A DNA stretch of 64,000 nucleotides from an uncultured Candidatus Saccharibacteria bacterium (GTDB taxonomy: Bacteria > Patescibacteriota > Minisyncoccia > Phycocordibacterales > UBA3531). The position numbers were made by a program, and so were the translations under genes. The stretch is from contig CAYIAA010000004.1 in assembly GCA_964361405.1 (NCBI GenBank), positions 10,508-74,507 of the forward strand, read 5' to 3'. The notes below the pieces were generated by a model that saw nothing but the letters and a program-made list of their open reading frames with translations, was not told where the DNA came from and searched no databases. The stretch's first letter is position 1, and each line of letters starts with the position of its first letter. Of this stretch, positions 1-64,000 are shown piece after piece.

Positions 1-1271
1 GCGATGCGCGCGCAGACATTTTCCAGAAAGAGGCCGCCTATAGCGCAGCTGTGGCAAGGCTCAAGTCACTCCAGAATGGAACCCGCCCGGAGCAGATCGC
101 AATCACAGAGTCGAGCGTAGCGAGTGCAGAAGCAACACTTCTCCAAGCCAATCAGGCCTTGGTTGATGCGGTGCGGAATGCGTACACACAGTCCGATGAC
201 GCTGTGCGTCGCCGTGTTGACCAATTCATGTCGAACCCTCAGAGTTCCACACCGCAATTAAATTTCACCGTGTCCAGCCAACTGGAACTTGATGTTGAGT
301 GGGGCAGGTTCCTCGCCGAAGCCATGCTTACCGGGTGGAAAACAGCCGTTGATTCTTTGAACGCCTCGAGCAATCTCGAAACTGCTCGCGCCGCCGCAAT
401 ACAAAACCTCGACGAAATACGATCGTTTCTTGAGAAAGTGGCGTCAGCGCTCAATGTGGTTTCGCCGTCCTCCAATTTGTCGCAAACGACCCTTGACGGT
501 TACCGCGCCGACGTTACGACCGCGCGCACCAATGTGAATACCGCCGTTACCTCACTCACTTCCGCGGTGACCGCGCAGAAAAACGCTGCGGCGGCTCTCG
601 TCACTCAAAAACGAAGTCTTGAACTTGAACAAGCCGGGGCCGTAGAGGAAGATATCGAGACGCAGGAAGCACAAGTGAAAATCGCCGAAGCCGATCTTTT
701 AAGCGCCCGGGCACGGTTTCAGAAAACGCTTGTCGTTGCGTCCTTTAACGGCATTGTAACCAGGATGGACGCCAAGGTCGGCGGCAGCGCCTCGTCAAAC
801 TCATCCGCGATTACTATGATCAGTGAGGGGAAGCTTGAGATTGAGAGTTTTATTCCGGAGATCAACGCGCCTTTGGTTAAAGTGGGGAACAATGCAAGAG
901 CGACGCTCGATGCCTACGGAGAAAGTATGCCCTTCGCCGTACGCGTCATATCGGTTGACCCGGCGGAGACCATTCGCGACGGGGTCTCGACCTATCGCGC
1001 CAAACTACAATTTGTGGAACATGATGCGCGTGTTAAGTCGGGCATGACGGCAAACATTCTCATTACTACGGAGAAAAAAGAGAACGTCATCGCGGTTCCG
1101 CAGGGGATTGTTATCCGCCGCGATGGCAAAGAATTCGTACGTCTCCAGAAAGGAAGGACTGCTCTCGAGCGTGAGGTTACGACAGGCAGTGTTTCCTCGC
1201 TCGGCACGGTGGAAATTATCTCGGGGCTTCGGGACGGGGATACTGTCCTCCTTGCACTTCCGGAGGAATAA
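1..1271 (+). CDS. HlyD-family periplasmic adaptor (membrane fusion) subunit of an ABC efflux system. 5' end truncated by the window edge; the frame is open from nt 3.
   Basis: The ORF at 51..1271 continues in-frame to the window start. It has coiled-coil-rich Ala/Gln segments followed by a beta-barrel-like C-terminus typical of MacA/HlyD adaptors. It sits immediately upstream of a permease and an ATPase. Confidence 0.7.
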   Translation, partial: DARADIFQKEAAYSAAVARLKSLQNGTRPEQIAITESSVASAEATLLQANQALVDAVRNAYTQSDDAVRRRVDQFMSNPQSSTPQLNFTVSSQLELDVEWGRFLAEAMLTGWKTAVDSLNASSNLETARAAAIQNLDEIRSFLEKVASALNVVSPSSNLSQTTLDGYRADVTTARTNVNTAVTSLTSAVTAQKNAAAALVTQKRSLELEQAGAVEEDIETQEAQVKIAEADLLSARARFQKTLVVASFNGIVTRMDAKVGGSASSNSSAITMISEGKLEIESFIPEINAPLVKVGNNARATLDAYGESMPFAVRVISVDPAETIRDGVSTYRAKLQFVEHDARVKSGMTANILITTEKKENVIAVPQGIVIRRDGKEFVRLQKGRTALEREVTTGSVSSLGTVEIISGLRDGDTVLLALPEE

Positions 1272-1282
1272 AGAGAAGACCC

Positions 1283-2542
1283 ATGTTTTCGAATTTAGGA
1301 CTTAACATCCGTATCGGGTTTTTCCTTGCACTGCGGCAAATACGTCGCGCGAGCCTTTGGACGACGAGCTTGATCGTTTTTGTCATGGTGCTCACATTCT
1401 TAAACCTTGTCGTAGTCTCGGGTATTTTGGTCGGTCTCATTCAAGGCGCAGTTAATCAGGCACGGAGCGAGTTCACCAGCGATGTGATTATCTCGACTCT
1501 TGACGACAAAAAGTACATTGAAAACAGTCCCAATATCCTTGCGCTTATTAAAAGTTTGCCGGAAATAGAAGCTATGTCGGCGCGCTATAGCGAAGGTGTC
1601 ATCCTTGAGGCAAATTATAAGACTCGAAAAGAGACAGATAAACCAAACACCGCCGGAGCGCAAATATTTGGAATTAATCCAGAGAACGAAGATGCCGTTA
1701 CGCGCCTCTCGTCGTCAGTCTCGGAGGGGTCGTACCTCGCCCCGGGAGACTACGACCAAGTAATAGTTGGCCAGTTTCTTTTGAGCCAGTATGTTCCCGT
1801 TGACGATCCCAACCTTGCGGCCCTCGACAATGTTGAAGTGGGGACGAAAATCCGGATTACTGTGGGCGGTGTGACGCGCGAGGTGAGAGTGAAGGGCATT
1901 ATTAAGAGCAAGGTGGATGCTCTGACCCGGAACGTGTTTATGGTTGATTCGCAGTTCCGGAGCATGATCGGGAGAAACGACGGTAACATCGATCAAGTCG
2001 CAGTGCTTCTCAAGAACGGTGCGGACCCCATTTTTGTCAAAGAGAAACTAAAACGAAGCGGCGTGACGCAATTTGCTCAAGTCCAAACTTTCGAGGATGC
2101 CCAGCCGCAGTTTTTGAAAGACATCATCGACACATTTAACATGCTCGGATTTGCCTTCGGTTCGATCGGCCTCGTGGTTGCTTCCATCACCATCTTCATC
2201 GTCATTTTCATCAACGCTCTCACACGGCGTAAATATATCGGCATTATGAAAGGTATCGGCATCGACGGCGGAGCGATTCGGCTCTCCTACGTGTTTCAGT
2301 CCATTTTCTACGCCCTCCTTGGTTCCGTTATCGGGCTCGCCTTCGTCTACGGATTCCTCGTTCCGTTCGTCGGAGAGCACCCGATCGACTTCCCATTCTC
2401 CGACGGTATTCTGGTCGCGCCCATTGACGAAACGCTCTTCCGTGTGGGACTTCTCGTTTTTTCGACTATTATCGCCGGCTACATTCCCGCGTGGATGATT
2501 ATCAGGAGGAACACGCTTGACTCAATCCTCGGAAGAAATTGA
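1283..2542 (+). CDS. ABC transporter permease, FtsX/MacB-like (N-terminal TM helix, large periplasmic domain, C-terminal 3-TM bundle).
   Basis: 419 aa with the topology of the MacB/FtsX permease family. ATG at 1283 is preceded by AAAGAGAAG. The stop overlaps the next gene. Confidence 0.8.
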   Translation: MFSNLGLNIRIGFFLALRQIRRASLWTTSLIVFVMVLTFLNLVVVSGILVGLIQGAVNQARSEFTSDVIISTLDDKKYIENSPNILALIKSLPEIEAMSARYSEGVILEANYKTRKETDKPNTAGAQIFGINPENEDAVTRLSSSVSEGSYLAPGDYDQVIVGQFLLSQYVPVDDPNLAALDNVEVGTKIRITVGGVTREVRVKGIIKSKVDALTRNVFMVDSQFRSMIGRNDGNIDQVAVLLKNGADPIFVKEKLKRSGVTQFAQVQTFEDAQPQFLKDIIDTFNMLGFAFGSIGLVVASITIFIVIFINALTRRKYIGIMKGIGIDGGAIRLSYVFQSIFYALLGSVIGLAFVYGFLVPFVGEHPIDFPFSDGILVAPIDETLFRVGLLVFSTIIAGYIPAWMIIRRNTLDSILGRN

Positions 2543-3221
2543 TATGATCGAAACCAAAAACCTCATTAAAACGTTCAGGAACGGCGACGTGGAGACGCAT
2601 GTCCTTCGGGGCATTGATTTTCAAGTCAAAGAAGGTGAATGGAGTGCGATTATGGGGCGCTCAGGCGCCGGGAAAAGCACTTTCCTTTACCAGATGAGTC
2701 TCCTCGATGAACCGACCTCTGGAGACGTGGTCGTCGATGGTCGTAGCACAAGAGAAATGAGCGACACGGAAGAGGTTCTCCTTCGGCTCCATAAATTCGG
2801 ATACGTTTTTCAGGACTACGCGCTCTTGCCAGATCTCACCGCGCTCGAAAATGTGGCACTGCCGTCCCTTATGCAAAACCTCGATCGTCGTAGCGCCTAT
2901 GCCAAGGCAACCGACGCCTTGACCAAGGTGGGGCTCGGGCATCGACTCAACAACCTTCCGAGCCGGCTCTCCGGCGGCGAGCAGCAGCGCGTTGCCATCG
3001 CCCGGGCCGTGGCGCACTCTCCGAAAGTCCTCTTTGCTGACGAGCCGACCGCGAACCTCGACAACGACTCGTCAGAGGCCATCATGAAAATTTTTACGGA
3101 GCTTCACCGGGAGGGGCAGACTATTATCATGGTGACCCACGAAGAACAATACGCAAAACTTGCGGAGAAAATTACCACAATGGATGATGGCAAAATAGTG
3201 TCTACCGTCAAGAACAGGTAA
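2517..3221 (+). CDS. ABC transporter ATP-binding protein (MacB/LolD-type). The start is more likely ATG 2544, directly after the permease stop.
   Basis: Walker [13 protein letters not shown] signature [14 protein letters not shown], Walker B LFADEPT and H-loop VTHE are all present. Confidence 0.9.
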
Positions 3222-3259
3222 GTTCACGGGAAATACCTTGGAGTGGTATACTCGTTTGT

Positions 3260-4105
3260 ATGAAAAACACTCTGATTGCTCCGATACTACTCATTCTCAT
3301 CGGAGGTTTCGGATACGTTATGTTCTCTGGCGGCGGAAGCTTAAGCCGAGCTCAGAGTCCTTTTGATGCGACATACCTTGTTGAAGATGAATCGGTAACG
3401 CTTGTCGACGGCACGTTTGAAAAGGAAACTGCGCCGGGGTCGGCAACCAAGATCAGAACTTTTGTCTTCGGCGAACCAACGGTGGGCGACATAGACGGTG
3501 ACGGAGATGAAGATGCCGCCCTTTTTCTCGTTCGCGATTCGGGAGGGAGTGGGACGTTTTACTATGCTGCCGTAGCTCTCAACAGAGGCGGCGCATATAT
3601 GGGCATGAATGCTGTCCTTCTTGGCGACAGGATTGCTCCACAAACTATTGAGATTAAAGAGGGACAAGTCATTGCAAACTATGCCGAGCGAAAACCGGAT
3701 GAACCAATGACGGCACAGCCATCGGCGGGACAGTCGAAATATCTCATGGTTTCAAGCGATGAACTTGTCGAATCGGAGAATGCCGACAGCAGTACTGCGG
3801 TTTTTGATGCGGGGCTCAATGAAAAAGTGAGTGGTCTCGGAATATCCATAACACCGCTTGAAGTGCTTGAGGATAGCCGATGTCCATCTGACGTGGTATG
3901 TATTTGGATTGGGCAGGTCCGTCTTAAAGCAAAACTCTCAAGCGGACTCGGCGAAACAGAGCAAATCTTTATATCAGGACAGGCCATTACCACCGAAGCC
4001 GAAGAAATCATTCTTTCTGAAGTTTTCCCGGCTGCTTATTCAACACAGCAAATCAAACCCGCTGATTACCGATTCCAGTTTACAGTTTCAAAACGAACTT
4101 TGTGA
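3260..4105 (+). CDS. Hypothetical secreted/membrane-anchored protein (N-terminal TM/signal, DGDGDED acidic calcium-binding-like loop).
   Basis: The N-terminus is hydrophobic (LIAPILLILIGGFGYVMF). A DIDGDGDEDAALF motif resembles FG-GAP/VCBS-type loops. No confident family assignment. Confidence 0.5.
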   Translation: MKNTLIAPILLILIGGFGYVMFSGGGSLSRAQSPFDATYLVEDESVTLVDGTFEKETAPGSATKIRTFVFGEPTVGDIDGDGDEDAALFLVRDSGGSGTFYYAAVALNRGGAYMGMNAVLLGDRIAPQTIEIKEGQVIANYAERKPDEPMTAQPSAGQSKYLMVSSDELVESENADSSTAVFDAGLNEKVSGLGISITPLEVLEDSRCPSDVVCIWIGQVRLKAKLSSGLGETEQIFISGQAITTEAEEIILSEVFPAAYSTQQIKPADYRFQFTVSKRTL

Positions 4106-4144
4106 TAGACTGGCGCCATAATCAATCAATCTAAAGGCAGTTAT

Positions 4145-5263
4145 ATGAACAAACTTTTCGTTTTCGCATTATTGGGCGCCGTCGCGATGTTACCCGCGCT
4201 TGCCCTTGCGGCAGATGTGCGGGTGGGGGAACAACCTTCAATAGGTGCTGGGGAACGGATTACTGACGATGTGTATATCGCCGGTGGTTCGGTCTCAAGC
4301 TCTGGCGTAATTTTCGGCGATCTCATCGCCGGCGGGGGAAATATTGTGGTGAGCGGGAGTGTTGGTGGTGATCTCATGGCAGGAGGCGGCAGTGTTATTG
4401 TTATCTCAAATATCCCCGATGATGTGCGTGTCGGTGGCGGGAATATTGTTATTCAAGGCACAGTTGGAGGAGACCTTCTTGTCGGCGGAGGACAGGTGCA
4501 TATTAGTTCTTCTCGCGTCGGAGGAGACGTTATCGCCGGTGGAGGGCTCATTCGGATTGATGCGGCTGTGGGCGGTGATATCTTGGCGGGCGGTGGTGAG
4601 GTCTATCTGAACGGACCCATTACCGGAAGTGTGAAAGTGAAAGCGGACAAGCTCACCTTGGGAAAGAATGCCGTGATTTCTGGGGACATTACCTACAGTG
4701 CCAAGAAAGAAATGACCTTGGAAGAAGGAGCGGTAGTACGCGGCGAAATCAAATTTGAACCGCGAAAAGAGATGAAAGCCGGAGCCAATGTACTCGCATT
4801 CCTCGGTTTGGGCAAACTTGCGGCGCTTCTTGCATGCGCTCTCTTAATCGGTCTCATTTTCCGCCGTTACGCGCGGGAGATTGTAGGACTTGTGACTCGG
4901 AGCCCGCTTACCGAGCTCGGGAGAGGACTCGTGATTGCCATCGTGCTTCCTGTCCTATCAGTCTTCCTCTTGATCACGGTTGTTGGTATCCCACTCGGCA
5001 TCATCGGCCTCGTCAGTTTCGTCGGAGCATCGCTCTTCGTATGGATTCTCGCGCCGATTATTCTCGGCAGTGTCGTGTACCGCTTTATTACGAAGCGTGA
5101 TACTTATGAAGTGTCGTGGACGACAATACTTCTCGGCGTGGTTCTCTATTCTATCCTCAGCTTTATTCCCATTCTCGGGTGGATAGTGCAGTGTGGTCTT
5201 ATATTTGCCACTCTCGGTGCCGCGGTCAAGTTGAAGTGGTCTATCGTGAAAGAGTGGAGATAA
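4145..5263 (+). CDS. Beta-helical repeat membrane protein: signal peptide, ~10-residue GGGxVxVxGxVGGDLxA repeats (bactofilin / polymer-forming-cytoskeletal-like or adhesin-like beta-helix), and a C-terminal polytopic membrane domain.
   Basis: Signal-like N-terminus [22 protein letters not shown]. At least nine tandem GGD/GGG repeats follow, then four hydrophobic helices at the C-terminus. Confidence 0.6.
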
Positions 5264-5342
5264 TTATTCCGTCATTTTTTTCCGGACTTACATCCTGATC
5301 GGCATTCTGATTGCGGCGCTTTTTGCGCTCACACTTTTTCTC

Positions 5343-5831
5343 ATGGGGCAAGAACCCATCTGCGAATGCGGGTATATTAAGCTTTGGCACGGTGTGACGA
5401 TGAGTTCGGAGAATTCCCAGCATATCTCCGACTGGTACACGTTCTCGCACATTATCCACGGCTTTTTCTTCTACTGGGTCCTTTCACTTTTCGCCCCGCG
5501 GATGCCAATCGGGGCGCGTTTTATTGTTGCACTTCTCGCCGAAACCTCGTGGGAGATTTTCGAGAATACTGATTTCATAATCAACCGCTACCGCGAGACA
5601 ACCATATCGCTTGATTACTACGGTGATTCCGTTATCAATTCCGTCGGCGATGTCATTGCGAGTGTTTTCGGATTCGTCCTCGCTCACCGCTTGCCCGTGT
5701 GGGTTGTTGTCGCTGCCGCGATTGTAATGGAGGCAGGGGTGGGATACGCGATTCGCGACAATTTGACGCTTAATATCATTATGCTGATCCAGCCATTCGA
5801 TTCGATTAGGGTGTGGCAGGGTGGTGGGTGA
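5343..5831 (+). CDS. Membrane protein resembling the UPF0314/DUF2585 family (ICxCGY...SENSQ...DWYTFSH..HG motif, C-terminal WQGGG). It may have an upstream N-terminal extension without a canonical start (see findings).
   Basis: The conserved-looking motif string and three or four hydrophobic helices are present. The family assignment is from memory and should be confirmed by HMM search. Confidence 0.55.
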
Positions 5832-5846
5832 TAAAATAGATACACC

Positions 5847-8033
5847 ATGAACCGCGCAGAAAAAAACATGCACTGTGTGTGCGGCAAGACCTGCATTATA
5901 TGCAGCGCGGAGGAACTTGCCGTTACCTGTGGTTGCGGTATTGAGGCCAAACAGCACGAATACAATCTTAAGAAAGATTCATGGCATCAGGAACACAGCG
6001 GGCACGGAGTAGAGCACTTGAGTCACCGCGATCACGAAGCCGCCATGACGAGTCCGCGCTTGGCAAAACAGATGGAGGCGGATATGCGTCGGCGGTTTTT
6101 CATTTCTCTCGCGCTTACCATTCCTATTGTCCTTTATTCGCCGATGGGAGAAATGCTTTTCGGTATTTCACTCTGGTTTCCTTTTCCGAAAAATTCGTTT
6201 TTGTTTCTTCTGACCACACCCATAGTGTTTTGGACGGGCTCAATTTTTATCACTGGCACGTATTATTCGTTGAAAGCTCGCACGCTCAACATGACGGTCT
6301 TGGTCGCAACGGGAATTTTGGCGGCGTATCTTGGCAGTATCGCTCTCACTTTTACTGGTGGAGGCGAAGTATTCTACGAAGCGGCTGCGATGCTCGTAAC
6401 GTTTGTGCTTTTTGGACACTGGATGGAAATGAAATCTCGCCGCGGGACGTCGGATTCTCTCCGTGCGCTCTTTGATCTCGTGCCTCCGCAAGCGCGAGTG
6501 ATGCGCAATGGAAAAGAAATTTTAATCGCGAGCACGGAGGTGGTGCAAGGCGACAGTGTAGTATTAAAACCCGGCGACAAAGTGCCCGTTGACGGCATTG
6601 TAACCCTCGGAGAAACAGCGGTTGATGAGGCACTTGTTACCGGCGAATCACTCCCAGTTTCAAAGAAAATCGGTGATAAAGTCATTGGCGGTTCAATCAA
6701 TCAAAATGGAGCAATACAATTCCTCGCTACAAAAGTTGGATCAGATACGGTACTCGCCTCAATCATTAGAATGGTGGAAACGGCGCAGAATTCCAAAGCG
6801 CCCGGACAGCGAATTGCGGACAAAGCGGCAGCATGGCTTGTCGTGCTCGCGGTCGCGTCGGGTATAGCCGCATTTTTCGGATGGTACACCATTGTGGGCG
6901 CGACATTCGTTGTCGCTCTCACGTTTGCCATTTCGACTGTCGTCATCGCGTGTCCAGATGCACTTGGACTCGCCACCCCGACGGCGGTTGCGGTGGGAAC
7001 AGGGCTTGGCGCGAAGCACGGCATTCTCATTAAAAATGCGGCGACACTTGAGGGCGCGTCAAAAATCAATGCCATTGTGCTTGATAAAACGGGGACGTTG
7101 ACGGAGGGGAAGCCGAAAGTTACCGAAGTTATCACCACGGGAAATATGTCGGAGGAAACCCTTCTCCAGTATGCCGCAAGCGTTGAAACAAAATCGAGCC
7201 ATCCCTTGTCGGCGGCAATCCTCGATGAGGCGAAAAAAAGAGGCATTTCTCTCCTTGCGACGGAAAATTTTCAATCACTTTCGGGATTAGGACTTGAGGG
7301 TGTTGTTGGCGGAAAAAACGTTCTTGTTGGCACCGAGCGATTGTTGCGTGACCGCGGTATTGACACGGAGAATATGAGAGGAGCAATCGAGAAACTTTTG
7401 GCGGGCGGTAAAACATTGAGTATTATTGCCGTTGACAATCTCGCCGTAGGCATCATCGGCATTTCCGACGAAGTGCGCGGAACATCAAAAAAGACGGTAA
7501 CGAAACTGAAGGAGCTCGGCATTGAAACAGCGATGATTACCGGGGACAATAAAAAAATTGCGGAAGCGGTGGGGGTAGAGCTCGGTATTGACCGTGTATT
7601 CGCGGAAGTCATGCCGAAAGACAAAGCGAGCTTCGTGAAGAAATTACAAGACGAAGGAAAATTCGTCGCGATGGTGGGGGACGGCGTGAATGATGCGCCC
7701 GCCCTCGCGCAATCGGATATCGGCATCGCGATTGGTGCCGGAACGGATGTGGCGATTGAAACGGCAAGCATTGTACTCATGAAGTCCGACCCGTATGACA
7801 TTGTCGCGGCGATCCGTTTGAGCAAGGCGACTGTCCGTAAAATGAAGCAGAATCTGTTTTGGGCGGCAATCTATAACGTGCTCGCCATTCCGATTGCGGC
7901 CGGTGTTTTTTATTCCTCGCTCGGGTGGACTCTGCGGCCTGAAATTGCGGCCCTTCTTATGTCGGCATCGTCCATTATCGTCGCCACAAATGCCGTTCTT
8001 TTGAAGCGGGTGGAATCTGGATTAACTGAATAA
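5847..8033 (+). CDS. copA: Heavy-metal-translocating P1B-type ATPase, CopA-like (Cu+ signature YN in TM7 and MSASS in TM8). It has a non-canonical CPD transmembrane motif and a Cys/His-rich N-terminus.
   Basis: DKTGTLT phosphorylation motif, TGDN, GDGVNDAP hinge, and the CPD+ALGLATP TM6 motif. The N-terminus reads MHCVCGKTCIICSAEELAVTCGCG followed by the His-rich stretch HQEHSGHGVEHLSHRDHE. Confidence 0.9.
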   Translation: MNRAEKNMHCVCGKTCIICSAEELAVTCGCGIEAKQHEYNLKKDSWHQEHSGHGVEHLSHRDHEAAMTSPRLAKQMEADMRRRFFISLALTIPIVLYSPMGEMLFGISLWFPFPKNSFLFLLTTPIVFWTGSIFITGTYYSLKARTLNMTVLVATGILAAYLGSIALTFTGGGEVFYEAAAMLVTFVLFGHWMEMKSRRGTSDSLRALFDLVPPQARVMRNGKEILIASTEVVQGDSVVLKPGDKVPVDGIVTLGETAVDEALVTGESLPVSKKIGDKVIGGSINQNGAIQFLATKVGSDTVLASIIRMVETAQNSKAPGQRIADKAAAWLVVLAVASGIAAFFGWYTIVGATFVVALTFAISTVVIACPDALGLATPTAVAVGTGLGAKHGILIKNAATLEGASKINAIVLDKTGTLTEGKPKVTEVITTGNMSEETLLQYAASVETKSSHPLSAAILDEAKKRGISLLATENFQSLSGLGLEGVVGGKNVLVGTERLLRDRGIDTENMRGAIEKLLAGGKTLSIIAVDNLAVGIIGISDEVRGTSKKTVTKLKELGIETAMITGDNKKIAEAVGVELGIDRVFAEVMPKDKASFVKKLQDEGKFVAMVGDGVNDAPALAQSDIGIAIGAGTDVAIETASIVLMKSDPYDIVAAIRLSKATVRKMKQNLFWAAIYNVLAIPIAAGVFYSSLGWTLRPEIAALLMSASSIIVATNAVLLKRVESGLTE

Positions 8034-8533
8034 TGGTATTGTGGTACACTGACAATATGGATGCTTTTTCGAGGATATCACTGTTTTTTCTCCGCATTGC
8101 AATGGGCTCTTTCCTACTCTACGCAGGACTCACCAAGGTGCTCGACCCATCATGGTCGGCCGCGGTTTATCTCGGGGGAACCAAGACATTTCAGAGTTTC
8201 TATCAGTTGCTCCTCGCTCCGAATGTGCTTCCAGCAGTCAATTTTTTAAATGAATGGGGGATGACGCTCCTCGGCCTTTCACTCATCCTCGGGATATTTG
8301 TGAGATTGAGCGGAATCGCAGGGGCACTCCTTATGGTACTTTACTATTTTCCGATACTTGATTTTCCATACCCGAACCCCCCTTCGGATATCGTAGACGA
8401 GCATATTATCTACGCGCTCGCATTCTTAGTACTTGCCGCATCTCGGGCAGGACGTGTGTGGGGCCTTGAGAACTGGTGCGTGGGTTTGCCAATATGCTCT
8501 CGGTACCCTCGATTCCGTAGTTTACTAGGTTAA
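8033..8533 (+). CDS. DoxX family membrane protein
   Basis: FLLRIAMGSFLLYAGLTKVLDP is a typical DoxX N-terminal motif. Four TM helices. The start overlaps the copA stop (ATAATGG). Confidence 0.7.
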   Translation: MVLWYTDNMDAFSRISLFFLRIAMGSFLLYAGLTKVLDPSWSAAVYLGGTKTFQSFYQLLLAPNVLPAVNFLNEWGMTLLGLSLILGIFVRLSGIAGALLMVLYYFPILDFPYPNPPSDIVDEHIIYALAFLVLAASRAGRVWGLENWCVGLPICSRYPRFRSLLG

Positions 8534-8543
8534 TATTACATCT

Positions 8544-9245
8544 ATGAAAAAAATCATTGGTATTGTGCTCCCTGTCCTCGCATTCTTCGTGTTTTTGATA
8601 TCAGTAGCCGATGCACAGATGATGCTGCGCGGGGGTTTTCAATTGGAGCAAGATTCAACGTGGGGGGAAATCGTTGAGCACACGAAGGAAGAAGAAGCCG
8701 AGGGTGCCACCCTCTGGGAAAAACTGCAGAGCGGGGAACTTTCCTGCGCCGCACTCACGGCTGAAAACTTTGAAGCGCTGGGAGAGTATTTTATGGGCAC
8801 CATGATGGATGAGGGGCATGCGTCGATGAACGCGATGCTCATCCAGATGATGGGTGAGGACGGAGAAGAGGCGATGCACGAGTCAATGGGCAGACGTTTG
8901 AGCGGATGCGACCCCGATGCGGTTATTCCCGGGAGCGGGATCGGTTTTATGCCGATGATGAATATGATGGGAGGATGGTCGGGTTTTGGAGGATTCGGAC
9001 CAATGAGTCCGTTGAGTTCGTGGATGACTAGCAACTGGACCGGCGTCGGATTTTTTGGGGGCCTCCTCGCCATTCTCTGGTGGGCCGTCATCATCGCGGG
9101 TATCGTGGCTGTCGTGAAGTGGGTAGCACACCGCGGGGAGCGGCAATCGGGAGAATCTCCGCTTGAGATTCTCGGCGCACGTTACGCCAAGGGGGAAATT
9201 ACAAAACAGGAGTTCGACGAAAGAAAAAAAGATTTACAGCAATAG
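8544..9245 (+). CDS. Signal-peptide protein with a Met/His-rich putative metal-binding ectodomain, one TM helix and a C-terminal SHOCT domain
   Basis: Signal peptide MKKIIGIVLPVLAFFVFLISVADA. Met-rich motifs MMDEGHASMNAMLIQMMGEDGEEAMHESM and GFMPMMNMMGGW. TM helix GLLAILWWAVIIAGIVAVV. C-terminal ILGARYAKGEITKQEFDERKKDL fits the SHOCT consensus. Confidence 0.6.
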   Translation: MKKIIGIVLPVLAFFVFLISVADAQMMLRGGFQLEQDSTWGEIVEHTKEEEAEGATLWEKLQSGELSCAALTAENFEALGEYFMGTMMDEGHASMNAMLIQMMGEDGEEAMHESMGRRLSGCDPDAVIPGSGIGFMPMMNMMGGWSGFGGFGPMSPLSSWMTSNWTGVGFFGGLLAILWWAVIIAGIVAVVKWVAHRGERQSGESPLEILGARYAKGEITKQEFDERKKDLQQ

Positions 9246-9335
9246 CCGTACCTATTTCATCGTTACCGCGCCACGCCTGCCATAATATCTCGCTGTGGGG
9301 TACAATGGATGCATTAGTACAGTAACGTTGTTTCT

Positions 9336-9527
9336 ATGATGAAATTATCATGCACGGATTTGAATCCGAGTTCGGAGTGCCGGTACGAGGCGACCGGCGA
9401 AAATGCGAAAGAGGTTGCGGTGAAGATGATGGCGCACGCCAAGGCGGAGCACCCGGAGGATATTGAGAAAATGGGGATGGATGATACGGCAATGCGGGCG
9501 ATGTTCGAGACCAAGGTCCACGAATAA
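9336..9527 (+). CDS. DUF1059 / COG5466-like predicted small metal-binding protein
   Basis: 63 aa with C..C near the N-terminus (SCTDLNPSSEC) and H...H (AHAKAEHPED). This resembles DUF1059 proteins. The assignment is from memory. Confidence 0.5.
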   Translation: MMKLSCTDLNPSSECRYEATGENAKEVAVKMMAHAKAEHPEDIEKMGMDDTAMRAMFETKVHE

Positions 9528-9550
9528 CTCCAACATTTCCTTCTAATGGG

Positions 9551-10045
9551 ATGGATATCGCAACACTTATATCTTTTGACGATGCGGTGAGTGTATTCGT
9601 CCGCACTATTCTCATTTTTTTCTTCGCATTCGTCATCCTCCGCTTCCTCGGGCGGCGACACCTTTCGCACCTCACCTACCTTGACCTTCTTCTCGTTATC
9701 GGGCTCGGCTCGGCCGTAGGGGACGTGATGATTTACGGTGAAAATACGGTCCATTTCCTTGCTTCGGCAATTGCCATCCTCGCTGTTGGTCTCTCAATCA
9801 AAGTCCTCGACGAACTCTCGTCGCGTTCCAAGCGGGTAAGTTTCCTCGTCACCGGGACAGCCCGGCTCATTATTGAAGATGGGAAAATACTATCCGACAT
9901 GCTTGAGAAAGAAGATATGACTGAAGCGGAGTTAATGTCTCTTCTTCGCGAGAAGGGTGTGAGTTCGATTGGAAATGTGAAGCGCGCCTACATCGAAATC
10001 GATGGTGAGGTGAGTATTATTTTCAACCGGAAGCATCAGGGTTAG
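9551..10045 (+). CDS. DUF421 (YetF/YdfS-like) membrane protein
   Basis: An N-terminal two-TM region with RRHLSHLTYLDLLLVIGLG, and a C-terminal soluble domain typical of DUF421. Confidence 0.7.
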   Translation: MDIATLISFDDAVSVFVRTILIFFFAFVILRFLGRRHLSHLTYLDLLLVIGLGSAVGDVMIYGENTVHFLASAIAILAVGLSIKVLDELSSRSKRVSFLVTGTARLIIEDGKILSDMLEKEDMTEAELMSLLREKGVSSIGNVKRAYIEIDGEVSIIFNRKHQG

Positions 10046-10086
10046 GCGAATTCAGACGATTGGCAGTTAAGAAGTTTTCCTGATCC

Positions 10087-10623
10087 TTATCTATAGCGCA
10101 AGACGAGGTAGTGTCTTGCGATTTGAGCAACCGCAATACTCGCTACCAGGGCACCCAGATAAACCGCCATAATCTCTATATAGGAATAGGGAACTCTGTG
10201 GAGCGATCCCAGAATAATGGCGTATATCCACGAAGCGGAAGATATTCCTCCGCTTACGAAGATAGCCACATTTGTTACGGCGCGATTCGCAAGGAGTGAG
10301 GGGATATGTTTCAGATGAAAATAGATGCCATTTAGTATAATCACACCCACAACAGAAATTTTGGCGAGAAACTTGCTTGAACCAATGTAGTAATTAGGGT
10401 CGGTGAGAAAAAGTCCGATACCCGATATGACGAGTATGGTGAGTCCGATCCAGACCGAGGAACTCGCGAGAATGAGAAATCGTTTTTCAGTTGCGGTGAT
10501 TTTTTTATCCCGTACGCTCTCCCAAAATATCCGATCGGCCGCGAACGCGCCACCCGCGCCGATCGCGACACCGATAATGTGGAGAGTCGTGTAAAATATT
10601 TTGAGATTGAAGAATATATCCAT
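10087..10623 (-). CDS. Hypothetical polytopic membrane protein (5 TM). Possibly CopD-like, but not established.
   Basis: 178 aa and highly hydrophobic. It is the only minus-strand gene within the metal cluster. Confidence 0.45.
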   Translation of the reverse strand: MDIFFNLKIFYTTLHIIGVAIGAGGAFAADRIFWESVRDKKITATEKRFLILASSSVWIGLTILVISGIGLFLTDPNYYIGSSKFLAKISVVGVIILNGIYFHLKHIPSLLANRAVTNVAIFVSGGISSASWIYAIILGSLHRVPYSYIEIMAVYLGALVASIAVAQIARHYLVLRYR

Positions 10624-10746
10624 GATAAAACAGACTTGAGTGTATCATGGCGAGCGTGGCTTGTACTACTCGGCTTAACCGCCTATACTGTCTCTCGTGG
10701 GCACGGGAGACGGCGCAATACATTAGCAATTTTAACATTTGGAAAT

Positions 10747-11133
10747 ATGGCTGAAATCACATTTTTAATTGGCCGCATTCTCTTTGGAGGATATTTCTTT
10801 ATGAATGGGATGAATCACTTTCTGAAGCGTGGGGCGATGACGGGCTATGCAACCTCAAAAGGGGTGCCGATGCCGGAAGTCATGGTTTTGTTTTCCGGAC
10901 TTCTTATCATACTCGGCGGTCTTGGGGTTGTGCTCGGAGTTCAAATTGAAATAGCTCTCGCACTCATCATTCTTTTTCTTGTTCCGGTGACATTGAAAAT
11001 GCACGCTTTTTGGAGTATTTCTGATCCGCAAGCGAAGATGGGTGAGATGGTGAACTTTATGAAGAACACCGCACTCATTGGAGCGACACTGATGCTGTAT
11101 TCTGTTTGTGCCGTCTGGCAATCATTTCTCTAA
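10747..11133 (+). CDS. DoxX family membrane protein. The start is trimmed to ATG 10747 because the track ORF 10579 overlaps the minus-strand gene.
   Basis: ILFGGYFFMNGMNHF... matches the DoxX pattern. ~128 aa with four TM helices. Confidence 0.65.
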   Translation: MAEITFLIGRILFGGYFFMNGMNHFLKRGAMTGYATSKGVPMPEVMVLFSGLLIILGGLGVVLGVQIEIALALIILFLVPVTLKMHAFWSISDPQAKMGEMVNFMKNTALIGATLMLYSVCAVWQSFL

Positions 11134-11145
11134 ACCATTAATTAT

Positions 11146-11808
11146 TTGAGTAGTTTTGTGGTAGATAATACCCCCTTTGCGCCGGAAACTCCCGGAAAGA
11201 AAAACGATTATTTCATGAAGCGTGAGGAACGTGAACGTGCGGAGCGGGCGCGGGAACGAGCACGAATGGGGAAGCGGACACTGCGCTACTTTCTCATAGG
11301 GGTAGTTGTGCTTGGAGCCATATTCATTTTGTATCGTGCGCTTGAGAGAGGAACTCCAGCGAGTACGGACCAGAGCATCGAATACCCCATACAAGGGAGA
11401 GAGCACATTGAAGTTGGATCTACCCATCCGCCTTATAATTCAAATCCGCCGTCTTCGGGGTGGCACTATGAGGAACCAGCAAAGACAGGTTTTAGAGAAA
11501 AAGAGATTCCTGATGAACATCTGGTGCACTCTCTCGAGCACGGCGATATCTGGATTGCATACCATCCACGAGTGGTGAGCGAGGTGAAGGAGGCGCTCCA
11601 AGAGTTCGCTGGCAGTAAAGTTGTCGTGACCTCGAGATTGGCGAATGACACGGATATAGCGCTCGTCGCGTGGGGACGGGTGGATAGTTTTAGTCTCGAT
11701 CCATCCGGATTTTCCGCCACGACTACAACGCGGATTAACGATTTCATCACACGTTACGTAAATAAAGGACCCGAGCAGATTCCGGCGGGAATGAGTGAGG
11801 GGATTTAG
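11146..11808 (+). CDS. DUF3105-like secreted/membrane-anchored protein
   Basis: N-terminal TM YFLIGVVVLGAIFILY. The conserved-looking HSLEHGDIWIAY motif is characteristic of DUF3105 (assignment from memory). Confidence 0.5.
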   Translation: MSSFVVDNTPFAPETPGKKNDYFMKREERERAERARERARMGKRTLRYFLIGVVVLGAIFILYRALERGTPASTDQSIEYPIQGREHIEVGSTHPPYNSNPPSSGWHYEEPAKTGFREKEIPDEHLVHSLEHGDIWIAYHPRVVSEVKEALQEFAGSKVVVTSRLANDTDIALVAWGRVDSFSLDPSGFSATTTTRINDFITRYVNKGPEQIPAGMSEGI

Positions 11809-11823
11809 GATTACCTTTCGTGT

Positions 11824-13026
11824 GTGGGTAAATCTATGAACCCGATAGGATTTACCATTGAGAAAGAAGATTCCAGTCGAGCACGCACTGGCAGACTCTC
11901 CACTCCTCATGGCGTGGTGGAGACACCGGCATTTGTCGCGGTTGGTACCAAAGGAACCGTGAAATCGCTTACTCCGGATGACGTTCGTCGAGCGGGTGTT
12001 GGCATCGTATTTGCAAATACCTTTCACCTCTACCTTGAGCCGGGCGAGAAAATAGTCCGGGATGCGGGAGGACTCCACGCGTTCATGAACTGGAGTGGAC
12101 CACTGATGACTGACTCCGGTGGATTTCAGGTTTTTTCACTCGGTGCGGGATATGAAGGGAAAGTGAATAAATTTGGAGGGGAAGAGGAGTCGAGTTTGGT
12201 AGCGAAACCTCCACACCACCCTTTAGTTCGTGTCGATGATGACGGCGTCACGTTTCGTTCGCCCTTGGACGGAAGCGAGCACCGTTTGACCCCGGAGCGC
12301 TCGATAGAGATACAGAGGAACTTAGGAGCCGATATCGTTATTGCTTTTGATGAGTGCACATCACCTACGGCACCGCGGAAGTATCAGGAAGAAGCGCTTG
12401 TGCGGACGAATTTGTGGGCTACGCGTTCGCTCGAAGCCTTCGAGCGTCTCGGCACTTCAAGAAAACAAGGTCTCTTTGGGGTTATCCAAGGTGGGCGGTT
12501 TCGCGATTTGAGGGAAGCGAGTGCAAAATATATCGCCTCACTTCCATTCAGCGGGTTTGGCATTGGAGGGTCTTTCTCAAAAGATGATCTCGGTGACACA
12601 CTTCTCGCAGTTACCCTACACTTGCCCGCGGAGAAGCCGCGGCATCTTCTCGGTATCGGAGAGCCAGAAGATATATTTCAAGGAGTCCGCGCAGGCGTTG
12701 ATCTTTTCGACTGCGTTTCTCCGACACGCGTCGCGCGCACGGGAACTCTTTACACGAGAAAAGGGAAGATGAATATCGGAAACGCTCGGTTCAGAAATGA
12801 TTTTTCCTCGGTTGACGAAACCTGTATATGCGAACTTTGCCAAAACTATACCCGCGCCTACCTCGCACATCTTTTTCGCGCGAAAGAAATTCTCGGTATC
12901 CGGCTCGCGACAATGCACAACCTCACTTTCATCACCTCTCTCTTTCGGCGCATTCGCGAGTCTATTGCTGAGACCAAACTGGATTATTTTGAAAATGAAT
13001 TTTTCTCACACTATCGGGTGTCATGA
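11824..13026 (+). CDS. tgt: Queuine tRNA-ribosyltransferase
   Basis: LMTDSGGFQVFSLG catalytic region, the DxxD Asp nucleophile context, and a zinc site CICELCQNYTRAYLAHL (CxCxxC...H). Confidence 0.9.
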   Translation: MGKSMNPIGFTIEKEDSSRARTGRLSTPHGVVETPAFVAVGTKGTVKSLTPDDVRRAGVGIVFANTFHLYLEPGEKIVRDAGGLHAFMNWSGPLMTDSGGFQVFSLGAGYEGKVNKFGGEEESSLVAKPPHHPLVRVDDDGVTFRSPLDGSEHRLTPERSIEIQRNLGADIVIAFDECTSPTAPRKYQEEALVRTNLWATRSLEAFERLGTSRKQGLFGVIQGGRFRDLREASAKYIASLPFSGFGIGGSFSKDDLGDTLLAVTLHLPAEKPRHLLGIGEPEDIFQGVRAGVDLFDCVSPTRVARTGTLYTRKGKMNIGNARFRNDFSSVDETCICELCQNYTRAYLAHLFRAKEILGIRLATMHNLTFITSLFRRIRESIAETKLDYFENEFFSHYRVS

Positions 13027-13242
13027 ATGTAACTTGACTCTCCATTTTTTAGTGAGTACACTACAACCTAGAAAGAAATTGACAGTGGAAGGTCTTGGAG
13101 CTCGTGCCGCACACCACCTCGCTACTTCACCAACGCATACTCTCGTTCCATATCCCTCCATGTTGCCACCTGGAACGAAAGTAGAAGGAGGAAGAGGAGT
13201 CTAGCGAGCGCGAAAACTCGCTCTTCGAGATCATCCCTGGGC

Positions 13243-13288
13243 CCCACCTTGCGTCGCTTCGGCGTTCGCAAGGTGGGGTTTCTCATTT
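13243..13288 (+). terminator. Rho-independent terminator-like hairpin (12-bp stem CCCCACCTTGCG/CGCAAGGTGGGG) followed by TTTCTCATTT
   Basis: A perfect 12-bp stem seen directly, followed by a T-rich tail. It lies ~215 nt downstream of tgt and just upstream of the uvrB start. Confidence 0.5.
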
Positions 13289-13323
13289 ATGGGGTAGTCT
13301 AAGTAATATACTATGTATTCGAC

Positions 13324-15372
13324 ATGAAAAAAGGATGTTTTACCATTCATTCGCCGTGGGAGCCCGCTGGAGACCAGCCCAAGGCTATTGCCGAGCTTGT
13401 TCACGGTCTTAGAAAGGGGACGCGGCACCAAACACTTCTTGGGGTGACCGGTTCTGGAAAAACATTTACGATGGCGAACGTCATAGAGAACTGGGGAAAA
13501 CCGACACTCGTTATTGCACACAATAAAACTCTCGCCGCGCAACTCGCACAGGAATATCGAGAATTTTTTCCTGAAAGCGCTGTGCACTACTTTGTATCCT
13601 ATTATGATTTCTATCAGCCGGAAGCATACATTCCGCACTCCGACACCTATATAGAGAAAGACGCACAGGTGAACGAAGAAATTGACCGCCTGCGGCATGC
13701 AACGACCCAGGCTCTTTTGACACGGCGTGACGTCATTGTCGTCGCGTCGGTTTCGTGCATCTATGGGCTCGGTAGCCCGGAAGAGTATGAGGTTGCGAAT
13801 ATTCTCATTTCCCGTCGCGAGAAACTTACTCGTGCCACTCTTATGCGACGCCTCATAACGCTTCACTTTGAACGAACAAACGCCGATCTCAAACCCGGAG
13901 TTTTCCGCGGTATCGGGAATGCGGTCGAGATCGTCGGGTCGGGCGACCGACATATTACGCGGATTGAATGGAAAGGTGAGAAAATTGATCGGATTGAACT
14001 TATTGACCTTATCACGCGAAGGATTTTACGTGGGCTTGACTCCGTTGTTATATTTCCCGCAAAGCATTTCATGACGCCCGGCGATGAAATGAAGCGGGCG
14101 CTTGCCGCAATCTCGGATGAGCTTCAGGAGCGGCTTTCAGAACTTACAAAGGCGGGGAAACTTCTTGAAGCGGATCGCCTGAAACGCCGCACGAATTACG
14201 ATATGGCCATGATGCGCGAGGTTGGATACTGTAATGGTATTGAAAACTACTCACGCCATATCTCGGGAAAAAAAGCTGGCGAGCCGCCCGAAACCCTCCT
14301 CTCCTATTTTCCGCGTGCGAAAGATGGCACACCGGAATTTCTTACGGTGATTGATGAAAGTCACGTAACACTCCCGCAGATACGTGGGATGTATGAGGGA
14401 GATCAGTCACGCAAACGAACCCTCGCCGAACACGGTTTTCGGCTTCCATCAGCGCTCGACAACCGCCCGCTCCGCTTCAGTGAATTTGATGCACGCATTG
14501 GGGCAGCTATCTACACTTCCGCAACGCCCGCCGAGTATGAGCTTGAGCTCTCGAGGAAGGAAGGCAAGGTTGTGGAACAAATCATACGACCGACGGGGCT
14601 CGTCGACCCGGAGATTGAAGTGCGCCCGATTATTAGTTCATCGAAAGGAAAGAGCTACGGAGGACAGATTGCTGACTTGATAGAAGAAGTTATCAAAGTT
14701 ACCGGAGAGGGCGGCAGGTCGATTGTGACAACTTTGACGAAAAAAATGGCAGAGGATTTGAGTGAGTACCTGAAAGAAAAAAAAATCAAGGCCGAATATC
14801 TTCACAGCGATATCAAAACGCTTGAGCGCATCAAGATTCTCACCGAATTTAGGAGGGGAACATTCGACTGCCTCATTGGTGTGAACCTTCTTCGTGAAGG
14901 ACTCGATTTGCCCGAAGTCGTTTTCATCGGTATTCTCGATGCGGATAAAGAAGGATTTCTTCGCTCGGAGACTTCGCTTATTCAAACCATCGGCCGAGCC
15001 TCACGGAATGTTCGTGGCCGTGTGATTCTCTATGCAGACCACATGACGGGCTCAATGGAGCGTGCCATCGGAGAGACGAACCGTAGGCGGGGAGTCCAGC
15101 TCGCGTACAACAAAAAGCACGGAATTACGCCGAAATCGATTCAAAAATCGGTTGGTGATATCACTGAACAGATTGAGAGCACATACAAGAAAACCGTCGC
15201 TGATATTCTTGCCATAGATAAACTACGTTTCTCGGAGAATCCAAAGAAACTTATTGCCGAGAAAGAGAAACAAATGAACGAAGCCGTGAAAGAGCTTGAT
15301 TTTGAGACCGCGGCGATTGTGCGAGATGAATTACTCGAGCTTCGACGTCTGGTTGGAAAAACACTCGATTGA
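13324..15372 (+). CDS. uvrB: Excinuclease ABC subunit B
   Basis: GVTGSGKTFTMANVIE Walker A, helicase motifs, C-terminal UVR domain (ETAAIVRDELLELRR). Confidence 0.95.
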   Translation: MKKGCFTIHSPWEPAGDQPKAIAELVHGLRKGTRHQTLLGVTGSGKTFTMANVIENWGKPTLVIAHNKTLAAQLAQEYREFFPESAVHYFVSYYDFYQPEAYIPHSDTYIEKDAQVNEEIDRLRHATTQALLTRRDVIVVASVSCIYGLGSPEEYEVANILISRREKLTRATLMRRLITLHFERTNADLKPGVFRGIGNAVEIVGSGDRHITRIEWKGEKIDRIELIDLITRRILRGLDSVVIFPAKHFMTPGDEMKRALAAISDELQERLSELTKAGKLLEADRLKRRTNYDMAMMREVGYCNGIENYSRHISGKKAGEPPETLLSYFPRAKDGTPEFLTVIDESHVTLPQIRGMYEGDQSRKRTLAEHGFRLPSALDNRPLRFSEFDARIGAAIYTSATPAEYELELSRKEGKVVEQIIRPTGLVDPEIEVRPIISSSKGKSYGGQIADLIEEVIKVTGEGGRSIVTTLTKKMAEDLSEYLKEKKIKAEYLHSDIKTLERIKILTEFRRGTFDCLIGVNLLREGLDLPEVVFIGILDADKEGFLRSETSLIQTIGRASRNVRGRVILYADHMTGSMERAIGETNRRRGVQLAYNKKHGITPKSIQKSVGDITEQIESTYKKTVADILAIDKLRFSENPKKLIAEKEKQMNEAVKELDFETAAIVRDELLELRRLVGKTLD

Positions 15373-15456
15373 CGAGAATGCCTCTAGGATTTGAGGGACC
15401 GGAGGTCGACATGCTAAACTCACGGTACCCCTCTAGGGCACCAGAGCGGGTTTTTC

Positions 15457-16473
15457 ATGTTATTTAACGAAGGTACTCGGGCACCACAAAAACTCCTCGT
15501 CGCGGCACTTATCGTGACCGGCTTTGTTGTGGGCGGAGTGGCTCTCTTTGAGGCTCACTTTGTGAGCACTGGAGAGCTCACTCTACTCCTTGAAGAGTCA
15601 AACCAAGAGATTGCTCTACTCCGCGATGAGCTTGGTCAAGTTACTATTGAGACCGAAACTCTCCTTAAAAATGCAAGCGAAGAGACAAAGCGGGAAGTAG
15701 ATCAAAGACTTGCCGAAGAAGCGAAAAAGCTCGCTTCAGTCGAGGAAAAACTCTCGCAGGAATCTTTTGAGCGGAATAAGGCAGAGTCGCAGATACGGGC
15801 TCTGACCGGACTTTCAGAATCGAAAATTCTCGAACTCGAACAAAAATTCTCGAATTCACAATATAACGTAGCCCAGGTGATTGCGGCGTGGAGACCTCGG
15901 ACAGTGAGTGTCGTTTGCAATTTTGGGCTAAACAAGCGGAGCGGATCGGGAACGCTGTACCGATATGTCGAGAACGGAGCGGAAAAATTTGCCGTTCTTA
16001 CCAATCGTCATATCGTTATTGATTCGCAAAACATATCCGCATCTTCATGTGAACTGCGGTTTCCCGACCATACCACGACATATACCGGCTCTCGCGCCGC
16101 GGGTGACATCGAGATTTCAAGCGACGGGTATGATTTCGGACGTATCATAATCGGAAATCCGAGTCAGTATCTTCGGAGTATCGCAACGTCCAATGCATCT
16201 TTCTGCTCCCTGCGCGCCGCTATCGGGGACGAGATTATCATCTTAGGGTACCCGCTCATCGGTTCGCAGAATGATATAACGGCGACGGACGGCATTATCT
16301 CCGGGTACGACTCCGACTACTACATCACTTCCGCCAAGGTTGAACAGGGGAATTCAGGGGGCACTGCAGTCCTTCTCTCGAAGAATTGCCTCCTTGGAAT
16401 TCCAACCTTTGTTCAGCTGGGAACGCTCGAGGCGCTCGCGCGCATTCTCGATATCAGTGTTATTGCGCGCTAA
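15457..16473 (+). CDS. Trypsin-like (S1/S1C) serine peptidase domain protein with an N-terminal TM anchor and a coiled-coil segment
   Basis: TM LLVAALIVTGFVVGGVALF. Coiled-coil at residues 40-130. C-terminal catalytic-serine region KVEQGNSGGTAV (GDSGG-like). Confidence 0.65.
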   Translation: MLFNEGTRAPQKLLVAALIVTGFVVGGVALFEAHFVSTGELTLLLEESNQEIALLRDELGQVTIETETLLKNASEETKREVDQRLAEEAKKLASVEEKLSQESFERNKAESQIRALTGLSESKILELEQKFSNSQYNVAQVIAAWRPRTVSVVCNFGLNKRSGSGTLYRYVENGAEKFAVLTNRHIVIDSQNISASSCELRFPDHTTTYTGSRAAGDIEISSDGYDFGRIIIGNPSQYLRSIATSNASFCSLRAAIGDEIIILGYPLIGSQNDITATDGIISGYDSDYYITSAKVEQGNSGGTAVLLSKNCLLGIPTFVQLGTLEALARILDISVIAR

Positions 16474-16475
16474 GC

Positions 16476-19034
16476 ATGGAAGATCACATCACAATCAAGG
16501 GGGCGCGGACGCATAATCTCCAGAATGTTTCCCTTTCTCTCCCGCGAAACAAACTGATTGTTTTCACCGGACTCTCGGGATCGGGTAAATCCTCTCTCGC
16601 CTTCGACACGATTTTTGCGGAAGGACAGCGTCGTTACGTCGAATCGCTTTCGGCCTATGCCCGGCAATTTTTTCGGCAGATGCAGAAACCCGATGTTGAC
16701 GAGATTACCGGTCTTTCCCCAGCCATCTCCATTGATCAGAAATCACGTTCCAATAATCCTCGCTCGACCGTCGCCACGATTACGGAGATTTATGATTATT
16801 TGCGCGTTCTCTATGCTCGCGTAGGCCATCCACACTGCCTCGAGTGCGGTGACGAAATTAAGAAACTTTCCCAAGAGGAAATTACGAATCTCGTGCTTGC
16901 CCGTGTTGGAAAAGGAGTTGGGTATTCAAAAATACAGATTCTCGCGCCAGTCGTGCGCGGGAGAAAAGGGGAATACTATCAACTGCTCTACGACTTCCTC
17001 GGCAAGGGGTTCGCAAAGGTTGTCGTTGATGGTGAAGAAAAAAGTCTCCGCGAACGGATACTTCTCTCGCGCCATAAGAAGCATCACATTGACATCGTTG
17101 TTGACGAGCTCGATCCAGGGGCATTTCCCGGTAAGCGCGGTTTCCGCGAGCGGCTTTCCGAGGCAATCGAGCGCGCACTTGCCGAGACGGACGGAATCAT
17201 TCGAGTTTCTTTTTCCAAGGGGAGACGGAAGAAACCTTCGAAAGACGACACTCCAGACGAAATCCTTGTATCAACGAACTATACCTGTCCCAAGGACGGT
17301 TTTTCTTTTGTTGAGATTGAACCGCGTCTTTTTTCATTCAATTCTCCGTATGGCGCGTGCCCAAAGTGCCACGGCCTCGGCACTAAACACTTTTTCGGAG
17401 AAGAAGATTGCGAGACGTGTAAGGGTGCTCGGCTTCGCCCTGAAGCGCTCCATGTGCTTATTGGAGGGAAGAATATTGTTGACCTCGCGAATTCCACCAT
17501 TGCGGATGCATCAGGGTTTTTCGATGCACTTTCGATGACGGAGAAAGAGAAAGAGATTGCGGCACCAGTGACACGGGAGATCATATCGCGACTCTCCTTT
17601 ATGCTTGAAGTGGGGCTTGATTATTTGGCACTCTCGCGCCGTGCCAACACGCTCTCCGGCGGAGAAGGTCAACGCATCCGACTTGCTTCCCAGCTCGGCT
17701 CGCGGCTCGTGGGTGCGCTCTATGTTCTGGACGAGCCAACAATCGGGCTCCATCAGCGCGATAACGAGCGGCTTATAAAAACCTTAAAGGAACTCCGCAA
17801 TCTCGGGAATACGATTATCGTGGTCGAGCATGATGAAGATACGATCTATGCCTCTGACTATCTTGTTGACATCGGTCCCGGGGCGGGAATTCACGGCGGC
17901 AAGATTGTGGTCTCCGATGATACGGATAAATTACTCACCGCAAAGCGCAATACATCGAAATCAATCACACTTGAGTATCTCCGCGGCGAACGAGAAATCC
18001 CTATTTCTCTCCCGCGACGAGGGAAAGATAAAGGCACGCTCGTGATTGAAGGCGCTTCTATCTATAACATCAAGAACCAGAATTTTTCGATTCCACTCGG
18101 AAGAATAATCGCAATTACCGGTGTATCCGGTTCCGGCAAGTCAACGCTTCTCTATGAACTTCTGTATAAAAATCTTCGGGCGCGTTTTGACCGTCGGTAC
18201 CGGTCAAATGAAGTGTTCCATTGCGCCAAGTTTTCCGGGGTAGAGTATGTGAGTCGCACGGTCTTGGTCGACCAAAGCCCCATCGGCCGGACGCCGCGTT
18301 CGAACCCCGCTACCTATACGGGTACTTTTACCTTTATCCGCGAACTCTTTTCCGCTACGGAGGAGGCACGGTTCCGCGGGTGGGGCCCCGGGAGGTTCTC
18401 TTTCAATGTCCGAGGTGGGCGCTGTGAGGCATGTGAGGGAAATGGGAGTATCGCCGTTGAAATGCAATTTTTGCCCACTGTCTTTGTCACCTGCGATGTA
18501 TGCTTGGGGAAGCGATTTGAAGCCGAGACGCTTGAAGTTCGTTACAAGAAAAAAAATATCTACGATGTTCTCAAAATGACGGTCGAGGGGTCGCTTGAAT
18601 TTTTTAAAGACATTCCCGCGATTTACGATCGCCTGAAAACGCTTGACGATGTGGGACTCGGCTACCTTGAGCTCGGGCAGAGCGCGACGACGCTCTCTGG
18701 CGGAGAGGCCCAGCGGATTAAAATTTCCTCCGAACTCTACCGGCCTTTTACCGAGCGCACTATCTATCTCATGGACGAGCCGACAGTGGGGCTTCACTAT
18801 GAAGATGTCCGACATTTGATTGTGGTCTTAGAGCGACTCGTCAACCGCGGTAATACCGTGGTAGTGATTGAGCATAACTTAGATGTCATCAAGTGTGCCG
18901 ACTGGGTTATTGACCTCGGCCCAGAGGGGGGCGTTGGAGGCGGAAGGGTTATTGCCAAAGGAACCCCCGAAGAAATTGCCGAGAACAAACATTCCCACAC
19001 TGCAAAATATTTGAAGAGAACTCTTAAAAAATGA
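16476..19034 (+). CDS. uvrA: Excinuclease ABC subunit A. The start is set at ATG 16476 (MEDHITIKGARTHNL); the track ORF start at 16386 overlaps the protease gene.
   Basis: Two ABC modules (GLSGSGKSSLAFDT; GVSGSGKSTLLYE), LSGGEGQRIRLA and LSGGEAQRIKIS signatures, and Zn-finger cysteines (CPKCHGLG, CEACEGNG). Confidence 0.95.
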   Translation: MEDHITIKGARTHNLQNVSLSLPRNKLIVFTGLSGSGKSSLAFDTIFAEGQRRYVESLSAYARQFFRQMQKPDVDEITGLSPAISIDQKSRSNNPRSTVATITEIYDYLRVLYARVGHPHCLECGDEIKKLSQEEITNLVLARVGKGVGYSKIQILAPVVRGRKGEYYQLLYDFLGKGFAKVVVDGEEKSLRERILLSRHKKHHIDIVVDELDPGAFPGKRGFRERLSEAIERALAETDGIIRVSFSKGRRKKPSKDDTPDEILVSTNYTCPKDGFSFVEIEPRLFSFNSPYGACPKCHGLGTKHFFGEEDCETCKGARLRPEALHVLIGGKNIVDLANSTIADASGFFDALSMTEKEKEIAAPVTREIISRLSFMLEVGLDYLALSRRANTLSGGEGQRIRLASQLGSRLVGALYVLDEPTIGLHQRDNERLIKTLKELRNLGNTIIVVEHDEDTIYASDYLVDIGPGAGIHGGKIVVSDDTDKLLTAKRNTSKSITLEYLRGEREIPISLPRRGKDKGTLVIEGASIYNIKNQNFSIPLGRIIAITGVSGSGKSTLLYELLYKNLRARFDRRYRSNEVFHCAKFSGVEYVSRTVLVDQSPIGRTPRSNPATYTGTFTFIRELFSATEEARFRGWGPGRFSFNVRGGRCEACEGNGSIAVEMQFLPTVFVTCDVCLGKRFEAETLEVRYKKKNIYDVLKMTVEGSLEFFKDIPAIYDRLKTLDDVGLGYLELGQSATTLSGGEAQRIKISSELYRPFTERTIYLMDEPTVGLHYEDVRHLIVVLERLVNRGNTVVVIEHNLDVIKCADWVIDLGPEGGVGGGRVIAKGTPEEIAENKHSHTAKYLKRTLKK

Positions 19035-19037
19035 TCT

Positions 19038-19069
19038 AGCCCCGTCCGGCTTGGCTACCGGACGGGGCT
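19038..19069. terminator. Bidirectional terminator-like hairpin (12-bp perfect stem AGCCCCGTCCGG/CCGGACGGGGCT). On the minus strand a TTTTTT run follows it.
   Basis: Seen directly. It begins 4 nt after the uvrA stop. The minus-strand reading is hairpin+AGATCATTTTTTAAG. Confidence 0.5.
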
Positions 19070-19372
19070 AGGGGGGAAAAGCGTGATGATCTGCGAGAGG
19101 ATTTCGACCGCTCTTTGCAGTGTTTCCGTGGGGAGATCGACATTCTCAGACACGCTGGGGTGTCTTTCCATGGCGAACGCGAGGCGGATATACTTGTGTC
19201 CCCGGTGCAGATTGATCAGGTGACGGAGATCGGTCAGAGAGCACGTGCTGATGAACTTGCTGTCAGCAGAGACAAGGGAGACCATATGGTTTTTATGGTC
19301 GTACCTGACGTGCAAACCCTCAACCGTTTCTGGAACAGCGATCATGAAAAAAATTTCGCTTAGAGTCGGCAA
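19055..19372 (-). CDS. Hypothetical small protein (105 aa). Coding status uncertain.
   Basis: Second ORF of a tandem minus-strand pair separated by 2 nt. Its 3' end runs into the hairpin. No recognisable domain. Confidence 0.3.
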   Translation of the reverse strand: MPTLSEIFFMIAVPETVEGLHVRYDHKNHMVSLVSADSKFISTCSLTDLRHLINLHRGHKYIRLAFAMERHPSVSENVDLPTETLQRAVEILSQIITLFPPSPVR

Positions 19373-19374
19373 GG

Positions 19375-19623
19375 CTACAGGTCTTCCTCGGCAAATGACC
19401 GTGTTGGTGGGGTGTTTTCGCCCGCAAAATCAATAGCCGCAAGTGCGGTGCTACGGGCTATATGAGCTCGAGCTTCATCTCGTGGAATACCATGCCGTGC
19501 AAGAGATTCCACTTTGTCGTTGAGAATCCATTTGAGATGGCCCATGAGGTTCCTGCACTCGTACTCGATAATTGTCCTGATTTGTTTCTCCGCTAAGATT
19601 CTCGATTCCGGTGCTTCACCCAC
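19375..19623 (-). CDS. Hypothetical small protein (82 aa). Coding status uncertain.
   Basis: First ORF of the tandem minus-strand pair between uvrA and uvrC. Predicted helical. No recognisable domain. Confidence 0.3.
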   Translation of the reverse strand: MGEAPESRILAEKQIRTIIEYECRNLMGHLKWILNDKVESLARHGIPRDEARAHIARSTALAAIDFAGENTPPTRSFAEEDL

Positions 19624-19723
19624 TGTCTGTCTCCTTTGTGAGATTTATTAAGAACACTCTTTTCCTATACTGCCGATATGAAGTGGATGAGTCAAGCTTT
19701 TCTACAAACATTGAGTATCATGA

Positions 19724-20968
19724 GTGTCTTCCGTTACTATTGATGCCATGGATCAAAAGGATTTGAAACAACCCATCCCGAATTCTCCGGGCGTATATTT
19801 CTTCCGGAGCGGCAAGAGCCGTCGTTCTCGCCCACTCTATATCGGCAAGGCGACCTTTCTTCGAGACCGCGTGAGAAGTTATTTTACTGCCGATATTTTG
19901 AGCGCGCGGGGGCCGCGCATCGTTACAATGCTCCGAGAGGCGAAATCGGTTGAAGTAGAAGAGACGGACTCTGTCCTTGAAGCGCTTATTCTAGAGAGCA
20001 AATACATCAAGCGTTACCAGCCAGTTTATAACGTTCAGGAGCGCGACGATAAAAGTTTCAATTATGTCGTTCTGACGCATGAGGAGTTTCCACGTGTTTT
20101 GGTCGTGAGAGGGCGCGAACTCGGCCGTGATTCAAAAATGAAAGTCCAAACGATGTTTGGTCCTTTCCCGCATGGAGGAGAGTTACGAAGTGCGCTCAAA
20201 ATCATCCGGAGACTTTTTCCATACCGCGACCGTTGTACACCGAGGGCGGGGAAGCCTTGTTTCAATCGCCAAATTGGTCTCTGTCCGGGTGTTTGTACCG
20301 GCGAGATGGGGGTAGAGGAATATAGAAAAACGATTAGAAACTTGAAACTGTTTTTTGATGGGAAGAAGAGAGAAATTGCGGCGCATTTGAAACGTGACAT
20401 GAAAGCGTTTGGCCGCACACATGAATTTGAAAAAGCCGCGATTGTGCGAAATACGCTCTTTGCACTTGACCATATCCGAGACGTGTCGCTCCTCAGGCGC
20501 GAGGCACCGAGTGTTTCGGAACCATTCTCGAGAATTGAGGCCTATGACATCGCGCATATCTCTGGCACGAATACGGTGGGAGCTATGACGGTATGGGAAG
20601 GGGGAGAATTGATGCGCTCCGGGTACCGACTTTTTAAGCTTCGTAGCAAGAGAGGTGCAGACGACACCGGAAATTTGAGGGAGGTACTTGAACGACGGAT
20701 GGGACATTCAGAGTGGCGTCTTCCCGATGTCATTGTCGTTGATGGGGGCATGGCGCAGGTGAATGTAGCGCGCGGTGTACTCGCCGAGAGAGGGTTTGAT
20801 ATTGCAGTCGTTGGCGTCGTGAAGGATTCGCGGCATCGGGTGGCGAAACTCGTGGGGAATGTGATGGCGCTTGGTACCCGAAGGGATGCGGCAGTACTTG
20901 CGAATGCTGAAGCGCATCGTTTTGCCGTAACCTATCACAAGAAATTGCGGTCTCGGTTATCCTCCTGA
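19724..20968 (+). CDS. uvrC: Excinuclease ABC subunit C, short form (GIY-YIG + UvrBC-interaction + RNase H-like endonuclease domain, no C-terminal (HhH)2)
   Basis: GIY-YIG motif GVYFFRS...LYIGKA. C-terminal DVIVVDGGMAQVNVARGVL matches the UvrC endonuclease/RNase H-like region. 414 aa versus ~600 in canonical UvrC. Confidence 0.85.
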   Translation: MSSVTIDAMDQKDLKQPIPNSPGVYFFRSGKSRRSRPLYIGKATFLRDRVRSYFTADILSARGPRIVTMLREAKSVEVEETDSVLEALILESKYIKRYQPVYNVQERDDKSFNYVVLTHEEFPRVLVVRGRELGRDSKMKVQTMFGPFPHGGELRSALKIIRRLFPYRDRCTPRAGKPCFNRQIGLCPGVCTGEMGVEEYRKTIRNLKLFFDGKKREIAAHLKRDMKAFGRTHEFEKAAIVRNTLFALDHIRDVSLLRREAPSVSEPFSRIEAYDIAHISGTNTVGAMTVWEGGELMRSGYRLFKLRSKRGADDTGNLREVLERRMGHSEWRLPDVIVVDGGMAQVNVARGVLAERGFDIAVVGVVKDSRHRVAKLVGNVMALGTRRDAAVLANAEAHRFAVTYHKKLRSRLSS

Positions 20969-20993
20969 CGCTTTACTGGGTTATACTAGACTT

Positions 20994-21962
20994 ATGGGGC
21001 GTGTTAAAGTTGCCGTGGTTCGTGGCGGAACAAGCTCAGAGTATGACGTTTCGCTCAAATCAGGAGGACATATTCTCCGAAATCTTCCGCATCGCTACCA
21101 TCCACAGGACATTCTGATTGCACGGGATGGTACTTGGCACATGGGCGGTGTGCCCATCCACCCAGAAATGCTTGCACAGAAGAGTGATGTTGTCTTTAAT
21201 GCACTCCACGGTTCTTACGGGGAGGACGGAAAAGTACAGCAGATTTTTGAAAGTCTTGGTCTCCCGTATACCGGTTCAGGTGTCGTCGCGAGCGCGCTTG
21301 GGATGAATAAGATACTTGCGCGAGAGGCTTTCTCTAAGCACGAGTTCAAGTTGCCGCGCGCAGATACGGTTTTTTCTTATGAATCAGCCGAAGACGGAGC
21401 GCATCGAGTATTTCGCTCGATGTCGCCACCGTGGATTGTGAAACCATCATCGGCGGGGTCGTCCATTGGGGTAGGGTTTGCCCGCTCTCTCCTCGAGCTC
21501 GGAGAGGCAATACGTGAAGCACGGAAGCATAGTGAGAAGGTGTTGATTGAGGAGTTTATTGGTGGACGGGAGGCGACAGTGTGTGTTGTTGGCGCCTTCG
21601 AGGGAGGCCGCATTCACGCGCTTCCGCCGATTGAAATACGAAAACCTGTTGGGCGCCCGGTCTTTGATTTTGAGTTGAAGTATGGAGGTGAGATGGAAGA
21701 AGTGTGTCCAGGAGATTTTGATTTCTCGACACGCCTTCTCCTTGAAACCCTCGCAATCGGGGCGCATGAGTCAATCGGCGCGCGTCATTATTCGCGCTCT
21801 GACTTCATCGTCTCGCCCAAGCGGGGCATCTATCTTCTTGAAATCAATACGCTCCCCGGACTTACGGAGGAGTCGCTACTTCCCAAAGCGCTTGCCGCAA
21901 TAGACTGCCCCTTCGGTGATTTTCTTGACCATGTTCTCACACTTGCCCTTCAAGGAAAGTGA
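20994..21962 (+). CDS. ddl: D-alanine--D-alanine ligase
   Basis: N-terminal VAVVRGGTSSEYDVSLKSG, ATP-grasp motifs (KPSSAGSSIGV; EEFIGGRE), C-terminal LLEINTLPGLT. Confidence 0.9.
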   Translation: MGRVKVAVVRGGTSSEYDVSLKSGGHILRNLPHRYHPQDILIARDGTWHMGGVPIHPEMLAQKSDVVFNALHGSYGEDGKVQQIFESLGLPYTGSGVVASALGMNKILAREAFSKHEFKLPRADTVFSYESAEDGAHRVFRSMSPPWIVKPSSAGSSIGVGFARSLLELGEAIREARKHSEKVLIEEFIGGREATVCVVGAFEGGRIHALPPIEIRKPVGRPVFDFELKYGGEMEEVCPGDFDFSTRLLLETLAIGAHESIGARHYSRSDFIVSPKRGIYLLEINTLPGLTEESLLPKALAAIDCPFGDFLDHVLTLALQGK

Positions 21963-22008
21963 GGTATAGTGTTTGGGCCCTTAGCCCCTCACTTGGGATG
22001 GTCATGAT

Positions 22009-22278
22009 ATGTATTATGTATATGTACTGCAAAGCAAGAAGGATAGAAGTTTATACATTGGCTATACAAACGATCTGAAAAGGCGGTTTGAGGAACACAA
22101 TAAGAAATTAAGCAGATCAACAAAATTCAAAACGCCTTTTCAGCTCGTGTATTACGAAGCATATCAATCACGAGCCGATGCGCGATATCGTGAAGATAAT
22201 CTCAAACGATATTCTGGTGCGTATACGCATCTGCGACGCAGGATTAAGAACAGTGTCGCAGATGACCATCCCAAGTGA
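22009..22278 (+). CDS. Stand-alone GIY-YIG nuclease family protein (UPF0213-like)
   Basis: YYVYVLQSKKDRSLYIGYTNDLKRRFEEHN is the canonical GIY-YIG motif. The stop is 1 nt before the tRNA. Confidence 0.8.
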   Translation: MYYVYVLQSKKDRSLYIGYTNDLKRRFEEHNKKLSRSTKFKTPFQLVYYEAYQSRADARYREDNLKRYSGAYTHLRRRIKNSVADDHPK

Positions 22279-22279
22279 G

Positions 22280-22355
22280 GGGCCGTTAGCTTAGTTGGTA
22301 GAGCGCCACATTTGCAATGTGGAGGTCGCCGGTTCGAATCCGGCACGGTCCACCA
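22280..22355 (+). tRNA. tRNA-Ala(TGC), CCA encoded
   Basis: Hand-folded cloverleaf: acceptor GGGCCGT/ACGGTCC with G3:U70, anticodon stem CCACA/TGTGG, loop TTTGCAA (anticodon TGC), T-arm GCCGG TTCGAAT CCGGC, discriminator A, then CCA. Confidence 0.85.
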
Positions 22356-22706
22356 AACGAAACATTGTCGGAATTAAGAATATGGAGCGATTTTGCGGGA
22401 GGAAAAGGATTTGCTTTGCCCCGTCCGAATTGAAGCCCCGCCACACTGCCCGAATACTTGGAGGGCAGAACCCCGAAAGAAAAACACCCTTTCCTTTTTC
22501 AAAAGAAATTTCACCCCCGCCAAATCAGAAATGCAAGGAGTGTTTTTTCTTTCGGGGTTGCCGAGGCTCTGCGAGGCGGTGGCGGAACGATTCATTCTCG
22601 CTCAAAAAAAGTTCGAGCAAATGCTATAATAACATCACCAAATTAAACTTTCATCAGTCGTTAACTGGGGGATTGTCTAACATAGAAAAAGTGCTAAAAT
22701 ATTTCT

Positions 22707-23108
22707 ATGCGAACACTACTGAAAAATAAAACATCTTTCTACGGCATAGCCATAGCAGTGTTTCTCACTGTTAGTGTTTTCAGTTCCACGATGATGCCCG
22801 GAATGTCCCACGATGAGATGGGCGGTATAGGCAATTGCCCTTTTCAGATTGGCGGGACCATTCTTTGCGAAATGAACGTCCTTGACCACCTCGCCTTGTG
22901 GAAAGCGATGTTCGCGTCCCTTTCTCCGCAAATAACTATTGCCGCGCTTCTTCTTTCCGCATTGCTTGCGCGGGCAATTTTCAGGCATCTCTTTGCCTCG
23001 CTAGACACCCACGGGCGACAACCTCTTTTCGCATACTTACATGACACCCACATTCCGTCTTTTCACCTGCTTCCATTCGGAAGCGCAATAAGTCCGCGCG
23101 CTCCTTAG
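22707..23108 (+). CDS. Hypothetical small membrane protein
   Basis: 133 aa with two hydrophobic segments. No recognisable domain. Confidence 0.35.
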   Translation: MRTLLKNKTSFYGIAIAVFLTVSVFSSTMMPGMSHDEMGGIGNCPFQIGGTILCEMNVLDHLALWKAMFASLSPQITIAALLLSALLARAIFRHLFASLDTHGRQPLFAYLHDTHIPSFHLLPFGSAISPRAP

Positions 23109-23212
23109 TTTGTTGCTCTCGGCTCTTATTACTCACTAGCTAGAAACAAACCAAACTGGCGAAATTGAAACGATGAAGCAGTGACGCAAAGAATGGTTTA
23201 ACCAGTAATCCT

Positions 23213-24112
23213 ATGCAGAGAAATTATGTCATCACAGGAGGGGTTGTCATACTCCTTCTGGGTGTTCTGTTCTTCCTCAGTTTTGACAACAAACCAAACA
23301 AAAACGAGACGGCAGACAACCTCACGCCGGTATCCTCGTTCAGCCATTCGCATGGCATCGCAGTTGACGTAGCCGACCCAAAAAAGGTTTACATCGCAAC
23401 GCACGAAGGTCTCTACTTGCTCTCCGAAGACAAAGACCTCTACCAAATCGGTAAGACGCGGGACGACCTAATGGGTTTCATTCCGCACCCGACAGAAGCA
23501 GACACGTTCTTCAGTAGCGGACACCCATCACGGGGCGGTAACATTGGTTTCCAAAAAACAACCGATGACGGCATAACGTGGGAACGCGTATCAGACGGGC
23601 TAGGCGGTCGCGTTGACTTCCACGCAATGACCGTGAGCCAAGCAAATCCAAACATTATCTACGGCTTCTTTGGGGATAAACTTCAAAGGAGTATTGACGA
23701 GGGTCGCTCGTGGGAATATGCCAAAGGTATAGTTGCCCCCATTTCATTATCGTCCGACTTGAAAGACGAGAATGTAGTGTATGCCTCAACACAAAATGGA
23801 TTACAGGTGAGCAGGGATAAGGGCGATACGTGGCAGAGCGTATCGCCGCAATTGGAAAGCGGAGCGGTGAGTGTTTTTGCTCTTGACCCGACCTCTGTGT
23901 ATGCACTCACATTCTCCGAAAAACTCGGTGGAATGGGAAAAAGTGTTGATGGAGGCGTGACTTGGCAAAAATTAGACGAAACATTTGGAAGTGAAGTAGT
24001 ACTCTATGTTGCGTTTAGTAAATCGCAATCTGGCTTGGTCTACTCGCTGACTAACGCAAATGGTGTCTACAAAAGCACAGATAACGGAGGTACTTGGACA
24101 AAAGTACGATAA
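23213..24112 (+). CDS. BNR/Asp-box repeat (sialidase/Ycf48-like beta-propeller) protein with an N-terminal TM anchor
   Basis: Five S-x-D-x-G-x-T-W motifs (TTDDGITWERV, SIDEGRSWEY, SRDKGDTWQS, SVDGGVTWQKL, STDNGGTWTKV). N-terminal helix VITGGVVILLLGVLFFL. Confidence 0.75.
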   Translation: MQRNYVITGGVVILLLGVLFFLSFDNKPNKNETADNLTPVSSFSHSHGIAVDVADPKKVYIATHEGLYLLSEDKDLYQIGKTRDDLMGFIPHPTEADTFFSSGHPSRGGNIGFQKTTDDGITWERVSDGLGGRVDFHAMTVSQANPNIIYGFFGDKLQRSIDEGRSWEYAKGIVAPISLSSDLKDENVVYASTQNGLQVSRDKGDTWQSVSPQLESGAVSVFALDPTSVYALTFSEKLGGMGKSVDGGVTWQKLDETFGSEVVLYVAFSKSQSGLVYSLTNANGVYKSTDNGGTWTKVR

Positions 24113-24141
24113 AACTCCTCTGGCTGAAGGCAAAACACCCC

Positions 24142-24170
24142 GATAATAAAGGGGTGTTTTATTATGCAGA
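24142..24170 (+). terminator. Terminator-like hairpin AACACCCC-GATAATAAA-GGGGTGTT followed by TTATTAT
   Basis: Seen directly, 30 nt after the stop of the BNR-repeat gene. Confidence 0.45.
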
Positions 24171-24313
24171 AGGATGCCTTTGCATAACAGCAGAGACGTG
24201 CCTTGCTTTTTTTGACCGACAACCCCATCATCGTAAATCATCAAAACGCAGGATACAGCGCAGGAGTTTCTTCGCTTTGCTTTTCAGTAATCTTTTCAGT
24301 ATACTGCTGCCAT

Positions 24314-24466
24314 ATGGATATGAATGTTGAAGGTCGCTGTATGAAGTGCAAGACCCAGCGCGCGATGAAGGAAGCGAAGGAAGTGAAAATGAAGACAGGC
24401 ATGCGCGCGGCAAAGGGGACTTGTTCCGTGTGCGGCACCGGAATGTACAAAATTCTCGGGAAATAA
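24314..24466 (+). CDS. Small zinc-ribbon protein (50 aa; CxxC...CxxC) resembling the DUF5679 family
   Basis: MDMNVEGRCMKCKTQRAMKEAKEVKMKTGMRAAKGTCSVCGTGMYKILGK, with two CxxC pairs ~23 residues apart. The track ORF 24203 has a longer, unlikely N-extension. Confidence 0.5.
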   Translation: MDMNVEGRCMKCKTQRAMKEAKEVKMKTGMRAAKGTCSVCGTGMYKILGK

Positions 24467-24601
24467 CCCCGGGACAATCTTTCTTTCTAGCTCTCTCTTG
24501 TGGTGTAAGGTTTTGCACACCGTATTTCTAGTTTCTTGCGGTATAATTTGGAGTGTTGAGTATACACACCTTCTTTTTTAGTTTAGAGGGTTATACGCAC
24601 A

Positions 24602-26431
24602 TTGCAATTAGAGCAGGGGAACAACTATCGTCTTAAACACAACTATTCCCAGCGAACCGCTGGGGGTTTTAGTTTGGTTGAAATAGTGATTGGCGTTTTT
24701 CTCTTCGCGGTGCTTGGCACGGGAATCTATCAGGGTTATGCACAAGTGGCCGAAGTTGCTCGTCTTTCACGTCTCAAGGTTACGGCTTCAGCGCTTGCGA
24801 ACGAACAGTTTGAGATTATTCGTAATCTTCCGTACGCGGATGTTGGTATTTCCGGTGGTATTCCGTCGGGCGTTCTCACAGCCAATAAAACGGTTGTGCG
24901 AGATAGTGTATCTTTTAACGTCGTCACTACGGTCAGGAACGTTGACGATCCATTTGACGGAACGATTGGTGGCAATCCAAATGATCTCTCGCCGGCGGAC
25001 TACAAGCTCGCGGAAGTTGTTATCACTTGTCCTACATGCAAGCAATTCTCGACGATGTCGTTCTCGACCAATGTCGCTCCCAAAGATCTCGAGAGCGCTT
25101 CGACGAACGGTGCGCTTTTCATTCAAGTACTTGACGCGAACGGTCAGCCCCTCCCAGGCGCGAATGTCCATATAGAAAACAATGCGGAAATTCCGCCTAT
25201 CGTCATTGACGATACGACGAATGTCGATGGACTCCTCACCATCGTTGACGCGCCTCCGGGGATCGAAGCGTATGAAATCACGGTGACAAAGCCAGGATAC
25301 TCCGAAGAGCAAACCTATCCCACTGGCGCTCCGGGGAATCCAAATCCATCAAAGTCCCATGCGACTGTGCTTCTCCAGCAGGTAACGCAGGTGACGTTCT
25401 CGATCGATAGGACGAGCGCGTTTGAGATCTCGAGCGTACGGGATACTTGCAGTGCCGTGGGCAGTATTGATTTCACACTCGCTGGTACCAGAGTGATCGG
25501 CACGAATCCTGATATCTTGAAATATGACCAGGATCATATAACGAGTGCCGGTGGCGCGAAGTCAGTTACCGGTCTTGAGTGGGATACTTATGGAATTGCA
25601 CTCATCGATGGAGCATATGATCTCATCGGCACTATTCCGCTCATTCCACTCGGATTGAGCCCGAATACGACACAGAATTTCAAACTCATTGTGGCGCCAA
25701 AAGATCCGCAAAGTTTATTGGTGACCGTAAAGGATGCTGCGACGCTCTTGCCACTCTCCGGAGCCAGTGTGCGATTTGAAGGACCGGGCTATGACGAAAC
25801 GCTTCTCACCGGCCGTGGTTTTCTTCGGCAGACCGATTGGTCTGGTGGAGGAGGACAAACGGATTTCCTTGACCCGACTCGTTACTTTTCATCCGACGGA
25901 AATATCGAAGATGCCGGTCCAGTAGGTGAACTCCGACTCCAGAGTGTTTTAGACGAGTACGCCGCGGCGGGGAATCTTACGTCATCGTCCTTTGACACAG
26001 GGTCGGCAAGTAATTTTTATGACATTGGCTGGCAACCGGAAGACCAGCCGCCGGAAACAGGCGTGAACGTAGTGCGGTTCCAGATTGCGACGAACAATGA
26101 CAATGCGACGTGGAGTTTTCTTGGGCCTGATGGAACGGGGGGCACCTATTACACGCTTGCGGACCAAAACATAAATGGGGTCCATAACGGCGACCGGTAT
26201 CTTCGATACAAAGCATTTCTTGAGACTGCAAGCACAACACTCACTCCTAACGTTTCCGACATTGCCGCGACCTTTACATCATTGTGTGTTCCTCCCGGGC
26301 AAGTGGCTTTCAGTGGTCTGGCATCGGCGGGATACACGCTCACTATTTCAAAAGTGGGCTATCAACCGTGGAGCGATATCGTTAATATTGCCACTCCCTG
26401 GCAGGAAATCACTGTCACTTTGGCTCCATGA
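24602..26431 (+). CDS. Large (609 aa) prepilin-type N-terminal cleavage/methylation-domain protein (type IV pilin-like)
   Basis: TTG start. Leader ...QRTAGG followed by FSLVEIVIGVFLFAVLGTGIY (class III signal peptide with E+5). Long beta-rich C-terminal region. Confidence 0.75.
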   Translation: MQLEQGNNYRLKHNYSQRTAGGFSLVEIVIGVFLFAVLGTGIYQGYAQVAEVARLSRLKVTASALANEQFEIIRNLPYADVGISGGIPSGVLTANKTVVRDSVSFNVVTTVRNVDDPFDGTIGGNPNDLSPADYKLAEVVITCPTCKQFSTMSFSTNVAPKDLESASTNGALFIQVLDANGQPLPGANVHIENNAEIPPIVIDDTTNVDGLLTIVDAPPGIEAYEITVTKPGYSEEQTYPTGAPGNPNPSKSHATVLLQQVTQVTFSIDRTSAFEISSVRDTCSAVGSIDFTLAGTRVIGTNPDILKYDQDHITSAGGAKSVTGLEWDTYGIALIDGAYDLIGTIPLIPLGLSPNTTQNFKLIVAPKDPQSLLVTVKDAATLLPLSGASVRFEGPGYDETLLTGRGFLRQTDWSGGGGQTDFLDPTRYFSSDGNIEDAGPVGELRLQSVLDEYAAAGNLTSSSFDTGSASNFYDIGWQPEDQPPETGVNVVRFQIATNNDNATWSFLGPDGTGGTYYTLADQNINGVHNGDRYLRYKAFLETASTTLTPNVSDIAATFTSLCVPPGQVAFSGLASAGYTLTISKVGYQPWSDIVNIATPWQEITVTLAP

Positions 26432-27060
26432 AATACATAAACGGGGATAAGGGAAAGCGGGCAAGGGAATACGGTTTTTCTATTATCGAAGTAGTCATCG
26501 GTGTTTTTATTCTGGGACTCATCGCTATCTCCCTCGGAACTCTCCAGGCAGATATTTTTTCACTGCACACGATATTTTCCAATAATTTAGTAGCCCAACA
26601 AGAAGTACGACAAGCGTTTAAGACAATGATTCAAGAAGTGCGGCCTGCTTCTCCGTCGAGTACGGGTGCATACCCGATTGCGGCGGCCTCTGCCACATCA
26701 TTTACATTTTACAGTGACATTGACGATGACAATCTACGAGAGCGCATTCGTTACTACCTCGATGTTGGTGTTCTCAAGCGGGGAGTACTCGAACCGACCG
26801 GTGTTCCACTTGTCTATAATCCGGCAAATGAAATCGTGACTACGCTCGTAAAGGATGTTATCGCAACGACCACGCCACTCTTCAGCTACTATGATACGAA
26901 CTACAACGGCACGTCGGACCCTCTTCCGGAACCGGTCAATATTCTCGCCGTGCGTCTTCTTAAAATTTCTGTGACGGTTGACCATAACCCGGCGCGGCCG
27001 CCTTCGGCGACGACAGCCACAACCCAGGTCTCGATGCGGAACCTGAAGGACAATCTCTAA
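26428..27060 (+). CDS. Prepilin-type N-terminal cleavage/methylation-domain protein (minor pilin/pseudopilin-like)
   Basis: Leader MKYINGDKGKRAREYG then FSIIEVVIGVFILGLIAISLG. ATGA overlap with the upstream pilin-like gene. Confidence 0.75.
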   Translation: MKYINGDKGKRAREYGFSIIEVVIGVFILGLIAISLGTLQADIFSLHTIFSNNLVAQQEVRQAFKTMIQEVRPASPSSTGAYPIAAASATSFTFYSDIDDDNLRERIRYYLDVGVLKRGVLEPTGVPLVYNPANEIVTTLVKDVIATTTPLFSYYDTNYNGTSDPLPEPVNILAVRLLKISVTVDHNPARPPSATTATTQVSMRNLKDNL

Positions 27061-27070
27061 AAATATAAAA

Positions 27071-28492
27071 ATGAACCACGAGACAGTAAGGGGGCAAATT
27101 CTTATCCAGGTCGTCATCTATGGAGCGATAGCTGCACTCTTTATCGGAGCGCTTGTCTTGTGGGCAGGAATTAATATTCGCGCATCGCGCCAGGCATACT
27201 ACCGCGAAGAGGCAATCCAAATAGCCGAAGCGGGCATTGATTACTATCGCTGGCATTTAGCACATGCACCAGCGGACTATCAGGACGGAACCGGAGTTCC
27301 CGGGCCGTATGTACATGACTTTCGAGATAAGGATGGAAACATAATCGGGCAGTTCACGCTTGAAATCACCCCGCCCATGATTGGATCAACAATCGTGAGA
27401 ATTAAATCAACCGGCGAGACAGATGCGGCCCAAGGCGTTACGCGGAGTATCGAGACACGTCTCGCAAAGCCGTCATTTGCAAAATACGCATGGGTTTTGA
27501 ACAGTTTCGTTTTCTTCGGGTCGGCGGCGGAGGTATTCGGCCCCATACATTCAAATGACGGTCTCCGTTTTGACGGTCTTGCGCATAACATTGTGACCTC
27601 CGCGAGAGATCAGTTTGACGACCCAGATCACTCCGGCGGAAATGAATTCGGCGTTCATACGCACGATTCGCCAACTGACCCTCTGCCACCCGCGGCAGTT
27701 CCATCACGACCGGATGTTTTTGAGGTTGGGCGGCAGTTCCCGGTTCCGGCGACTGACTTCGCCGGAATTACGGCCGACTTAGCCGAGATAAAGGCAGACG
27801 CGCAAGCAAGTGGGTACTATTTCGCCGCTTCCGGTGCGCTCGGGTACCACATTGTGCTTAGAACTGATGACACATTCGACCTCTACCGGGTGAATGCACT
27901 CGTCCCTCCGCCGAGTGGATGTTCGAATAGCACGACCGGCTGGGGAACATGGAGTATTCAAACACTTGGTGAGACTCTTCTTCAAAACTATCCATTTCCG
28001 GCGAATGGATTGGTATTCGTCGAAGACCATGTGTGGGTGAGCGGGCAGATCAATTCGGGACGGATCACGATTGCTTCGGGGCGATTCCCCGATAATCCCG
28101 CGACGCGAACGAACGTTATCGTTAATAACAACCTTCTTTATACGAACTATGATGGGCAGGACGCGGTGGCTCTCATCGCGCAAGGGAATTTTAATGTCGG
28201 ACTCCGGAGCGAAAACGATCTCCGTATTGACGCCGCGATTATTGCGCAGAACGGCCGCGTCGGACGATTCAGTTATTCAAGTTCAAGTTGCGGGGTTGAA
28301 CGCTCGCGCGCCCAACTTACCGCGTACGGGATGCTTGGCTCTTTCGGGCGGCCGGCATTCGCCTACAGCAGTTCGAACGGTTACCAGGCGCGCACCTATA
28401 TTTATGACGCGAATCTGCTCTACGGCCCCCCGCCATCATTCCCGCTCACGTCGGATCAGTACCAGATTCTATCGTGGGATGAAGTGAGGTGA
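27071..28492 (+). CDS. PilX-like / non-canonical minor-pilin-like protein (N-terminal hydrophobic helix, large extracellular domain)
   Basis: GQILIQVVIYGAIAALFIGALVLWAGI helix at the N-terminus, without a G-F cleavage motif. Third gene of the pilin-like cluster. Confidence 0.5.
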   Translation: MNHETVRGQILIQVVIYGAIAALFIGALVLWAGINIRASRQAYYREEAIQIAEAGIDYYRWHLAHAPADYQDGTGVPGPYVHDFRDKDGNIIGQFTLEITPPMIGSTIVRIKSTGETDAAQGVTRSIETRLAKPSFAKYAWVLNSFVFFGSAAEVFGPIHSNDGLRFDGLAHNIVTSARDQFDDPDHSGGNEFGVHTHDSPTDPLPPAAVPSRPDVFEVGRQFPVPATDFAGITADLAEIKADAQASGYYFAASGALGYHIVLRTDDTFDLYRVNALVPPPSGCSNSTTGWGTWSIQTLGETLLQNYPFPANGLVFVEDHVWVSGQINSGRITIASGRFPDNPATRTNVIVNNNLLYTNYDGQDAVALIAQGNFNVGLRSENDLRIDAAIIAQNGRVGRFSYSSSSCGVERSRAQLTAYGMLGSFGRPAFAYSSSNGYQARTYIYDANLLYGPPPSFPLTSDQYQILSWDEVR

Positions 28493-28496
28493 TTTC

Positions 28497-29051
28497 TCAC
28501 GAGCATTTTTTCGATTCCATCAGGAAGTAGGAGGGGAAATTTAAGGGAATGAAGGAAATGTCCACATTACCGAATACCTCTTTGAGGGTTTTTGCCATTG
28601 TAGTCGAGTATTGATACACGATGAAAGAGCCGCCGGGAGTGAGCGCTTTACGTGTGTTTTCCACGATACTGCGGCGGAGACGTTTTTTGATGAAACTGAA
28701 GGGAATACTTGAAAACACGTACTGAACTTCCGTGATACCGAGCTCTGCGAGGATTTCCGGCAGATGTTGAGCGAAGTCATGAGCGATGGTAAGACGCGGG
28801 TCATTGATTGACGTGAGTTTTCCCACAAAATATGGATTTGATTCGATCGCGATCAATTTTGAACGAGGGGTCATTCGCTCCAGTATTTCTTTCGTTACTA
28901 CGCCATCGCCAGCACCGTACTCGACGACGGTTACGTCGCGCGAGAAATCAGCCGCGTCGCAGACTCTCGCTACCGCGAACTTTGAACTTTTTGTGATTGC
29001 GCCGACGCGGTAATCTTTAAGAAAAGTTTTAAAGTAGGTGAGTGTGGACAC
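28497..29051 (-). CDS. Class I SAM-dependent methyltransferase (small, rRNA adenine-dimethylase-like fold)
   Basis: VVEYGAGDGVVTKEIL glycine-rich SAM-binding motif I and an acidic motif II (IAIESNP). Confidence 0.7.
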   Translation of the reverse strand: MSTLTYFKTFLKDYRVGAITKSSKFAVARVCDAADFSRDVTVVEYGAGDGVVTKEILERMTPRSKLIAIESNPYFVGKLTSINDPRLTIAHDFAQHLPEILAELGITEVQYVFSSIPFSFIKKRLRRSIVENTRKALTPGGSFIVYQYSTTMAKTLKEVFGNVDISFIPLNFPSYFLMESKKCS

Positions 29052-29179
29052 GTTCGATAGTATACAAATAATACGTACTCCATGGAATCAAAACGGGAGA
29101 AAACCGTGTATAACTTAACCCCGCTTGTGCGGCTATTTCTTTTCTTGTATCGTGACTGCGGATGAAGCGCGATGATTTT

Positions 29180-29253
29180 GAGTCCGTAGCTCAGTTGGTT
29201 AGAGCACTGTCCTCACACGGCAGGGGTCGGTGGTTCGAATCCACCCGGGCTCA
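29180..29253 (+). tRNA. tRNA-Val(CAC), no encoded CCA
   Basis: Hand-folded: acceptor GAGTCCG/CGGGCTC, D-arm GCTC AGTTGGTTA GAGC, anticodon stem CTGTC/GGCAG, loop CTCACAC, T-arm GGTGG TTCGAAT CCACC, discriminator A. Confidence 0.8.
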
Positions 29254-29297
29254 CAGTAACTAGATGGATTCGAACCCGAGGAGATCGTCTCCTCTAT

Positions 29298-29537
29298 CGG
29301 GCACAGGTGTAACGGTAACATGCACGGTTTGGGGTTCCCTTTTGTGTCGGGGCATGGTGTAACGGTAACATGCACGGTTCGGGATCGTGTGACTCCGGGT
29401 TCGAATCCCGGTGCCCCGACACAAAAGGGAACCCAATGTCTGGGGGACATTGGAGGAAGTTTACAGAAATAAACTTGTTTGACTCCGGGTTCCCTGGCCG
29501 ACTGCGTCAGCGGACTAGGCGAATCCCGGTGCCCCGA
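29298..29537 (+). pseudogene. Disrupted tRNA-Pro-like copy. Its 5' fragment (29298-29330) and 3' fragment (29478-29537, with a 28-nt insertion in the T-loop) are separated by the intact tRNA-Pro(CGG) unit. The whole is flanked by a 21/22-nt inverted repeat (29284-29304 / 29529-29550).
   Basis: The 5' fragment shares GGTGTAACGGTAACATGCACGGTT (24/24) with the intact gene, but its acceptor is missing one G. The 3' fragment has CCGGG TT [CCCTGGCCGACTGCGTCAGCGGACTAGG] CGAAT CCCGG TGCCCCG A. Confidence 0.5.
29348..29419 (+). tRNA. tRNA-Pro(CGG), no encoded CCA. The leader and trailer form a perfect 23-bp helix that includes the acceptor stem.
   Basis: Hand-folded: acceptor CGGGGCA/TGCCCCG, D-arm GTGT AACGGTA ACAT, anticodon stem CACGG/TCGTG, loop TTCGGGA (CGG, G37), variable TGACT, T-arm CCGGG TTCGAAT CCCGG, discriminator A. 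Confidence 0.85.
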
Positions 29538-29570
29538 TAGAGGAGACGATTACTAATAGAGAGTTTGAAA

Positions 29571-29644
29571 GGGCCCGTAGTTCAGTGGTAAAACGCTCGA
29601 TTCGCATTCGAGAGGCGGGAGTCCGATTCTCCCCGGGTCCACCA
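29571..29644 (+). tRNA. tRNA-Ala(CGC), CCA encoded
   Basis: Acceptor GGGCCCG/CGGGTCC with G3:U70, anticodon stem CTCGA/TCGAG, loop TTCGCAT, T-arm GGGAG TCCGATT CTCCC, discriminator A, then CCA. Confidence 0.8.
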
Positions 29645-29667
29645 TTTCAGATTTGTCGAAGAAGTTG

Positions 29668-29698
29668 CCCCTGCCTGCCGGTAGGCAGGCAGGGGTTT
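29668..29698 (+). terminator. Terminator-like hairpin (12-bp stem CCCCTGCCTGCC/GGCAGGCAGGGG, loop GGTA) followed by TTT
   Basis: Seen directly, 24 nt after the last tRNA of the array. Confidence 0.5.
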
Positions 29699-29764
29699 CA
29701 CGCCACCGCAGAGAACGATTTTGGCCGGGTTGAGATGGTTGGATTTGCTATACTATTCTGAATA

Positions 29765-30121
29765 ATGAATATACTGATTATCGCGGAACCAATAACAATA
29801 AGTGAGGTTAAGGCGCTTGCCGAGGTGACCTACGGGGACATGCTTAAAGGGGTCGTTGATATTGTCCGCGACCGTTGCGCGCTTGGTGGCGAGTGGCATA
29901 TAGATGCTAATAATGTCCTTCTTGCCGACGGGTCGCGGCAGGAAAATCTTTGGGGATTCAACATTTATCCAGATCGCCACGGGGACGAAGCTCTTGAATA
30001 CGTGTCGCTTATCAATGTGCGTCCCGCGCACGGAAACACAGCAATGGAAATCAGCGATACAAACTTACGAAGCACGATGCGCAGTATTATCAAGCGCCTC
30101 GTCCCCGACTTATTTTCATGA
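29765..30121 (+). CDS. Hypothetical protein (118 aa). First gene of a translationally coupled pair.
   Basis: ATG at 29765. The stop overlaps the next start (ATGA). No confidently recognised domain. Confidence 0.5.
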   Translation: MNILIIAEPITISEVKALAEVTYGDMLKGVVDIVRDRCALGGEWHIDANNVLLADGSRQENLWGFNIYPDRHGDEALEYVSLINVRPAHGNTAMEISDTNLRSTMRSIIKRLVPDLFS

Positions 30122-30387
30122 AGGAACGGAGCGCAAAATTTTACTTTGCAAATTTATGTGCGGATGTTATGCGCTGTATTATCGCTGCAGAAGCCCTTGA
30201 TGCGGAGCGTTATCGCTCGTCACTTGCCCGCGCCAGAACAACACTTTCGAGAATTCGTGATACCCGCCGTTATGAAGCGTATGAAGAAGGACTTCTGCTC
30301 ATTCGCGCCTTGGAGCACGCCCGAGAGGGAAACACCTTGGGGGTATTCCGTCGTCAAGTAAATCAACTGGCAACGAGCATAGCGTAA
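30118..30387 (+). CDS. Hypothetical helical protein (89 aa). Second gene of the coupled pair.
   Basis: Overlapping start. Arg-rich helical sequence. No recognised domain. Confidence 0.45.
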   Translation: MKERSAKFYFANLCADVMRCIIAAEALDAERYRSSLARARTTLSRIRDTRRYEAYEEGLLLIRALEHAREGNTLGVFRRQVNQLATSIA

Positions 30388-30399
30388 CCTTGGGTATCA

Positions 30400-31746
30400 C
30401 TACTGATACAACCCTTTCACGTGGGAGAGAAGTATGCCCACGTCTTTCCAGTAATCGTCTGAACCGAGGACGATAACCGCAAGCGGGCGCCTTTCTCCCT
30501 TCATTGCGGTTTCAAATAAAGCTACCATGGTGCCGCCAGCGGCGGTCGTTTGTCCCACTTTGCCGCCGATGAACTCTGGGTTATCACGAAATCCGTTCAT
30601 GCTTTTAACGTTTGAAAATGCGGAAGCGTAGGCGCTTCCTTTCACCGAGCCCGCGCTCACGCTCAAAATGAAGACACGGTTTAGGTAAAGATAGCGGGCC
30701 AGGATAAAGAGATCCTCCGGCGTTGAGATATTTCCCGCACTCGCACCCGTTGGATCGGTAAATGTAGTATTTTTCATCCCAAGCGCCTGCGCCTTTTTAT
30801 TCATCAGTTCGACAAAATAAGTGGGGCCGAGATGGCGTGAGATTGCAAGCGCGGCTTCATTCGATGACTCGAGGAGAATGAGGTTTAGGAGGTCATATGC
30901 GGTGTACTCTTTCCCGATAATGAGCCGCGGCTTTGATGTGCTTGCGATCATCGAAGGAGTTATGGTTATGCTTTTGTCGAGATTTATATACTCGGTTGCG
31001 ACAACGGCAGTCATCAGTTTTGTGACCGAGGCAATTGGAGCTTTTTCTCTCGACCCACGGTCGAGGAAAACGAAGTTATTTTTTAGGTCGGCGACGAGAT
31101 ATTGTTTGGCGAAAACCTCCGGGGTATGGAGACCATGCTTGAAGGAATCGCTCGCGAAGTCATCCTCAAAAACAAGGACCGGTGTTCCAATACTCGCCAT
31201 GCTGAATACTTTTGCGGCATCCATCGTGGCAATACGTACACATCCTCCGGTGTAGCTCGAGCTCACTGGCTCACCCGTGTCATCGGTGGGGACACCGTGG
31301 ATGAAGAAGTTACCTTGAAATTGCATGCTCCATGGCATCGTGACCCGTCCGATGGATGAGAAATGCGTAGTTTCTTTACTCTCAATCTGGTAGATTCCGG
31401 CCGGCGTTTCCCACCACGAACCCTTTCTGCCTTTGGTGAGGATTGGCACATCAAATACGGGTGACCCAGCATTAAACACCGTGAGTTTCATCTGCGAAAG
31501 ATTTACTTCGATAAAGTTTGCTTTTTGTTCGACAAAATCTTTGTGGACGCGGTTAAAAAAATCAACGTTCGCGAGTGCAGTTTGAGGGCCATAGGAGAGT
31601 TTTATTTCACCTCCGTTCTCAAGCGGAACACGAAGTTCATACTCATAGGCAATATCTTTCCAAGCGAGCGTGAAGAGGGCAGTCGCCCCGGCAACGCAGA
31701 GGATGATTGCGATGGCTATTGAAAATGGGATCTGCTGGTGAAACAA
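30400..31746 (-). CDS. Fusion protein: N-terminal TM anchor + L,D-transpeptidase (YkuD) catalytic domain + serine-type D-Ala-D-Ala carboxypeptidase (S11/PBP5-like) domain
   Basis: YkuD motif FIHGVP...SYTGGCVRIATMDAAKVF (His/Cys catalytic pair). PBP motifs SVTKLMT (SxxK), LLESSNEAA (SxN), KVGQTTAAG (KTG-like). Confidence 0.8.
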   Translation of the reverse strand: MFHQQIPFSIAIAIILCVAGATALFTLAWKDIAYEYELRVPLENGGEIKLSYGPQTALANVDFFNRVHKDFVEQKANFIEVNLSQMKLTVFNAGSPVFDVPILTKGRKGSWWETPAGIYQIESKETTHFSSIGRVTMPWSMQFQGNFFIHGVPTDDTGEPVSSSYTGGCVRIATMDAAKVFSMASIGTPVLVFEDDFASDSFKHGLHTPEVFAKQYLVADLKNNFVFLDRGSREKAPIASVTKLMTAVVATEYINLDKSITITPSMIASTSKPRLIIGKEYTAYDLLNLILLESSNEAALAISRHLGPTYFVELMNKKAQALGMKNTTFTDPTGASAGNISTPEDLFILARYLYLNRVFILSVSAGSVKGSAYASAFSNVKSMNGFRDNPEFIGGKVGQTTAAGGTMVALFETAMKGERRPLAVIVLGSDDYWKDVGILLSHVKGLYQ

Positions 31747-31802
31747 GTCGCTTTGAGTTGATAGTAAAGAATTTCTGCTCTCGTGGTTTCAGGCAGAGCT
31801 TC

Positions 31803-32636
31803 TTATGGCTGTAGAATATCTTTGGTCCGGCCGTCGACGGAAATAATCACATCCTTTACGGTCGAGAACTGTTTGAGTGTTTCTTCGATCTGGGCGCGGA
31901 TTGCTGTCACACGGCATGAACCACCGACTGCGCGTTCGAGTTCGCTATCGAACTTTGCGGTCCCGACACCATTGGTGATGGTGAGTTTTTCTAGAGTGAC
32001 ACCGGGGTTCACTGATGTATAGAAGCCTTCATTTTTTTCTTCTAGGGTCGGACCCTTGAGTAGTTCTAGAAGTGCCGCGCGCCCAACATCAGGGCGCTTG
32101 GGAATTTCCCGGAGTACCGGGTACACGAGAGCGCAATCGAGGGTTTCTGGATTTTTAACGCTGTTGCCAAAGTAGACCTTCACCGACATGCGTTCCCCGG
32201 CATTCTCACGGAAGCTCACCGGAATTCGGAAACTGTCGTCATGTTCGGGCAGACCGGATGGATTGTCTTTCATGAAAACGACAAAACCTTCTGTGGTGTC
32301 GTCAGCATTGAAATCTACCTTTCCGGAAAAGGGGACAAAATTTTCCGTCATCCATTCGCTCTCTGCCTGCGCTATTCCCACACCGAGTTCTTTACCCGTT
32401 TTGTCGGTCACACTGACGGGGAAAGATGCCTCAAAAAACCACATTCCCCGCGCTTCACCGCTGAAAGCGAGGGGGCTCTCGACTGTATCGCCCGTTTTCG
32501 GCGCACTCACTCGTATAAGATCGTCTTTTTCTCCACTCCCATTCTCTCCGTAGTTTGTGAGAAGTCTAACGAAAAGAAAAAGAAATCCGAGCACGATCAG
32601 GATACCGAATGCTATTGTAGTTAGATTTTTGCTCAT
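31803..32636 (-). CDS. GerMN domain protein with an N-terminal TM anchor and a Gmad2-like Ig domain
   Basis: TM IAFGILIVLGFLFLFV. Central and C-terminal region with a GerMN-like pattern (LLELLKGPTLEEKNEGFYTSV...LEKLTITNGVGTAKFDSEL). Confidence 0.65.
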   Translation of the reverse strand: MSKNLTTIAFGILIVLGFLFLFVRLLTNYGENGSGEKDDLIRVSAPKTGDTVESPLAFSGEARGMWFFEASFPVSVTDKTGKELGVGIAQAESEWMTENFVPFSGKVDFNADDTTEGFVVFMKDNPSGLPEHDDSFRIPVSFRENAGERMSVKVYFGNSVKNPETLDCALVYPVLREIPKRPDVGRAALLELLKGPTLEEKNEGFYTSVNPGVTLEKLTITNGVGTAKFDSELERAVGGSCRVTAIRAQIEETLKQFSTVKDVIISVDGRTKDILQP

Positions 32637-32685
32637 GGTTTTGTGATGGTAGCAGTTTTAGGTTGGAGAGGCAATGGAGTAAAAA

Positions 32686-32711
32686 AACAAAATCCCGCGA
32701 TTAAGCGGGAT
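32686..32711 (-). terminator. Rho-independent terminator for the RRM gene. On the minus strand: AAAATCCCGC-TTAATC-GCGGGATTTT then GTTTTTTTAC.
   Basis: 10-bp stem seen directly, followed by a T7 run on the minus strand. It lies 47 nt downstream of the RRM-gene stop in the direction of transcription. Confidence 0.6.
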
Positions 32712-32757
32712 TTTGTGTGGCTATCGCCTGACCTACCGATAGGCAGGCCGAAGAAAA

Positions 32758-33099
32758 TTAATATCTTCCCCCGCGACCTCCACCGAATCCTCCACGATCT
32801 CCACCGAAACCGCCGCGGCTTCCACCACCACCACCACCATTAGTCCGCTCGGTCATGGGGCGCGCTTCATTCACGACGATGGTCCGGTCTCCCAATTGGT
32901 GGCCGTTCAACGTCTGGATGGCTTTCTGCGCCTCATCGTCGTTAGACATCTCGACGAAGCCAAATCCTTTGCTCCGTCCGGAGATTCTGTCGGTGATTAC
33001 CTTGGCAGAGTCGACGGTGCCCGCTTGCGCGAAGAGCTCAGAGAGCTCGGCATCGGTCGTCTCATACGGAAGGCTTCCGACATATAACTTCTTTGCCAT
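32758..33099 (-). CDS. RNA-binding protein with an RRM (RNP-1/RNP-2) domain and a Gly/Arg-rich tail
   Basis: RNP-2 LYVGSL, RNP-1 KGFGFVEM, C-terminal GGGGGGSRGGFGGDRGGFGGGRGG. Confidence 0.85.
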   Translation of the reverse strand: MAKKLYVGSLPYETTDAELSELFAQAGTVDSAKVITDRISGRSKGFGFVEMSNDDEAQKAIQTLNGHQLGDRTIVVNEARPMTERTNGGGGGGSRGGFGGDRGGFGGGRGGRY

Positions 33100-33289
33100 A
33101 ATAACTTTTCACTAGGTACGGTGCACCGTCTTACTTAAAAGTAGCCGAAACACACGTATAACTTAGTATGTCCCTGTATCGACTGCGCACCTCTATTTAA
33201 TGATGCAAACAAGGTATCGAGGACAATAGCACAGATAGTTTGAATATGCAATAGTTCAATGCCTTACCATGAAGGGTGCTACACTGTAG

Positions 33290-34192
33290 TTGAGAAAAAT
33301 GCTTAAGGTATGGCTTAACGGCAAGATTGTTTCGGAGCAGAGAGCTCGCGTGTCCATTCGCGCACACGCTCTTCACTACGGCACCGGCGTCTTTGAGGGA
33401 ATCCGGTTTTACGATACGGAAAAAGGGAGAGCAATTTTTAGACTTGATGATCACATCAAGCGTCTCCGTTACTCCGCTCGGGCAATCGGGGTGCAAAATA
33501 TTCCAACTTCGGCAACTATACAAAAAGGAATCATAGACATACTCCGTGCGCACACGTACCGCTCTGGGTATATCCGCCCGATTATTTTTTTCGGAGAAAG
33601 TAATCTTGGGCTTTCCACAGAGGGTCTCAAGGCAGATTTTGCCGTTATTGTTTTGCCGTGGAAAAAATATCTTGCGAAGACATCTATTTCACTCAAGACC
33701 GCAGAGACGCGGCGATTTAACCCGCGCGCATTCGACCCGAACGCGAAGATAAGTGGTGTGTACGTAAATTCAATCACGGCGCACCGCGAAGCGGAAAAAG
33801 CTGGGTGCGACGAGGCACTTCTTCTTGGGGACGACGGCTCGGTCGCTGAAGGAGCAGGGGAGAATATTTTTATCATAAAGCGAGGAGTTCTCTATACGCC
33901 GCCCCGGGGGAATATTCTTCCCGGCATTACGCGGAAGACTGTATTTGAAATTGCAAGAAATTTTAAAATCCCCGTGCGGGAAAAACGCCTCCGCCTCGCC
34001 GATCTCTATCGCGCCGACGAATGTTTCCTCACGGGCACTGCCACGGAAGTGACGCCGGTCGGGCGTATTGACGGGAAATTAATCAATCGCGGCCGCGTTG
34101 GGGACAGTACGTCCCGGATCAGTGACAGATTTCAAGAGATTGTGAATGGTCGCGCGCGGAGCTATTGGCACTTACTCACATTCGTCGGGTAG
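33290..34192 (+). CDS. Class IV (branched-chain amino acid / D-amino acid) aminotransferase
   Basis: HYGTGVFEGIRFY. A Lys-containing active-site region. ENIFIIKRGVLYTPP...LPGITRKTVFEIA matches the fold type IV PLP enzymes. Confidence 0.85.
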   Translation: MRKMLKVWLNGKIVSEQRARVSIRAHALHYGTGVFEGIRFYDTEKGRAIFRLDDHIKRLRYSARAIGVQNIPTSATIQKGIIDILRAHTYRSGYIRPIIFFGESNLGLSTEGLKADFAVIVLPWKKYLAKTSISLKTAETRRFNPRAFDPNAKISGVYVNSITAHREAEKAGCDEALLLGDDGSVAEGAGENIFIIKRGVLYTPPRGNILPGITRKTVFEIARNFKIPVREKRLRLADLYRADECFLTGTATEVTPVGRIDGKLINRGRVGDSTSRISDRFQEIVNGRARSYWHLLTFVG

Positions 34193-34929
34193 CGTCGTAT
34201 GAGCGGGTCTTGGGAAGGGAGGCCAAGGCTCGAAATTTGTGCGACTCCCGTCACGCTTCCCCACTTGGAAGCGAAGCTTCCAAGTGGGGACTTTCGCATA
34301 CTGTGGACCCGCGGGGAGTCGGTCATCCCGCCAAGCGGGACGACCCCGCCTCACTCGCCTGTGCTCGTTCCGGCCTGCGACTCCCTGCAAATATACTGCC
34401 TAATTGTGGTCACGAGTCACTAAGTATATTGCTTCGCATTGCTCGCAATCTACGTAAGTGCTCGCGACCCCGGCTCGTGGTTTCGCCTCTCGACGAAACA
34501 TCACTGCGCCTTCCACAAGCTAAAAATTACGAGCAGTCGTAATTTTGCTTACGCTTGTGGACCCGCGGGGAGTCGGTCACATATAATTTTCTGCTGAAAA
34601 TTTATGCGACCCCGCCTCACTCGCCTGTGCTCGTTCCGGCCTGCGATCCCCGCCACGCTTCGCTACAGTATGCAAAAATCCCCACTAAAAAAGCAGGGAC
34701 TTTCGCATACTGTGGACCCGCGGGGAGTCGCACCCCGGATTCGTCCATGCCATGGACGCGTGTTACTGCTATACTACGGGCCCGTTACGGATTACGGATT
34801 CAATTATACACAGATATACACAGAGTTGCGGAAAATGAAAAAAAGAAGGTTCTCTTTCTTAGTATACTCTATAGATATGAACGCCCAAGAGTTTCTGGGG
34901 TGCGCTTTTGTGGTTAGAAGCCCATCTAA
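34193..34929. repeat. Repeat-rich noncoding region containing: a 39-nt direct repeat (34342-34380 = 34608-34646, identical); a second repeat family GGGACTTTCGCATACTGTGGACCCGCGGGGAGTCG (34287-34325, 34695-34729, partial at 34556-34579); and one copy of the dispersed palindrome (34258-34290).
   Basis: Seen directly by string comparison. The overlapping track ORFs here are judged spurious. Confidence 0.7.
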
Positions 34930-37900
34930 GTGACTAAAATAAAAACAGTGTCATTCAAGCACGCACGTTTCTTATTTGTCTTCGCTGTTCTTGTTGGGGG
35001 AGTGCTTTTCCTAGGCTTGGCGTCACCGAGGACCAGTTTTGCCGCCGCTTGCCAGTCTGCCGCTCCCGGCGGCGCCAACTGGTCAAATGCAGGTGCGTGG
35101 ACGAACTGTGGTGGGACTACCCCGGGTGCCGCTGATACCGTTCAAATCTTGAACGGCGATGTCGTGGCTCTAGACACTAATGCTACTACTACCTCCATTA
35201 CCATCGACAATGGAGGCCTTTTGTACGAAGATGGGGCTCGCGTCTTGGTTGTTTCCGGTGGCTGGACTAATAACGGAACGTTTACGAGTGGCACCGGTTT
35301 GGTGAAATTTACTGGCACTCAAACGATTACTGGCACGACAACTTTCAACGGTCTTGAATTCGCCCCTACCTCTGCCGCCACCTTCACCATCGCCTCCGGC
35401 ACTTTTGCCACGACAACAGGGACCCTAACCATCAGTGGTAGTAACAACGTCACCCTCAATACCGGCAACCTTAATGCTCAAGGCAATATTATGGTTACTA
35501 ACAGTGGCACTGGGGGCGGTGGCACGGCAACCATTACGATCAACGGAACAGGAAGTCAGACCTTGACCGGACCCTCAACACTTGGTCAGGGAATATTACC
35601 CAACCTTACCTACAACAAAACTTCAGGCTCATTTTCCGCGACCGGCAACATTACCGTGAGCGATTTTAGGATTAACGCTGGCACGTTTACCTCGACATCC
35701 GGCACGCTGGAAGTGCAAGGCTCGACCCTCAACATGAGTGGCGGCACGTTTACGCATAACGGCGGCACCGTGAGGATTAAATATTCAATGACCCTCACCG
35801 GCTCGCAGACATTCAACAATTTAGAGCTCATACCGACAGGCGGGCGCACGCTCACCATCGCCTCTGGCACCTTCGCCACGACAACCGGAACCCTGACGTA
35901 CGGTACGTACAGCAACTCTTCCGCCGACAGAATGACCATCAATACCGGCAACATTGACGCGCAGGGCGATATCACGGTTACCAATGTCAGCACTATTTTA
36001 GGCGGCGGCACGGCGACCATTACGATCAACGGCACGGGAGCGCAGGTTTTCACCGGGCCGGCGACGCTCAACGCCAACCCCCTTGCGCGTCTCCCGAAAA
36101 TTACCATAGACAAGCCATCGGGCACACTCACCTTGGCCGGCTTTATCACGGTCGCCGGCAACTGGACGTATGTCCGCGGTACCGTGGACGCGACCACCAA
36201 CGATTCAACCGTCGTCACCATAGCCAACATTACCTTCGACGGCCAGGGGACTTCCGCGACCATGGCATTTGACAACATACGGGTACATGCTGGCACGGTT
36301 ACCTTGGGCGGCAATCTCGACATGGACGGTAACTTGACAATAATTTCTAGCAGATTTCTCGTTGCCGCAGACTTCAGCGTCAATGTCGCCGGCGACTGGA
36401 GCAATAGCGGCACCTACACATCAGGAACCAACACAACCACTTTCGACGGCAGTGGCACCTCTACTATCACCACCGGCGGAACGGGTACGGGCAATGATTT
36501 CCAGGATTTCACCGTCGACAAGTCTGGCGGCGCAACTGCGCAACTTCTGGGACCCCTGGACGTGGACGGCACCCTCACGATTACGGCCGGCACTTTGGAC
36601 TTGAATACCCAGAACCTCTCCACCGTCACCACCTGTGATAATTCCGCCACCTTCAAACTTGCCGGTGATGAAACTATTTCATGTACACCAACCAATAATG
36701 CCGGCTCCACGGTGGAATATACCGCTACGACGACCACCAGAAACATCAAAGATTGGACATATCATCACCTCACGGTGAATGGTAGTGGTGGCACATTCAC
36801 CTCCGGCGCTGACGAAACCATTGGTGGTAATCTCACTGTTTCTGCTGGGACCTTGGACACCTCCACCGGCTCCCGTACGTTTACTGTCAATAACACCCTG
36901 ACGGTAAACGGTGGCACACTCACAGCGACGAATGGCACCTTAAATGCCAACCGCGATGTATCTCTTACCTCCGGGACGCTCACGGCACCCTCGGGCGTCT
37001 TCACCGTCTTAGGCAACTGGGTCCAATCAGGCGGCACTTTCACGCACTCATCGGGCACGGTCACGTTTGCGAGCACTTCTGTCCAGACTTTGAACTCCGG
37101 CGGCTCCACCTTTAATGCTATTTCTCACAATGCCGGCGGCACGCTCCGCTTTTCCACGAATCCTCTCTACGCGTCCTCGACCGTCACCAATTCTGACGGC
37201 ACTTTTGACGCGAATGACCTCGCCGTCCTTGCTGACGGATTGGTTACGGTGAGTGGGGGAGAATACCAGTCAAAAACTGCTTCGAGCACTTTTAGTGGCG
37301 GTTTAACCGTCTCCGGCGGCACGTTCACTGGCTCGACTGGCGGGGTAGAGGTGAATGGTAATCTGGCTTTATCCTCCGGAACGCTCACGGCACCCTCGGG
37401 CCCTTTCCTTGTCTCCGGCTCCTGGTCACAAACGGGTGGCACATTTACTCCCGGTACCGGTACGGTGAGGTTTGATGGAACTGCGGCGGGTAATACGATT
37501 AACACTGGTGGCACATCTTTTTATCAATTGACGGTGAACGGTTCGGGCGGTGCCTGGACACTCGCCACTTCTAACGCCACTACCACTGCCACTACAACCG
37601 TCACCGCCGGCACCTTGACCGTGCCGGCAACTCTCACCCTCAGCACTGCCTCAACTACTATCAACGGGGGAACGCTTACCGCAACCTCTGGCACTTTGGA
37701 TATAAATGGCAACCTCACTCTTTCCTCGGGAACGCTCACCGCGCCGTCGGGGACAATGACGCTCTCCGGAAATTTTACTAACTCGGGCGGCACGTTCACT
37801 CACAGCTCTGGTACCTTTACCTTGGACGGTGCCGACCAGACTCTTTCCGGCGCTACTATCTTTGGGAATCTCACTAAGACTGTCACCAGTGCTCGCATAC

Positions 37901-39495
37901 TCACTTTTGATAATGCTTCCACGCAGACTATTGCCGGCACTCTCACTCTTCAAGGAGCGGCCACTACCCTCCTCTCGCTCCACTCTGACGTTGACGGCAC
38001 CCAATGGGAGATCGATCCCCAAGGTACTCGGGACATTTCCTATATTGATGTCAAAGATTCCAACAACACCAATGCCACGGCCATTAACTGTATCAGTGAG
38101 AAAAGATGCACTGACTCGGGCAACAACACCAACTGGACCTTTGTCCAAGCCGCGAGTGCCCAAACCTCGAGCGAAACCACATCAAGCGGCGGGGGTGGCG
38201 GAGGAGGGGGACCAATAGGATTATTCGGGAGTATCGGTATTTCGATTCCATCCATTTCGGTCGTTGAAACAGTTACCCCGGTCGTTGAAACGATACATGA
38301 ATTTATAGAAGAAATAACGCCTTCTCTTATCCCTTTCATACCAGAGATATTCCGACCGAAGCCGCCACTTGCTGAAAAATCCCCCTCGGAGGCCGTGGAA
38401 ACTGTTACCCCGCCGTCATTCGCCGGCACATGGAAACTCTTGAATACCCAAAAGATCGGTGCCTTTGCTTTTGCACCATTGCCACCGGCCCTTGCCGCCC
38501 TCGTCGTGAAATTCCCCGAACTTGAAAAAACATTTGCGAAAGTCGGTGTGGTGCGTTTCTCGGATGTCGAGAAACTCGAAGGCGTGTCACTGCACTTACC
38601 ATCGTTTAGTGAAGTCGCTGACCTTCCAACCGAAGTGATATTTGCCAGCGCAGGGAAAAGACTTTTTGATTATAATTTGGCGCTCGACGTATCGGGGAGC
38701 GGAGAGTTGACACAGCGCCTCAACGCCGTTTCCGGTCAGCTGCTCGAACTTTCTGTCCGGCCGGAGCATGCGGTAACAAGTATCGATGGATATCTCACTC
38801 TGAAAACGAGCGCGTTCTCGGAAGATACGGAGACGATACCGGCACGATCTCTCACCGCGGGGCTTATTATGTCGCACGCGGTTTTTGCACAGTCGATTTC
38901 AGATAAAGTTAAGATCGAAGATCGGCTTCTTCTTACCTCATTTGACTATGCTGATCCTGACTACGACGGTGTGTACACCGCAGCTCTTCAGGCGCCCCTC
39001 GTCGCTGGGAATTTTGAAGTTATTACGATTATTACTTACGAAGACCCGAAACTCGGCAGAAAGGAACTTCGGTTGACGCTCGTTGTTGACCCAGAGGGCT
39101 ATGTCTATAGCCTGGTTTCAGGTGGCGAGCTCCGTATAGAAAATGCCCTCGTCACAATTTACTGGAAGAATGAAGAAACAGGGGCTTTCGAGATTTGGAA
39201 CGCACGGGAGTTCCAGCAAGTGAATCCGCAAACGACTGAAACAAGCGGTGAATACTCTTTCCTTGTCCCGCCCGGCACCTATTATCTTTCCGTACTCGCG
39301 TCCGGGTATGAGCCCTACACGAGCGAACCATTCCCAGTTCTCGTTGGGTCCGGAGTCCATCGGAATATTGAACTCACCCCCCAGGGCGGTATATTCCGTC
39401 GGATAAATTGGATAGTAGTGGTCGGAGTGTTCCTCACACTCTCCCTCCTCTACAATTTCTATCGGGATCGGACAAGGTTGCGAAGTGCTTCATGA
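34930..39495 (+). CDS. Giant (1521 aa) cell-surface protein: signal peptide, long Thr/Gly/Asn-rich beta-helix-like region with ~33-aa degenerate tandem repeats, poly-Gly linker, C-terminal Ig-like (carboxypeptidase-regulatory-like) module and a TM anchor
   Basis: GTG start. Signal/TM FLFVFAVLVGGVLFLGLASPRTSFAAA. Repeats of the form SGTLTAPSGxFTVxGNWxQSGGTFTHSSGTVTF. GGGGGGGGP at ~1085. C-terminal INWIVVVGVFLTLSLLYNFY. Confidence 0.8.
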   Translation: MTKIKTVSFKHARFLFVFAVLVGGVLFLGLASPRTSFAAACQSAAPGGANWSNAGAWTNCGGTTPGAADTVQILNGDVVALDTNATTTSITIDNGGLLYEDGARVLVVSGGWTNNGTFTSGTGLVKFTGTQTITGTTTFNGLEFAPTSAATFTIASGTFATTTGTLTISGSNNVTLNTGNLNAQGNIMVTNSGTGGGGTATITINGTGSQTLTGPSTLGQGILPNLTYNKTSGSFSATGNITVSDFRINAGTFTSTSGTLEVQGSTLNMSGGTFTHNGGTVRIKYSMTLTGSQTFNNLELIPTGGRTLTIASGTFATTTGTLTYGTYSNSSADRMTINTGNIDAQGDITVTNVSTILGGGTATITINGTGAQVFTGPATLNANPLARLPKITIDKPSGTLTLAGFITVAGNWTYVRGTVDATTNDSTVVTIANITFDGQGTSATMAFDNIRVHAGTVTLGGNLDMDGNLTIISSRFLVAADFSVNVAGDWSNSGTYTSGTNTTTFDGSGTSTITTGGTGTGNDFQDFTVDKSGGATAQLLGPLDVDGTLTITAGTLDLNTQNLSTVTTCDNSATFKLAGDETISCTPTNNAGSTVEYTATTTTRNIKDWTYHHLTVNGSGGTFTSGADETIGGNLTVSAGTLDTSTGSRTFTVNNTLTVNGGTLTATNGTLNANRDVSLTSGTLTAPSGVFTVLGNWVQSGGTFTHSSGTVTFASTSVQTLNSGGSTFNAISHNAGGTLRFSTNPLYASSTVTNSDGTFDANDLAVLADGLVTVSGGEYQSKTASSTFSGGLTVSGGTFTGSTGGVEVNGNLALSSGTLTAPSGPFLVSGSWSQTGGTFTPGTGTVRFDGTAAGNTINTGGTSFYQLTVNGSGGAWTLATSNATTTATTTVTAGTLTVPATLTLSTASTTINGGTLTATSGTLDINGNLTLSSGTLTAPSGTMTLSGNFTNSGGTFTHSSGTFTLDGADQTLSGATIFGNLTKTVTSARILTFDNASTQTIAGTLTLQGAATTLLSLHSDVDGTQWEIDPQGTRDISYIDVKDSNNTNATAINCISEKRCTDSGNNTNWTFVQAASAQTSSETTSSGGGGGGGGPIGLFGSIGISIPSISVVETVTPVVETIHEFIEEITPSLIPFIPEIFRPKPPLAEKSPSEAVETVTPPSFAGTWKLLNTQKIGAFAFAPLPPALAALVVKFPELEKTFAKVGVVRFSDVEKLEGVSLHLPSFSEVADLPTEVIFASAGKRLFDYNLALDVSGSGELTQRLNAVSGQLLELSVRPEHAVTSIDGYLTLKTSAFSEDTETIPARSLTAGLIMSHAVFAQSISDKVKIEDRLLLTSFDYADPDYDGVYTAALQAPLVAGNFEVITIITYEDPKLGRKELRLTLVVDPEGYVYSLVSGGELRIENALVTIYWKNEETGAFEIWNAREFQQVNPQTTETSGEYSFLVPPGTYYLSVLASGYEPYTSEPFPVLVGSGVHRNIELTPQGGIFRRINWIVVVGVFLTLSLLYNFYRDRTRLRSAS

Positions 39496-39523
39496 ATAGT
39501 ATAATCACGAGCGTGCCCACTAT

Positions 39524-39754
39524 ATGAAAAAACCTCTGTATATTTTTTCAGCGTGTATCTTTTTCTTACTCATCGCCACGCTCTGGTGGGGGTGGGCGCT
39601 AGAAAAGGAGGTTCTAGAACTCAAGGCGAATGAGCTGTCCATAGAGGTTAATGGGAAGGTAATCGAATTTGCACATGCTTTTATAACCATTGTTCTCCGT
39701 GCCGATGGCGAAGTGGATTTCGAAGACCGACTGAAACTTGAGACTATGGTTTGA
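39524..39754 (+). CDS. Small membrane protein (76 aa). The ORF is followed in-frame by a further 52 sense codons after its TGA (39752-39754), ending at TAA 39911-39913.
   Basis: N-terminal helix LYIFSACIFFLLIATLWWGWAL. The downstream frame (GIGDKEIFDAWSAIPKS...GGGVKISE) is protein-like. Possible pseudogene, sequencing error or readthrough. Confidence 0.35.
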   Translation: MKKPLYIFSACIFFLLIATLWWGWALEKEVLELKANELSIEVNGKVIEFAHAFITIVLRADGEVDFEDRLKLETMV

Positions 39755-39927
39755 GGCATTGGCGACAAAGAGATATTTGACGCATGGAGCGCAATACCGA
39801 AGAGTACGAGTGAAAACGTCGCACAAAAACGGGTTCTCGACCTGCTTGAAATTCTCTTTGGGAAAATCAGCACGCAAGAGAATGCGGGGGGAGGCGTAAA
39901 AATATCGGAGTAATCAAGAGAGAAACT

Positions 39928-40170
39928 GTGAACAACAATACTGTTATCATGTATACAACTCCGACGTGCACGTACTGCAAAATGGCGAAGGATTTCTTCA
40001 AAGCGCAGGGAGTTGTGTATTCAGAGCACGATGTCGTCTCTGATCTTTCGGCGCGAAAAGAGATGATCGATAAATCAGGCCAGATGGGAGTACCGGTGAT
40101 TGAAGTGAACGGCGAAATCGTTATCGGTTTCAACAAGGAAAAGCTCTCAACTCTTCTCGGATTCGTCTAG
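39928..40170 (+). CDS. Glutaredoxin-like protein (thioredoxin fold, CxxC)
   Basis: YTTPTCTYCKMAKDFF active site. A GVP cis-Pro region and a C-terminal GF motif (VIGFNKEKLSTLLG). Confidence 0.8.
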   Translation: MNNNTVIMYTTPTCTYCKMAKDFFKAQGVVYSEHDVVSDLSARKEMIDKSGQMGVPVIEVNGEIVIGFNKEKLSTLLGFV

Positions 40171-40176
40171 GAGGAT

Positions 40177-41133
40177 ATGGAGTCCTACGATGTCGTCATT
40201 ATTGGCACTGGCGCCGCAGGACTCTCCGCGGCACTCTATGCGGGGCGCTACCGGCTGAAAACACTCGCAATCGGAAAAGAATTCGGCGGAGAGACCGCGA
40301 CAGCCGGCGTGATCCACAATTACCCCGGCGTCGCGGATGTCGACGGCTACGACCTTATGAAGATTATGCGCGAGCAAGCGGAAGGTGTCGGCTCGGAAAT
40401 TATTGATGGAGAGGTGACGGAAGTGCGAGGCGACCAAGGATGTTTCATCATTGTAGCGGGTGGGAAAGAATACTCCGCGGGTACGATTATTTTTGCCTTG
40501 GGCACAAAGCGGAGGCATCTGGGACTCCCTAATGAAAAAGAACTCACTGCGCGTGGGGTCCACTACTGCATCACCTGCGACGGGCCGCTGTATACTGGCA
40601 AAACAATCGCCGTTGTCGGCGGGGGAGATGCCTCGGTAAAGGGCGTCAATTTGGCGGGGGAGTACGCAGAGAAGATTTATCTGATCGTGATGGACAAAAA
40701 GATTACCGCAGAGCCGATTAATTACCAACAAATGGAACGGCTGGGAAATAAAGTAGAGATACTCTACGAGACCGAGGTCAAAGAGATTATAGGGAGCGAA
40801 AAACTCGAACACCTCGTACTCTCAAAGCCCTTCAGTGGTTCGACCAATCTTGCAGTAGACGGTCTTTTTGTTGAAATTGGCGCACTGCCGAATGTTCTGC
40901 TTCCTCAATCACTCGGCGTATTGCTCGACAGTCGCGGCTATATTGCTACTGACGCCATGATGAAGACGAATGTGCCCGGTATTTTTGCCGCAGGAGATAC
41001 GGTAAATCTCTTTGGGAGGTTTAAGCAGGATGTTACGGCTGTGGCTATGGGAGCCGTTGCGGCAACATCGTCCTACGAGCACGTTAAGCAGAACGGAAAT
41101 GTATGTGTTATTCATCAACGCGTGAGGGCGTGA
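40177..41133 (+). CDS. trxB: Thioredoxin-disulfide reductase
   Basis: FAD motif VVIIGTGAAGLSAALYAGR, redox CITCDG, NADPH motif AVVGGGDAS, C-terminal GIFAAGD. Confidence 0.9.
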   Translation: MESYDVVIIGTGAAGLSAALYAGRYRLKTLAIGKEFGGETATAGVIHNYPGVADVDGYDLMKIMREQAEGVGSEIIDGEVTEVRGDQGCFIIVAGGKEYSAGTIIFALGTKRRHLGLPNEKELTARGVHYCITCDGPLYTGKTIAVVGGGDASVKGVNLAGEYAEKIYLIVMDKKITAEPINYQQMERLGNKVEILYETEVKEIIGSEKLEHLVLSKPFSGSTNLAVDGLFVEIGALPNVLLPQSLGVLLDSRGYIATDAMMKTNVPGIFAAGDTVNLFGRFKQDVTAVAMGAVAATSSYEHVKQNGNVCVIHQRVRA

Positions 41134-41975
41134 TGGGCAACAATACCATGTCTCACAAACTCCTTTTTGATATCGGTGGTACGCGGACACGTCTCGCATT
41201 CTCGCCCGACGACGATACCCTGGGTGCCATAGAAAGTTTTGATACAGCGAAAGAATTCGGAGATCAGCTAAAAGCCATGAAGAGTGCGGCTTTGAAGTTA
41301 GCCGGCGGCGATGTACAAGGGATTTTTGGAGGATTGCCGGGGGTTTTAAATCGCGATAAAACCACTCTTCTCACTTCACCACATCTGCCTCAATGGGTAG
41401 GCGTAAATATAAAGGAATCGCTTCGTACATTATTCGGCGGAGATGGAGAGGTGCGACTTGAGAATGATGCCGCACTCGCGGCTTTGGGAGAAGCACACCG
41501 TGGTGCCGGGAAGGGATATCGCATTGTTGCCTATATCGGCGTTGGAACAGGGATAGGCGGCGCTCGCATCGTAGGTGGAAAAATTGATGAGAGATTCGCC
41601 GGTTTTGAACCTGGGCACCAGATTATTGATGTTCGTGGAACACTTCACCCGGAGGCAGGGAATAAAACGAGGTTCGAGGAATTAGTTTCAGGTTCTGCAT
41701 TCGAAAAACGCTTTGGAAAACATCCACGGGAAGTCACCGACGAGGCGGTATGGGACGAAACGGCAAAGATTTTCGCCGTGGGGCTTCATAATACTATCGT
41801 CCACTGGTCGCCGGAGGTAGTTGTCCTCGGCGGGAGCATGTTCAAAACACCGGGAATATCAATAGAGCGCGTCCGAGACACCCTCAAGGAATACCTCGCC
41901 ATTTACCCGGAACTTCCGGAGTTGAAGCATGCCGAGCTTGGAGATGAGAGCGCCCTATATGGCGCACTCATCTGA
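41133..41975 (+). CDS. ROK-family sugar kinase / glucokinase-like ATPase. The start is set at ATG 41133, overlapping the trxB stop (ATGA).
   Basis: LLFDIGGTRTRLAF phosphate-1 motif, ENDAALAALGE, GVGTGIGGARIVGG. Confidence 0.7.
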   Translation: MGNNTMSHKLLFDIGGTRTRLAFSPDDDTLGAIESFDTAKEFGDQLKAMKSAALKLAGGDVQGIFGGLPGVLNRDKTTLLTSPHLPQWVGVNIKESLRTLFGGDGEVRLENDAALAALGEAHRGAGKGYRIVAYIGVGTGIGGARIVGGKIDERFAGFEPGHQIIDVRGTLHPEAGNKTRFEELVSGSAFEKRFGKHPREVTDEAVWDETAKIFAVGLHNTIVHWSPEVVVLGGSMFKTPGISIERVRDTLKEYLAIYPELPELKHAELGDESALYGALI

Positions 41976-42038
41976 ACTTGCGTCTAGAGAGAGACAGAAC
42001 TCTCATAAAGAGAGGCCCCAATAGAACAATGTGGTACT

Positions 42039-43145
42039 ATGGCGCCCATGTCACTTAAAGCGGGTATTGTTGGGTTGCCGAATGTGGGGAAATCGACCTT
42101 GTTTAATGCGCTCACCGGTCGGTCAGTTCCTGCCGAGAACTATCCTTTTACTACCATTGATCCGTCGGTGGGGACGATCTCGGTGCCCGATGAAAGGCTT
42201 ATAAAGCTTACCGAGCTGTCGCGATCAAAAAAGACCGTTCCAGCCATTGTTTCATTTGTGGACATTGCCGGACTCGTTCAAGGAGCGCACAAGGGTGAAG
42301 GGCTCGGCAACCAGTTTCTTTCTCACATCCGAGAAGTTGACGCGATCATTGAAGTTGTCCGATTATTTTATGACGATAAAATTATTCATGTTGGAGGAAA
42401 AGTCTCTCCGGTTGAAGATATCGGGGTCATTGAACTTGAACTTACACTTGCGGATCTGGGGACGGTCGAGCGGCGGCTCGGCGCACTTACCGGAGATGTG
42501 AAAAAGGGCATCCCTCTGGCACTTCTCGAAACAAAAGTTTTAAGTTCACTTAAGGAAGCCCTTGAGAGGGGAAAGAGGGTCTCCTCTCTTCAACTGGATA
42601 AAAAAGAAGAGCCCTTCGTGAAGAATCTTTCTCTTCTTACCGCGAAACCCGTTTTGTATGCGTTCAATATAAAAATTGGCGGACGCAATATGAATGAAAC
42701 CGAGCCGGAAAAGTTTCAGGAGTTTTGTGACGGAATACAGAGCCGCGGCGATCGGTATGTCATCGTCGACGCGGGGCTTGAGTTTGGGATGGAGTCACTC
42801 TCGAAGGAAGAGCAATCCGAAATTCGTGCCGGATTGCCTTCGGGATATGGAGGGCTCGATGCCCTTATCAAAGAATCTTATGCACTTCTTGATCTCATCA
42901 CATTTTTTACAACGGGCGAGGATGAGACACGTGGATGGACAATTTCCCGAGGTGAGAGCGCACCGGAGGCGGGAGCCGCAATCCACACTGACTTTCGGGA
43001 TACATTTATTCGAGCGGAAGTTGTCGCCGCAAGCGATCTCCTCACGTTGGGAAGTATGGCGAAGGCCCGGGAAGATGGGCGCGTTCGAACGGAAGGGAAG
43101 GAATACATCGTAAAAGATGGAGATGTAATTGAGTTTAAGATATAG
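42039..43145 (+). CDS. ychF: Redox-regulated ATPase YchF (Obg family)
   Basis: GIVGLPNVGKSTLFNALT G1 motif, DIAGLV G3, NxxE-type G4 variant, C-terminal TGS domain (KEYIVKDGDVIEFKI). Confidence 0.95.
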   Translation: MAPMSLKAGIVGLPNVGKSTLFNALTGRSVPAENYPFTTIDPSVGTISVPDERLIKLTELSRSKKTVPAIVSFVDIAGLVQGAHKGEGLGNQFLSHIREVDAIIEVVRLFYDDKIIHVGGKVSPVEDIGVIELELTLADLGTVERRLGALTGDVKKGIPLALLETKVLSSLKEALERGKRVSSLQLDKKEEPFVKNLSLLTAKPVLYAFNIKIGGRNMNETEPEKFQEFCDGIQSRGDRYVIVDAGLEFGMESLSKEEQSEIRAGLPSGYGGLDALIKESYALLDLITFFTTGEDETRGWTISRGESAPEAGAAIHTDFRDTFIRAEVVAASDLLTLGSMAKAREDGRVRTEGKEYIVKDGDVIEFKI

Positions 43146-43208
43146 TTCGGCGCGTAGAGTATATATACTGTGGCGGAGGACTATATACAATACAACGTTG
43201 CAGAGTTA

Positions 43209-43259
43209 TCATAATCATGATAACTTGTGTTTTCTACAACAATACTTTTTTGCTATAAT
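43209..43259 (+). promoter_or_regulatory. Candidate promoter/operator for the hicB-like gene: palindrome TTATCATAATCATGATAA (43209-43226) and -10 TATAAT (43254-43259), 16 nt upstream of ATG 43276
   Basis: The palindrome and the consensus -10 hexamer are seen directly in an AT-rich 130-nt intergenic stretch. Confidence 0.4.
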
Positions 43260-43275
43260 TAAATCGATACGTATG

Positions 43276-43611
43276 GACGTAACGCAAGCACGAAACAGGT
43301 TAAAGGCATTCATGGGGGAGTATGACACACTAACTTTTAGTGTGTCTGATTATCCTAGTGGTGAATGGATAGCAGAATGCAGAGAAATTCCTGCGATTCT
43401 AACTGGAGGTATGAACGAAGCTGCTCCAGAACGTATCGAAAAAATGCAAGATGCTATTATCACTGCTGCAGGGATTCCAGCAGGACACGCTAACGTTCTT
43501 AAGCTTTCTGGATATCAATTTAATGAAGAAGCACAACAGGAGTTAGGTAGGTCTTTTAATTCAATGGCAACATATGTCCTACAACCCGAGAGAAGCCTAC
43601 AGGTCTGTTAG
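43276..43611 (+). CDS. HicB-like antitoxin domain protein (UPF0150/HicB_lk_antitox-like)
   Basis: YDTLTFSVSDYPSGEWIAECREIPAILTGGMNEAAPERIEKMQDAI fits the HicB N-terminal pattern (y..ve..e.gGyva.vPelpGc.sqGeT.eEA...ireAi). Local GC is lower than the flanks. Confidence 0.5.
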   Translation, partial: DVTQARNRLKAFMGEYDTLTFSVSDYPSGEWIAECREIPAILTGGMNEAAPERIEKMQDAIITAAGIPAGHANVLKLSGYQFNEEAQQELGRSFNSMATYVLQPERSLQVC

Positions 43612-43915
43612 GCTTAACAAAGGACATCTTGTTGCCCGGATAAAAAATATAACCCAGAGTAAATGGACCAAGGTTTGTGAAAATCTTGGCCTTTTTGTAT
43701 CAAAAGAATATGGAAAAGGAGGACACTACTCCGTTTATAGGTCAAAAGAATGTTCCCCAGAGTACACAAATGATAGTAGTTGTCTCGTTTTAACTATTCA
43801 GAAAGACCAATATCCAGAAATTCAGAGGGATAATGTAAAAAAGATTGTTGCCTATGGGGCTTACAGTAAGCTTTATACAGAAGAAGATGTTTGGAAAGCT
43901 TTAGGAATTCAATAA
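43574..43915 (+). CDS. Possible HicA-like mRNA-interferase toxin (divergent, 113 aa). It overlaps the upstream gene by 38 nt.
   Basis: KVCENLGLFVSKEYGKGGHYSVYRS resembles the HicA core (G-f....GSHh.f). Assignment is weak. Confidence 0.35.
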   Translation: MSYNPREAYRSVRLNKGHLVARIKNITQSKWTKVCENLGLFVSKEYGKGGHYSVYRSKECSPEYTNDSSCLVLTIQKDQYPEIQRDNVKKIVAYGAYSKLYTEEDVWKALGIQ

Positions 43916-43925
43916 CCCGATTTTA

Positions 43926-43979
43926 TATCAAGGGCCGCCCTTGATAATTAAGGACACTTGGAAGCTTCGCTTCCAAGTG
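43926..43979. repeat. Two adjacent hairpins: ATCAAGGG-CCG-CCCTTGAT (43926-43944), and a copy of the dispersed palindrome CACTTGGAAGC-TTC-GCTTCCAAGTG (43955-43979)
   Basis: Seen directly. Located immediately downstream of the hicA-like stop. Confidence 0.7.
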
Positions 43980-44064
43980 CGAAAAAGATAAGTTCTCGTG
44001 GCGAGAGTTGTACCCTTATGGAAATTAGTGATATACTTGCCCCATACTAGTTATTCACTAAAAT

Positions 44065-45030
44065 ATGAATACAGACACACAACGTATAAGAACAAGTCCG
44101 AAGGATTTTTTCCTTCACGTAGCCGCAATCATAACGCTCTATACGAGCTCCTATGCGCTACTCCAGCTTACGTTCCAGCTCGTAGATTATCTTTTCCCGG
44201 ATGAGCTTGCGTTCTATGTCGATCCGTATGCCGGCGCGATTCGCTGGTCCATTGCACTTCTCGTCATTATTTTCCCCGTCTATATCTTGTGCATGTGGTT
44301 TTTGAATCGGGAAATGGTGAAAAATCCAGAAAAGCGAGATGTCGGAATCAGAAAATGGCTTCTCTATCTTACGCTTTTCATCTCCGGCACCGTGGTTATT
44401 GGAGACCTCATTGCTCTCATCAATACTTTCCTGGGAGGTGAAATTACGGCTCGTTTCATGTTGAAGGTCAGTGCTGTACTCATCGTTGCCGCGCTCATTT
44501 TCGGTTACTATATCTTCGACTTACGCTCGAGTGGCGGGCGCGACCGCCGGAAGTACCGAATATTTATGGGGACCGCTATCGCCCTCGTACTTGCCGTTCT
44601 CGTCGGTGGATTCCTAGTGATGGGTTCACCGGGGACACAGCGTATTAAGCGTTTTGATGCGACACGCGTGGAGAATTTACAGGCAATTCAGTGGGAAATC
44701 ATCAATTATTGGCAACAGCGCCAAATACTTCCACCTGACCTTGAAGCCATGACAAACCCTATCGGCGGATGGATTGCCCCGACAGACCCCGATACCCAGG
44801 AACCTTACAACTATGAAGTACTTGGGTCGCGCATCTTTAAACTCTGTGCCACCTTTAGTCTCGCTTCAGACGGAGTCTCTGGAGCGGATACCCTTTCTAG
44901 AGAGCCAGCCCGGCCGGTTAAGGCGATTCCCGGGGGGAGTATGGAATCGTGGAATTGGCAGCACAACACTGGACCAACTTGTTTTGAGAGAACCATCGAC
45001 CCACAGATATATCCCCCATACAAGAATTAA
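44065..45030 (+). CDS. Hypothetical polytopic membrane protein (~6 TM in the N-terminal 190 aa, soluble C-terminal domain)
   Basis: Hydrophobicity pattern only. A possible DUF5671-like architecture, not confirmed. Confidence 0.5.
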   Translation: MNTDTQRIRTSPKDFFLHVAAIITLYTSSYALLQLTFQLVDYLFPDELAFYVDPYAGAIRWSIALLVIIFPVYILCMWFLNREMVKNPEKRDVGIRKWLLYLTLFISGTVVIGDLIALINTFLGGEITARFMLKVSAVLIVAALIFGYYIFDLRSSGGRDRRKYRIFMGTAIALVLAVLVGGFLVMGSPGTQRIKRFDATRVENLQAIQWEIINYWQQRQILPPDLEAMTNPIGGWIAPTDPDTQEPYNYEVLGSRIFKLCATFSLASDGVSGADTLSREPARPVKAIPGGSMESWNWQHNTGPTCFERTIDPQIYPPYKN

Positions 45031-45051
45031 AACCTTCTATCTTCTGCTACT

Positions 45052-47529
45052 GTGTCTGCCTACGACCACCGCAAAGTAGAGAAGAAGTGGCGAGAAAAGT
45101 GGGAAAAAGAAAATCTCTACCGCACGCCTGAAGACTCGTCCATAGGGCCTACGTCCGAGGACTCCGGTAAAAAGAAATTTTATGCACTCGACATGTTTCC
45201 GTACCCCTCTGGGGATGGACTCCATGTAGGGCATCCGAAGGGTTACATAGCCACCGACGTTTATACGCGGATGAAGCGGATGCAGGGATACCAAGTGCTC
45301 CACCCAATGGGATGGGATGCCTTTGGCTTGCCTGCGGAGAATTACGCGATTAAAAATAAGATTCATCCGAGGGTGGCGGTTGAAAAAAACATTGCGCGAT
45401 TTAAAGAGCAACTATCTCTTCTTGGATTTAACTACGATTGGACTCGTGAATTGAATACCACCGATCCTGAATATTACCGATGGACGCAGTGGGTATTCCT
45501 AAGGCTTTTGGGGAAAGGTCTCGCCTACGAATCGAATGAACCAATCAATTGGTGTCCGTCATGCAAGACCGGACTCGCAAATGAAGATCTTGATGGCGAT
45601 AGTTGTGAGCGTTGTGGAACCAAGGTAGAGAAACGGCCGGTACGCCAGTGGGTGTTGAAAATTACCGATTACGCAGACCGCTTACTCAGTGGTTTGGAAA
45701 AACTCGACTGGCCGGAATCAATCAAAGAATCGCAGAGAAACTGGATTGGAAAGAGCGAGGGGGCCGAGATCGATTTTCCAATCAAAGACTACGATAAAAA
45801 AATTACGATTTTTACCACTCGGCCGGATACGCTTTTCGGCGCGACCTATATTGTGCTTTCTCCCGAGCACCCGCTTGTCCAAGAATTGAAGCCATCCATC
45901 AATAATTGGGACGAGGTTATATACTATGTGAAGATTGCGCTGGCGAAACAGGACATTGATCGCACCGCCGAAGGAAAAGAAAAAACTGGTGTGGCGCTCA
46001 AGGGTATATCGGCGGTAAATCCGGGAACAGGTGAAAATATTCCCGTATGGATTGCCGACTATGTGCTCCCGCACTACGGCACTGGGGCTATTATGGCGGT
46101 GCCGGCGCATGATGAGAGGGATTTGAGATTTTGGAAAAAATATCGTGAACAACTGGGAAAATTTTCTGCGGTCATTTACCCTGACGGAGCGGAACTTGAA
46201 ATACCCCAAATAATTGAAACAGCCGCAGCATATACCCGCGAAGGCATACTGCGCAATTCCGCCGAGTTCAACGGCATGGAGAGCGGCAGGGCACGGATTG
46301 AAATTTCAAAAAAGTATGGCAGATTGAAAACTGCATACCATCTCCAGGACTGGATTTTCTCACGCCAGCGCTACTGGGGGGAGCCGATTCCGGTTATTCA
46401 TTGCCCCGCCTGCGGCGTGGTTCCGGTACCCGAAAAGGATTTGCCCGTGACATTGCCGGACGTGGCGACATACGAGCCGACGGGTACGGAAGAGTCACCG
46501 CTTGCGGGGATTTCAGAGTGGGTGAACGTAGAGTGCCCTCGGTGCGGTGGAAAAGGTAAGCGTGAGACGAATACCATGCCCCAGTGGGCGGGGTCATGTT
46601 GGTACTATCTCCGGTATCTTGATCCAAAAAATAATACGGAGCTTGTGAATCGAGAAAAAGAAAAATACTGGCTTCCAGTAGACCTCTATGTTGGCGGCGC
46701 GGAGCACGCGACACGGCACCTAATCTACGCCCGATTTTGGCACAAATTTCTTTATGATATCGGGGTAGTACATACGGAGGAACCATTTACCAGGCTTCAA
46801 AGTGTCGGGCTTGTACTTGCCGAAGACGGTAAAAAAATGAGCAAACGGTGGGGTAATGTTATTAATCCCGACGACATTGTTGAGCGTTTCGGCGCGGACA
46901 CACTCCGGATGTACGAGATGTTCATGGGGCCCTTTTCACAATCGATAGCGTGGAGTACCGATAATATGGTCGGGGTTAGGAGATTTCTCGAGCGGGTATG
47001 GGAATATGTTACCGATGGGAGTGTGTCTTTGGGGGCAGACGAAAGTAGTGATGAACAAAAAGTACTGCTTCATAAAACAGTAAAGAAGGTGGGTGATGAC
47101 ATAGAGTCTATGCGTTTTAATACGGCCATATCTGCGCTTATGATATATCTCAATGAAACAAAATCTCGGAAACCTTCGCGGCAGAGTATTGAAGCATATC
47201 TGAAACTTCTCGCTCCATTTGTTCCCCATATTGCCGATGAGCTTTGGGAAGAGATGGGACATACTAAATCTATCCACCTTGAATCCTGGCCCATGGCAGA
47301 GCCGCGATATTTCAAGGCGGGGAGTGTGACAATTCCCGTACAAGTGGACGGCAAGGTGCGTGACGTGATGATATTCGATTCTTTACCTACCAAAGAAGAG
47401 GTGGGGAAGAAAGTTAAACAGAGCGAGAAGATACTACGCTTCATTGGGGATAAAAAAATCGTACGGGAGGTTTATGTCGAGGGTAAAATATACTCATTAG
47501 TGCTCGAGAACTTGACGGAAGGAAGCTAA
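45052..47529 (+). CDS. leuS: Leucine--tRNA ligase
   Basis: HVGHPKGY (HIGH), KMSKRWGN (KMSKS), CP1 editing region, Zn-knuckle cysteines (CPSCKTG...CERCG). Confidence 0.95.
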   Translation: MSAYDHRKVEKKWREKWEKENLYRTPEDSSIGPTSEDSGKKKFYALDMFPYPSGDGLHVGHPKGYIATDVYTRMKRMQGYQVLHPMGWDAFGLPAENYAIKNKIHPRVAVEKNIARFKEQLSLLGFNYDWTRELNTTDPEYYRWTQWVFLRLLGKGLAYESNEPINWCPSCKTGLANEDLDGDSCERCGTKVEKRPVRQWVLKITDYADRLLSGLEKLDWPESIKESQRNWIGKSEGAEIDFPIKDYDKKITIFTTRPDTLFGATYIVLSPEHPLVQELKPSINNWDEVIYYVKIALAKQDIDRTAEGKEKTGVALKGISAVNPGTGENIPVWIADYVLPHYGTGAIMAVPAHDERDLRFWKKYREQLGKFSAVIYPDGAELEIPQIIETAAAYTREGILRNSAEFNGMESGRARIEISKKYGRLKTAYHLQDWIFSRQRYWGEPIPVIHCPACGVVPVPEKDLPVTLPDVATYEPTGTEESPLAGISEWVNVECPRCGGKGKRETNTMPQWAGSCWYYLRYLDPKNNTELVNREKEKYWLPVDLYVGGAEHATRHLIYARFWHKFLYDIGVVHTEEPFTRLQSVGLVLAEDGKKMSKRWGNVINPDDIVERFGADTLRMYEMFMGPFSQSIAWSTDNMVGVRRFLERVWEYVTDGSVSLGADESSDEQKVLLHKTVKKVGDDIESMRFNTAISALMIYLNETKSRKPSRQSIEAYLKLLAPFVPHIADELWEEMGHTKSIHLESWPMAEPRYFKAGSVTIPVQVDGKVRDVMIFDSLPTKEEVGKKVKQSEKILRFIGDKKIVREVYVEGKIYSLVLENLTEGS

Positions 47530-47554
47530 GCTGATACAATTATTACCACTGGAT

Positions 47555-48589
47555 ATGAAGCAAATTGTCATCACGTTTAAACCAAGGCAGGTGACTCGCG
47601 CTATCCTCTCTCCGCTCTCTGAGCGGGCACAAGAGGTTATTAAAATGCGTTATGGCCTTGGTTCGGAACCGCGGAAAATGACACTTGAAGCGATTGGAGA
47701 GCGTTATGACATCACTCGTGAGCGAGTGCGCCAAATAGAAAGCTTTTCGTTGGCAAGCATCAGAAAATCGAAAAATTTCGAAGAGATAACTCCGGTTTTT
47801 GACGAACTAAAAGAGATAATGAATGATTACGGAAGTATCGTCCATGAGAAAGATTTTTTGAAACATGTTTCTCCCGAGCCGGCGCTCCAAAATCATATTC
47901 ATTTTCTACTTGTTGTAGGAGATTATTTTGAACGGTTGCGCGAGGACGAAGAATTCCACCACCGTTGGATAGTCGACAAAGAACTCGGCGAGCAAGTGCA
48001 TACATCGCTTCGTAAACTCTATAAAGGACTTTCTCCGGAGGGTCTTGTGAGTGAGTCAGACATTATCGTAAAATTCCTCGATCACCTTCGAGAGGAAATA
48101 AAGGGTATGCGGGACAAGGAAATGGCGGGGCGGTGGCTCCGTATCTCGAAGACCATTGGAAAAAATTCGCTTGGGGAGTGGGGAGTTGCGAGTTCTCCAA
48201 ATGTTCGTGCCCGGGGAATCCGAGACCTTGCCTATCTCGTTCTTCGCCAGCACGGCTCTCCCATGCACTTTACCGAGGTGGCTCGGGCGATCGAAGCGAA
48301 GTTCGGACGGAAGGCACATGTCGCCACTTGCCATAACGAGCTCATTAAAGATAAACGATTCGTTCTCGTGGGACGCGGACTCTATGCACTGAGTGAATGG
48401 GGGTACGAGCGGGGAATTGTGAAAGACGTAATTAAGACGATTCTCACGAAAGAAGGTCCCCTCAAGAAAGAGGACGTTGTCGACCGAGTGCTCAAGGAAC
48501 GACACGTCAAAGAAAACACAATTCTCGTCAATCTTCAGAACAGCAAACACTTCAAGCGCGACGGAAGCGGACGATATATGCCGGTATAG
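47555..48589 (+). CDS. Sigma-70 region-4-like HTH domain protein with a long C-terminal extension (a CPR-type sigma-related DNA-binding protein)
   Basis: N-terminal LSERAQEVIKMRYGLGSEPRKMTLEAIGERYDITRERVRQIESFSL is a region 4.2 HTH. No regions 2 or 3. Confidence 0.6.
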   Translation: MKQIVITFKPRQVTRAILSPLSERAQEVIKMRYGLGSEPRKMTLEAIGERYDITRERVRQIESFSLASIRKSKNFEEITPVFDELKEIMNDYGSIVHEKDFLKHVSPEPALQNHIHFLLVVGDYFERLREDEEFHHRWIVDKELGEQVHTSLRKLYKGLSPEGLVSESDIIVKFLDHLREEIKGMRDKEMAGRWLRISKTIGKNSLGEWGVASSPNVRARGIRDLAYLVLRQHGSPMHFTEVARAIEAKFGRKAHVATCHNELIKDKRFVLVGRGLYALSEWGYERGIVKDVIKTILTKEGPLKKEDVVDRVLKERHVKENTILVNLQNSKHFKRDGSGRYMPV

Positions 48590-48600
48590 GTATAGAGGAT

Positions 48601-49851
48601 ATGTCTGTCGGCGAAGTATTAAGCCAGCTTCGAGAGCCCTTCGGGGAGCTTTTTGGGCAGGTCTATTTCGTTTATTTTGCCACAACCCTCCCGTACTGGG
48701 GGCCACCACTTCTCCTTTGGCTATTCATCTATCTCTGGTTTTTTTATGTCCAAATGTACTTCGCCTCGGAACGAGACTGGATTATGCTCGAAGTGAAGCT
48801 CCCGAAAGATATTATGAAATCGCCCAAGGCGATGGAGGTTGTGCTTAACGTTTTTCACCAGCCTCCGCGCGGGACATGGTTTAACCGTCTCTGGAAGGGG
48901 CAGTTGCGAGCGTGGTTTTCGCTTGAGATCGTTTCTATCGGAGGAAATATAAAATTTTTCATTCGAACACATTCGTTTTTCCGGGAGATGATTGAATCGC
49001 AAATCTATTCACAGTACCCAGAAGTGCAGATTGAGACCGTCGAAGATTACACACGATACGTATCCTACCTCGACCCGGGTTCACCATGGGATTTCTACGG
49101 ACTTGAATGGAAACTTGATAAACCTGATCCGTATCCCATAAAAACCTATATTGACTATGAGCTCGATAAAGAGCGTCGAGAAGCGCGTGAACACGTCGAT
49201 CCGATCACCCCTATTATTGAGCTCATGGGATCTCTCCGGGGAAGCGAGCAACTATGGTTCCAGTTTGTCATCCGTGCAACGGACAAAAAATTCGGACGGA
49301 CGGGCTGGTTTAAGAGAAACGACTGGAAAGATGAAGGACGTGACCTTATACGTAAGCTGACGAAGCGAGATATAAAGGGCCCGGCTACTGAACAGCTTAG
49401 TTTCGCGGAGCAGTCTCTTTCGCCCGGAGAGCGACATGTTGTTGAAGCGATTGAGCGGAGTATTTCAAAATACGGATTTGACGTCGGAATTAGGACTGTC
49501 TACCTTGCCAAAAAGGAAGATTTTCGGCCGATCAGTTTTGTCGGCATGTTTATCGTGATGAAACAGTTCAGCTCTGCCGATCTGAACGGTTTCAAACATA
49601 TGAAAAAAACCGACTGGGACTATCCTTGGGAAGACTTTCGTGGGCATCGGCTCCGTATAAGGAAAAGGAGTATGTTCCGGGCATATGTGAGGAGATGGTT
49701 TTTTTACCCACCGTACCGGAGGCCGTATATGGTGCTCTCCGCGGAAGAGCTTGCAACTATCTACCACTTCCCGGGCGCTGTTTCCGAGACTCCAACTTTC
49801 GAGCGAACTACTTCCCGAAGAGCTGGTCCTCCGCCAAACCTTCCTACCTAA
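48601..49851 (+). CDS. Hypothetical membrane protein (N-terminal TM hairpin, 350-aa soluble domain)
   Basis: Hydrophobic N-terminus (FVYFATTLPYWGPPLLLWLFIYLWFFYVQMYFA). No recognised domain. Confidence 0.5.
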   Translation: MSVGEVLSQLREPFGELFGQVYFVYFATTLPYWGPPLLLWLFIYLWFFYVQMYFASERDWIMLEVKLPKDIMKSPKAMEVVLNVFHQPPRGTWFNRLWKGQLRAWFSLEIVSIGGNIKFFIRTHSFFREMIESQIYSQYPEVQIETVEDYTRYVSYLDPGSPWDFYGLEWKLDKPDPYPIKTYIDYELDKERREAREHVDPITPIIELMGSLRGSEQLWFQFVIRATDKKFGRTGWFKRNDWKDEGRDLIRKLTKRDIKGPATEQLSFAEQSLSPGERHVVEAIERSISKYGFDVGIRTVYLAKKEDFRPISFVGMFIVMKQFSSADLNGFKHMKKTDWDYPWEDFRGHRLRIRKRSMFRAYVRRWFFYPPYRRPYMVLSAEELATIYHFPGAVSETPTFERTTSRRAGPPPNLPT

Positions 49852-50842
49852 AGCTGTGTCCGACATTCTTCGGTACTTAGAGAGAGTAAGAGTCCAACTT
49901 CGCTGTGCAAGCGAAGGATATTCTGTCTTTCTACTTCTCTCAATTATTTTTATTCACTACCTGCTTTTCTCTCCGCCAAACGGATTCCCCGTCAACGGAA
50001 AAATAGTCATCGAAGAGGGGTGGCCACTTGGACGTGTAGCAGAAGAATTAAGTAATAAAAGAGTGGTGCGTTTACCGCAAATATTCACTCTCCTTGTGTT
50101 CGCCTTTCGTGGCAACGCGAGAGCGGTAGCCGGTGAATATTATTTTTTTGAACCGGCTCATGCGTTTTCCGTAGCAGAGAGGGTTTCAAGCGGAGATTAC
50201 GGTATTACTCCATCTCGCATAATCCTTTTTGAAGGATCAACGGTACATGATTACGCGTCGCAACTTTCCAGCATTTTGCCCAATGTTGATGTAAAAACAT
50301 TCATTGAAGCCGCGCGTTTGGATGAAGGGTACCTTTTTCCAGACACCTATCTTTTTTCACCGAGTGCAGATACCGATACAGTGCTCAAAGAGCTTAAGGA
50401 AAATTTTGCAAAAAAAATAGGCCCGCTTTTTCCTGATATTGCTCGGTCTGGAAGAACTCTTCGAGAGATTGTCATTATGGCCTCTATGCTCGAGAAAGAG
50501 GCTTCACGAGAGGAGGATCGGAGGCAAATTGCTTCAGTTCTTTGGAAACGTTTGGACGCCAGTATGCCGCTTCAGGTCGACGCGACACTCGACTACGCAC
50601 TCGGCAAGAACACGTACGAGCTTACCAAAGAAGATCTCCGCAGTGATTCGCCATATAACACCTACGCGTATCGAGGACTTCCCATAGGACCAATTTCTAA
50701 TCCCGGACTTGCTTCGCTTCGCGCGGCGCTCTATTATGAGGATTCGCCGTATTGGTATTATCTTTCCGATCGGCGAGGTATATTGTATTTTTCTAAAACA
50801 TTCGAAGAACATGTGGCATATAAAAAACAATACCTAGAGTAA
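49751..50842 (+). CDS. mltG: Endolytic murein transglycosylase MltG (YceG-like). The track start is a TTG that overlaps the upstream gene by 100 nt. An in-frame GTG at 49856, 5 nt after the upstream stop, is an alternative.
   Basis: N-terminal TM VFLLLSIIFIHYLLF. Conserved YceG region PDTYLF...LQVDATLDYAL...YNTYAYRGLPIGPISNPG. Confidence 0.85.
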   Translation: MQLSTTSRALFPRLQLSSELLPEELVLRQTFLPKAVSDILRYLERVRVQLRCASEGYSVFLLLSIIFIHYLLFSPPNGFPVNGKIVIEEGWPLGRVAEELSNKRVVRLPQIFTLLVFAFRGNARAVAGEYYFFEPAHAFSVAERVSSGDYGITPSRIILFEGSTVHDYASQLSSILPNVDVKTFIEAARLDEGYLFPDTYLFSPSADTDTVLKELKENFAKKIGPLFPDIARSGRTLREIVIMASMLEKEASREEDRRQIASVLWKRLDASMPLQVDATLDYALGKNTYELTKEDLRSDSPYNTYAYRGLPIGPISNPGLASLRAALYYEDSPYWYYLSDRRGILYFSKTFEEHVAYKKQYLE

Positions 50843-50845
50843 TTA

Positions 50846-51397
50846 ATGAAAAAACACAACCTCGTATTTATCGACCTTGAAACAACAGGCCTCGACCCCG
50901 AGCGGCACGAAATCATTGAAATTGGGTGTATTATTGCCCGCCAGGTCGCGCGCCCCGGCAAAGGTCCGGTTGTCGAAAAAATCGAAGAAATTGACCTCAA
51001 GGTTAAACCCGAACATATTGAAACTGGAGACCCGCAATCGTTTCGCATCAACGGCTATACACCGGAAGCGTGGCTTTTTGCCGTTGACTTGAAACCCGCT
51101 CTTGAAAAAATCGTGGAAAAAACTGCGGACGCGATTATGGTCGGACAAAACGTTTCTTTCGACTGGGTATTTTTAGAAAAAGCATTTGCGAAAACTGGCG
51201 TAATACACAAGATGCATTACCACAAAATTGACACCATCGCACTCGCTTTCGCCAAGCTCTACGACGACGACCGAGCGCAAAAGTTCTCACTGCGTTCACT
51301 CTGTGAACTCCTGGGGATTGTGAATGAACACGAGCATACCGCGCTCTCGGACGTACGGGCAACTTACGAGGTCTACAAAAAACTTTTGAATTGCTAA
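50846..51397 (+). CDS. DEDDh 3'-5' exonuclease (DnaQ/epsilon-like)
   Basis: Exo I FIDLETTGL, Exo II GQNVSFDWVFL, Exo III HTALSDVRATYEVY. Confidence 0.8.
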   Translation: MKKHNLVFIDLETTGLDPERHEIIEIGCIIARQVARPGKGPVVEKIEEIDLKVKPEHIETGDPQSFRINGYTPEAWLFAVDLKPALEKIVEKTADAIMVGQNVSFDWVFLEKAFAKTGVIHKMHYHKIDTIALAFAKLYDDDRAQKFSLRSLCELLGIVNEHEHTALSDVRATYEVYKKLLNC

Positions 51398-52515
51398 CAA
51401 TGTCAAGGGGAACCCTTGACAATAGTATGCGGCACAGCAAGGTTATAGTTGCCATGTCTGGCGGCGTGGATAGTTCCGTTTCCGCGGCGCTTCTTCACCG
51501 CGCGGGCTATGACGTTACCGGCGTTTTTATCCGCGTATGGTATCCGCCCGGGATTTATTGCTCGGCGGAAGACGACCGGCGTGATGCGCTCCGTGTGGCG
51601 GCTAAAATTGGTATTCCGCTTCTCACGGTCAATTTGGAAAAAGAGTACAAAACTGCGGTGATAGATTCGATGTTTCGTGAGTATACGCGCGGACGGACGC
51701 CCAACCCCGATATTCTCTGCAATGAAAAAGTAAAATTTGGAGCATTTCGTACGTGGGCGCGAAAGCGTGGAGTTGATGCAATCGCAACGGGTCACTATGC
51801 CCGGATTGTGAAACAAGACGGAACACTCCACCTCCGTGCCGGAAAAGATAAAGAAAAAGACCAAAGTTATTTTCTGTATCGCCTCGGAAATCGGGCACTC
51901 GCGCGGATTATTTTTCCTGTGGGAGCCATGGAGAAGAGTGAAGTACGGGCACTCGCGCGGCGATTTGGTCTCCCCACTGCGGAGAAGAAAGATAGCCAAG
52001 GGCTTTGCTTCGTGGGGAAATTTGATTTCAAGGAATTTTTGAAACACTATGTGCCAGTGAAATCCGGTACCGTGCTCGATACGAAAGGCAAAATCATCGG
52101 GCACCACGATGGAGCTCTTCTCTATACCATCGGCGAGCGGCATGGATTTAATGTGACAAAAAAAAGCCCGCACGATCCGCCGTACTACGTTGTTGGGCGT
52201 GACGTAAAAAAGAATACGCTTACTGTCGCTCGGGGAAATGAAGAAAAGAGATTTTTCAAACGAAAAATAATCCTCTCTCATCCCCACTGGGTTTCTGGAA
52301 AACCGCCCGCACTCTCGGGAACATACCGCGCCCGTATTCGCTACCGCCAACCGCTTCAATCCTGCCGATTAGTAAAACAACCCCCACTTGGAAGCGAAGC
52401 TTCCAAGTGGGGGTATATGGTTGTTTTTGATCGCCCCCAGAGAGCTGTCACGCCCGGGCAATCACTGGTTCTTTACCGCGGAATAGAGTGTCTCGGTGGA
52501 GGAGTGATTACATAG
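51391..52515 (+). CDS. mnmA: tRNA-specific 2-thiouridylase MnmA. It carries an in-frame 33-nt palindromic element near the C-terminus.
   Basis: PP-loop AMSGGVDSS, catalytic cysteines (DILCNEK; GLCFVG), C-terminal AVTPGQSLVLYRGIECLGGGVI. Confidence 0.9.
   Translation: MLTMSRGTLDNSMRHSKVIVAMSGGVDSSVSAALLHRAGYDVTGVFIRVWYPPGIYCSAEDDRRDALRVAAKIGIPLLTVNLEKEYKTAVIDSMFREYTRGRTPNPDILCNEKVKFGAFRTWARKRGVDAIATGHYARIVKQDGTLHLRAGKDKEKDQSYFLYRLGNRALARIIFPVGAMEKSEVRALARRFGLPTAEKKDSQGLCFVGKFDFKEFLKHYVPVKSGTVLDTKGKIIGHHDGALLYTIGERHGFNVTKKSPHDPPYYVVGRDVKKNTLTVARGNEEKRFFKRKIILSHPHWVSGKPPALSGTYRARIRYRQPLQSCRLVKQPPLGSEASKWGYMVVFDRPQRAVTPGQSLVLYRGIECLGGGVIT
52381..52413. repeat. Palindromic element CCCCCACTTGGAAGC-GAA-GCTTCCAAGTGGGGG (15-bp stem) inside the mnmA coding sequence. 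It encodes PPLGSEASKWG in-frame.
   Basis: Seen directly. The same core is at 34258-34290 and, in the opposite loop orientation, at 43955-43979. Confidence 0.8.
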
Positions 52516-52540
52516 CGACTTTGTTATACTAGTCACACCC

Positions 52541-54427
52541 ATGCAATCAGACGAAATCCGTAAGCGATTCCTCGCTTTTTTTGAGAAACGCGGACATACA
52601 GTCATTCCTTCCGCTTCTCTCGTTCCTGAAAACGACCCTTCTGTCCTCTTTACGACAGCTGGAATGCAGCCCCTCGTGCCCTACCTCCTGGGACAGCCAC
52701 ATCCGGCCGGGAAACGCCTAGTAAACGTCCAAAAATGTGTTCGGACGCAGGATATAGATGAAGTCGGGGACAAGACCCACGATACTTTCTTCGAGATGCT
52801 CGGGAATTGGTCGCTTGGGGACTATTTTAAAAAAGAGGCTATTACGTGGAGCTATGAATTCCTGACATCAAAAGAAGAAGGACTTGGACTCGATCCAAAG
52901 CGCCTCTATATTACGTGTTTCGAAGGTGATGCTGACGCGCTGAGTGGCTCGCCCGTAGCATCGCCCGTAGGGCTATGCCCGAGGGACGAAGAATCGGCAA
53001 CAATTTGGAAATCACTCGGCATCCCGGAGAATCGAATTTATTTTCTTGGGAAAGACAGTAATTGGTGGAGCCCGGGTCCTAGTGGCCCTTGTGGGCCAGA
53101 CACCGAGATGTTTTACGACATCACCGGCAATTTGAATCTTTCATCCAAGGAAGAATTTCTCAAAGCGGATAAAGAGCAAAAGGTGGTTGAGATTTGGAAC
53201 GATGTATTTATGGAGTATGAGAAAAAAGACGGTAAAGTAATCGGTAAACTTTCGCAGAAAAACGTGGATACCGGAGCCGGACTCGAACGCCTCGCGATGG
53301 TGACGCAAGGAAAAGACACTATTTTTGAGACGGATTTATTTTCATATCTTATTAAAAAAGCAAAGAAGTTTTCAAGAGATTCTAAAAAACAAAGAATTAT
53401 TGTGGACCATCTTCGCACCACAGCTTTTATGATTACCGATGGTGTGAAGCCTTCAAATACCGATCGAGGATATATTTTGCGTCGCCTTTTGCGAAGGGCT
53501 ATTTTTAACACTGATCAAAAAGTATTCTCAAAAGAAGATATCCAAGAGGTTATAACTTCTGTCGTAGAAAAATATGGAATTATTTATAAAAATTTAAGGG
53601 ATCAAAAAAATGAGACTATAGAAATAATTTTAGAGGAGCAGAAAAAGTTTAGTCAAACACTCAAACCGGCTACTCATGAGTTACTGGACTATTTGCAAGA
53701 TTTATATAATAGCCGCAAATCGGTATTTGAGAAAAATCCATTTGATCGTTGTGTCACAGCTGAAAGATTTTTCTACTTTAATACAAGTAGGGGTATACCC
53801 AACGACTTAATATGGGCAATGATAGAGGATTGTGGACTTTCTCAATTTCAAGAAGAAGGTTTCGAAGAAAAATTAAGATTATTGTTTGATAAACATAAAG
53901 ATATCTCCCGGGCAGGTGCTGAAAAGAAATTTAAAGGCGGACTTGCTGATGAAAGTCCCGAGACGATCCGCCTTCATACCGCCACCCATCTCCTTCATGC
54001 CGCACTTCGAAAAGTTCTTGGCGATCACGTATATCAGAAGGGGAGTAATATCACGCCGGAGCGTTTACGTTTTGATTTTTCTCACCCCGCAAAAATGACG
54101 ACCGATGAAATTAATCGCGTTGAAAAAATCGTAAATGATTCAATCACGATGAGTTATGAAATGCGCCGTGAGGTGCTCACTGTCGATGAGGCAAAAAACC
54201 GCGGCGCCATCGGACTCTTTGATGACAAGTATGCTAAAATTGGTGGAAAAGTTTCAGTCTATAGCACAGTTGATCCGACGAGCGGAAAGGTATATTCAAG
54301 CGAGATATGTGGAGGACCACATGTCGGGTATACACATGAGCTTGGTCATTTTAGAGTTTTAAAAGAGGAGGCGGTGGCGGCTGGCATCCGACGGATTAAG
54401 GCAACACTTAGCCCCTTACCTTCTTGA
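52541..54427 (+). CDS. alaS: Alanine--tRNA ligase, short form (catalytic + tRNA-recognition + editing domains; no C-Ala/DHHA1 tail)
   Basis: N-terminal FFEKRGHTVIPSASLVP...FTTAGM. Editing-domain HxxxH (HTATHLLHAAL) and CGGPHV. Confidence 0.9.
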   Translation: MQSDEIRKRFLAFFEKRGHTVIPSASLVPENDPSVLFTTAGMQPLVPYLLGQPHPAGKRLVNVQKCVRTQDIDEVGDKTHDTFFEMLGNWSLGDYFKKEAITWSYEFLTSKEEGLGLDPKRLYITCFEGDADALSGSPVASPVGLCPRDEESATIWKSLGIPENRIYFLGKDSNWWSPGPSGPCGPDTEMFYDITGNLNLSSKEEFLKADKEQKVVEIWNDVFMEYEKKDGKVIGKLSQKNVDTGAGLERLAMVTQGKDTIFETDLFSYLIKKAKKFSRDSKKQRIIVDHLRTTAFMITDGVKPSNTDRGYILRRLLRRAIFNTDQKVFSKEDIQEVITSVVEKYGIIYKNLRDQKNETIEIILEEQKKFSQTLKPATHELLDYLQDLYNSRKSVFEKNPFDRCVTAERFFYFNTSRGIPNDLIWAMIEDCGLSQFQEEGFEEKLRLLFDKHKDISRAGAEKKFKGGLADESPETIRLHTATHLLHAALRKVLGDHVYQKGSNITPERLRFDFSHPAKMTTDEINRVEKIVNDSITMSYEMRREVLTVDEAKNRGAIGLFDDKYAKIGGKVSVYSTVDPTSGKVYSSEICGGPHVGYTHELGHFRVLKEEAVAAGIRRIKATLSPLPS

Positions 54428-54430
54428 AAT

Positions 54431-54679
54431 ATGGAGTTCCAAGGATTAATCCTCGATTCCGCTACTCTTAACTCTTTTTTCGTAACACAGGGAGGAGCCA
54501 CGCTCTGGGGTATATTCGGCGTCGTCTTCATTCTTTTTCTCGTTGTCTCGGCGGCACTGGTATATCATCTCGAGCGCTATGGATATGACCGATACAGAAT
54601 AAAATTCACCGAACTTCTATTTTTCTCAGTTTCTCTCGTGCTATTATTGGTGATGGCTGGCGCAATACTCTCGTTTTAG
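54431..54679 (+). CDS. Small two-TM membrane protein
   Basis: 82 aa, hydrophobic. Start 4 nt after the alaS stop. Confidence 0.4.
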   Translation: MEFQGLILDSATLNSFFVTQGGATLWGIFGVVFILFLVVSAALVYHLERYGYDRYRIKFTELLFFSVSLVLLLVMAGAILSF

Positions 54680-54688
54680 CTTACTCTC

Positions 54689-55213
54689 ATGCTTACACTT
54701 GATCACGGTGAAGAAAGGATTTTAGTGCTCCGGAGACATTGGTTTGTTATCCTCGAGCACTCCATTTTTATTGTGCTCACTTTATGTATTATTATTGCCG
54801 CAGCAGTGGTCGTGAGAGGTCTTTCTATAGAACTTCCTGCCGGAAACTCTGATGCTCTTCTCATATTTACCATTGCACTCTTTGGTCTTCTTGCATGGAT
54901 AGTCTTTTTTGTCGGGTGGACAAATTACTATCTCGATATATGGGTTATTACGAATCGTCGCATTCTCGATATCGAACAGCATTCTTTTTTCACACGAGAG
55001 GTATCAGAATTCCGTCTAGACCGTGTCCAGGACATCACGGTGCAAGTACAAGGACTCATTGCAGAATTTTTTGATTTTGGCGATGTACATGTTCAAACAG
55101 CCGGGGAAAGACATACATTTATTATCTCAAGTGCTCCACACCCGTATCGTGTAAAGGAAGTTATTACCCAAGCGATTGATAAGGCCGTAGAAAGGGGTAC
55201 GATGAGAACATAA
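54689..55213 (+). CDS. Bacterial PH domain (bPH_2/DUF304, YdbT-like) membrane protein
   Basis: Two N-terminal TM helices, then the bPH_2 pattern (YYLDIWVITNRRILDIEQ...DFGDVHVQTAGE). Confidence 0.6.
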   Translation: MLTLDHGEERILVLRRHWFVILEHSIFIVLTLCIIIAAAVVVRGLSIELPAGNSDALLIFTIALFGLLAWIVFFVGWTNYYLDIWVITNRRILDIEQHSFFTREVSEFRLDRVQDITVQVQGLIAEFFDFGDVHVQTAGERHTFIISSAPHPYRVKEVITQAIDKAVERGTMRT

Positions 55214-55217
55214 AATT

Positions 55218-56408
55218 ATGTCTTTTTTTTCATCTCAAAAAAAACGTGAGTACGCGGCGATATTTGATATCGAGAGCGGGAGCGTTGGCGGTTCCATGGT
55301 AGCGCTTGAACATGGTGGCAAACCCGAAATACTGTTTTCATCCCGTAATGTATTCCCGGTTCCCGCAAAGCTCGCATATGAGCGTTATTTTTCCCTGCTC
55401 ATCTCAAGTCTTGAAAAGATTATTGCTGATATGCAACGGAAAGCTTTGAAACGACCGAAGCACATTTATATTTCATTACCGTCGGTACTCCACCTCTCGG
55501 CGCTTCGCGTACTTCGAAAAAAAGAAGATACTCCGATCCTTGTCACAAAAAAAAGCTTGGCGGGAATGGTTGGTGAAGCGCCAAAGACTCCCGAGGCGAC
55601 AGGAAGCGATTCCTACCTTCCACCCGAGACTCCGACATCGACCATTGAACGCCAGGTTATCGGAATCAAACTAAACGGTTATGACGTGGCTAACCCTTAT
55701 GAGAAACGCGCGACGGAAGTGGAACTGACTCTCTATGAAAGCATCACCGAGGAGTTAATTATGAAAAAAATTGCAACATCCGTCGGAGGTCTTTTCCATT
55801 CGGAACACATCACCTTTTTCACCTCTATGCTTGCAGTTTATAGTGCACTCCGAGAGGTGCTCCCGGAGATGGATAATTACCTTGTTCTTGACGTGACCGG
55901 TGAGGTAACTGACGTTATTGTTGTTGCGAGGAAAGGTCTTGCGAGTACTTTTTCCATTCCTTTTGGTGCGCACGCCTTGGTTCGCTCAATTGGCGTCGCG
56001 CGGGGCACAAATTCTGATGAAGGCCTCCTTACGCTAAAGCTGTACACGAATGCGTATTCCACGGATGAGCACCGTGAGAGTCTTGCCCCAGCACTCGTCG
56101 AAGCGGAAAAGAAGTGGGGTGACTACATTTCTCGGGTGCTTGAATTCGTACGTGCGGAGTGCTGTGCCGCTCATCGCGTATTCATTATTGCGGACAGCGC
56201 TTCAGGCCCGGTTTTCAGCACTTGGATGGAGCGCTTACTCTTGGCGCGCAAAGGACGAGGAACTGACCTATCTCTTCCCGGCGAATTTTCCCCGACAGTT
56301 ACCAGACTCGATGAATCGCTCATGAAATCCTCCATGAGAGAGGTCGGGGCCGTAGAGAGTGATCTTCGCCTCATGATAGCCGCTTCTTTTGTGAATAATT
56401 CCCTTTAA
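55218..56408 (+). CDS. Divergent actin-like (ASKHA) ATPase-fold protein, FtsA/PilM-like
   Basis: Phosphate-1-like AAIFDIESGSVGGSMV and phosphate-2-like LVLDVTGEVTDVIVV...SIPFGAHAL. The glycines are partly replaced. Confidence 0.4.
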   Translation: MSFFSSQKKREYAAIFDIESGSVGGSMVALEHGGKPEILFSSRNVFPVPAKLAYERYFSLLISSLEKIIADMQRKALKRPKHIYISLPSVLHLSALRVLRKKEDTPILVTKKSLAGMVGEAPKTPEATGSDSYLPPETPTSTIERQVIGIKLNGYDVANPYEKRATEVELTLYESITEELIMKKIATSVGGLFHSEHITFFTSMLAVYSALREVLPEMDNYLVLDVTGEVTDVIVVARKGLASTFSIPFGAHALVRSIGVARGTNSDEGLLTLKLYTNAYSTDEHRESLAPALVEAEKKWGDYISRVLEFVRAECCAAHRVFIIADSASGPVFSTWMERLLLARKGRGTDLSLPGEFSPTVTRLDESLMKSSMREVGAVESDLRLMIAASFVNNSL

Positions 56409-56447
56409 TGTCTTTTAAGATAGGGGATAGTAGGATACACTAGCGCT

Positions 56448-57779
56448 ATGCCACGTCGAGAAGTAGAGGATATAGTACTCCGGAGGGCGCCACGGCGTCC
56501 GCCAATTAGATCAACGTATACCCCCTCTACTTCCCCAAGTACTCCGACTGAAACCTCTCCGCCTTTTTCACCGGAGCCTCCGCGATTGCCGAGGGAGCGA
56601 AAGCCGCGCCGGCGTTTCATTGTATTTTTAATTGTTACACTCATAATTTTTGGCGCAGGGGCATACCTCTGGGAACGATTCGGTACCGTTGTTGTGACGC
56701 TTACGCCGAAAATGATAGGAGCCGATGTTGAAGCGGTTATTTTGGCACGTTCGAAGGCCTCTGCCGCGACGGATGAGCTCTCCTACGACACCATCCGAGT
56801 ACCTGAAGTATCACTTTCACAGAGTCTTGTAGCGCATGGCACAAAGGAAGTGGAGAAGCGTGCGAGTGGGGAAATTGTTATTTTCAATAGTTATAATGGA
56901 ACTCCCCAGAGACTTATCGAGAGAACAAGATTTACGGCTCCCGACGGAAAAATCTTCCGTATTGAAGAACCAATTGTTGTTCCTGGCGGGGTTCTAAAGA
57001 GTGGGACCCTCACTCCGGGGTCCATAGTGGCTACGGTCTACGCCGATGAGCCGGGAAAAGAGTTTAATATCGGACTCACTGATTTTACGATACCCGGTTT
57101 CAAAGGAGATCCACGCTACGATAAATTTTACGCGAGATCGAAGACTCCCATGGAAGGAGGTTTTGTGGGAACACTCCGAGTTGTTGATGAGAGCGAACGT
57201 GAAGCGGCAATAGCGGCCCTTCAGAGTGAACTTGCCGTGCGTCTCGGGGAGAGTGTAAGCAAAGAGATTCCCGAGGGGTTTACTGTTTTTAGCCAGACCT
57301 CGGTGTCGCAATTTAGTGTGACCGACGACGCTCCTGGCGAGCCCGGTTCAGAATCAAAGGTGAACATCACGGTAACCGGTCGTATGTGGGCTTTTGCATT
57401 TAACACCGAAGAGTTCAGTTATGTACTGGCCCGAGCGGCGCTCGGGGAAGGTGTAGAGCGGGGTATTCGTGTCGCGAACCCGGAGAAGCTTGAGATTGAA
57501 CTCTTGAATCGAGCGACAATAAATCCCGACAACGATGAACAGCTTTCACTTGCTGTCCGGAGTCCGGCTACCTTTATTTCTCCAGTTGATCTTGACGCTC
57601 TTCGAAGGGCACTCGCTGGAATGGCAAAAGATTCCTACAAAAATGTTTTTCTCTCATTCCCGAGTATTGAAAGCGCCGAAGTGCGTTTCAGTCCTTCGTG
57701 GAGAAAGACTTTTCCAGAGAACGTAGAGCGCATCACAATCGAAACCTCGCCTACCGGCGGGCAAGCTGTAAACCCCTAA
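56448..57779 (+). CDS. Hypothetical bitopic membrane protein (Pro/Arg-rich cytoplasmic tail, one TM, large extracytoplasmic domain)
   Basis: Tail PRREVEDIVLRRAPRRPPIRS...PRRRF. TM IVFLIVTLIIFGAGAYLW. Confidence 0.5.
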   Translation: MPRREVEDIVLRRAPRRPPIRSTYTPSTSPSTPTETSPPFSPEPPRLPRERKPRRRFIVFLIVTLIIFGAGAYLWERFGTVVVTLTPKMIGADVEAVILARSKASAATDELSYDTIRVPEVSLSQSLVAHGTKEVEKRASGEIVIFNSYNGTPQRLIERTRFTAPDGKIFRIEEPIVVPGGVLKSGTLTPGSIVATVYADEPGKEFNIGLTDFTIPGFKGDPRYDKFYARSKTPMEGGFVGTLRVVDESEREAAIAALQSELAVRLGESVSKEIPEGFTVFSQTSVSQFSVTDDAPGEPGSESKVNITVTGRMWAFAFNTEEFSYVLARAALGEGVERGIRVANPEKLEIELLNRATINPDNDEQLSLAVRSPATFISPVDLDALRRALAGMAKDSYKNVFLSFPSIESAEVRFSPSWRKTFPENVERITIETSPTGGQAVNP

Positions 57780-57820
57780 TGCCTCACACGCCCCAATCCC
57801 TAGTCTTTGGCATGGCGTAC

Positions 57821-57850
57821 TTGACCCAGCGGGGCAATAACTGGTAGTAT
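57821..57850 (+). promoter_or_regulatory. Candidate sigma-70-type promoter for the infA operon: TTGACC (57821-57826), 18-nt spacer, TAGTAT (57845-57850)
   Basis: Hexamers seen directly, 20 nt upstream of the infA ATG. Confidence 0.35.
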
Positions 57851-57869
57851 AGGCAGTCCCCTAGAGGCA

Positions 57870-58085
57870 ATGGCGAAAGAGGAAAGTACAACCCCAGTCG
57901 AAGGTACGGTGACTGACACCTTCCCGAATACAACCTTCGGGATTACACTTGATGACGGTCGGTCGCTCTCCGCGTACCTCTCCGGCAAAATGCGTATCAA
58001 TCGAATCAAAGTACTGGTTGGTGATCGCGTAAGTCTTGTCCTCGACCAGTATGGGGAACGCGGAAGGATTGTTAAACGCCTCTAA
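57870..58085 (+). CDS. infA: Translation initiation factor IF-1
   Basis: S1-like OB fold sequence EGTVTDTFPNTTFGITLDDGRSLSAYLSGKMR...VLVGDRV. Confidence 0.95.
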   Translation: MAKEESTTPVEGTVTDTFPNTTFGITLDDGRSLSAYLSGKMRINRIKVLVGDRVSLVLDQYGERGRIVKRL

Positions 58086-58151
58086 ATGATTAGTCAGTTG
58101 CCCTCCATGCGCACTCTGGCTCGGGGGTTAGCACAATTACTGGATTAAAAC

Positions 58152-58265
58152 ATGAAAGTCCGCTCATCAATTAAAGCCCGGTGCCCTCTTTGCAAGCTCG
58201 TACGGCGACGGGGAAAATTGTACATCATCTGTCAAAACCCGAAGCATAAACAGCGCCAAGGGTAG
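58152..58265 (+). CDS. rpmJ: 50S ribosomal protein L36 (37 aa; absent from the supplied ORF track)
   Basis: The translation [37 protein letters not shown] shows the zinc-ribbon C..C..C..H pattern. Position between infA and rpsM is as in the canonical operon. Confidence 0.9.
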
Positions 58266-58289
58266 GATGACGACGGCACGATTTTTAAT

Positions 58290-58670
58290 ATGAGAATTCT
58301 TGGAGTAACTGTACCAGAAGCAAAGCGTCTTGAGATCGGGCTCACGACGATTTTTGGCATTGGCAGACCCCGAGCACAAAAGATTCTCGCCGCCGCAGAA
58401 ATACCGTTCGGGAAAAAACCGGGCGAACTCTCCGCCGATGAAGAAAACCGCATCAGGACCCATATCGAAGCGTTTCGCGTCGAGGGAGACTTAAAGCGTG
58501 AAGTTTCAGGCAATATCAAACGCTTGAAAGATATCAAGTGCTATCGGGGGGTGAGACATTTGAGACGTCTCCCGGTTCGCGGACAAAAAACCCGCGTCAA
58601 TTCACGTACGGTGCGTGGAAATGTGAGAAAGACAATGGGATCGGGAAAACGAAAGGTTGAAAAAACCTAA
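58290..58670 (+). CDS. rpsM: 30S ribosomal protein S13
   Basis: MRILGVTVPEAKRLEIGLTTIFGIGRPRA. Confidence 0.95.
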   Translation: MRILGVTVPEAKRLEIGLTTIFGIGRPRAQKILAAAEIPFGKKPGELSADEENRIRTHIEAFRVEGDLKREVSGNIKRLKDIKCYRGVRHLRRLPVRGQKTRVNSRTVRGNVRKTMGSGKRKVEKT

Positions 58671-58675
58671 TATCT

Positions 58676-59110
58676 ATGGGCAAGAAAAGAATCATCACAA
58701 AATCAGGAGGCGACGTGAGCGGCGAAACCAAAGAGCGCTCGCTCTCACACGTCTCGAAACGGAGACTCGAGAATGGTATTGTCCACATAGAATCAACCTA
58801 CAACAACACCAAGTTAATCCTCACAGATACGGAAGGGAATGCATTGGTGTGGTCATCGAGCGGATCACTCGGTTTTAAGGGAGCAAAAAAGGGGACACCC
58901 TTCGCCGCTTCAAAAGTTTCAGAGGTCGTTGCCGAAAAAGCAAAAGCTTTAGGTATTAAGGAGGTGTATGTGGTAGTAAAAGGAGTCGGTTCCGGACGAG
59001 AATCATCTATTCGAACGCTTATCGGAAAAGGTATTGAAATTTCGGCGATTCAGGATAGAACTCCGATTCCGCACAATGGACCACGAGCTAAGAAACCACG
59101 ACGAGTATAA
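58676..59110 (+). CDS. rpsK: 30S ribosomal protein S11
   Basis: VHIESTYNNTKLILTDTEGNALVWSSSGSLGFKGAKKGTPFAA. Confidence 0.95.
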   Translation: MGKKRIITKSGGDVSGETKERSLSHVSKRRLENGIVHIESTYNNTKLILTDTEGNALVWSSSGSLGFKGAKKGTPFAASKVSEVVAEKAKALGIKEVYVVVKGVGSGRESSIRTLIGKGIEISAIQDRTPIPHNGPRAKKPRRV

Positions 59111-59112
59111 GT

Positions 59113-59724
59113 ATGCGAACAGGACCAAAATATAAAATTTGTCGACGTCTTGGAGAAGGAGTCTACGAACAGTGTCAGACCCCCAAGTTTCAGATATCAA
59201 AAAGCAAAAAAGTGGGAAAGAAGCCGCGCAAGTTCTCCCGGCAGAAAACGGAATATGGAGTCCAACTTCTTGAAAAACAAAAGACTCGTTTCACCTATGG
59301 CGTCACGGATCGTCAGCTTTCAAATTATGTTGGACGAGCGCGGGAAGGAAAGAAGCCGCCGCTCGGGGCCCTCTATCAAATGCTTGAGCGGAGACTTGAT
59401 AATGTTGTCTTAAAACTCGGCCTTGCTCCCACACGAGCGGCGGCGCGTCAGATGGTTAGCCACGGTCACGTAACGGTTAACGGGAAACGCATGTCCATCC
59501 CATCTTACGAAGTTGTTCTCGGTGACCGCGTAGCTATTCGGGAAGCGAGCCGCGCGAAACTTTTCTCGGATACCGCCAAAGAACGCATGGAATCACTCCG
59601 CACTCCGTCATGGCTTCTGCGCGCCGAAGATACCGGTGGAAAAGTAGTGCGTTTACCGGAGGAACCGGAGGGTGAATTCGTCGCCGACCTTTCGAGGGTG
59701 CTTGAGTTTTATAGCAGGGTTTAA
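59113..59724 (+). CDS. rpsD: 30S ribosomal protein S4
   Basis: MRTGPKYKICRRLGE. C-terminal S4 RNA-binding domain (RLDNVVLKLGLAPTRAAARQMVSHGHVTVNGKR). Confidence 0.95.
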   Translation: MRTGPKYKICRRLGEGVYEQCQTPKFQISKSKKVGKKPRKFSRQKTEYGVQLLEKQKTRFTYGVTDRQLSNYVGRAREGKKPPLGALYQMLERRLDNVVLKLGLAPTRAAARQMVSHGHVTVNGKRMSIPSYEVVLGDRVAIREASRAKLFSDTAKERMESLRTPSWLLRAEDTGGKVVRLPEEPEGEFVADLSRVLEFYSRV

Positions 59725-59749
59725 TTAGAAGTTAGCCAATTACACTACT

Positions 59750-60715
59750 ATGCCAGACGATAAAGTAATCGTACCATCAAAACCCCGGGTCGTAAGCGAG
59801 GATGATTTTAAAGGAATTTATGAAATTGACGGGCTTTACCCCGGATATGGGCACACGCTCGGGAATTCTTTGCGGAGAATTATTCTCTCATCGCTTCCGG
59901 GCGCGGCGGTTACCACGGTCAAAATCGAAGGGGTGAGCCATGAGTTCTCGATTATTCCCGGTGTGAAGGAAGACGTCATCATGATTATTCTGAATTTGAA
60001 AAAGGTCCGATTCAAAATGACGGGCGATGAACCGCAACACGTAACACTTGATGTTTCTGGCATTATTGATGTTACGGCAAAAGACCTTAAAATCCCCGGG
60101 CAGATCGAAGTGGCAAACCCCGACCAGCACATTGCCTCACTCACCGACAAAAACGCCAAACTTTCCTTTGAACTTACCATTGAACGCGGTATCGGCTATG
60201 TGCCGAAGGAAGTTATTCACCAAGACAAGGTTGATATTGGCGTTATCCCTGTTGACGCAGTCTTTACCCCGATTCGGCGGGCGAATTATGAAGTTGAGAA
60301 CATGCGCGTCGGAAATAGGACGGACTTCAACACACTTCGAATCATAATCGAAACTGACGGTATTATCTCACCCCGCGAAGCTCTCGAGCGCTCTATCGCA
60401 ACAATGATTAATCAGCTCAAGGCGATTATCGGATTTAGCGATAAGACCGAAATAGAAGCACCTCTCTCAACCGACGATACCGAAGCGGACACAACTATGG
60501 AGAAAGGTCGCGTGGAGGATGTGCTGAAAACACGCGTTGAGGACCTCAATTTCTCCATGCGCACAATGAAAGCGCTTTCTCAAGCTGGCATCAGAACAAT
60601 CGGGGGGCTTGCGCGGAAAAACGAAGTGGACCTTCTTGATATCAGCGGTCTTGGAGAGAAAGGGCTCCAGGAAATAAAGCGAATACTCAGTAATTTCGGT
60701 ATCACACTGAAGTAA
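59750..60715 (+). CDS. rpoA: DNA-directed RNA polymerase subunit alpha
   Basis: N-terminal dimerisation domain ([22 protein letters not shown]). C-terminal domain with HhH ([22 protein letters not shown]). Confidence 0.95.
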   Translation: [321 protein letters not shown]

Positions 60716-60716
60716 C

Positions 60717-61070
60717 ATGCGTCACCACCGGTCAAAAAGTAAATTGGGAAGAAAGAGTGGGCCTCGAAGAGCGCTCTTGAAGAGCCTTGCTCGAAACCTG
60801 ATACTTGCAGGTTCTATTACGACCACTGAATCTCGGGCCAAGGAACTTCGGCCATTCCTCGAAAAACTAACGACGCGCGCCCGGGGTGCTGACATTCACT
60901 CACGGCGGATTCTAGAGGCGCGGCTTGGCGATACTGATGCAGTGCGTATCCTTATTGAAAAAATAGCGCCGAAGTTTGATATGGTTTCCGGAGGATACCT
61001 TCGCATTACAAAACTCGGAATGCGCAAAAGCGACGGGAGTCGGAGAGCTGTTATTTCGTTCACTCGCTAA
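60717..61070 (+). CDS. rplQ: 50S ribosomal protein L17
   Basis: MRHHRSKSKLGRKSGPRRALLKSLARNLI. Confidence 0.95.
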   Translation: MRHHRSKSKLGRKSGPRRALLKSLARNLILAGSITTTESRAKELRPFLEKLTTRARGADIHSRRILEARLGDTDAVRILIEKIAPKFDMVSGGYLRITKLGMRKSDGSRRAVISFTR

Positions 61071-61072
61071 AA

Positions 61073-61438
61073 TTGCTACGTATGGATACCAAGACTCATT
61101 ACGAATTTGATGCAACAGGGAAATCGCTTGGACGTCTCGCGAGTACGGTGGCTTCCATCCTTTCGGGTAAGGCCGACCCCACGTCAAAGCCGAACCTTGT
61201 CACCAATGTCAAAGTGGTGATAAAAAATGCACAGCATCTCGCGGTCAGTGAAAAAGCAAAGAGGGAAAAAACATACACACGCTATACCGGCTATCCGGGT
61301 GGCTTGAAACATAAAAGCTTATCTCAAGTAGCCGAGCAACACGGTTATAGCGAAATACTTCGACGGGCAGTGCAAGGAATGCTTCCGCGAAACCGGCTCC
61401 GGGGGACCAAGATGAAAAATCTCGTAATTTCGGAATAA
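61073..61438 (+). CDS. rplM: 50S ribosomal protein L13
   Basis: THYEFDATGKSLGRLASTVASILSGK...GYPGG. Confidence 0.9.
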   Translation: MLRMDTKTHYEFDATGKSLGRLASTVASILSGKADPTSKPNLVTNVKVVIKNAQHLAVSEKAKREKTYTRYTGYPGGLKHKSLSQVAEQHGYSEILRRAVQGMLPRNRLRGTKMKNLVISE

Positions 61439-61449
61439 TTATATCGACT

Positions 61450-61872
61450 ATGGAAACTGTAAAAACCAAACAAGGAAGTAACGCGCGATACACTGAGGCA
61501 GTCGGCAAGCGGAAGACGTCGATTGCCCGCGTCCGGATAGTACCTGCCCGACAGACGGAAATTACTGTGAATGGTAAACCTTTTAACGAATATTTCCGTA
61601 CGGATGAACTTCAGCACATTGTCACCGATTTTATTTCGCCTCCATATTTCGACTCTGCGCTGAAAGTGAGCGCGCGGATAACGGGAGGAGGAATCCACTC
61701 TCAAGGTGAAGCCTTGCGGCACGGCCTTGTCCGCGCACTTATCGTGCTTCATCCTGAATTGCGAATCCGGTTAAAAAAAGTCGGAGCTCTTACCCGAGAC
61801 GCGCGAATCAAAGAACGGAGAAAGTTCGGGCACAAGAAAGCCCGGAAGTCTCCACAATGGTCAAAACGGTAG
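61450..61872 (+). CDS. rpsI: 30S ribosomal protein S9
   Basis: C-terminal GGGIHSQGEALRHGLVRAL...KKARKSPQWSKR. Confidence 0.9.
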   Translation: METVKTKQGSNARYTEAVGKRKTSIARVRIVPARQTEITVNGKPFNEYFRTDELQHIVTDFISPPYFDSALKVSARITGGGIHSQGEALRHGLVRALIVLHPELRIRLKKVGALTRDARIKERRKFGHKKARKSPQWSKR

Positions 61873-61878
61873 AAAGAT

Positions 61879-62463
61879 ATGCATCTCCGTCATGGCGGAA
61901 AAGGGGACGAAGGCCTGCCTGCCGATAGGCATGGCGAGGAGAGCGAAATTGAGATTTCGCCTGAAGATAGCGACCACACCGAAGCGCTCCACGCGCTCAA
62001 AGAAAAACTTGCGCGTTGTCTCCTCGAACGGCAGGAATATCTCGATGGTTGGCAACGCTCGCGTGCAGATTTTATCAATGCCCGTAAAGATGACGAGGCA
62101 CTCCGAGGGAGAATCTCCGAAGGAGCGAAGAGCGATGTCGTCCGCGAAATGCTCCCTGTGCTTGATGCCGTAGAGTTAGCGATACATGACGTGGAGTCAT
62201 GGGCCAAGCTTCCTCCGGCATGGCAGAAAGGGATAGAAGGGATACATGCGGCCATTCTCGGAGCGTTTGAGCGCTCTGAAGCACTTCTTTTTTCCGACCA
62301 AGGTCAACCCTTCGACCCAAGCCGTCACCAGTCGATAGGCGTTGAGGCTGTAACTGATAGAAAGCTTGACGGGATCATTACATATGTTGTACAAAAAGGA
62401 TGTAGTATCGGCGGAAAAGTGATACGGCCAGCCCATGTCAAGGTTGGTGAATACCGGGATTAG
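61879..62463 (+). CDS. grpE: Nucleotide exchange factor GrpE
   Basis: Long paired-helix region followed by the beta-sheet C-terminus (ITYVVQKGCSIGGKVIRPAHVKV). Positioned directly upstream of dnaK. Confidence 0.75.
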   Translation: MHLRHGGKGDEGLPADRHGEESEIEISPEDSDHTEALHALKEKLARCLLERQEYLDGWQRSRADFINARKDDEALRGRISEGAKSDVVREMLPVLDAVELAIHDVESWAKLPPAWQKGIEGIHAAILGAFERSEALLFSDQGQPFDPSRHQSIGVEAVTDRKLDGIITYVVQKGCSIGGKVIRPAHVKVGEYRD

Positions 62464-62522
62464 GGGACCAAAATCGACAAGTGAGTAAAAAAGATTTACC
62501 ATAACGTTATAAATGAAATAGT

Positions 62523-64000
62523 ATGCCAAAAATCATAGGAATTGACCTTGGAACGACGAACTCCGCAATGGCTTTGATCGAAGGTGGGGTTCCGAAGATT
62601 ATCGAAAACGCAGAAGGTGCCCGGACCACCCCATCAATTGTCGCGACCTCGAAAGGAGGAGAGCGCATCGTTGGGCTTCTCGCGAAGCGTCAGGCAATTA
62701 CGAATCCCGCGAATACAATCCACGGGATCAAGCGCTTTATGGGTCACCCTTTTGACGACAAAAATGTCGAACGAGACCGTGGCATGGCGACCTTTGTGAT
62801 CGAACGGGCTGACACGGGCGGCGTCAAAGTAAAAATGGGCGATAAGTTTTTCCGACCGGAGGAAGTTTCGGCGATGATTCTTCAAAAGCTGAAAACTGAC
62901 GCGGAAGCAAAGCTTGGAGAAAAGATAGAAGAAGCGGTGATTACCGTCCCCGCGTACTTTGACGATTCTCAAAGACAAGCAACAAAACATGCGGGCGAAA
63001 TCGCGGGATTTAACGTCAAACGCATCATCAACGAACCGACGGCTGCGGCGCTTGCGTACGGGTTCAATAAAAAGAAGAACGAAAAAATCGCCGTGTATGA
63101 TTTTGGTGGCGGGACTTTCGATATATCAATTCTTGAAATCGGATCCGAAGGCGATGAGCAAAGTATTGAAGTTCGGTCAACCGATGGTGACTCGCATATG
63201 GGCGGAGAGGATATCGATCATGACATCATCAAGTGGATCGCAACGGAATATAAAAAGGAATCGGGCATCGATATTTTGAAAGACCAGCTTGCCCTCCAGC
63301 GCTTAAAAGAGGCGGCCGAGAAAGCGAAGCATGAGCTCTCAAGCACGACCGAAACGGAAATCAATATTCCTTTCATCACTTCGGACGCCGCGGGGCCGAA
63401 GCATCTCTTGATGAAGTTCACGCGTGCAAAACTCGAAGATATCGCGGCTCCCTACGTGAACCGCTCCGTTGAGATTACGAAGCGTGCCATTGAAGCGTCC
63501 GGTTTTAAAACCTCGGACATTAACGAGGTAATCCTGGTCGGCGGACAGACCAGAATGCCCGCCATTCAGGATGCGGTGAAAAGTGTGTTCGGAAAAGAGC
63601 CAAACCGCTCCATTAACCCCGATGAAGTGGTCGCTATCGGAGCCGCCGTACAAGCGGGGATTTTCCAAGGGGATGTGAAAGACGTGCTCCTCCTTGATGT
63701 CACTCCGCTCTCTCTCGGTATTGAGACGTTGGGAGGCGTTGCAACGAAGCTAATCGAGAAAAATACGACCATACCTGCGGCGAAAACCCAGGTGTTCTCG
63801 ACTGCCGCAGATAACCAAACGTCGGTGGAAATCCATGTGGTGCAAGGAGAGCGTGAAATGTCCGCGGATAATAAAACACTCGGCCGCTTTGTTTTGGACG
63901 GTATCTTGCCCGCTCCGCGCGGCATGCCGCAAGTGGAAGTGACCTTCGATATCGATGCAAACGGTATTTTGAGCGTAAAGGCAAAAGATAAAACATCGGG
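62523..64000 (+). CDS. dnaK: Molecular chaperone DnaK (Hsp70). The 3' end is truncated by the window edge and the gene is not in the ORF track.
   Basis: The translation from ATG 62523 reads [22 protein letters not shown]...DGGTFD...DLGGGTFD-type motifs ([14 protein letters not shown]) ...[11 protein letters not shown]. The frame is open to nt 64000. Confidence 0.95.

Follow-up and report, generated by a model that had tools for sequence, protein, structure and literature searches.

A dispersed REP-type palindrome of Parcubacteria-type CPR bacteria, found in-frame within mnmA and probably paired with a RAYT-like HUH/Y1 transposase

A short perfect palindrome occurs three times in a 64-kb stretch of DNA (64,000 nucleotides, in the following referred to as the window), once in-frame within the tRNA modification gene mnmA. 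Such palindromes probably constitute a REP-type element that is dispersed in Parcubacteria-type CPR bacteria and paired with a RAYT-like transposase of the HUH/Y1 type, a reading to which we assign a probability of roughly three in four. The preliminary description of the window had already taken the palindrome for a dispersed, REP-like sequence, and this is borne out by the copies themselves, by the family to which they belong and by the association of that family with the transposase.

The 25-nt core CACTTGGAAGC-NNN-GCTTCCAAGTG has three exact matches in the 64-kb window, at positions 34262-34286, 43955-43979 and 52385-52409, and no match in any of 100 dinucleotide-preserving shuffles of the window. 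Copy 1 (34258-34290) possesses a 15-bp stem and a GAA loop and is intergenic, being flanked by an aminotransferase-like ORF (33290..34192) on one side and by a tRNA-Ala(ggc) repeat region on the other; a 125-aa ORF that overlaps it (34165..34542) is most likely spurious. Copy 2 (43955-43979), with an 11-bp stem and a TTC loop, is also intergenic and is located 40 nt past the stop codon of ORF 43574..43915 and 86 nt ahead of ORF 44065..45030. Copy 3 (52380-52414) lies in-frame within mnmA, where its perfect 16-bp stem and GAA loop are translated as (Q)PPLGSEASKWG, and it is identical to copy 1 at 31/31 positions. None of the three is assigned to a strand. The hairpin energies predicted with RNA parameters amount to -27.9, -16.1 and -31.0 kcal/mol for copies 1, 2 and 3, respectively.

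All three copies had been located correctly before, and the sole correction concerns the stem of copy 3, which comprises 16 bp instead of 15 bp when the flanking A/T pair is counted (52380-52414 versus 52381-52413). The copy at 43955-43979 had been described as inverted relative to the other two, and its loop indeed differs (TTC), but as the stem reads the same on both strands, the difference in orientation is confined to the loop. Likewise, the translation SEASKWG that was said to be shared between coding and intergenic copies is present, but it simply results from the DNA being identical and does not count as separate evidence. The 10-nt half-site is confined to the three palindromes and never stands alone in the window. 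A census of perfect hairpins with stems of at least 9 bp gave 18 calls, some of which represent one hairpin counted at two loop sizes, versus 0-4 in simulated sequences. An Rfam search of the window identified tRNAs only and nothing meaningful at copy 1. The window derives from Hainich groundwater metagenomes, and two independent replicate assemblies match it without a mismatch over 21,062 and 11,878 nt, covering copies 2 and 3, so that a one-off artefact of assembly is unlikely. Three copies per 64 kb are a low density for a REP family.

The gene that contains copy 3 encodes the tRNA 2-thiouridine synthase MnmA on the forward strand (ORF 51391..52515, with the start chosen by the gene caller at 51454 and the gene thus annotated as 51454..52515), an assignment that is based on homologs, invariant alignment columns, PDB matches, a structure model and the gene call. 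In an alignment of the window protein with 22 homologs, the invariant columns include S12-G13-D16-S17, C99 and C195; the PP-loop and the catalytic cysteine residues are hence conserved, and the gene is intact. Solved MnmA structures in the PDB match the window protein at E about 1e-93, and its AlphaFold model has a mean pLDDT of 91.4. Since the PP-loop and the cysteines are conserved and the structures match, the protein looks like a functional enzyme that carries an additional surface loop. In the model, the insert is placed as a loop between the strands 312-319 and 330-339, and its residues 321-330, with a mean pLDDT of about 60, form the sole low-confidence stretch of the C-terminal domain. 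The preliminary description had proposed to align MnmA orthologs and to locate the 11 codons on the structure, and both approaches agree with an insertion into a loop. The segment is missing from P0004 (71% identity) and from every more distant homolog among the 22 that were aligned. Both the RYRQ and the GQS motif could be located in 111 of 120 homologs, where the spacing between them has a median of 27 residues, versus 34 in the window protein, i.e. seven more; the length of this β-hairpin loop, measured between the two motifs, varies across the family from 20 to 40 residues.

Judged from these alignments, the mnmA copy represents an old in-frame insertion. The MnmA proteins of L119 and L118 are 80% and 82% identical to that of the window, and their genes contain perfect palindromes of the form 18-3-18 and 24-3-24, respectively, at the mnmA site. 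Because both of these closest relatives keep a perfect palindrome at the same codon position, the insertion predates their split and is not private to the window genome; the sequences have diverged. In L119, a change from A to G in one arm is matched by a change from T to C in the other, and the outer arm differs as well. In L118, an extra inner part, CCCCGAGGT-CCG-ACCTCGGGG, has a second occurrence in the same contig; it represents another palindromic element, inserted precisely into the loop of the original one, and accounts for the additional 18 nt or 6 aa of this gene. No palindrome is found at the mnmA site of L120, whose MnmA is 71% identical. A more distant MnmA, P0058, contains two canonical copies in two other frames (LGSEASK and LEASLPS) and at a completely different position of the protein, and by this placement they are an independent hit on the MnmA gene.

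The preliminary description had considered a genome-specific repeat family, which is refuted by the distribution of the element. In a scan of one genome per species with the pattern ACTTGGAAGC-NNN-GCTTCCAAGT, the counts of which are lower bounds, the exact 23-nt core was found in at least 117 contigs with at least 145 copies, nearly all of them from CPR bacteria and from many lineages. According to the labels of the depositors, the hosts comprise Giovannoni-, Yanofsky-, Nomura-, Zambryski-, Kaiser-, Azam-, Niyogi-, Vogel-, Campbell-, Morani-, Sungi- and Falkowbacteria, further Paceibacterota, Minisyncoccia and "uncultured Saccharibacteria"; three contigs among the matches listed carry depositors' labels from outside the CPR. 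Single MAGs such as JAHIHZ01 and JBDRJU01 contain at least 8-9 exact copies. A phage-borne element was considered and rejected, as the core had no match in 2.9 million viral contigs searched.

The element is built from the sequence ACTTGG, an inner stem of 4-5 bp, a loop of 1-3 nt, the complementary stem and CCAAGT, and the core has a length of 23 nt in 277 of 278 copies. Its stem is usually extended by a short C/G-rich stretch, with a weak CCC/GGG consensus outside the foot. This 6-bp foot, ACTTGG/CCAAGT, is constant among family hairpins, whereas the inner 4-5 bp differ between genomes and exist in 20 variants (AAGC, AGGT, GGGT, CGGTT, ACATT and others), in every one of which both arms are changed together. 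The AAGC form of the window is one variant of a much larger family, and AAGC was invariant in the first sample because the search pattern prescribed it. Pairs of copies within a locus share the inner 4-mer in 90% of the cases, versus 6% for pairs between loci, and the loop sequence also varies and tends to typify the genome. Inner stems that are alike within a locus and differ between loci are the hallmark of co-evolution between a REP family and its RAYT. A function as uptake signal (DUS/USS), which would be a linear motif with frequent single occurrences in both orientations, or as operator site was rejected, since half-sites occur in the window only as inverted pairs and the stems co-vary.

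About half of the copies reside within genes. By an open-frame heuristic, which yields a few false positives such as copy 1 of the window, 65 of 119 copies are located within long ORFs, or 50 of 87 if transposase-associated copies are set aside, versus 77% of random positions. Of 20 host ORFs checked, 19 are recognizable enzyme genes according to Pfam, mostly with core housekeeping functions, and one has no Pfam match. Several hosts recur, namely ArgRS (four times, of which three at a similar position), GyrB, TsaD, UvrC and class II aminoacyl-tRNA synthetases (twice each), and further hosts include topoisomerase I (TopA), UvrB, the CCA-adding enzyme and GlmS, among others. All six frames of the element are free of stop codons unless the loop supplies one, and two of these frames encode small hydrophilic peptides, LGSxASK and LEAxLPS. 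The coding copies use these frames 34 and 28 times, respectively, and the frame TWKxxFQV three times, a skew that fits with selection against bulky hydrophobic inserts.

In hundreds of metagenome contigs, hairpins of the generalized family adjoin a transposase gene that is itself conserved. In 14 loci that were selected by their palindromes, this gene of about 215 codons has one copy 15-25 nt upstream of its start and another 4-24 nt after its stop, and it contains internal in-frame copies at residue ~60, at residue ~150, or at both. A reciprocal sample was chosen from metagenome contigs by transposase homology alone (576 relatives, of which 80 were kept and 76 had a recognizable ORF), and family hairpins of the form ACTTGG-stem-loop-stem-CCAAGT were found in 53 of these 76 loci: within 60 nt upstream in 43 of 74 evaluable loci, downstream in 30 of 71, and internally in-frame in 47 of 76. 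The association with the Y1 transposase is position-specific and systematic in 59 loci. The protein matches Pfam Y1_Tnp (PF01797) above the gathering cut-off, and its best NCBIfam match is the REP-associated tyrosine transposase (NF047646), which is a distant one with 35.6 and 19.7 bits, far below the cut-off of 80. The HUH motif and the catalytic tyrosine are invariant (H77, H79, Y137). The family comprises 3,614 cluster representatives, some of which were named RayT by JGI. A search of PDB sequences with the transposase profile returned nothing meaningful, only a spurious match to RNase A. The predicted structure has a mean pLDDT of 78, with the element inserts appearing as low-pLDDT loops, and its best Foldseek match in the PDB is the complex of the E. 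coli RAYT with a REP hairpin (4ER8), and the TnpA proteins of IS608 and ISDra2 come next; the fold match is modest, with TM values of 0.45/0.56. Two transposase copies in one locus were not seen in loci of 8-20 kb.

In the 64-kb window, no homolog of the transposase was detected by tblastn or by a profile search (best E 0.34). L124, which comes from the same well and shows the same variant, was considered as a source of the cognate enzyme and was rejected, as its tgt is just 57% identical to that of the window and L124 therefore belongs to another organism. A cognate transposase in the window genome is thus putative.

As alternative to a transposase-paired element, the hairpins could be made and kept perfect by intrastrand template switching, i.e. 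by fold-back copying during replication or repair, in which case they would accompany the transposase gene by coincidence or for regulatory reasons. It is in line with this mechanism that orthologous copies stay symmetric while their inner and outer arms change, up to stems of 18-24 bp, that long nested perfect palindromes occur (for example L036, L106 and L113), and that variable outer stems are equally common in coding and non-coding copies. The stem is extended by at least 2 bp past the core in 48% of the coding and 44% of the non-coding copies, versus 6% expected, and because coding copies extend as often as non-coding ones, the extension does not stem from pre-existing terminators. Part of it reflects the weak CCC/GGG consensus of the element itself, and the rest may originate from nesting in older palindromes or from symmetrization. 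However, template switching does not account for one 23-nt core with an invariant 6-bp foot at unrelated loci, in unrelated genes and genomes, nor for a single inner-stem variant that is common to the copies of one genome. We therefore consider it improbable as the whole explanation, while it may well act in addition, as a symmetrizing step.

A somewhat less probable view is that the hairpins are selected RNA or DNA signals, such as intrinsic terminators, mRNA-stability elements or promoter elements, and not mobile DNA. The placement of copy 2 shortly after a stop codon would suit such a role, as would the A/T-run flanks resembling bidirectional terminators at a few copies, e.g. L022, L081 and L096. 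At the transposase gene, moreover, the upstream copy provides a TTGGNN box exactly 17 nt before TATAAT in 26 of 42 loci. The terminator reading was rejected for the copies of the window, all three of which lack a T-run after the hairpin on either strand, and for the roughly half of all copies that reside in long ORFs of housekeeping genes; furthermore, a terminator requires no invariant sequence across lineages. A regulatory role of single copies is compatible with a mobile origin.

It is still less probable that a different enzyme mobilizes the palindromes, for instance one of the small GIY-YIG nucleases, of which these genomes contain many. This idea draws on a structure in the window itself, a 22-bp perfect inverted repeat (21984..22283, no strand assigned) around a small nuclease ORF on the forward strand (22009..22278; PF01541, GIY-YIG, E 2.7e-16). 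The repeat adjoins tRNA-Ala(tgc), and its arms bear the family foot ACTTGG...CCAAGT; besides the three copies, no other structure of the window combines this foot with extended arms. Perfect inverted repeats also surround GIY-YIG genes elsewhere, but these are unrelated in sequence, and it is the Y1 transposase that shows the systematic and position-specific association mentioned above. The GIY-YIG ORF of the window is probably a cassette within the loop of a family-type palindrome. Finally, it is hardly conceivable that MnmA possessed these residues ancestrally or that the palindrome arose as an artefact of assembly: the two closest orthologs do have related residues at the same position, but the segment is missing from P0004 and from every homolog that is more distant, the loop exceeds the median by seven residues, the DNA is a perfect palindrome identical to the intergenic copies, the replicate assemblies agree, and hundreds of independent MAGs carry the family.

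Returning to the REP-type element with its RAYT-like partner, a mechanism can be proposed for which the E. coli RAYT and the TnpA proteins of IS200/IS605 serve as models (PMC3733652, PMC6006769). The RAYT-like HUH/Y1 transposase, presumably present as a single copy like the enzymes of other RAYT systems, would bind the folded hairpin in single-stranded DNA via the foot ACTTGG/CCAAGT, which we infer to be its recognition or cleavage site; the GT[AG]G tag that the E. coli mechanism requires is absent from the element. By cutting and rejoining DNA at the hairpin, the enzyme would generate copies at new sites and keep the copies within a genome alike; it is the putative mobilizing enzyme, and the homogenization of the copies would be enzyme-mediated. 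Insertions of a multiple of three nucleotides in surface loops of proteins, as in MnmA, would survive, because the element has no stop codons and two of its frames encode small hydrophilic peptides. Hairpin loops appear to serve as landing sites, as suggested by the nested element in L118, by nested and tandem forms, and by the GIY-YIG cassette of the window. We infer that the element is still active in the genome of the window and currently mobile. Among the fetched loci, no informative pair of a filled and an empty site was found (L121 versus L122; all-against-all blastn), and recent transposition is therefore putative.

It is tempting to speculate further, and we put this forward only tentatively, that an ancient and largely vertically inherited partnership of hairpin and transposase exists in Parcubacteria-type CPR bacteria, in which the transposase keeps rewriting the hairpins in place, so that orthologous copies within essential genes, and likewise those within the transposase gene and its promoter, follow the master sequence that the genome has at the time, and in which the enzyme possibly regulates itself via the hairpin in its promoter. 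If this were true, it would amount to a permanent process by which short peptide loops are inserted into the proteomes of these reduced genomes and later edited again.

Most work on REP/RAYT systems concerns Proteobacteria, in which nearly all of the repeats lie between genes. The CPR variant has one putative recognition foot across many lineages and about half of its copies in essential genes, and perfect symmetry is kept at orthologous coding sites even where this entails amino acid changes. If confirmed, it would allow the homogenization of hairpins by a single-strand DNA transposase to be studied in a natural setting, and it would repeatedly give rise to additional loops in proteins encoded by minimal genomes, with a bearing on annotation and on the structure prediction of CPR proteins. 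ACTTGG-N11-CCAAGT would then also be a simple sequence marker in metagenomes for this group of CPR bacteria.

When compared with known systems, the closest resemblance in kind is to the REPtrons of E. coli, Pseudomonas and Stenotrophomonas. REP/RAYT systems, REPtrons and occasional intragenic REPs are already established. As in these, the CPR palindromes are short, within the 20-40 nt of REPs, and dispersed in many copies; an HUH/Y1 gene has copies of the repeat on its flanks, and the sequence of the repeat changes together with the genome or the enzyme. The flanking RAYT-like gene is found in related genomes, the enzyme has the HUH motif and the catalytic tyrosine on a Y1_Tnp fold, and the RAYT-bound hairpin structure 4ER8 is its best structural match. 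Known REPs occasionally have intragenic in-frame copies, notably in genes for DNA repair, aminoacyl-tRNA synthetases and tRNA modification, and the set of host genes in CPR bacteria resembles this DNA-repair and tRNA-related bias (PMC3733652). Rickettsia RPEs likewise occur in-frame in genes (PMC3733652), so that an in-frame REP in a housekeeping gene, which the preliminary description had regarded as unusual, is less unprecedented than it seemed.

The differences are equally clear. A textbook REP carries a 5' GT[AG]G or CGTC tag, a requirement stated for the family (PMC3733652, PMC6006769), whereas the CPR element has instead the 6-bp foot ACTTGG/CCAAGT that is conserved across lineages; untagged, atypical REP classes do exist (subclasses 2.6 and 3; PMC6006769). 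Textbook REPs are imperfect palindromes of which a small minority is intragenic, whereas the CPR element is perfect, has a fixed 23-nt core and is about half intragenic, hence not predominantly extragenic. In contrast to the known REP/RAYT systems, the CPR transposase gene itself contains copies in its reading frame at two conserved positions, the upstream copy overlaps with its putative promoter, and the enzyme remains below the NCBIfam cut-off for RAYTs. CPR lineages do not appear in the RAYT survey (PMC6006769). Our literature search, which was incomplete, found no prior description of this sequence or of REP/RAYT in CPR, Parcubacteria or Patescibacteria, and novelty is therefore not proven.

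Other classes of small repeats share single features with the CPR element. Transposases of the IS200/IS605 type, which act on insertion sequence ends and on non-autonomous derivatives of these elements (PATEs), would be comparable in that a Y1 HUH transposase reads a hairpin in single-stranded DNA, and the fold matches the TnpA proteins of IS608 and ISDra2. Unlike IS200/IS605, the CPR system lacks tnpB and separate left and right ends, its transposase gene is presumably not multiplied, and the repeat unit is one symmetric hairpin. MITEs such as Correia, RUP, ERIC and Nezha are also non-autonomous and of inverted-repeat symmetry, but they have lengths of 70-300 bp with terminal inverted repeats of 15-30 bp, whereas the CPR element has 23 nt and a direct duplication is not evident. 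MITEs usually come with target-site duplications. Intrinsic terminators are GC-rich hairpins with a T-run downstream of genes, whereas the three copies of the window have no T-run and about half of all copies reside within ORFs.

Most RPEs are about 100-150 bp long and specific to Rickettsia, and to our knowledge no dedicated transposase associated with them has been identified. The RPE-1 type is a longer palindromic insertion than REP-sized repeats, whereas the CPR element measures 23-35 nt, resides in CPR hosts and is associated with a Y1 transposase, so that it differs from RPEs in length and host. Both are palindromic, occur in-frame in functional genes and are tolerated as an extra surface peptide (PMC3733652). 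Overall, the CPR system is probably a REP/RAYT system and thus of a known kind, which departs from the described ones in its tag, in its symmetry, in the intragenic share of its copies, and in the joint change of both arms at orthologous sites.

In the set of loci from other contigs (L001-L202), a TATAAT-like box is found 3' of the upstream REP copy in 42 of the 59 transposase loci, and the TTGGNN hexamer of the REP lies exactly 17 nt ahead of this box in 26 of the 42 loci that have it. Judged from this sequence arrangement, the upstream REP copy looks like a part of the transposase promoter, as exemplified by L023 (7132-7180), L061 (267-305) and L124 (107-145), the latter coming from the same well as the window but from a different organism. 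The -10 box ends 6 nt ahead of the transposase ATG in 20 of the 42 loci, which suggests that the transposase mRNA is leaderless and makes an autoregulation of the transposase via the promoter hairpin possible.

Exact REP copies are also carried by the same housekeeping genes in different candidate phyla, with ArgRS as the host in L006, L018, L033 and L082, and GyrB in L037 and L092. In ArgRS, three of the four copies occupy similar positions close to where the DALR domain starts. The recurrent copies are either ancient orthologous insertions that were kept sequence-perfect, or they mark an insertion hot spot.

The mnmA REP of L118, the closest relative by MnmA, contains exactly within its loop a further palindromic repeat, CCCCGAGGT-CCG-ACCTCGGGG (5811-5861), which occurs a second time in the mnmA-alaS spacer (about 6034-6054). 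It seems that hairpin loops can serve as landing sites for further elements. Small palindromes of a second family, T(A/G)TCAAGGG-NNN-CCCTTGA(T/C)A, were observed in the window, just ahead of REP copy 2 (43926-43946) and at the extreme start of the long mnmA ORF (51401-51421), where the translation is MSRGTLDN. In L119, the other close relative, this palindrome is present at the orthologous site with a different loop, and matches to the family are limited to the lineage of the window.

A sequence paralogous to the site of REP copy 1 has TGCTTTTTTAG in place of the palindrome. In the intergenic region adjacent to copy 1 (34280-34735), the 3' end of tRNA-Ala(ggc) (TGTGGACCCGCGGGGAGTCG) is present three times, together with a 45-nt repeat, but a complete tRNA is formed only by 34712-34783 on the minus strand. 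These 3'-end copies may have been left behind by integrations at the tRNA gene. The repeat-rich spacer is followed directly downstream by a 1,521-aa ORF (34930-39495), in which a T/G-rich motif (...GGTFT...; repeat families D1-D7) recurs many times and which looks like it encodes a large surface or adhesin-like protein.

Repeats are likewise found in the tRNA gene cluster Val-cac, Pro-cgg, Ala-cgc (29180-29644), where two repeats overlap tRNA-Pro, one direct and 37 nt long (29297/29347), the other perfectly inverted and 23 nt long (29332-29354/29412-29434). A small GIY-YIG nuclease ORF (22009..22278) is surrounded by a 22-bp perfect inverted repeat (21984-22283), the arms of which contain the REP-family foot ACTTGG...CCAAGT, and this structure is directly adjoined by tRNA-Ala(tgc) (22280-22355). 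In L050 and L096, too, perfect inverted repeats flank GIY-YIG genes; these repeats are 14 bp long and, with the sequence CCCGTTAGAGA, differ from that of the window.
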